DNA from: Escherichia coli
GTDB lineage: Bacteria > Pseudomonadota > Gammaproteobacteria > Enterobacterales > Enterobacteriaceae
Assembly (NCBI RefSeq): GCF_003790525.1
Contig: NZ_CP033635.1
Direction: 5' to 3' (one strand)
Length of the DNA stretch: 64,000 nt
The notes under the pieces: model-generated
Databases searched by the model: none
What the model saw: the letters and a program-made list of their open reading frames with translations, nothing else
Told to the model about the DNA's origin: nothing
Part shown: positions 1 to 64,000 of the stretch, in pieces
Numbering within the stretch: position 1 is the stretch's first letter
How the letters are laid out: each line of letters begins with the position of its first letter
Position numbers and translations under genes: made by a program

Positions 1-171
1 TTCAGAGCGGTTTCCGCCGATCCGTCGAAAGCCACCATTAGTGTGAAAGATATGACAATTACGGTAAACGGCGTGGCGACAGGTAAGGTGCAGATCCCTG
101 TGGTGAGCGGAAATGGTCAGTTCGCCGCAGTGGCTGAAGTCACCGTTAGTGAAGCGGGCGCTGCAGGGTAA
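1..171 (+). CDS. V: major tail protein V, C-terminal Ig-like domain (5' end outside window)
   Basis: Frame-1 translation [56 protein letters not shown], stop TAA 169-171; resembles lambda gpV C-terminus and lies directly upstream of G. Confidence 0.55.
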
Positions 172-184
172 ACGGAGGTAATAC

Positions 185-616
185 ATGTTTCTGAAAACAG
201 AACAATTTGAATATAACGGTGTGTCTGTCACGCTTTCCGAATTGTCTGCGCTGCAGCGTATCGAGCATCTTGCCCTCCTGAAACGGCGTGCAGAACAGGC
301 AGAATCCAGCGGCAACCTGCAGGTAAGCGTGGAAGATCTCGTCAGAACCGGCGCGTTTCTGGTGGCGATGTCCCTGTGGCATAACCATCCACAGAAAACG
401 CAGTCACCGTCAATGAATGAGGCCGTGATGAAGATAGAGCAGGAAGTGCTCACCACCTGGCCTGCCGATGCCATTGCCCGGGCGGAAGACGTGGTGTTGT
501 GCCTGTCCGGGATGATCGAAGCTGTTCGTCCGGATACTGATATTACTGAAGTGGCGAAAAATAACACGCTGACTGATGATGATTTTTCTGCGGGAAAGTC
601 TTCGACGGCGAGCTGA
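185..616 (+). CDS. G: tail assembly chaperone G
   Basis: 143-aa ORF MFLKTEQFEYNGVSVTLSELSALQRIEHLALLKRRAEQ... closely resembles lambda gpG as recalled; position between V and H. Confidence 0.85.
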   Translation: MFLKTEQFEYNGVSVTLSELSALQRIEHLALLKRRAEQAESSGNLQVSVEDLVRTGAFLVAMSLWHNHPQKTQSPSMNEAVMKIEQEVLTTWPADAIARAEDVVLCLSGMIEAVRPDTDITEVAKNNTLTDDDFSAGKSSTAS

Positions 617-1032
617 ACTTTGCCCTCAGACTGGCGCGTGAGATGGGGAGACCCGACTGGCGCGCCATGCTTGCCGGGATGTCATCCACGGAGTATGCCG
701 ACTGGCACCGCTTTTACAGTACCCATTATTTTCATGATGTTCTGCTGGATATGCACTTTTCCGGGCTGACGTACACCGTGCTCAGCCTGTTTTTCAGCGA
801 TCCGGATATGCATCCGCTGGATTTCAGTCTGCTGAACCGGCGTGAGGCTGACGAAGAGCCTGAAGATGATGTGCTGATGCAGAAAGCGGCAGGGCTTGCC
901 GGAGGCGTCCGCTTTGGCCCGGACGGGAATGAAGTTATCCCTGCATCCCCGGATGTGGCGGACATGACGGAGGATGACGTAATGCTGATGACAGTATCAG
1001 AAGGGATCGCAGGAGGAGTCCGGTATGGCTGA
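185..1032 (+). CDS. GT: tail assembly chaperone G-T fusion (made by -1 frameshift at 592-598; T part 598-1032)
   Basis: T-frame ORF 643-1032 (MGRPDWRAMLAGMSSTEYADW...) is open upstream to the slip site; arrangement matches lambda G/GT. Confidence 0.75.
592..598 (+). other. programmed -1 ribosomal frameshift slippery heptamer G GGA AAG (G to GT)
   Basis: GGGAAAG at 592-598 lies in the G zero frame (gcG GGA AAG) near the G 3' end; the -1 frame is open from 598 into the T ORF (VFDGELNFALRLAREM...). Confidence 0.8.
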
Positions 1033-3604
1033 ACCGGTAGGCGATCTGGTCGTTGATTTAAGTCTGGATGCGGCCAGGTTTGACGAGCAGATGGCCAGAG
1101 TCAGGCGTCATTTTTCCGGTACGGAAAGTGATGCGAAAAAAACAGCGGCAGTCGTTGAACAGTCAATGAACCGGCAGGCGCTGGCTGCACAGAAAGCGGG
1201 GATTTCCGTCGGACAGTATAAAGCCGCCATGCGTATGCTGCCTGCACAGTTCACCGACGTGGCCACACAGCTTGCAGGCGGGCAGAGTCCGTGGCTGATC
1301 CTGCTGCAACAGGGCGGTCAGGTGAAGGACTCCTTCGGCGGGATGATCCCCATGTTCAGGGGGCTTGCCGGTGCGATCACCCTGCCGATGGTCGGGGCCA
1401 CCTCGCTGGCGGTGGCGACCGGTGCGCTGGCGTATGCCTGGTATCAGGGCAACTCAACCCTGTCCGATTTCAACAAAACGCTGGTCCTTTCCGGCAATCA
1501 GGCGGGACTGACGGCAGATCGTATTCTGGCCCTGTCCAGAGCCGGGCAGGCGGCAGGGCTGACGTTTAACCAGACCAGCGAGTCACTCAGTGCACTGGTT
1601 AAGGCGGGGGTAAGCGGTGAGGCTCAGATTGCGTCCATCAGCCAGAGTGTGGCGCGTTTCTCCTCTGCATCCGGCGTGGAGGTGGACAAGGTCGCTGAAG
1701 CCTTCGGGAAGCTGACCACAGACCCGACGTCGGGACTGACAGCGATGGCACGTCAGTTCCATAACGTGACGGCGGAGCAGATTGCGTATGTTGCTCAGTT
1801 GCAGCGTTCCGGAGATGAAGCCGGGGCATTGCAGGCGGCGAACGAGGCCGCAACGAAAGGGTTTGATGACCAGACCCGCCGCCTGAAAGAGAACATGGGC
1901 ACGCTGGAGACCTGGGCAGACAGGACAGCACGGGCATTCAAATCCATGTGGGATTCGGTGCTGGATATTGGTCGCCCGGACACTGCCCAGGGAATGCTGG
2001 AGAAAGCAGAAAAGGCTTTTGATGAGGCGGACAAAAAATGGCAGTGGTATCAGAGCCGGAGCCACCGGCGCGGTAAAACCTCAGCATTTCTTGCCAATCT
2101 CCGGGGAGCATGGGAGGACAGAGCGAATGCGCAACTTGGGCTTTCAGCCGCCACGTTGCAGGCCGATCTTGAAAAGGCCAGAGAGATGGCAGCAAAGGAC
2201 TGGGCCGAGTCTGAGGCATCACGGCTGAAATATACCGAAGAGGCGCAGAAGGCTTACGAACGGCTGCAGACACCGCTGGAGAAATATACCGCCCGTCAGG
2301 AAGAACTGAACAAGGCACTGAAAGACGGGAAAATCCTGCAGGCAGATTACAACACGCTGATGGCGGCGGCGAAAAAGGATTATGAAGCGACGCGGAAAAA
2401 GCCGAAACAGTCCGGCGTGAAGGTGTCTGCGGGCGATCGTCAGGAAGACAGTGCTCATGCTGCCCTGCTGACGCTTCAGGCAGAACTCCGGACGCTGGAG
2501 AAGCATGCCGGAGCGAATGAGAAAATCAGCCAGCAGCGCCGGGATTTGTGGAAGGCAGAAAGTCAGTTCGCGGTACTGGAGGAGGCGGCACAACGTCGCC
2601 AGCTGTCCGCACAGGAGAAATCCCTGCTGGCGCATAAAGATGAGACGCTGGAGTACAAACGCCAGCTGGCTGCACTTGGCGACAAGGTTACGTATCAGGA
2701 GCGCCTGAACGCGCTGGCGCAGCAGGCGGATAAATTCGCACAGCAGCAACGGGCAAAACGGGCCGCCATTGATGCGAAAAGCCGGGGGGTGACTGACCGG
2801 CAGGCAGAACGGGAAGCCACGGAACAGCGCCTGAAGGAACAGTATGGCGATAATCCGCTGGCGCTGAATAACGTCATGTCAGAGCAGAAAAAGACCTGGG
2901 CGGCTGAAGACCTGCTTCGCGGGAGCTGGATGGCAGGCCTCAGGTCCGGCTGGAGCGAGTGGAAAGAGAGTGCCACGGACAGTATGTCGCAGGTTAAAAG
3001 TGCTGCCACGCAGACCTTTGATGGTATTGCGCAGAATATGGCGGCGATGCTGACCGGCAGTGAACAGAACTGGCGTAGCTTCACCCGCTCCGTGCTGTCC
3101 ATGATGACAGAAATTCTGCTTAAGCAGGCAATGGTGGGGATTGTCGGGAGTATCGGCAGCGCCATTGGCGGGGCTGTTGGTGGCGGCGCATCCGCGTCAG
3201 GCGGTACAGCCATTCAGGCCGCTGCGGCGAAATTCCATTTTGCGACCGGAGGGTTTACGGGAACCGGCGGCAAATATGAGCCAGCGGGGATTGTTCACCG
3301 TGGTGAATTTGTCTTCACGAAGGAGGCAACCAGCCGGATTGGTGTCGGCAACCTGTACCGCCTGATGCGGGGCTATGCGGAAGGTGGTTATGTGGGCGGT
3401 GCCGGAAGTCCGGCGCAGATGCGGCGGGCTGAAGGCATTAATTTTAATCAGAACAATCACGTGGTGATTCAGAACGACGGTACGAATGGTCTGCCAGGTC
3501 CACAGATGATGAAGGCAGTGTATGACATGGCCCGCAAGGGTGCCCGTGATGAAATTCAGGCACAGATGCGCGATGGTGGTCTGTTCTCCGGAGGTGGACG
3601 ATGA
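1025..3604 (+). CDS. H: tail tape measure protein H
   Basis: 859-aa ORF, Ala/Gln-rich helical protein with Gly-rich C-terminal part; start overlaps end of T; lambda gene order. Confidence 0.9.
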   Translation: MAEPVGDLVVDLSLDAARFDEQMARVRRHFSGTESDAKKTAAVVEQSMNRQALAAQKAGISVGQYKAAMRMLPAQFTDVATQLAGGQSPWLILLQQGGQVKDSFGGMIPMFRGLAGAITLPMVGATSLAVATGALAYAWYQGNSTLSDFNKTLVLSGNQAGLTADRILALSRAGQAAGLTFNQTSESLSALVKAGVSGEAQIASISQSVARFSSASGVEVDKVAEAFGKLTTDPTSGLTAMARQFHNVTAEQIAYVAQLQRSGDEAGALQAANEAATKGFDDQTRRLKENMGTLETWADRTARAFKSMWDSVLDIGRPDTAQGMLEKAEKAFDEADKKWQWYQSRSHRRGKTSAFLANLRGAWEDRANAQLGLSAATLQADLEKAREMAAKDWAESEASRLKYTEEAQKAYERLQTPLEKYTARQEELNKALKDGKILQADYNTLMAAAKKDYEATRKKPKQSGVKVSAGDRQEDSAHAALLTLQAELRTLEKHAGANEKISQQRRDLWKAESQFAVLEEAAQRRQLSAQEKSLLAHKDETLEYKRQLAALGDKVTYQERLNALAQQADKFAQQQRAKRAAIDAKSRGVTDRQAEREATEQRLKEQYGDNPLALNNVMSEQKKTWAAEDLLRGSWMAGLRSGWSEWKESATDSMSQVKSAATQTFDGIAQNMAAMLTGSEQNWRSFTRSVLSMMTEILLKQAMVGIVGSIGSAIGGAVGGGASASGGTAIQAAAAKFHFATGGFTGTGGKYEPAGIVHRGEFVFTKEATSRIGVGNLYRLMRGYAEGGYVGGAGSPAQMRRAEGINFNQNNHVVIQNDGTNGLPGPQMMKAVYDMARKGARDEIQAQMRDGGLFSGGGR

Positions 3605-3930
3605 AGACCTTCCGCTGGAAAGTGAAACCCGGTATGGATGTGGCTTCGGCCCCTTCCGTCAGGAAAGTGCGCTTTGGTGATGGCTATTCCCAGCGAGCGC
3701 CTGCCGGTCTGAATGCCGACCTGAAAACGTACAGCGTGACGCTGTCTGTCTCCCGTGAGGAGGCCACGGCGCTGGAGTCGTTTCTGGCTGAGCACGGGGG
3801 CTGGAAGGCCTTTCTGTGGACGCCGCCTTATGAGTGGCGGCAGATAAAGGTGACCTGCGCAAAATGGTCGTCGCAGGTCCGTATGTTGCGTGTTGAGTTC
3901 AGCGCAGAGTTTGAACAGGTGGTGAACTGA
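3601..3930 (+). CDS. M: minor tail protein M
   Basis: 109-aa ORF, ATGA overlap with H stop; length and position as lambda gpM. Confidence 0.85.
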   Translation: MKTFRWKVKPGMDVASAPSVRKVRFGDGYSQRAPAGLNADLKTYSVTLSVSREEATALESFLAEHGGWKAFLWTPPYEWRQIKVTCAKWSSQVRMLRVEFSAEFEQVVN

Positions 3931-4628
3931 TGCAGGATATCCGGCAGGAAACACTGAATGAATGCACCCGTGCGGAGCAGTCGGCCAGCGTGGTGCTCTG
4001 GGAAATCGATCTGACAGAGGTCGGTGGCGAACGTTATTTTTTCTGTAATGAGCAGAACGAAAAAGGTGAGCCGGTCACCTGGCAGGAGCGGCAGTATCAG
4101 CCGTATCCCATTCAGGGGAGTGGTTTTGAACTGAATGGCAAAGGCACCAGTACGCGCCCCACGCTGACGGTTTCTAACCTGTACGGTATGGTCACCGGTA
4201 TGGTGGAAGATATGCAGAGTCTGGTCGGCGGAACGGTGGTCCGGCGTAAAGTTTATGCCCGTTTTCTGGATGCGGTGAACTTCGTCAACGGAAACAGTGA
4301 CGCCGATCCGGAGCAGGAGGTTATCAGCCGCTGGCGCATCGAGCAGTGCAGTGATTTGACAGCGGTCAGCGCGACCTTTGTACTGGCCACGCCGACGGAA
4401 ACGGACGGCGCTGTTTTTCCGGGACGTATCATGCTGGCCAACACCTGCACCTGGACCTATCGCGGCGATGAGTGCGGTTATAGCGGTCCGGCGGTCGCGG
4501 ATGAATATGATCAGCCGACGTCCGATATCACGAAGGATAAATGCAGCAAATGCCTGAGCGGCTGTAAGTTCCGCAATAACGTCGGCAACTTTGGCGGTTT
4601 TCTTTCCATTCACAAACTTTCGCAGTAA
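3930..4628 (+). CDS. L: minor tail protein L
   Basis: 232-aa ORF MQDIRQETLNECTRAEQSASVVLWEIDLTEVGGERYFFCNEQNEKGEPVTWQ... closely resembles lambda gpL as recalled. Confidence 0.9.
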   Translation: MQDIRQETLNECTRAEQSASVVLWEIDLTEVGGERYFFCNEQNEKGEPVTWQERQYQPYPIQGSGFELNGKGTSTRPTLTVSNLYGMVTGMVEDMQSLVGGTVVRRKVYARFLDAVNFVNGNSDADPEQEVISRWRIEQCSDLTAVSATFVLATPTETDGAVFPGRIMLANTCTWTYRGDECGYSGPAVADEYDQPTSDITKDKCSKCLSGCKFRNNVGNFGGFLSIHKLSQ

Positions 4629-4632
4629 TTCC

Positions 4633-5376
4633 ATGACAGAGACAGAATCAGCGATTCTGGCGCACGCCCGGCGATGTGCGCCAGCGGAGTCGTGCGGCTT
4701 CGTGGTGAGAGCGCCGGAGGGGGAAAGATATTTCCCCTGCGTGAATATCTCCGGTGAGCCGGAGGCGTATTTCCGGATGTCGCCGGAGGACTGGCTGCAG
4801 GCAGAGATGCAGGGTGAGATTGTGGCGCTGGTCCACAGCCACCCCGGTGGTCTGCCCTGGCTGAGTGAGGCCGACCGGCGGCTGCAGGTGCAGAGTGATT
4901 TGCCGTGGTGGCTGGTCTGCCGGGGGGCGATTCACAAGTTCCGCTGTGTGCCGCATCTCACCGGGCGGCGTTTTGAGCACGGGGTGACGGACTGTTACAC
5001 GCTGTTCCGCGATGCCTATCATCTTGCAGGTATCGATTTGCCGGATTTTTACCGACATGATGACTGGTGGAAATCAGGTCAGAATCTCTATCTTGACAAT
5101 ATGGAGGCGACTGGTTTTTACCGTGTCGCACTGACAGAGGCGCAGCCCGGCGACGTGCTGCTGTGCTGTTTTGGTTCATCGGTGCCGAATCATGCCGCCA
5201 TTTACTGCGGCGACGGCGGGCTGCTGCACCATATTCCTGAACAACTGAGCAAACGAGAGAGGTATACCGACAAATGGCAGCGACGCACACACTCCCTCTG
5301 GCGTCACCGGGCATGGCACGCATCTGCCTTTACGGGGATTTGCAACGATTTGGCCGCCGCATCGACCTTCGTGTGA
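4633..5376 (+). CDS. K: tail assembly protein K (NlpC/P60-like)
   Basis: ORF in frame with track ORF 4591-5376; ATG at 4633 chosen (MTETESAILAHARRCAPAESCGFVV...); 3' end overlaps I, start uncertain. Confidence 0.8.
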   Translation: MTETESAILAHARRCAPAESCGFVVRAPEGERYFPCVNISGEPEAYFRMSPEDWLQAEMQGEIVALVHSHPGGLPWLSEADRRLQVQSDLPWWLVCRGAIHKFRCVPHLTGRRFEHGVTDCYTLFRDAYHLAGIDLPDFYRHDDWWKSGQNLYLDNMEATGFYRVALTEAQPGDVLLCCFGSSVPNHAAIYCGDGGLLHHIPEQLSKRERYTDKWQRRTHSLWRHRAWHASAFTGICNDLAAASTFV

Positions 5377-5921
5377 AAACGGGAGCCGAAGCCATCCGGG
5401 CGCTGGCCACGCAGCTCCCGGCGTTTCGTCAGAAACTGAGCGACGGCTGGTATCAGGTGCGTATTGCCGGGCGTGATACAGGCGAAAACGAATTATCAGC
5501 CCGTCTTAATGAACCGCTGGCAAATGGTGCCGTGATCCACATCGTGCCGCGTCTGGCGGGAGCCAAACGTGGTGGTGTGTTTCAGGCAGTGCTGGGCGCG
5601 GCGCTGATTGCGGTGGCATGGTGGAACCCTGCAGGCTGGCTGGGGGCTGCGGCTTTATCGGGCATGTATGCGGCAGGGGCCAGTATGGTGCTCGGTGGTG
5701 TGGCGCAGATGCTGGCACCGAAAGCCAGAATGCCCGGAGTATCAGCCACGGATAACGGCAAACAGAACACCTATTTCTCCTCACTGGAAAACATGGTTGC
5801 CCAGGGGAATGCTCTGCCCGTTCTGTACGGTGAAATGCGCGTGGGGTCACGGGTAATTTCGCAGGAGATCAGCACAGCGGATGAGGGGGATGGCGTCCGG
5901 GTTGTGGTGATTGGTCGCTGA
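5274..5921 (+). CDS. I: tail assembly protein I
   Basis: 215-aa ORF MAATHTLPLASPGMARICLYGDLQRFGRRIDLRVKTGAEAIRALATQLPAFRQKLSDGWYQVRIAGRD... closely resembles lambda gpI as recalled; Gly/Ala-rich hydrophobic middle. Confidence 0.85.
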   Translation: MAATHTLPLASPGMARICLYGDLQRFGRRIDLRVKTGAEAIRALATQLPAFRQKLSDGWYQVRIAGRDTGENELSARLNEPLANGAVIHIVPRLAGAKRGGVFQAVLGAALIAVAWWNPAGWLGAAALSGMYAAGASMVLGGVAQMLAPKARMPGVSATDNGKQNTYFSSLENMVAQGNALPVLYGEMRVGSRVISQEISTADEGDGVRVVVIGR

Positions 5922-5939
5922 TGCAAAATGTTTTATGTG

Positions 5940-5960
5940 AAACCGCCTCCGGGCGGTTTT
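5940..5960 (+). other. GC hairpin followed by T-rich tract between I and J
   Basis: aaaccgcctccgggcggtttt: stem ccgcc/ggcgg, about 20 nt upstream of the J start. Confidence 0.35.
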
Positions 5961-5981
5961 GTCGTTTATGGAGCATGACGA

Positions 5982-8900
5982 ATGGGTAAAGGCAGCAGTA
6001 AGGGGCATACCCCGCGCGAAGCGAAGGACAACCTGAAGTCCACGCAGTTGCTGAGTGTGATCGATGTCATCAGCGAAGGGCCGATACAAGGACCGGTGGA
6101 TGGATTAAAAAGCGTGCTGCTGAACGGTACGCCGGTGCTGGACAGTGAGGGGAATACCAATATATCCGGCGTCACGGTGGTATTCCGGGCCGGTGAGCAG
6201 GAGCAGACGCCGCCGGAGGGATTTGAATCCTCCGGCTCCGAGACGGTGCTGGGTACGGAAGTGAAGTACGACACGCCGATCACCCGGACCATCACGTCGG
6301 CAAACATCGACCGTCTGCGCCTGACCTTCGGTGTGCAGGCTCTGGTGGAAACCACCTCAAAGGGGGACCGGAATCCGTCGGAAGTCCGCCTGCTGGTTCA
6401 GATACAGCGTAACGGTGGCTGGGTGACGGAAAAAGACATCACCATTAAGGGCAAAACCACCTCGCAGTATCTGGCCTCGGTGGTGGTGGGTAACCTGCCG
6501 CCGCGCCCGTTTAATATCCGGATGCGCAGGATGACGCCGGACAGCACCACAGACCAGCTGCAGAACAAAACGCTCTGGTCGTCATACACCGAAATCATCG
6601 ATGTGAAACAGTGCTACCCGAACACGGCACTGGTCGGTGTGCAGGTGGATTCGGAGCAGTTCGGCAGCCAGCAGGTGAGCCGTAATTATCATTTTCGCGG
6701 GCGCATTCTGCAGGTGCCGTCGAACTATAACCCGCAGACGCGGCAATACAGCGGTATCTGGGACGGAACGTTTAAACCGGCATACAGCGATAACCCGGCC
6801 TGGTGTCTGTGGGATATGCTGACCCACCCGCGCTACGGCATGGGGAAACGTGTTGGCGCAGCGGATGTGGACAAATGGGCGCTGTATGTTATCGGCCAGT
6901 ACTGCGACCAGTCGGTGCCGGACGGCTCTGGTGGCACGGAGCCGCGCATCACCTGTAATGCCTGGCTGACCAGGCAGCGTAAGGCGTGGGATGTGCTCAG
7001 TGATTTCTGCTCGGCGATGCGCTGTATGCCGGTATGGAACGGGCAGACGCTGACGTTCGTGCAGGACCGGCCGTCGGATAAGGTGTGGACCTATAACCGC
7101 AGTAATGTGGTGATGCCGGATGATGGCGCGCCGTTCCGCTACAGCTTCAGCGCCCTGAAGGACCGCCATAATGCCGTTGAGGTGAACTGGAGTGACCCGG
7201 ATAACGGCCAGGAGACGGCGACAGAGCTTGTGGAGGACACGCAGGCCATTGCCCGTTACGGTCGTAACGTCACGAAGATGGATGCCTTTGGCTGTACCAG
7301 CCGGGGGCAGGCACACCGCGCCGGGCTGTGGCTGATTAAAACAGAACTGCTGGAGACGCAGACCGTGGATTTCAGCGTGGGTGCTGAAGGGCTTCGCCAT
7401 GTACCGGGGGATGTCATTGAAATCTGCGATGATGACTATGCCGGTATCAGCACCGGTGGTCGTGTGCTGGCGGTGAACAGCCAGACCCGGACGCTGACGC
7501 TCGACCGTGAAATCACGCTGCCATCCTCCGGTACCACGCTGATAAGTCTGGTTGACGGAAGTGGCAATCCGGTCAGCGTGGAGGTTCAGTCCGTCACCGA
7601 CGGCGTGAAGGTAAAAGTGAGCCGGGTTCCTGACGGCGTTGCCGAGTACAGCGTGTGGGGGCTGAAGCTGCCGACGCTGCGCCAGCGCCTGTTCCGCTGC
7701 GTGAGTATCCGTGAGAACGACGACGGCACGTATGCCATCACCGCCGTGCAGCATGTACCGGAAAAAGAGGGCATCGTGGATAACGGGGCACACTTTGACG
7801 GTGACCAGAGCGGCACGGTGAATGGTGTCACGCCGCCAGCAGTGCAGCACCTGACTGTCGAAGTCACCGCAGACAGCGGGGAGTATCAGGTACTGGCCCG
7901 CTGGGACACGCCGAAGGTGGTGAAGGGCGTGAGCTTCCTGCTTCGCCTGACCGTGGCCGCGGATGACGGCAGTGAGCGGCTGGTCAGCACGGCCCGGACG
8001 ACGGAAACCACATACCGCTTCAGGCAGCTGGCACCGGGGAACTACAGGCTGACAGTCCGGGCAGTAAATGCCCGGGGGCAGCAGGGAGACCCGGCGTCGG
8101 TATCGTTCCGGATTGCCGCACCGGCAGCGCCGTCGCGGATTGAGCTGACGCCGGGCTATTTTCAGATAACCGCCACGCCGCATCTTGCGGTTTATGATCC
8201 GACGGTACAGTTTGAGTTCTGGTTTTCGGAAAAGCGGATTACCGATATCAGGCAGGTTGAAACCACAGCCCGTTATCTTGGTACCGGAAGTCAGTGGCTT
8301 GTCTCCGGCCAGAATATTAAACCTGGCCATGATTATTACTTTTATATCCGCAGTGTTAACACTGTCGGTAAATCGGCATTCGTGGAGGCAGTCGGTCGGG
8401 CGAGTAATGATCCTGCCGGTTACCTTAATTTTTTCAGGGGGGCGATAAATAAAACGCATCTGGGACGGGAGATCAATGAACGCATTGATGCCTCTGCACG
8501 GCGCACTGAAGTTGAGCAACTGGAGAATGCGATTAACCGCGAAATGACGCAGCTGGAGAATGCGATTAACCGCGAAATGACGCAGCTGGAGAAAGATGTG
8601 AGGCAGCGTGCGGAGCGTGATATCGCAGAGGTGACGAAAAAAATCACGGCGTCTGAAAACAGCATAACGGAACTGGTGGCGAAAAAGAGCGGTGAACAGT
8701 CGCTGGCCATTGCGAAAGTCGACAGGAAAGTTGACAGCGTGAGCAGTGAAATCCGGCAGACAGTGAGCAGGAGCACGGAGGAGAACAGCCGACAGATAGC
8801 GCAGGTCAGGCAGTATGTTGATGATAAAAGTGCGCAAATAAGTACTGTTGTGGCGAAAAAGAGCGGTGAACAGTCGCTGGCCATTGCGAAAGTCGACAGG

Positions 8901-9698
8901 AAAGTTGACAGCGTGAGCAGTGAAATCCGGCAGACAGTAAGCAGGAGCACGGAGGAGAACAGCCGACAGATAGCGCAGGTCAGGCAGTATGTTGATGATA
9001 AAAGTGCGCAAATAAGTACTGTTGTGGCGAAAAAGAGCGGTGAACAGTCAATGGCCATTGCGGAAGTTGACAGAAAAGTTGACAGGATGGGCAGCGAAAT
9101 CCGGCAGACAGTAAGCAGGAGCACGGAGGAGAACAGCCGACAGATAGCGCAGATCAGACAGTATGTTGATGATAAGGGAAGTCAGATCACACAGAGCACG
9201 GATAAAAAACTGGGATCCTGGAATGCCAGCATTGAGCAGATACAGAAAGTTCAGGAGGACACGCGCCGGAACCTGAACAGCATGTGGGCTGTGAAGCTGC
9301 AGCAGACACGGGATGGACGTCTCTATATTGCAGGTATTGGTGCCGGAATCGAAAATACGTCTGACGGAATTCAGAGTCAGATCCTGATGCAGGCAGATCG
9401 TATTGCGATGATTAACCCGGAAAATGGCAATACAACACCTTTGTTTGTGGCTCAGGGTGATCAGCTGTTCATGAATGATGTTTTCATGAAAAAACTGACC
9501 GTGGATTTTGCCAGAGTGACGGGAGATATCCGGTCAGATAATTTTGATTCCGGTAGTCCGGGGTGGCGTTTATCAAGAAACGGCAGCCTTGAAATTAACT
9601 CAGGAAGGCCCGGCGCAGGCCGCCTGTTTTTCAATGGCGAGCGAATCGACGTATATGACGATAACAATGTGTTAAGAGTACGACTGGGGAGACTGTAA
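5982..9698 (+). CDS. J: host specificity / central tail fibre protein J, with repeat-containing C-terminal region
   Basis: 1238-aa ORF after I; N-terminal part lambda-J-like; in-frame tandem repeats in the C-terminal third; C-terminus unlike lambda J. Confidence 0.9.
8520..8585 (+). repeat. 2 x 33-bp in-frame tandem repeat within J ([11 protein letters not shown] x2)
   Basis: ctggagaatgcgattaaccgcgaaatgacgcag occurs twice back to back. Confidence 0.9.
8676..9197 (+). repeat. 3 x 174-bp in-frame tandem repeat within J (58-aa unit [57 protein letters not shown])
   Basis: Unit starts at 8676, 8850 and 9024 (period 174); third copy slightly diverged. Confidence 0.9.
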
Positions 9699-9958
9699 TG
9701 TTCGGAGTCCGGGTATGGTGCAAAGGGCGCCTTGTGACACATGAAATAAACCCAACAGGGGTGCTGGATGTGATCACTGAAGGGACGGGGCAGCGTTCTT
9801 ATACTCCTTTGCAGGGCTGGCGTCTGGAAGTCTGTTCACCGGCCATTCTGATTAACGGTCAGGGAAGTCATACCAGTGCCAGTGTATCCGGCTGGACAGT
9901 GCACTATGCCAACACAAGCTGGCTAAGACCCGTGCTGGTCATGATAAGGGGGATCTGA
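9698..9958 (+). CDS. hypothetical phage protein, translationally coupled to J
   Basis: 86-aa ORF; ATG overlaps J stop (TAATG); no recognised family. Confidence 0.4.
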   Translation: MFGVRVWCKGRLVTHEINPTGVLDVITEGTGQRSYTPLQGWRLEVCSPAILINGQGSHTSASVSGWTVHYANTSWLRPVLVMIRGI

Positions 9959-10620
9959 TGTTTGCACTTAAATTAACTGATGAGCGGGGGAGAGAATGGA
10001 TATCACCTGTTGCGCCGCCACTGAACCTTGTGCGCCGTTTTCATTTCACACTGAGTGCGCGTGATGCGGTGATGCAGTTTATCGACACCGGGGTGCCGAC
10101 GAATTATCGTTGCGTGATTTTTATTAAACAGATAAGCGGTAATCAGTCCTTCCATGGTGAAATGGTTCAGCTTAACGGTACCTGGCAGTATGACATTTTC
10201 AGCGCTGGTACAGGGCAGGAGCCGGGCATGGAACAGGACAGCACATATGTTGTTTATGTTTTTGCCAACATGGTGAATGTATGGCCGCAATGGGGAATAC
10301 AGTTGTGCGACAGTCATGGCAGGGTGGTCTGGAACACGGAAATGCTGCCACTGGAAGTAAAAATGACGCGAATATGGGAAAAGGATGTACCGATCAGTGT
10401 GGGACATGATGTGGCCGTAATGCCGGGGTGTACCCAGTGGACGACAGTTCAGGAAGGGGAGAGTTATTACTGGTATACCGCCAGTTTTAATGCCAGAAAC
10501 TCACAGTTATGGCGTCAGTCAACTTTTGCTGAAGATAACGTAGCGGCGCCCAATGATAATTCAGGTGTTGTTAATAACCTCTGTTATTACATAAATGCAG
10601 AAATTTATGATGCGTACTGA
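9958..10620 (+). CDS. hypothetical phage protein (Trp/Tyr-rich, no signal peptide)
   Basis: 220-aa ORF; ATG overlaps preceding stop (TGATG); co-oriented with tail genes; not Lom-like. Confidence 0.5.
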   Translation: MFALKLTDERGREWISPVAPPLNLVRRFHFTLSARDAVMQFIDTGVPTNYRCVIFIKQISGNQSFHGEMVQLNGTWQYDIFSAGTGQEPGMEQDSTYVVYVFANMVNVWPQWGIQLCDSHGRVVWNTEMLPLEVKMTRIWEKDVPISVGHDVAVMPGCTQWTTVQEGESYYWYTASFNARNSQLWRQSTFAEDNVAAPNDNSGVVNNLCYYINAEIYDAY

Positions 10621-10641
10621 TAGTTATGTTGAGGGCATGTA

Positions 10642-39028: not shown

Positions 39029-40078
39029 GTGGAATTGTTGTCTGAATATGGTTTGTTTTTGGCGAAAATCGTTACCGTTGTGCTAGCGATTGCGGCGATT
39101 GCCGCCATTATAGTCAATGTTGCTCAACGTAATAAACGCCAGCGTGGCGAGTTACGGGTCAACAATCTCAGCGAACAGTATAAGGAGATGAAAGAAGAAC
39201 TGGCCGCGGCGCTGATGGACTCACATCAGCAAAAACAGTGGCACAAAGCGCAGAAGAAAAAGCACAAGCAAGAAGCGAAAGCAGCAAAAGCGAAAGCCAA
39301 ACTGGGCGAGGTGGCAACTGACAGTAAACCCCGCGTCTGGGTGCTGGATTTTAAAGGCAGCATGGACGCCCATGAAGTGAACTCGCTACGTGAAGAGATA
39401 ACGGCGGTACTCGCAGCATTCAAACCGCAGGATCAGGTTGTACTCCGTCTGGAAAGCCCTGGTGGCATGGTGCATGGTTACGGGTTGGCGGCTTCGCAGC
39501 TGCAGCGTCTGCGTGATAAAAACATTCCTTTAACTGTTACGGTAGACAAAGTCGCTGCCAGCGGCGGTTACATGATGGCCTGTGTGGCGGACAAAATTGT
39601 TTCCGCACCGTTTGCTATTGTGGGTTCCATTGGCGTGGTGGCACAAATGCCCAACTTTAACCGCTTCCTGAAAAGCAAAGATATTGATATCGAACTGCAC
39701 ACCGCCGGGCAGTATAAGCGCACGCTGACCTTGCTGGGTGAAAACACCGAAGAAGGGCGGGAGAAATTCCGCGAAGAGCTGAACGAAACGCATCAGTTAT
39801 TTAAAGATTTTGTGAAGCGTATGCGTCCGTCTCTGGATATTGAACAGGTGGCAACGGGTGAACACTGGTACGGACAACAGGCGGTAGAGAAAGGCCTGGT
39901 TGATGAAATCAACACCAGTGATGAAGTTATTCTTAGCCTGATGGAAGGCCGTGAAGTGGTCAATGTACGCTATATGCAACGTAAACGACTCATTGACCGA
40001 TTCACCGGCAGCGCGGCAGAGAGCGCCGATCGATTGTTGTTACGCTGGTGGCAGCGAGGGCAGAAGCCATTGATGTAA
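39029..40078 (+). CDS. sohB: S49-family inner membrane peptidase SohB
   Basis: 349-aa ORF MELLSEYGLFLAKIVTVVLAIAAIAAIIVNVAQ... Confidence 0.95.
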   Translation: MELLSEYGLFLAKIVTVVLAIAAIAAIIVNVAQRNKRQRGELRVNNLSEQYKEMKEELAAALMDSHQQKQWHKAQKKKHKQEAKAAKAKAKLGEVATDSKPRVWVLDFKGSMDAHEVNSLREEITAVLAAFKPQDQVVLRLESPGGMVHGYGLAASQLQRLRDKNIPLTVTVDKVAASGGYMMACVADKIVSAPFAIVGSIGVVAQMPNFNRFLKSKDIDIELHTAGQYKRTLTLLGENTEEGREKFREELNETHQLFKDFVKRMRPSLDIEQVATGEHWYGQQAVEKGLVDEINTSDEVILSLMEGREVVNVRYMQRKRLIDRFTGSAAESADRLLLRWWQRGQKPLM

Positions 40079-40113
40079 AAGACAAACGCGAGGGTAAGAC
40101 CTCGCGTTTTGCT

Positions 40114-40365
40114 TTAATCAACCAGGTGATATTTTTCTGAAAGCACATGGGCCAGGTGTTTGAACATATTAAACACCGCGGTGCTTTTGGCTGTTGGCAA
40201 TCCTTGTTCATCTAAAAAGTAGTCGCCGGTAAATACCAGCACGCCATTACGCTGCGTGACGCCGGTGGCTTCAATCCCTGCGAGCGTATCCTCATGCTCA
40301 CGAATGATTTTGTTGGCCTCTTTCAACAGCGTTTCGCGGTCGATGGGTTGTGTCTCTTTGTTCAT
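40114..40365 (-). CDS. yciN: YciN (DUF2498)
   Basis: 83-aa ORF; K-12 position before topA. Confidence 0.9.
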
Positions 40366-40744
40366 TATTTACTCCTTAAACAAGGACATTAGTCTACGCC
40401 AGGCATGGCTTGCAGACAAATATACCACGCTGGTGGCAAGAGCGCCTTACTGGCAACTTTGGATTTTGCATGCTAATAAAGTTGCGTATCGGATTTTATC
40501 AGGTACAGTGTGACGCTTTCGTCAATCTGGCAATAGATTTGCTTGACATTCGACCAAAATTCCGTCGTGCTATAGCGCCTGTAGGCCAAGACCTGTTAAC
40601 TCAGTCACCTGAATTTTCGTGAACAGAGTCACGACAAGGGGTTGATATCCGCAGAGAGCGAGTCCATATCGGTAACTCGTTGCCAGTGGAAGGTTTATCA
40701 ACGTGCGACGCATTCCTGGAAGAATCAAATTAGGTAAGGTGAAT

Positions 40745-43342
40745 ATGGGTAAAGCTCTTGTCATCGTTGAGTCCCCGGCAAAAGCCAAAACGATCAACAA
40801 GTATCTGGGTAGTGACTACGTGGTGAAATCCAGCGTCGGTCACATCCGCGATTTGCCGACCAGTGGCTCAGCTGCCAAAAAGAGTGCCGACTCTACCTCC
40901 ACCAAGACGGCTAAAAAGCCTAAAAAGGATGAACGTGGCGCTCTCGTCAACCGTATGGGGGTTGACCCGTGGCACAATTGGGAGGCGCACTATGAAGTGT
41001 TGCCTGGTAAAGAGAAGGTCGTCTCTGAACTGAAACAACTGGCTGAAAAAGCCGACCACATCTATCTCGCAACCGACCTTGACCGCGAAGGGGAAGCCAT
41101 TGCATGGCACCTGCGGGAAGTGATTGGTGGTGATGATGCGCGCTATAGCCGAGTGGTGTTTAACGAAATTACTAAAAACGCGATCCGCCAGGCATTTAAC
41201 AAACCAGGTGAGCTGAATATTGATCGTGTTAATGCCCAGCAGGCGCGTCGCTTTATGGACCGCGTGGTGGGGTATATGGTTTCGCCGCTGCTGTGGAAAA
41301 AGATCGCTCGTGGTCTGTCTGCCGGTCGTGTGCAGTCGGTGGCGGTTCGCCTGGTGGTCGAGCGTGAGCGTGAAATTAAAGCGTTCGTGCCGGAAGAGTT
41401 CTGGGAAGTCGATGCCAGCACGACCACGCCATCTGGTGAAGCGTTGGCGTTACAGGTCACTCATCAGAACGACAAACCGTTCCGCCCGGTCAACAGAGAA
41501 CAAACTCAGGCTGCGGTAAGTCTGCTGGAAAAAGCGCGCTACAGCGTGCTGGAACGTGAAGACAAACCGACAACCAGTAAACCTGGCGCTCCTTTTATTA
41601 CCTCTACGCTGCAACAAGCTGCCAGCACCCGTCTTGGATTTGGCGTGAAAAAAACCATGATGATGGCGCAGCGTTTGTATGAAGCAGGCTATATCACTTA
41701 CATGCGTACCGACTCCACTAACCTGAGTCAGGACGCGGTAAATATGGTTCGCGGTTATATCAGCGATAATTTTGGTAAGAAATATCTGCCGGAAAGTCCG
41801 AATCAGTACGCCAGCAAAGAAAACTCACAGGAAGCGCACGAAGCGATTCGTCCTTCTGACGTCAATGTGATGGCGGAATCGCTGAAGGATATGGAAGCAG
41901 ATGCGCAGAAACTGTACCAGTTAATCTGGCGTCAGTTCGTTGCCTGCCAGATGACCCCAGCGAAATATGACTCCACGACGCTGACCGTTGGTGCGGGCGA
42001 TTTCCGCCTGAAAGCACGCGGTCGTATTTTGCGCTTTGATGGCTGGACAAAAGTGATGCCTGCACTGCGTAAAGGCGATGAAGATCGTATCTTACCGGCA
42101 GTCGATAAAGGCGATGCTCTGACGCTCGTTGAACTGACACCAGCCCAGCACTTTACCAAGCCGCCAGCCCGTTTTAGTGAAGCATCGCTGGTTAAAGAGC
42201 TGGAAAAACGCGGTATCGGTCGTCCGTCTACCTATGCATCGATCATTTCGACCATTCAGGATCGTGGCTATGTGCGAGTAGAAAATCGTCGTTTCTATGC
42301 GGAAAAAATGGGCGAAATCGTCACCGATCGCCTTGAAGAAAATTTCCGTGAGTTAATGAACTACGACTTCACCGCGCAGATGGAAAACAGCCTCGACCAG
42401 GTGGCAAATCACGAAGCAGAGTGGAAAACTGTACTGGATCACTTCTTCTCGGATTTCACTCAGCAGTTAGATAAAGCTGAAAAAGATCCGGAAGAGGGTG
42501 GTATGCGCCCGAACCAGATGGTTCTGACCAGCATTGACTGCCCGACTTGTGGTCGCAAAATGGGGATTCGCACAGCGAGCACCGGGGTATTCCTTGGCTG
42601 TTCTGGTTATGCGCTGCCGCCGAAAGAGCGTTGCAAAACCACCATTAACCTGGTGCCGGAAAACGAAGTGCTGAACGTGCTGGAAGGCGAAGACGCTGAA
42701 ACCAACGCGCTGCGCGCAAAACGTCGTTGCCCGAAATGCGGCACGGCGATGGACAGCTATCTCATCGATCCGAAACGTAAGTTGCATGTCTGTGGTAATA
42801 ACCCAACCTGCGACGGTTACGAGATCGAAGAGGGCGAATTCCGCATTAAAGGTTATGACGGCCCGATCGTTGAGTGTGAAAAATGTGGCTCTGAAATGCA
42901 CCTGAAAATGGGGCGTTTCGGTAAATACATGGCCTGCACCAACGAAGAGTGTAAAAACACACGTAAGATTTTACGTAACGGCGAAGTGGCACCACCGAAA
43001 GAAGATCCGGTGCCATTACCTGAGTTGCCGTGCGAAAAATCAGATGCTTATTTCGTGCTGCGTGACGGTGCTGCCGGTGTGTTCCTGGCTGCCAACACTT
43101 TCCCGAAATCGCGTGAAACACGTGCGCCACTGGTGGAAGAGCTTTATCGCTTCCGCGACCGTCTGCCGGAAAAACTGCGTTATCTGGCCGATGCGCCACA
43201 GCAGGATCCGGAAGGTAATAAGACCATGGTTCGCTTTAGCCGTAAAACCAAACAGCAATATGTCTCTTCGGAAAAAGACGGAAAGGCGACTGGCTGGTCA
43301 GCATTTTATGTTGATGGCAAATGGGTTGAAGGAAAAAAATAA
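40745..43342 (+). CDS. topA: DNA topoisomerase I
   Basis: 865 aa from ATG 40745 ([22 protein letters not shown]...); Toprim and C-terminal Zn-ribbon repeats. Confidence 0.97.
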
Positions 43343-43371
43343 CCTTTAATTCTGTCAGGTTTTTATAAACA

Positions 43372-43398
43372 AAGGGTCGCGAAAGCGGCCCTTTTTTA
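43372..43398 (+). terminator. topA terminator
   Basis: aaagggtcgcgaaagcggcccttttttatt. Confidence 0.75.
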
Positions 43399-43526
43399 TT
43401 GCATATTATTTTTCTTCACACCTATACACTAAGGCTATAAATGATATAGTGGTTATAGTTAGCCCCTTTTTTATTATTAAATCGTATTAGTCACCCGCCT
43501 GGCGTGACGAAAAAACGATGTTCTGA

Positions 43527-44525
<999 letters not shown>

Positions 44526-44855
44526 TTTCTTGCGTTATTTTCGGCACCTTTTATGTAGCGAAGGTGCCGGAATATATTCTCTTTTGTTACTTATTTGTAT
44601 ACCGTGCACAATATTTTTATCCCTCATATTTATAGGGTAAATTACCTGTAAAGTAGTGTCTAATTACCCGCCTCGCAAACTCCAGTTTTCAAATATCTAT
44701 TTCAGGTCAAAAGATTGAATTATTCACTGGAGACGATTCGTAAATTCGCTGGATTTTTGACTAAAGTTTCTTTAGGATTTGTCTCATCGTATGATTAATT
44801 ACACCAATCGTTCAACGTCTTGTTGATAAGTGATGGCGATTATATGAGGTTAGCA

Positions 44856-44984
44856 ATGCCTTCTGGAAATCAGGAACCCCGCCGCAATCCTGAATTAAAA
44901 CGTAAAGCCTGGCTGGCGGTTTTTCTTGGTTCTGCACTTTCCTGGGTGGTTGTCGCACTGCTTATTTGGAAAGTGTGGGGATAA
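44856..44984 (+). CDS. ymiA: small membrane protein YmiA
   Basis: 42-codon ORF MPSGNQEPRRNPELKRKAWLAVFLGSALSWVVVALLIWKVWG; K-12 position between cysB and acnA. Confidence 0.6.
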   Translation: MPSGNQEPRRNPELKRKAWLAVFLGSALSWVVVALLIWKVWG

Positions 44985-44986
44985 CT

Positions 44987-45154
44987 ATGGTCGGTCAGGA
45001 GCAACTGGAGTCGTCACCATTATGTCAGCATAGTGACAATGAACCAGAAGCAAAACGGGAATGTTCCGTCGTTATTCCAGACGACTGGCAACTAACATCG
45101 CAGCAACAAGCCTTTATAGAACTGTTTGCTGAAGATGATCAGCCGAAACAATAA
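44987..45154 (+). CDS. yciX: small protein YciX
   Basis: MVGQEQLESSPLCQHSDNEPEAKRECSVVIPDDWQLTSQQQAFIELFAEDDQPKQ; start ATG 44987. Confidence 0.6.
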   Translation: MVGQEQLESSPLCQHSDNEPEAKRECSVVIPDDWQLTSQQQAFIELFAEDDQPKQ

Positions 45155-45473
45155 TTATCATCATTCTTATTACCCATTTTTAATGAATCACAGGGCTTTT
45201 AATACACCGCAGCAATAACAGGTTGAGTTATCTCAACACAAATATGAAATATTGGTCCTGGATGGGCGCATTTTCTCTGTCGATGCTCTTCTGGGCCGAA
45301 CTCCTCTGGATCATTACTCACTGATCCCTGACCCCGCTGTTTGCTTTGTCTCAAGGTTTCTCCTCTTTTATCAATTTGGGTTGTTATCAAATCGTTACGC
45401 GATGTTTGTGTTATCTTTAATATTCACCCTGAAGAGAATCAGGGCTTCGCAACCCTGTCATTAAGGAGGAGCT

Positions 45474-48149
45474 ATGTCGTCAACCCTACGAGAAGCCAGT
45501 AAGGACACGTTGCAGGCCAAAGATAAAACTTACCACTACTACAGCTTGCCGCTTGCTGCCAAATCACTGGGCGATATCACCCGTCTACCCAATTCACTCA
45601 AAGTTTTGCTCGAAAACCTGCTGCGTTGGCAGGATGGTAAATCGGTTACCGAAGAGGATATCCACGCGCTGGCGGGATGGCTGAAAAATGCCCATGCTGA
45701 CCGTGAAATTGCCTACCGCCCGGCAAGAGTGCTGATGCAGGACTTTACCGGCGTACCTGCCGTTGTTGATCTGGCGGCAATGCGCGAAGCGGTTAAACGC
45801 CTCGGCGGCGATACTGCAAAGGTTAACCCGCTCTCACCGGTCGACCTGGTCATTGACCACTCGGTGACCGTCGATCGTTTTGGTGATGATGAGGCATTTG
45901 AAGAAAACGTGCGCCTGGAAATGGAGCGCAACCACGAACGTTATGTGTTCCTGAAATGGGGAAAGCAGGCGTTCAGTCGTTTTAGCGTCGTGCCGCCAGG
46001 CACAGGCATTTGCCATCAGGTTAACCTCGAATATCTCGGCAAAGCAGTGTGGAGCGAATTGCAGGACGGTGAATGGATTGCTTATCCGGATACACTCGTT
46101 GGTACTGACTCGCACACCACCATGATCAACGGCCTTGGCGTGCTGGGGTGGGGCGTTGGTGGGATCGAAGCCGAAGCCGCAATGTTAGGCCAGCCGGTTT
46201 CCATGCTTATCCCGGACGTAGTAGGCTTTAAACTTACCGGAAAATTACGTGAAGGTATTACCGCCACAGACCTGGTTCTCACCGTTACCCAAATGCTGCG
46301 CAAACATGGCGTGGTGGGGAAATTCGTCGAATTTTATGGTGATGGTCTGGATTCACTACCGCTGGCGGATCGCGCCACCATTGCCAATATGTCGCCAGAA
46401 TATGGTGCCACCTGTGGCTTCTTCCCAATCGATGCTGTCACCCTCGATTACATGCGTTTAAGCGGGCGCAGCGAAGATCAGGTCGAGTTGGTCGAAAAAT
46501 ATGCCAAAGCGCAGGGCATGTGGCGTAACCCGGGCGATGAACCGATTTTTACCAGTACGTTAGAACTGGATATGAATGACGTTGAAGCGAGCCTGGCAGG
46601 GCCAAAACGCCCACAGGATCGCGTTGCACTGCCCGATGTACCAAAAGCATTTGCCGCCAGTAACGAACTGGAAGTAAATGCCACGCATAAAGATCGCCAG
46701 CCGGTCGATTATGTTATGAACGGACATCAGTATCAGTTACCTGATGGCGCGGTGGTCATTGCTGCGATAACGTCGTGCACCAACACCTCTAACCCAAGTG
46801 TGCTGATGGCCGCAGGTTTGCTGGCGAAAAAAGCTGTAACTCTGGGCCTCAAGCGGCAACCGTGGGTCAAAGCGTCGCTGGCACCAGGCTCGAAAGTCGT
46901 TTCTGATTATTTGGCAAAAGCGAAACTGACACCGTATCTCGATGAACTGGGGTTTAACCTTGTGGGATACGGTTGTACCACCTGTATTGGTAACTCTGGT
47001 CCATTGCCCGATCCTATCGAAACGGCAATCAAAAAAGGCGATTTAACCGTCGGTGCGGTGCTGTCCGGCAACCGTAACTTTGAAGGCCGTATCCATCCGC
47101 TGGTTAAAACTAACTGGCTGGCCTCGCCGCCGCTGGTGGTTGCCTATGCGCTAGCGGGAAATATGAATATTAACCTCGCTTCTGAGCCTATTGGTCACGA
47201 TCGTAAAGGCGACCCGGTATATCTGAAAGATATCTGGCCCTCGGCACAAGAAATTGCCCGTGCGGTAGAACAAGTCTCCACAGAAATGTTCCGTAAAGAG
47301 TACGCAGAAGTTTTTGAAGGCACAGCAGAGTGGAAGGAAATTAACGTCGCACGATCCGATACCTACGGTTGGCAGGAGGATTCAACCTATATTCGCTTAT
47401 CGCCTTTCTTTGATGAAATGCAGGCAACACCAGCACCTGTGGAAGATATTCACGGTGCGCGGATCCTCGCAATGCTGGGGGATTCAGTCACCACTGACCA
47501 TATCTCTCCGGCGGGCAGCATTAAGCCCGATAGCCCGGCGGGGCGATATCTACAAGGTCGGGGTGTTGAGCGCAAAGACTTTAACTCCTACGGTTCGCGG
47601 CGTGGTAACCATGAAGTGATGATGCGCGGCACCTTCGCCAATATTCGCATCCGTAATGAAATGGTGCCTGGCGTTGAAGGGGGGATGACGCGGCATTTAC
47701 CTGACAGCGAGGTCATCTCTATTTATGATGCCGCGATGCGCTATAAGCAGGAGCAAACGCCGCTGGCGGTGATTGCCGGGAAAGAGTATGGATCAGGCTC
47801 CAGCCGTGACTGGGCGGCAAAAGGTCCGCGTCTACTTGGCATTCGTGTGGTGATTGCCGAATCGTTTGAACGAATTCACCGTTCGAATTTAATTGGCATG
47901 GGCATCCTGCCGCTGGAATTTCCGCAAGGCGTAACGCGTAAAACGTTAGGGCTAACCGGGGAAGAGAAGATTGATATTGGCGATCTGCAAAATCTACAGC
48001 CCGGCGCGACGGTTCCGGTGACGCTTACGCGCGCGCATGGTAGCCAGGAAGTCGTACCCTGCCGTTGTCGTATCGACACCGCGACGGAGTTGACCTACTA
48101 CCAGAACGACGGCATTTTGCATTATGTCATTCGTAATATGTTGAAGTAA
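45474..48149 (+). CDS. acnA: aconitate hydratase A
   Basis: 891-aa ORF with aconitase family motifs and the three Fe-S ligand cysteines. Confidence 0.97.
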
Positions 48150-48156
48150 CGAGTAT

Positions 48157-48192
48157 TTGCTTGCCGGTTATTTTGCTTCCGGCAAGCAAATG
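48157..48192. terminator. bidirectional terminator between acnA and ribA
   Basis: tttgcttgccggttattttgcttccggcaagcaaatg. Confidence 0.7.
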
Positions 48193-48212
48193 AATTACAC
48201 AATGCAAGAGGG

Positions 48213-48803
48213 TTATTTGTTCAGCAAATGACCCATTTTCTCGGCTTTGGTATCGAGATAATGTTCGTTATTGGGGTTACGACCTACAATCAACGGTACG
48301 CGTTCAACAATATTAATCCCTGCTTCGGTCAGAATTTCGACTTTTTTCGGGTTGTTGGTTAACAAGCGGACTTCATTGACGCCAAGGAGTTTGAACATAT
48401 CAGCGCAAAGAGTGAAGTCGCGCTCATCAGCGGCGAAGCCTAACTGGTGGTTAGCCTCTACAGTATCGTAACCTTGATCCTGCAGTGCATAAGCGCGGAT
48501 TTTATTCAGCAGACCAATGTTACGACCTTCCTGACGGTGATACAGCAAAATACCACGGCCTTCTTCGGCAATTTGCGTCAGTGCCGCTTCGAGCTGGAAG
48601 CCACAATCGCAGCGCAAGCTGAACAGGGCGTCACCGGTCAGACATTCGGAATGGACGCGCGCAAGTACCGGGGTATGCCCGGAAATATCGCCATAGACTA
48701 GCGCGACATGATCGTGTCCGGTTGCCAGTTCTTCAAATCCCACCATCAGGAAATCGCCCCATGGGGTTGGCAGTTTGGCTTCTGCCACACGTTTAAGCTG
48801 CAT
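48213..48803 (-). CDS. ribA: GTP cyclohydrolase II
   Basis: 196 aa from [18 protein letters not shown]...; Zn cysteines CLTGD...CDCG. Confidence 0.95.
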
Positions 48804-48972
48804 GAAATTCTCCAGATAATGCTGGTTCTGTATTGGCTTATTTTGCCATAACGAGAAGGGGTTCACCTAATCACGACGCGTCGATCGTTCACGGAATGGC
48901 ACAAATCTGTCAATTTTTCCTGGAACTGGCATTTTCAGTTATGATTGTGGGACTTATCAAAAAGGAGAGGCC

Positions 48973-49737
48973 ATGCGTTCGATTGCCAGACGTACCGCAG
49001 TGGGAACTGCACTATTGCTTGTTATGCCAGTAGCCGTATGGATTTCTGGCTGGCGTTGGCAACCTGGAGAACAAAGTTGGTTACTAAAAGCGGCTTTTTG
49101 GGTTACTGAAACTGTCACCCAGCCCTGGGGCGTCATTACACATTTGATTTTATTCGGCTGGTTTCTCTGGTGTCTGCGTTTTCGCATTAAGGCTGCCTTT
49201 GTATTATTTGCCATTCTGGCGGCGGCAATCCTTGTGGGACAAGGCGTTAAATCCTGGATCAAAGACAAAGTCCAGGAACCACGACCTTTTGTTATCTGGC
49301 TGGAAAAAACACATCATATTCCGGTTGATGAGTTCTACACTTTAAAGCGAGCAGAACGCGGAAATCTAGTGAAAGAACAGTTGGCTGAAGAGAAAAATAT
49401 CCCACAATATTTGCGTTCACACTGGCAGAAAGAGACGGGGTTTGCCTTTCCTTCCGGTCACACGATGTTTGCTGCCAGTTGGGCACTGCTGGCCGTTGGT
49501 TTGCTGTGGCCGCGTCGGCGAACGTTAACCATTGCTATCTTGTTGGTCTGGGCAACTGGAGTCATGGGAAGCCGCCTGCTGCTCGGGATGCATTGGCCAC
49601 GCGATCTGGTAGTAGCTACGTTGATTTCGTGGGCGCTGGTGGCGGTGGCAACGTGGCTTGCGCAACGAATTTGTGGGCCATTAACACCACCTGCGGAAGA
49701 AAATCGCGAAATAGCGCAACGAGAACAAGAAAGTTAA
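48973..49737 (+). CDS. pgpB: phosphatidylglycerophosphatase B
   Basis: 254-aa membrane PAP2 phosphatase (PSGH motif). Confidence 0.95.
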   Translation: MRSIARRTAVGTALLLVMPVAVWISGWRWQPGEQSWLLKAAFWVTETVTQPWGVITHLILFGWFLWCLRFRIKAAFVLFAILAAAILVGQGVKSWIKDKVQEPRPFVIWLEKTHHIPVDEFYTLKRAERGNLVKEQLAEEKNIPQYLRSHWQKETGFAFPSGHTMFAASWALLAVGLLWPRRRTLTIAILLVWATGVMGSRLLLGMHWPRDLVVATLISWALVAVATWLAQRICGPLTPPAEENREIAQREQES

Positions 49738-49885
49738 CGCTGGTTGATTTTCCGAATTTAGCCCTTAAATCATCAACAATGCGCGTGGATGCCATTTCGC
49801 AGACGGCGCGAAAATGGTACTTTAAAGGGCTATTGCGGTAAGTTGACCATAATTTATTTGCTCTAACCACATAACGGGAAGTAAT

Positions 49886-50194
49886 GTGAAATATTTACTC
49901 ATTTTCTTACTGGTGTTAGCGATCTTCGTGATTTCGGTTACGTTAGGTGCGCAGAACGATCAACAGGTGACGTTTAATTATCTGTTAGCGCAAGGGGAGT
50001 ACCGTATTTCCACATTGCTGGCGGTATTGTTTGCTGCGGGGTTTGCTATCGGTTGGTTGATTTGTGGCCTGTTCTGGCTGCGAGTTCGTGTTTCCCTGGC
50101 GCGCGCTGAACGTAAAATAAAGCGACTGGAAAACCAGCTTTCACCCGCGACTGACGTGGCTGTAGCGCCGCACTCGTCAGCGGCGAAGGAATAA
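49886..50194 (+). CDS. lapA: LPS assembly protein LapA (YciS)
   Basis: 102-aa membrane protein immediately upstream of lapB. Confidence 0.9.
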   Translation: MKYLLIFLLVLAIFVISVTLGAQNDQQVTFNYLLAQGEYRISTLLAVLFAAGFAIGWLICGLFWLRVRVSLARAERKIKRLENQLSPATDVAVAPHSSAAKE

Positions 50195-50200
50195 CTTTCT

Positions 50201-51370
50201 ATGCTGGAGTTGTTGTTTCTGCTTTTGCCTGTAGCCGCTGCCTATGGCTGGTATATGGGCCGCAGAAGTGCGCAACAAAACAAGCAAGATGAAGCCAACC
50301 GCTTGTCGCGTGATTACGTAGCGGGGGTTAACTTCCTGCTTAGTAATCAACAGGATAAAGCGGTAGATCTGTTTCTCGATATGCTTAAAGAGGATACAGG
50401 TACCGTTGAAGCCCACCTTACGCTCGGAAACCTGTTCCGTTCGCGTGGCGAAGTTGATCGCGCTATTCGCATCCATCAGACCCTAATGGAAAGCGCCTCG
50501 CTGACCTATGAACAGCGGCTTTTGGCGATTCAACAACTGGGGCGTGATTACATGGCTGCCGGGTTATACGACCGCGCGGAAGACATGTTCAATCAGCTGA
50601 CCGATGAAACTGACTTCCGCATTGGCGCGCTGCAACAGTTGCTACAAATCTACCAGGCTACCAGCGAGTGGCAGAAAGCAATTGATGTTGCCGAACGCCT
50701 GGTGAAGCTGGGTAAAGATAAACAGCGCGTCGAAATTGCCCATTTCTACTGTGAGTTAGCTCTGCAGCATATGGCCAGCGACGATCTCGATCGTGCCATG
50801 ACTTTGCTAAAAAAAGGTGCGGCGGCAGATAAAAACAGCGCCCGCGTATCCATCATGATGGGACGCGTGTTTATGGCGAAAGGAGAATACGCCAAAGCCG
50901 TCGAAAGTCTGCAACGTGTCATATCCCAGGACAGAGAACTGGTCAGCGAAACGCTGGAAATGCTGCAAACCTGCTACCAGCAGTTGGGTAAAACTGCCGA
51001 ATGGGCAGAGTTCCTGCAGCGCGCGGTGGAAGAGAACACCGGTGCCGATGCTGAACTGATGCTTGCGGACATCATCGAAGCGCGCGACGGTAGTGAGGCC
51101 GCACAGGTCTATATTACGCGTCAGCTTCAGCGTCATCCGACCATGCGTGTGTTCCATAAGCTAATGGATTACCACTTAAATGAAGCGGAAGAAGGGCGTG
51201 CCAAAGAGAGTCTGATGGTGCTGCGTGACATGGTTGGCGAGAAGGTGCGGAGTAAGCCTCGTTATCGCTGCCAGAAATGTGGGTTTACCGCATACACTCT
51301 CTACTGGCATTGTCCGTCTTGTCGGGCCTGGTCAACCATTAAACCGATTCGCGGTCTTGATGGCCTGTAA
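50201..51370 (+). CDS. lapB: LPS assembly protein LapB (YciM), TPR plus rubredoxin-like C-terminus
   Basis: 389-aa ORF; TPR repeats; C-terminal CQKCG...CPSC. Confidence 0.95.
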   Translation: MLELLFLLLPVAAAYGWYMGRRSAQQNKQDEANRLSRDYVAGVNFLLSNQQDKAVDLFLDMLKEDTGTVEAHLTLGNLFRSRGEVDRAIRIHQTLMESASLTYEQRLLAIQQLGRDYMAAGLYDRAEDMFNQLTDETDFRIGALQQLLQIYQATSEWQKAIDVAERLVKLGKDKQRVEIAHFYCELALQHMASDDLDRAMTLLKKGAAADKNSARVSIMMGRVFMAKGEYAKAVESLQRVISQDRELVSETLEMLQTCYQQLGKTAEWAEFLQRAVEENTGADAELMLADIIEARDGSEAAQVYITRQLQRHPTMRVFHKLMDYHLNEAEEGRAKESLMVLRDMVGEKVRSKPRYRCQKCGFTAYTLYWHCPSCRAWSTIKPIRGLDGL

Positions 51371-51561
51371 TTTTTAAAAAAATCCGACTTTAGTTACAAC
51401 ATACTAATTGTTGATGTTCCATTGTGCTCCGGTAGCTCGGGCGCAGAAAAGCCTGCCAGGGGAGAAATCGCAACTGTTAATTTTTTATTTCCACGGGTAG
51501 AATGCTCGCCGTTTACCTGTTTCGCGCCACTTCCGGTGCCCATCATCAAGAAGGTCTGGTC

Positions 51562-52299
51562 ATGACGTTAACTGCTTCATCTTCTTCCCGCGCTGTTACG
51601 AATTCTCCTGTGGTTGTTGCCCTTGATTATCATAATCGTGATGCCGCGCTGGCCTTTGTCGACAAGATCGACCCACGCGATTGTCGTCTGAAAGTCGGCA
51701 AAGAGATGTTTACGCTGTTTGGACCTCAATTTGTACGCGAACTTCAACAGCGTGGTTTTGATATCTTCCTCGACCTGAAATTTCACGATATTCCCAACAC
51801 TGCAGCGCACGCTGTCGCTGCTGCAGCTGACTTAGGCGTGTGGATGGTGAATGTTCACGCCTCCGGTGGGGCGCGTATGATGACCGCAGCGCGTGAGGCA
51901 CTGGTTCCGTTTGGCAAAGATGCACCGCTTTTGATTGCTGTGACAGTATTGACCAGCATGGAAGCCAGCGACCTGGCCGATCTTGGCGTGACACTGTCAC
52001 CTGCAGATTATGCAGAACGTCTGGCGGCACTGACGCAAAAATGTGGCCTTGATGGTGTGGTGTGTTCTGCTCAGGAAGCTGTGCGCTTTAAACAGGTATT
52101 CGGTCAGGAGTTCAAACTGGTTACACCGGGCATTCGTCCGCAGGGGAGTGAAGCAGGTGACCAGCGCCGCATTATGACGCCAGAACAGGCGTTGGCGGCT
52201 GGTGTTGATTATATGGTGATTGGTCGCCCGGTAACGCAATCGGTAGATCCAGCGCAGACGCTGAAAGCGATCAACGCCTCTTTACAGCGGAGTGCATGA
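51562..52299 (+). CDS. pyrF: orotidine-5'-phosphate decarboxylase
   Basis: 245 aa from [23 protein letters not shown]...; start at ATG 51562. Confidence 0.95.
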
Positions 52300-52625
52300 T
52301 GAGTGATTCCAACAGCCGTCTGGTCTACTCAACGGAAACCGGACGTATTGATGAGCCAAAAGCGGCCCCTGTACGCCCTAAAGGCGACGGTGTGGTGCGT
52401 ATTCAGCGTCAGACCAGTGGACGTAAAGGTAAGGGCGTTTGCCTGATTACCGGTGTCGATCTCGATGATGCCGAACTGACGAAACTGGCAGCGGAACTGA
52501 AGAAAAAATGCGGCTGCGGCGGAGCAGTTAAAGATGGAATTATTGAAATCCAGGGCGATAAGCGTGATTTATTAAAATCACTGCTTGAAGCGAAAGGGAT
52601 GAAGGTAAAACTCGCAGGCGGCTAA
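52296..52625 (+). CDS. yciH: SUI1-family translation factor YciH
   Basis: 109-aa ORF overlapping the pyrF stop. Confidence 0.9.
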
Positions 52626-52630
52626 CATAA

Positions 52631-52658
52631 AAAGCCACGGATATATCCGTGGCTTTCG
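52631..52658. terminator. terminator after yciH
   Basis: aaaagccacggatatatccgtggctttcg. Confidence 0.75.
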
Positions 52659-52750
52659 AATGTTTTACTGTGTGTATTATTCAGTTATTTCGTACTGAAC
52701 AGAATCAAGTGTATTATAATTGCGAGTCGATAATCGACATTTATTTACGA

Positions 52751-52969
52751 TTATTTACCGACCTGGTGACCAATAACACCACCGACGGCTGCACCACCTA
52801 ATGTACCCAGCGTACTGCCATCGGTCAGTACTGCACCGCCTAATGCACCTGCGCCCGCGCCAATTGCGGTGTTACGGTCTCGTTTAGACCAGTTAGAACA
52901 GGCACTCAGAGACATTGCCAGGGTAATTGCCAGAACAGCCGCGGTCATTTTTTTGCTCGTTACAAACAT
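52751..52969 (-). CDS. osmB: osmotically inducible lipoprotein B
   Basis: 72-aa Gly-rich lipoprotein, lipobox LSAC. Confidence 0.95.
   Translation of the reverse strand: MFVTSKKMTAAVLAITLAMSLSACSNWSKRDRNTAIGAGAGALGGAVLTDGSTLGTLGGAAVGGVIGHQVGK

Positions 52970-64000: not shown

What the first reader, a model, noticed from the sequence alone, without database searches (positions are those of the whole stretch)
592..598. Conserved G/GT programmed -1 frameshift signal
The heptamer G GGA AAG sits in the correct frame near the end of G, and the -1 frame continues without a stop into T, so the lambda-type G:GT ratio control for tail assembly appears intact.
Basis: partly seen in the sequence, partly recalled or inferred. 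Interest (0 to 1): 0.3.

Follow-up and report, generated by a model that had tools for sequence, protein, structure and literature searches.

The report
Lambda-type G/GT tail chaperone frameshift site
This is the textbook "slippery" sequence that makes a small share of ribosomes shift reading frame at the end of a phage tail-assembly gene, found intact in a lambda-like prophage of E. coli; it is real but ordinary and already well known.

Summary
GGGAAAG sits at 592-598, in phase (GCG|GGA|AAG) near the end of a 143-codon gene G (185-616). The -1 frame is closed by three TGA codons at 574-582. It opens at 583 and runs without a stop to 1030-1032, overlapping the tape-measure gene start at 1025.

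G is a Phage_TAC_2 protein and the -1 product a Phage_tail_T protein. Phage lambda has the identical block TTTCTGCGGGAAAGT at the homologous place, although the G sequence just upstream has diverged.

Across about 200 related junctions the core A_AAG (or A_AAA + stop) never varies. Conserved -1-frame protein sequence starts exactly at the shift site. The ATG at 643, which RefSeq uses as the T start, has no ribosome-binding site and is not conserved.

The heptamer is not enriched in the window (9 found, 7.9 expected). Only this copy has the required gene architecture.

Best explanation: lambda-type programmed -1 ribosomal frameshifting that yields mostly gpG and a minor 282-aa gpGT. The actual ratio was not measured.

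A downstream RNA fold (606-675) is a weak, unproven candidate stimulator.

Verdict: already known; low interest.

The parts
1..171 (+). 3' end of the major tail protein gene (V-like), running off the left edge of the window
   Evidence: The identical stretch in E. coli TUM1886 is annotated 'phage tail protein' and ends at the same base. In phage PhiR12_1 the gene immediately upstream of G is annotated 'major tail protein V'.
185..616 (+). Gene G, tail assembly chaperone (143 aa, zero frame). A strong Shine-Dalgarno GGAGGT lies 6 nt before the ATG.
   Evidence: ORF. Pfam PF06894 Phage_TAC_2, E = 1.9e-51. phrog_42 and phrog_32165. SD.
574..582 (+). Three consecutive TGA codons in the -1 frame (GAT GAT GAT in the G frame). 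They close the -1 frame until 9 nt before the shift site.
   Evidence: Translation; the -1 frame opens at 583.
592..598 (+). Slippery heptamer G_GGA_AAG, the site of the -1 shift. It encodes Gly-Lys in both frames.
   Evidence: Identical to lambda at the homologous position. AAA at heptamer positions 4-6 is invariant in 53/53 diverse junctions and AAAG in 86/86 E. coli-type junctions.
598..1032 (+). T segment, read in the -1 frame after the shift (144 codons plus stop). With G codons 1-138 it gives a 282-aa gpGT fusion.
   Evidence: Pfam PF06223 Phage_tail_T, E = 2.3e-14. phrog_39 'tail assembly protein', and phrog_32165 positions 137-285.
614..616 (+). G stop codon (TGA), five codons after the shift site. 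It is bypassed by shifted ribosomes.
643..645 (+). ATG used by RefSeq as the start of a separate 'T' CDS. It is probably not an initiation site.
   Evidence: RefSeq annotation. No SD: the upstream sequence is ...ctggcgcgtgag ATG. The codon is Phe (TTC/TTT) in the N15, phi80, cdtI and Providencia types.
606..675 (+). Candidate downstream RNA structure, unproven. Helix 606-612/669-675 starts 7 nt after the heptamer and encloses hairpin 632-667.
   Evidence: Fold of 599-700: z = -2.1 in both the window and lambda. Pairing is 93.8% in 85 E. coli-type junctions but only 67.9% in 52 diverse ones. Synonymous-recoding control gives z = -2.1 for the window.
1025..3604 (+). Gene H, tail length tape measure protein. 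Its ATG overlaps the end of T, and its SD AGGAGGAG lies inside T's last codons.
   Evidence: Pfam TMP_2 8.4e-70 and Tape_meas_lam_C 5.5e-21. SD.

Best explanation
This is the programmed -1 ribosomal frameshift site of a lambda-type tail assembly chaperone gene pair in an E. coli lambdoid prophage.

**Proposed mechanism**
- Ribosomes start at the G ATG (185).
- Most read G_GGA_AAG in the zero frame and stop at 614-616, giving the 143-aa gpG.
- A minority slip one base back while tRNA-Gly and tRNA-Lys occupy GGA and AAG. Both tRNAs can re-pair perfectly, on GGG and AAA.
- The shifted ribosomes continue in the -1 frame from 598 to 1029, giving a 282-aa gpGT with the same Gly-Lys at the junction.

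**Expected roles, by analogy with lambda (not tested here)**
- gpG and the G part of gpGT coat the tape-measure protein gpH.
- The T part recruits the major tail protein.
- A fixed low shift rate sets a high G:GT ratio that tail assembly needs.

**Shown versus inferred**
- Shown here: sequence, phase, frame architecture, homology and conservation pattern.
- Inferred: that the shift happens in this prophage, and at a lambda-like rate.
For: **Sequence and frame architecture**
- The heptamer is in phase, 5 codons before the G stop. The -1 frame is open only from 583 and then runs for 149 codons.
- Gene order is V-end, G, T, H, with Pfam Phage_TAC_2, Phage_tail_T and TMP_2 hits.
- phrog_32165, a 290-position profile, is matched by G at 1-142 and by the -1 product at 137-285.

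**Homology to known sites**
- Lambda has the identical TTTCTGCGGGAAAGT block at the homologous position, while window 551-600 matches lambda at only 28 of 47 aligned bases.
- The N15 record annotates the homologous heptamer as 'slippery sequence for -1 translational frameshift'. HK630 names the downstream product 'tail assembly protein GT'.

**Conservation across relatives**
- 79/79 close relatives keep GGGAAAG.
- 158/159 N15/phi80-type loci have G_GAA_AAG.
- In 53 diverse junctions, AAA at heptamer positions 4-6 is invariant.
- In every relative the -1 frame is closed 1-12 codons upstream, and the zero frame stops 0-5 codons downstream.
- Conserved -1-frame protein (GK.....EL.F...LARE.GRPDWRAML) starts exactly at the site.
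- In the 5 codons after the site, codon differences between relatives are 28 synonymous to 105 non-synonymous in the T frame, against 2 to 109 in the G frame. All window/lambda differences there are T-frame third positions.

**No independent T start**
- ATG 643 has no SD, whereas the G and H starts have strong ones. The codon is not conserved.

**Literature**
- Lambda G_GGA_AAG frameshifting keeps the zero frame about 96% of the time, gives a G:GT ratio near 30:1, and depends on mnm5s2U34 of tRNA-Lys (PMC3296357; PMC5009743; PMC7618472).
- G_GGA_AAG is highly shift-prone in E. coli (PMC5009743).
Against: - No expression data exist for this locus, and efficiency could differ from lambda. The upstream flank has diverged and the 3' neighbouring codon differs (GTC rather than GTG in the -1 frame).
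- The heptamer is not enriched in the window as a whole.
- No upstream Shine-Dalgarno-like stimulator is present (direct reading of 560-591).
- A downstream stimulator is not established.
- The prophage carries IS insertions in its side tail fibre region, so whether it still makes virions is unknown.
- The primary lambda papers (Levin 1993; Xu 2004, 2013) could not be read here.
Confidence: 0.93

Rival explanations
1. T is an independent gene translated from its own ATG at 643, as RefSeq and many phage records annotate it. On this view the heptamer is incidental.
For: RefSeq annotates 'phage tail assembly protein T' as a separate CDS that starts at the position equivalent to 643. Several phage records do the same.
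Against: - There is no Shine-Dalgarno before 643: 'gcgcgtgag ATG', with GAG abutting the ATG. The G and H starts have GGAGGT and AGGAGGAG at proper spacing.
- The Met codon is Phe in the N15, HK225, phi80, mEp043, cdtI, Klebsiella and Providencia relatives.
- The 15 -1-frame codons between the heptamer and 643 (VFDGELNFALRLARE) are conserved as protein across the family.
- phrog_32165 models a fused protein.
- In lambda, T is reported to be made only as the gpGT fusion (PMC5009743).
Confidence: 0.03
2. The frame change is made at the RNA level. RNA polymerase would slip on the A run, deleting or adding a base in some transcripts, rather than the ribosome slipping.
For: Transcriptional slippage does produce two-frame products in some bacterial and phage genes (reviewed in PMC5009743). 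Some relatives have a longer A run at the site (A_AAA_AAG in VT1-Sakai).
Against: - The A run here is only 3 bases (GGGAAAG). From general knowledge, productive transcriptional slippage needs runs of about 7 or more identical bases.
- The conserved feature across relatives is the phase-specific A_AAG / A_AAA-stop pattern, which fits tRNA-Lys re-pairing rather than run length.
- Changes in tRNA-Lys thiolation alter lambda GT levels, which points to the ribosome (PMC3296357).
Confidence: 0.01
3. The signal is intact in sequence, but the locus is a decaying prophage remnant. The frameshift would then no longer be expressed or under selection in this host.
For: - Two IS1414 copies and an IS66-family element lie in the tail-fibre region, and the side tail fibre ORF lacks its N-terminus.
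- The window does not contain the head or regulatory genes, so completeness cannot be judged.
Against: - V-end, G, T, H, M, L, K, I and J are all intact ORFs.
- The closest genome has the full head-tail gene set upstream.
- The same G allele occurs in the phage records PhiR12_1/PhiR12_2, 100% identical at protein level.
- From general knowledge, loss of side tail fibres does not abolish lambda viability (laboratory lambda lacks them).
Confidence: 0.1

Closest known systems
Bacteriophage lambda G/GT programmed -1 frameshift (Levin, Hendrix & Casjens 1993; Xu, Hendrix & Duda 2004, 2013, 2014)
   Same: - Identical heptamer G_GGA_AAG inside an identical 15-nt block at the homologous codon.
- Same gene order, V-G-T-H.
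- Same Pfam families.
- The G stop lies 5 codons after the site in both.
- The T part from about position 650 onward is 98-100% identical to lambda.
   Different: - G is a different allele: 143 rather than 140 aa, 68.8% protein identity to lambda G, closest to PhiR12 and Stx2a-phage G.
- The 40 nt upstream of the site are unrelated in sequence.
- The -1 frame is closed only 3 codons upstream, against 13 in lambda.
- The first -1-frame codon after the site is GTC rather than GTG.
N15 / phi80 / HK225-type G-T frameshift (G_GAA_AAG)
   Same: Homologous G and T proteins, the same position, the same A_AAG core and the same 5-codon distance to the G stop.
   Different: The first triplet is GGA rather than GGG, so the P-site tRNA cannot re-pair perfectly. 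These sites look like mainly single-tRNA-Lys slippage (inference). The window has the full tandem-slippage heptamer.
E. coli dnaX -1 frameshift (A_AAA_AAG with upstream SD-like element and downstream hairpin)
   Same: Same host translation machinery. The second codon is the same, A_AAG read by tRNA-Lys(mnm5s2UUU) (PMC5009743).
   Different: - dnaX shifts at roughly 50%, from general knowledge, with two defined stimulators.
- Here there is no SD-like element upstream.
- Only an unproven multi-helix fold lies downstream.
- The lambda-type rate is about 4% (PMC3296357).

Membership tests
Lambda-type tail assembly chaperone G/GT -1 PRF cassette | Two overlapping ORFs located between the major tail protein gene and the tape measure gene | tested here: met
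   V-like gene end at 171, G 185-616, -1 ORF 583-1032, H 1025-3604.
Lambda-type tail assembly chaperone G/GT -1 PRF cassette | The downstream ORF is in the -1 frame relative to the upstream ORF and lacks its own translation start signals | tested here: met
   Frame arithmetic. No SD before ATG 643. The ATG is not conserved in relatives.
Lambda-type tail assembly chaperone G/GT -1 PRF cassette | An in-phase slippery sequence (X_XXY_YYZ, or at least Z_ZZN) lies inside the overlap | tested here: met
   G_GGA_AAG at 592-598. It is the only in-phase X_XXY_YYZ heptamer in the 34-nt overlap.
Lambda-type tail assembly chaperone G/GT -1 PRF cassette | Sequence homology of the two parts to lambda gpG and gpT | tested here: met
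   PF06894 at 1.9e-51 and PF06223 at 2.3e-14. DNA alignment to lambda. phrog_32165, phrog_42 and phrog_39.
Lambda-type tail assembly chaperone G/GT -1 PRF cassette | Shift site and two-frame architecture conserved in relatives despite sequence divergence | tested here: met
   16 annotated phages. 79 + 80 + 159 IMG/VR loci. A_AAG or A_AAA-stop is present in all of them.
Lambda-type tail assembly chaperone G/GT -1 PRF cassette | A GT fusion protein is actually produced at a low fixed fraction (about 3-4%) of G | not testable with these tools
   Needs a western blot, mass spectrometry or a reporter assay. Values for lambda come from the literature only (PMC3296357, PMC5009743).
Lambda-type tail assembly chaperone G/GT -1 PRF cassette | Both G and GT are required for tail assembly and are absent from virions | not testable with these tools
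   This is a genetic and biochemical property. It is known for lambda (PMC5009743).
dnaX-type stimulated -1 PRF | An SD-like sequence about 10 nt upstream of the heptamer | tested here: not met
   Window 565-591 (cacgctgactgatgatgatttttctgc) has no GGAG, GAGG or AGGA.
dnaX-type stimulated -1 PRF | A stable stem-loop 5-8 nt downstream, supported by covariation | tested here: inconclusive
   A helix starts 7 nt downstream (606-612/669-675) with z = -2.1. Pairing is 93.8% in 85 E. coli-type junctions with a single GC<->AU switch, and 67.9% in 52 diverse junctions. The RNAalifold covariation term is -0.09.

The most novel reading that the evidence does not exclude
In the E. coli lambdoid clade the G stop lies five codons beyond the shift site. 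There, a conserved multi-helix mRNA fold may act as the 3' stimulator that tunes the G:GT ratio. The fold is helix 606-612/669-675, which starts 7 nt after the heptamer and encloses hairpin 632-667.

More distant relatives (Providencia-type and others) lack this fold. They place a stop codon directly after the shift codon (G_GAA_AAG_TAG, x_xxA_AAA_TAG), which may serve as their stimulator.

The evidence is suggestive only:
- The spacing is right.
- z is about -2 against both dinucleotide shuffles and synonymous recodings.
- Pairing is 94% within the clade.
- One amino-acid-changing G>A substitution is matched by a synonymous C>U substitution at the paired position in 85/85 sequences.
Probability: 0.2. 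Interest if true: 0.3.

Novelty: already known. Interest (0 to 1): 0.08.

Why it matters
**Practical value.** This is mainly an annotation point. RefSeq and most phage records list G and T as two separate genes, with T starting at a non-conserved internal ATG. The biologically meaningful products are gpG and a 282-aa gpGT fusion joined at 598.

**Use as a marker.** The intact signal, with intact V, G, T, H, M, L, K, I and J genes, suggests the tail module of this prophage is still functional.

**Family survey.** It gives a compact picture of how the shift site varies (G_GGA_AAG, A_AAA_AAG, G_GAA_AAG, A_AAA_TAG) while the tRNA-Lys slip core stays fixed.

No new biology is claimed.

Tried and rejected
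1. **Enrichment of the heptamer.** Not enriched in the window: 9 found against 7.9 expected. Significance rests on phase, position and homology, not on count.
2. **Other GGGAAAG copies.** None has a G/T-like two-frame architecture. The copy at 45959 is in phase inside a long ORF, but its -1 frame stops after 8 codons.
3. **Alternative shift site T_TTT_TCT at 583-589.** It is not an X_XXY_YYZ heptamer and is absent from lambda. Rejected.
4. **Family-wide downstream RNA structure.**
   - The RNAalifold consensus has essentially no covariation term, -0.09.
   - The proposed structure is only 68% paired in 52 diverse junctions.
   - It is rejected as a family-wide element and kept as a clade-specific lead.
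5. **Rfam.** No frameshift-element family matches the region.
6. **Solved structures.** No PDB sequence relative of GT was found.
7. **Primary papers.** The first IMG/VR scan with G returned only 98-100% identical relatives, so further scans used distant T queries. Xu 2004 and Xu 2013 are not held, and Levin 1993 was not looked up. Statements about lambda rest on reviews and on Maynard 2012.

Full report
**Observation**

- The window reads ...GAT GAT GAT TTT TCT GCG GGA AAG TCT TCG ACG GCG AGC TGA in the frame of ORF 185..616.
- GGGAAAG occupies 592-598. It is phased as G_GGA_AAG (Ala-Gly-Lys).
- The -1 frame carries three consecutive TGA codons at 574-582. It opens at 583 and runs to a stop at 1030-1032, reading FFCGKVFDGELNFALRLAREMGRPDWRAML....
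- The overlap in which a productive shift can occur is only 34 nt (583-616). The heptamer is the only in-phase X_XXY_YYZ motif in it.

**Chance**

- GGGAAAG occurs 9 times in the window on both strands, against 7.86 +/- 2.54 in dinucleotide shuffles. The motif by itself means nothing.
- Of the nine copies, only the one at 592 combines two features: a long in-phase ORF that ends within a few codons (137 codons upstream, 7 downstream), and a -1 frame that is closed just upstream (3 codons) and open for 146 codons downstream.
- With 9 permitted in-phase positions, my own arithmetic gives about 0.2% for any X_XXA_AAG by chance under uniform composition.

**What the genes are**

- ORF 185..616 is a Phage_TAC_2 protein (lambda gpG family, E = 1.9e-51).
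- The -1 product is a Phage_tail_T protein (E = 2.3e-14).
- The next gene, 1025..3604, is a lambda-type tape measure protein.
- Sequence 1-171 is the end of the major tail protein gene.
- A single PHROG profile of 290 positions (phrog_32165) is matched by G at positions 1-142 and by the -1 product at 137-285. This is what one expects if the profile models fused GT proteins (inferred from this match pattern), with the join at the heptamer.
- The window is chromosomal E. coli DNA. Bases 1-1100 are 100% identical to strain TUM1886. The prophage sits next to a truncated ompW and the yciEFG-trp region.

**Comparison with lambda and relatives**

- Lambda has the identical block TTTCTGCGGGAAAGT at the homologous codon of G.
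- The sequence immediately upstream has diverged: 28 of 47 aligned bases are identical in window 551-600.
- G protein identity to lambda G is 68.8%.
- 79 of 79 close IMG/VR relatives in which G could be located keep GGGAAAG in phase.

I then fetched progressively more distant relatives: 14 annotated phages and three further IMG/VR scans. The shift site varies in a structured way:

| Site | Where found |
|---|---|
| G_GGA_AAG | lambda, ev099, HK630, PhiR12, Stx2a phages, this window |
| A_AAA_AAG | VT1-Sakai, Stx1 phages |
| G_GAA_AAG | N15, HK225, phi80, mEp043, cdtI, a Klebsiella and a Providencia phage; 158 of 159 N15/phi80-type loci (the remaining one has G_GCA_AAG) |
| A_GAA_AAG or C_GAA_AAG | some IMG/VR loci |
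| x_xxA_AAA_TAG | 12 of 80 loci by the script; three more (L110, L112, L114) also read this way in the corrected register |

- Supporting calls for the table are 30, 40, 41 and 65.
- AAA at heptamer positions 4-6 is invariant in 53/53 diverse junctions. AAAG is invariant in 86/86 E. coli-type junctions.
- The N15 GenBank record explicitly annotates its heptamer as the 'slippery sequence for -1 translational frameshift'.

**Evidence that the -1 frame is read from exactly this point**

- Protein conservation in the -1 frame begins at the Gly-Lys of the heptamer: GKVFDGELNF / KKAFEGELNF / GKALASELKF / GKVLTREMQF / GKVARRERVF, followed by ...LARE(M/F)GRPDWRAML.
- The -1-frame residues just upstream are unrelated, and they are cut off by stops 1-12 codons upstream in every relative.
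- The zero-frame tail after the site varies freely in sequence and length, from 0 to 5 codons.
- In the five codons after the site, codon differences among ten relatives are 28 synonymous to 105 non-synonymous in the T frame, against 2 to 109 in the G frame. The window/lambda differences there are all T-frame third positions.

**T has no start of its own**

- RefSeq annotates T from ATG 643.
- That ATG is preceded by gcgcgtgag with no spacing. The G and H starts have GGAGGT and AGGAGGAG at proper distance.
- The codon is Phe in most of the family.
- The separate 'T' CDS is therefore best regarded as an annotation convention, not a gene product.

**Mechanism**

- From established knowledge of -1 PRF: with tRNA-Gly on GGA in the P site and tRNA-Lys (mnm5s2UUU) on AAG in the A site, both can re-pair one base back, on GGG and AAA.
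- The protein junction is Gly-Lys either way.
- The products predicted here are gpG (143 aa) and gpGT (138 + 144 = 282 aa).
- For lambda the zero frame is kept about 96% of the time. The G:GT ratio of about 30:1 is required for tail assembly. gpG and gpGT bind the tape measure protein, the T domain recruits the major tail protein, and neither is in the virion (PMC5009743; PMC3296357).
- Hypomodification of tRNA-Lys U34 raises shifting and lowers phage yield (PMC3296357; PMC7618472).
- G_GGA_AAG is intrinsically highly shift-prone in E. coli (PMC5009743).
- That the same happens at this locus is inference from identity of the signal and homology of the genes.

**Stimulators**

- There is no SD-like element in the 30 nt upstream.
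- Downstream, 599-700 folds with z = -2.1 in both the window and lambda. The fold has a helix at 606-612/669-675, which begins 7 nt after the heptamer, enclosing a 14-bp hairpin at 632-667.
- Against synonymous recodings that keep the T protein, the excess stability varies:

| Sequence | z |
|---|---|
| window | -2.1 |
| lambda | -1.0 |
| N15 | -1.8 |
| phi80 | -3.4 |
| VT1-Sakai | -1.1 |
| cdtI | -1.7 |
| Providencia phage | +1.0 |

- In 85 distinct E. coli-type junctions the structure is 93.8% paired. One pair switches GC<->AU with no exceptions: an amino-acid-changing G>A is matched by a synonymous C>U. That is a single evolutionary event.
- RNAalifold gives a covariation term of only -0.09.
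- In 52 more diverse junctions only 67.9% of cells pair.
- I therefore treat the fold as an unproven, clade-limited lead.
- My recollection is that Levin et al. reported a modest downstream-sequence effect without a simple hairpin. I could not check this because the paper is not held.

**Rivals**

- Independent initiation of T is contradicted by the missing SD, the non-conserved ATG, and the conserved codons between 598 and 643.
- Transcriptional slippage is unlikely on a 3-A run. It also does not fit the phase-specific conservation or the tRNA-Lys dependence reported for lambda.
- A decaying, unexpressed prophage cannot be excluded. There are IS1414 and IS66-family insertions in the tail-fibre region. 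However, all tail genes from G to J are intact.

**Verdict**

This is the known lambda G/GT frameshift signal in a lambdoid prophage. Novelty is 'already known' and interest is low.

Noticed in passing
window 185-1100: The G-T cassette is a mosaic. Window 185 to about 690 is 99-100% identical to PhiR12_1/Stx2a-phage G. Window from about 650 to 1100 is 98-100% identical to lambda T/H. The crossover therefore lies in the conserved stretch just 3' of the shift site, and the two halves of the fusion protein come from different phage lineages.
   Followed up: partly
window 643-1032; NZ_CP128970.1 QVM91_RS14685: RefSeq/PGAP and many phage records annotate T as a stand-alone CDS starting at an internal, non-conserved ATG with no SD. 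They do not annotate a ribosomal-slippage join with G.
   Followed up: yes
L097-L176 (e.g. L103:701-710, L106:701-710, L096:1266-1275): More distant relatives place a stop codon directly after the shift codon (G_GAA_AAG_TAG, or GCA_AAA_TAG / GGA_AAA_TAG). This suggests single tRNA-Lys slippage helped by a slow-to-decode stop rather than tandem slippage.
   Followed up: partly
window 8516-8593 and 8676-9175 (inside J, 5982..9698): The tail tip gene J carries in-frame tandem repeats: 33 nt x 2.4 and 174 nt x 2.9 at 96-97% identity. Its product is 1238 aa, against 1180 aa in strain TUM1886. The 58-aa difference equals one 174-nt unit.
   Followed up: partly
window 11230-15155 and 15218-16849: The side tail fibre gene appears split. 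An IS1414 copy (11230-12549) and an IS66-family element (three ORFs, 12531-15155) precede an ORF that matches only positions 77-132 of the prophage tail fibre N-terminal domain. That ORF then has 45-nt collagen-like repeats x17.
   Followed up: partly
window 20467-21781: A second IS1414 copy lies on the same strand as the first, so the two bracket about 8 kb of tail-fibre and accessory genes. The same IS sits at different places in strain TUM1886.
   Followed up: no
window 18164-19597: A prophage-borne YadA-anchor (trimeric autotransporter-like) protein gene with 99-nt tandem repeats x4.4 at 98% identity. A small sigma-70 region-4-like HTH gene follows at 19659-20114.
   Followed up: no
window 22432-22521 (-), 31162-31255 (-), 45195-45368 (+): Rfam matches above gathering score: isrK, overlapping the C4 antisense-RNA target a1b1, near the prophage end; the trp operon leader; and the sRNA STnc180.
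   Followed up: no
window 895-1032: The T C-terminus contains two copies of a ...LM..A.G(L/I)AGGVR(F/Y)G motif, where shorter T proteins (N15, phi80) have one. The codons of the last copy (GGAGGAGTC) supply the Shine-Dalgarno for the overlapping tape-measure gene start at 1025.
   Followed up: no

Follow-up and report, generated by a model that had tools for sequence, protein, structure and literature searches.

The window analyzed is a 64,000-nucleotide stretch of Escherichia coli contig NZ_CP033635.1 (RefSeq assembly GCF_003790525.1), and the segment of it described here contains a phage J gene, encoding the tip attachment protein or central tail fibre, followed by three small genes and a terminator-like sequence. 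The J gene (5982..9698, plus strand) is an open reading frame for a 1238-aa protein and is a mosaic in which three modules can be distinguished. The exact 1238-aa protein was already present in RefSeq as WP_225877568.1, in a UniRef100 entry with 17 E. coli members, and the locus is a further example of an arrangement known from phages T1, phi80 and N15.

The first module, module A, is a lambda-type body of residues 1 to ∼820 (5982..8440, plus strand), as seen from BLASTP identity, nucleotide comparison in bins, and Pfam searches. A phmmer search of the PDB matches the protein to lambda J (8iyk_J) with an E value of 0 and residues 1–838 aligned, and residues 1–836 share 93.7% amino acid identity with lambda J by BLASTP. 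At the nucleotide level, 60-nt bins are about 86–100% identical to lambda nearly everywhere as far as ∼8440, single bins at 8262 and 8382 standing out as lower, and identity collapses beyond this point. The right part of the body contains two Ig-like/FN3 domains at residues 610–714 and 716–818 (7809–8435, plus strand), identified in a Pfam search that covered J residues 601–1238 (Ig_J, PF24421, 6e-43; Ig_J_second, PF24489, 5e-40).

To the right of the Ig-like domains, module B begins with a long alpha-helical stalk at residues ∼826–1099 (8457..9278, plus strand), recognized by landmark spacing, periodicity and AF2 prediction. The landmarks FVEAVGRAS and MWAVK are separated by 301 aa in J compared to 62 aa in lambda, and about 240 of the stalk residues have no counterpart in lambda J. 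The stalk contains 266 residues without proline and has a hydrophobic period of 3.64, with a power of 193 in the de-replicated segment compared to a shuffle mean of 30 (sd 13, max 131; 0/2000 shuffles reaching the observed value), and with the peak at 3.62–3.70 in all sub-segments. A single-sequence AF2 monomer model of J residues 800–1238, which served for secondary-structure propensity only, places helices at residues 826–959 and 965–1099 with low confidence (pLDDT 50). An initial reading of this DNA from the sequence alone had ascribed coiled-coil character to the repeated units in this region; helical-bundle character is indeed present, but not the classical heptad register of 3.5, the stalk's period of 3.64 being closer to that of a hendecad (11/3 = 3.67). 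Because hydrophobic positions recur every 3.64 residues, the stalk is probably a nearly straight three-helix bundle, and from the trimeric J of the lambda and T1 structures we infer that this bundle would be parallel and trimeric.

The stalk contains two sets of in-frame repeats, and the description in the sequence-only reading of two 33-bp and three 174-bp copies is upheld both by Tandem Repeats Finder and by placement of the individual copies. The shorter unit is reported as 33 bp in 2.4 copies at 8516–8593 (97% matches, score 149), with two tandem units at 8516–8548 and 8549–8581 (plus strand), each encoding 11 aa, or about three helical turns and one hendecad. The longer unit is reported as 174 bp in 2.9 copies at 8676–9175 (96% matches, score 916), with three tandem units at 8676–8849, 8850–9023 and 9024–9197 (plus strand), each encoding 58 aa, which at 3.625 residues per turn makes about 16 helical turns. 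Repeats of such length and similarity are far more than chance would produce. The longer units have an A-A-B arrangement: the second copy is 99% identical, differing from the first by a single nucleotide and encoding an identical unit, and the third is 84% identical, with 28 positions that differ from the first. The three copies thus represent an older diverged pair together with one recent duplication. A role of the repeats in phase variation or frameshifting was considered and rejected, as the units are long, their lengths are multiples of three, and all alleles seen are in frame.

The length of the fibre is variable, as the sequence-only reading had anticipated. Related alleles have one, two or three of the 58-aa units and one or two of the 11-aa units (a single 11-aa unit is present in LH50-c, Ch1 and strain 135), with the two-unit state of the longer repeat dominant and the three-unit state rare. 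Some records have a different three-unit arrangement with a hybrid unit in the middle, and such hybrids indicate unequal crossing-over as the source of the changes in copy number. Given that a single base separates the first two 174-bp copies, and that many database homologues are contig-end fragments, so that the region evidently breaks short-read assemblies, the copy number, or at any rate the last unit of each set (the third of 174 bp, the second of 33 bp), might be suspected to be an artefact of assembly. However, we regard this as having almost no chance of being correct: the identical protein is represented in RefSeq and by the 17 UniRef100 members, the same 3+2 structure recurs in AR_0085 (locus L001), an independent complete genome, yet with its own distinct point substitutions, the alternative three-unit arrangement occurs in other records, and the lengths of J alleles differ by exact multiples of the repeat unit.

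Two long antisense ORFs lie opposite J, at 6582..9011 (809 aa) and 8420..9124 (234 aa), and had been attributed to the repeats. The repeats are not their cause: the longer ORF is extended by the repeats but was not created by them, as it begins about 1.9 kb outside of the repeats, and lambda J, which is free of repeats, has an antisense ORF of 564 aa in the corresponding position.

The second part of module B is a tail-tip-fibre domain at residues 1084–1209 (9231..9608, plus strand; PF09327, Phage_Tail_Tip, 3.9e-34). The ∼95 residues following the stalk share 56% identity with lambda J residues 841–934, and the domain also aligns with 8jvm_F and 8xcj_Z. J ends ∼30–65 residues to the right of this domain, depending on where the boundary is placed, and 57–66 aa to the right of the segment shared with lambda; there is no alignment past lambda residue ∼942, such that the lambda-type receptor-binding C-terminus (∼943–1132, the last ∼190 residues) is absent. 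There is also no Pfam match within J residues 601–1238 to PF12421, a domain found in relatives. The expectation that the end of J would not resemble the LamB-binding end of lambda J was therefore correct, and the contrary prospect of an alignment with the lambda C-terminus is realized for the conserved tip-fibre segment but not for the receptor-binding part. Because the LamB-binding domain is missing, a receptor other than LamB is likely, in line with the earlier suggestion of a different receptor.

Module C starts with the terminal ∼66 aa of J (9492..9698, plus strand), a segment delimited by alignments to phage fibre ends; identity to NRZ14408-type J proteins, which have a lambda-like end, falls at ∼9490. 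The last ∼65–75 aa align with the C-termini of T1 gp33, phi80 gp21, N15 gp21, tonn_68 and VT2-Sakai orf62, and include the fibre-end motif IxSxNF..GWxL..G...V.D.....LRV..GR. phmmer searches of the PDB match this segment to the ends of 9l9p_S, 7z4b_EA and 9ze4_N, the last being DEV gp56 (residues 369–427, E 1.2e-7). Rather than a novel receptor domain, as might have been supposed from its departure from lambda, the end of J is a conserved terminal module of the T1, phi80, N15, tonn and VT2-Sakai fibres, and it is most likely a docking end for separately encoded proteins that has no receptor-binding domain itself. In those phages the end is followed by two small genes, for whose products roles as adaptor and receptor-binding protein have been proposed in the literature, and the likely determinants of specificity here therefore lie outside of the J coordinates, at 9698–10887. 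A megablast search of 50,697 phage records found neither the helical insert nor the downstream module in any of them, with matches confined to the lambda-like body and the conserved tip-fibre segment.

The first gene to the right of J (9698..9958, plus strand) has a start that overlaps the J stop codon (TAATG) and is preceded by the Shine-Dalgarno motif GGGGAG. It encodes an 86-aa protein of the N15 gp22 / T1 gp32 family; the family assignment is weak (phrog_557, E 8.5e-4) and is accompanied by synteny in T1, phi80 and N15, with 19–32% identity to the homologues of T1, phi80, N15, tonn and VT2, N-terminus included. We propose that it is a small adaptor or Ig-like tip protein. The published idea that proteins of this type correspond to lambda's Ig-like receptor domain has no sequence support, the hhalign comparison of the 86-aa family to the C-terminal 190 residues of lambda J giving a probability of 0.6%. 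In databases, relatives of the 86-aa protein carry the name 'outer membrane protein'.

The second gene (9958..10620, plus strand) has a start that overlaps the upstream stop codon (TGATG) and encodes a 220-aa protein of the N15 gp23 / T1 gp31 family (phrog_425, E 3.3e-27), for which a family profile search returned 293 representatives. Its relatives are named 'membrane associated protein', or 'hand-like' protein in Matusiak 2025. In the predicted model the sole helix is five residues in length and too short to span a membrane, and the predicted fold matches the solved receptor-binding protein of phage Oekolampad (PDB 9RPT). When the PDB was searched by sequence, neither the 220-aa protein nor its family profile, the 86-aa family profile or the Cor profile gave a significant match, and the link to the solved receptor-binding protein is thus one of fold comparison only. 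We propose that the 220-aa product is a putative receptor-binding protein. It shares only 18–22% identity with homologues in phages of known receptor, and its own receptor therefore cannot be read from them.

The third gene (10642..10887, plus strand) encodes an 81-aa lipoprotein with matches to phrog_1119 (Cor, 8.6e-7) and, as its best PHROG, phrog_27799 (function unknown, 1.7e-8). Its score with the NCBIfam Cor model NF047972 (28.7 bits, E 9.5e-7) is just below the cut-off of 31 bits, and for these two reasons we refer to it as Cor-like rather than Cor. It has the lipobox LVSGC, with C28 and C79 invariant among it and the Cor proteins of T1, phi80 and N15, to which it is 27–36% identical; the gene is not called in any of the RefSeq relatives examined. 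The Cor proteins of phi80, N15 and mEp167 exclude FhuA-dependent phages (Uc-Mass 2004, as cited in PMC9836094), and we propose that the Cor-like protein may be a superinfection-exclusion factor matched to the receptor of this phage. The J-to-cor transcription unit is closed by an intrinsic-terminator-like hairpin and T-run at 10923..10948 (plus strand), with CCCGCAATTTTGCGGG followed by ATTATTTTTT, and annotated terminators are found after cor at the same position in phi80 and N15.

The explanation that best accounts for this locus, to which we give a probability of roughly 0.78, is that J is a trimeric central tail fibre of three exchangeable modules, and that the receptor-binder is encoded separately. 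The lambda-type cone and two Ig-like domains of module A would fix J to the tail tip, and module B (residues ∼820–1170) would provide the helical stalk and then the conserved tip-fibre domain. Module C would combine the three downstream genes with the final ∼66 aa of J; this short conserved end is most likely where the 86-aa and 220-aa proteins dock, the 220-aa protein would bind an outer-membrane protein receptor, and production of the Cor-like lipoprotein in the lysogen would close that receptor to superinfecting phages. Directly observed are the mosaic with its junctions, the polymorphism of the repeats, the fold match, and the homology and shared gene order with T1, phi80 and N15. The DEV genetics, cryo-EM and AlphaFold3 modelling, together with AF2-Multimer, suggest that the small proteins would be virion components of the fibre tip, physically docked to J, and that the larger of them would be the one to touch the receptor.

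Alternatively, J could carry a compact C-terminal domain of a new kind with which it binds the receptor itself, and the small genes that follow could be unrelated lysogenic-conversion (membrane) genes; the database names given to homologues of the small proteins would fit this, as would the presence of a moron (lom) after J in lambda and a preprint in which distal GpJ domains add specificity, e.g. for NupG. We consider this very improbable, because the last ∼66 aa are common to fibres with different receptors (FhuA for T1, phi80 and N15; BamA for the 933W type), which is not expected of a specificity domain, and because translation of the small genes is coupled to that of J. Moreover, the 220-aa model is predicted to have no membrane-spanning helix and to share the fold of a solved phage receptor-binding protein, and the equivalent genes are essential in DEV, with suppressor mutations in the larger one.

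As to which receptor a separately encoded binder would use, FhuA is the leading guess but a doubtful one, and if it is not FhuA, then BamA or another outer-membrane protein is likely. A firm assignment to FhuA from the synteny and the Cor-like gene was considered and withdrawn: tonn-type modules also include a Cor-like lipoprotein, the 204-aa protein of tonn is 44% identical to that of the BamA-dependent 933W-type phages, and the 86-aa and 220-aa proteins lie at about the same distance from the T1/FhuA subtype as from the 933W/BamA subtype. Warwickviruses, which have a tonn-type module and a Cor-like lipoprotein, are reported not to depend on FhuA alone, and this lipoprotein is therefore not diagnostic of FhuA. 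The divergent 220-aa protein may represent a third subtype beside these two.

Gain or loss of stalk units by unequal crossing-over would change the length of the fibre by ∼1.7 nm per 11-aa unit or 8.7 nm per 58-aa unit, and because the units correspond to ∼3 and ∼16 helical turns such changes should leave the core register undisturbed. Stalk length may have some selective value, but it is also quite possible, if somewhat short of an even chance, that the architecture is as described and its length variation neutral, reflecting copy-number drift of recombination-prone repeats in a helical spacer that tolerates it, perhaps within prophages that are decaying, and leaving host range and adsorption unaffected. 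In-phase units would be tolerated structurally, the two-unit state prevails over the rare three-unit state, and J or neighbouring genes are disrupted by IS elements in several carriers; in this genome IS256 and IS66 elements are directly downstream of the tail-tip module, so that the prophage may be defective and its repeat array may drift neutrally. Against neutrality, albeit indirectly, only in-phase units are observed, many strains keep the reading frame of the stalk intact, and a similar in-frame duplication is present in the unrelated phage T1. A bolder speculation, which we think improbable, is that the stalk is an evolvable ruler that matches the reach of the receptor-binder to the thickness of O-antigen or capsule, and that the 220-aa protein may target an outer-membrane protein new for lambdoid phages; if so, recurrent gain and loss of register-preserving 11-aa and 58-aa units would tune how far the tip projects. 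The alleles with one, two or three units constitute a natural series in which to compare adsorption through surface polysaccharide at different lengths of the central fibre.

The locus does not overturn current understanding, and several implications follow from it. First, it is a natural example of lambdoid phages changing host recognition by a cassette swap, with break-points in the helical stalk and ∼66 codons from the end of J; these positions mean that the fibre end moves as one with the proposed adaptor, receptor-binding protein and exclusion lipoprotein that belong to it. Secondly, the likely specificity determinants are labelled as 'hypothetical', 'outer membrane' or 'membrane associated' in annotations. 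Thirdly, prediction of the receptor from prophage sequence would be misled by the C-terminus of J alone.

This J can be compared to several known systems. With lambda gpJ (PDB 8IYK, 8XCJ, 8XCK) it shares the cone, the two Ig-like domains and the 56%-identical tip-fibre segment, but lambda lacks the ∼240 helical residues that here separate the tip fibre from the second Ig-like domain, the prophage J lacks the LamB-binding C-terminal ∼190 residues, and lom is replaced here by the three other genes. The module of 'knife-like spike end + Ig-like + hand-like' proteins (Matusiak et al. 2025, PMC12309495) and the DEV gp56-gp55-gp54 receptor-binding fibre (PMC12892993) likewise have a fibre without its own receptor-binding domain and the two coupled downstream genes. 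The larger downstream protein is predicted to bind the receptor for JLBYU60 (FhuA) and tv24B (BamA) (PMC12309495), and in DEV it was shown genetically to bind LptD, in a study of the fibre that used genetics, low-resolution cryo-EM and AlphaFold3 modelling (PMC12892993). The phages that host these modules are Dhillonvirus, Traversvirus, Littlefixvirus and Litunavirus, whereas here it is a lambda-type siphophage. The Oekolampad (Bas18) receptor-binding protein on LptDE (PDB 9RPT) has the same fold as the 220-aa protein, but with 12% identity, a larger size (254 residues resolved, ∼309 aa in full), and a companion lipoprotein of the Rtp45 rather than the Cor type; a common fold does not imply a common receptor. 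The FhuA-dependent phages T1 (gp33-gp32-gp31-cor), phi80 (gp21-22-23-cor) and N15 (gp21-22-23-24(cor)) match this locus in gene order and sizes, in having a helical stalk that leads to the tip fibre, the J C-terminal motif and homologous small proteins, and in ending with a Cor-type lipoprotein gene and then a terminator. The T1 stalk also contains an in-frame tandem repeat, and for the C-terminus of the T1 fibre the prediction is an alpha/beta-helical extension ∼370 angstroms long (PMC11945409). These phages differ in that their J bodies are 28–35% identical to that of the prophage and their small proteins 18–36% identical, placed below the 30% level that defines receptor-specific families, and in that the J onto which the module has been grafted here is of true lambda type.

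The J open reading frame (5982-9698, plus strand) encodes a protein of 1238 aa that is already known, its exact sequence being present in RefSeq as gpJ (WP_225877568.1, with 17 UniRef100 members). The N-terminal two-thirds closely follow lambda J, with E=0 in a phmmer search of PDB sequences, 93.7% BLASTP identity over J residues 1-836, and two J Ig-like domains assigned by Pfam at aa 610-714 and 716-818. Compared with lambda J at the nucleotide level, nearly all 60-nt bins as far as ~8440 are ~86-100% identical, apart from isolated weaker ones at 8262 (63%) and 8382 (80%), and identity collapses after ~8440; the spacing between the FVEAVGRAS and MWAVK landmarks is 301 residues in the window J versus 62 in lambda. 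The sequence-only reading had held that the C-terminus does not look like the LamB-binding end of lambda J, and this is borne out, although part of the region does align: ~95 residues past the stalk match lambda J 841-934 at 56% identity, but the chain stops ~65 residues beyond that segment, and the last ~190 residues of lambda J, which bind LamB, are without a counterpart in the window J by phmmer or BLASTP. Pfam places a tail-tip-fibre domain (PF09327) at aa 1084-1209 and does not find PF12421, which in relatives is the hallmark of lambda-type C-termini.

The in-frame repeats reported in J were recovered by two repeat finders. Tandem Repeats Finder places a 33-bp unit at 8516-8593 (x2.4) and a 174-bp unit at 8676-9175 (x2.9); a second, independent program gives two 33-nt copies at 8516-8581 and three 174-nt copies at 8676-8849, 8850-9023 (99% identical) and 9024-9197 (84%). 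Both are in frame, yielding 11-aa and 58-aa units. The first two 174-nt copies differ by one base and encode identical units, whereas the third differs from the first at 28 positions, and the array is thus an older diverged pair of unit types (A and B) with a recent duplication of A.

Copy number varies among relatives, as had been proposed for a length-variable fibre, with one, two or three 58-aa units and one or two 11-aa units. The window and AR_0085 have three 58-aa and two 11-aa units, TUM1886 and GF60 have two and two, and LH50-c, Ch1 and strain 135 have two and one; the combinations among the matches of a wider protein search were 1+1, 2+1, 2+2 and 3+1, with 3+2 contributed by the window and AR_0085. 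Alleles with one 58-aa unit are A-head/B-tail hybrids, and the other three-unit allele type has a B-head/A-tail hybrid as its middle unit; judged from these sequences, such a pattern of hybrids and copy numbers is the expected outcome of repeated unequal crossing-over. Since a large and more distant E. coli J group (~51% identical over the region) has a single related unit, J proteins of E. coli prophages commonly have helical inserts of this kind. That the repeat count reflects misassembly is very unlikely, given the 17 UniRef100 members of WP_225877568.1 and the AR_0085 locus. The C-terminal homologues in databases are mostly partial proteins ending at contig ends, which suggests that short-read assemblies routinely break at the J repeats and that draft genomes under-sample copy number. 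In two other strains this J allele is itself interrupted by insertion sequences, with an IS21 inside J of GF60 (L006 1-5012) and an IS66 truncating the J 3′ end in strain 135 (L007 1583-6886).

The repeats had also been held responsible for long spurious antisense ORFs, and they do account for one of 234 aa and lengthen another of 809 aa. They are not the cause of the latter, however, which (6582-9011) begins ~1.9 kb upstream of them, and the repeat-free lambda J has an antisense ORF of 564 aa at the corresponding place (L002 2436-4130, minus strand); long antisense ORFs thus seem to reflect the composition of J genes.

No proline occurs within J residues ~820-1085, and hydrophobicity in this segment has a single dominant period of 3.64 residues. 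Computed on the stalk after removal of duplicate units, the power at this period is 193, compared with a mean of 30 (sd 13, max 131) in shuffled sequences, none of 2000 reaching 193; a single-sequence AF2 model of low confidence (pLDDT 50) has aa 826-959 and 965-1099 helical. The coiled-coil character ascribed to the units is therefore partly upheld, but the period is hendecad-like (11/3 = 3.67) and not heptad (3.5). At this periodicity an 11-aa unit corresponds to ~3 turns and one of 58 aa to ~16 (3.625 residues per turn), and the hydrophobic seam should stay in phase when units are gained or lost; by simple arithmetic at 0.15 nm per residue, each unit would lengthen the fibre by ~1.7 nm or ~8.7 nm, respectively. 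These register-preserving units and their recurrent copy-number change are of modest interest. T1 gp33 offers an independent parallel: the helical part of this fibre contains a 99-bp tandem repeat, x2.2 and in frame (L011 27809-28029), each 33-aa unit making ~9 turns, or about three hendecads.

A second junction lies near the end of J. The NRZ14408 allele, a 1302-aa J with the same stalk and a long lambda-like end, is 93-100% identical to the window J outside both repeat arrays (unit deletions lower the identity inside them) until it falls at ~9490, about aa 1170, showing one stalk joined to two different ends. The last ~66 J codons move together with the downstream genes, whichever are present. 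A search of 5,426 complete E. coli genomes for the stalk and downstream module (8400-10900) gives 22 records at ≥95% identity, only 9 of which cover at least 80% of it, and so have the short end and both small annotated genes.

Three ORFs follow J directly, encoding proteins of 86 aa (9698-9958; best family phrog_557, E 8.5e-4) and 220 aa (9958-10620; phrog_425, E 3.3e-27) and an 81-aa lipoprotein (10642-10887; Cor phrog_1119, E 8.6e-7). The J stop and 86-aa start overlap as TAATG and the 86-aa stop and 220-aa start as TGATG, each with a Shine-Dalgarno motif, and a hairpin with a T-run (10923-10948) ends the unit. The annotated order matches those of T1 (gp33-32-31-cor: fibre, ~100 aa, ~225 aa, cor, terminator), phi80 (gp21-22-23-cor) and N15 (gp21-22-23-24), the latter two also with a terminator after cor. 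Measured against the window sequence, which stands first in each alignment, identities are 19-32% in the 86-aa family, 18-22% in the 220-aa family (53% for one E. coli paralogue group), and 27-36% in the Cor family, in which the lipobox and two cysteines are invariant. RefSeq starts the first small gene 12 codons later (L001 7335-7559; 74 aa); the longer, 86-aa form is supported by its alignment with the T1, phi80 and N15 homologues, by the TAATG overlap with J and by its Shine-Dalgarno motif. The Cor-like gene is unannotated in the RefSeq relatives examined, leaving a gap between the 220-aa and side-tail-fibre genes (e.g. L003 6047-6387), and its exact 81-aa product is found on 777 contigs in public assemblies.

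Between the terminator and the side-tail-fibre gene lie two insertion sequences, one of the IS256 family with its transposase at 11264-12472 and one IS66 with tnpA, tnpB and tnpC at 12531-15155, and AR_0085 has only the IS66 at the corresponding site; the prophage may be defective. For the 543-aa side-tail-fibre protein (15218-16849), matches to collagen-like adhesin models are strong but partial, and indicate Gly-X-Y repeats. Next comes a 191-aa ORF that matches no NCBIfam model, at a position where the annotated gene of relatives encodes a DUF4376 protein.

Over its final 75 residues, J can be aligned to the C-termini of T1 gp33, phi80 gp21, N15 gp21, tonn_68 and orf62 of the podophage VT2-Sakai, each of which precedes a small two-gene pair, and also match DEV gp56 (9ze4_N) and the SU10 tip fibre (7z4b_EA). 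The T1-like siphophage tonn (L009 5451-6615) and the short-tailed Stx phages (VT2-Sakai, L010 4768-5618) share the two-gene tip module; in tonn it is convergent with J, not co-directional, and the Cor-like lipoprotein tonn_65 lies upstream. The J end is predicted to be a conserved docking module. A receptor different from that of lambda is likely, as the sequence-only reading suggested. J has no receptor-binding domain of its own, however, and the determinants of specificity most probably lie in the coupled genes that follow it, outside 5982-9698.

Studies of other phages bear on this. The proposal that dedicated receptor-binding proteins and exclusion lipoproteins are encoded right after gpJ in small siphophages comes from the BASEL study (PMC8594841); a 2026 preprint confirmed it and reported covariation of the GpJ tip with the locus. 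The modules described by Matusiak et al. 2025 have a 'knife-like' fibre end and, after it, a small Ig-like protein and then a 'hand-like' protein predicted to bind FhuA (JLBYU60) or BamA (tv24B) (PMC12309495). In Pseudomonas phage DEV, whose genes have overlapping stop and start codons as in the window, gp54 is the LptD receptor-binding protein by genetics, and low-resolution cryo-EM and AlphaFold3 modelling put gp55 on the gp56 trimer in the role of an adaptor (PMC12892993).

Among 1.84 billion representatives, a profile search identifies 293 members of the 220-aa family, and an AF2 model based on an alignment of 110 of them is all-beta (pLDDT 91, pTM 0.88), a fold that recurs in BFVD among uncharacterised proteins of phages from many hosts. 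The 220-aa protein is of modest interest as a divergent candidate receptor-binding-protein subtype. FhuA is the receptor of T1, phi80 and N15, and Cor acts on FhuA, according to references cited in PMC9836094. The window lipoprotein scores 28.7 bits against the NCBI Cor model, below its 31-bit cut-off. A Cor-like lipoprotein also accompanies the tonn-type module, and Warwickviruses are reported as not relying on FhuA alone; the tonn 204-aa protein is 44% identical to its counterpart in 933W-type phages, whose relative tv24B uses BamA (PMC12309495). The small proteins of the window align about equally distantly with the T1/FhuA and 933W/BamA subtypes. FhuA is therefore a tentative candidate, with odds clearly against it, and otherwise the receptor would be BamA or another outer-membrane protein. 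The tail-tip architecture as a whole is that of T1, phi80 and N15, grafted in the window onto a true lambda-type J body.
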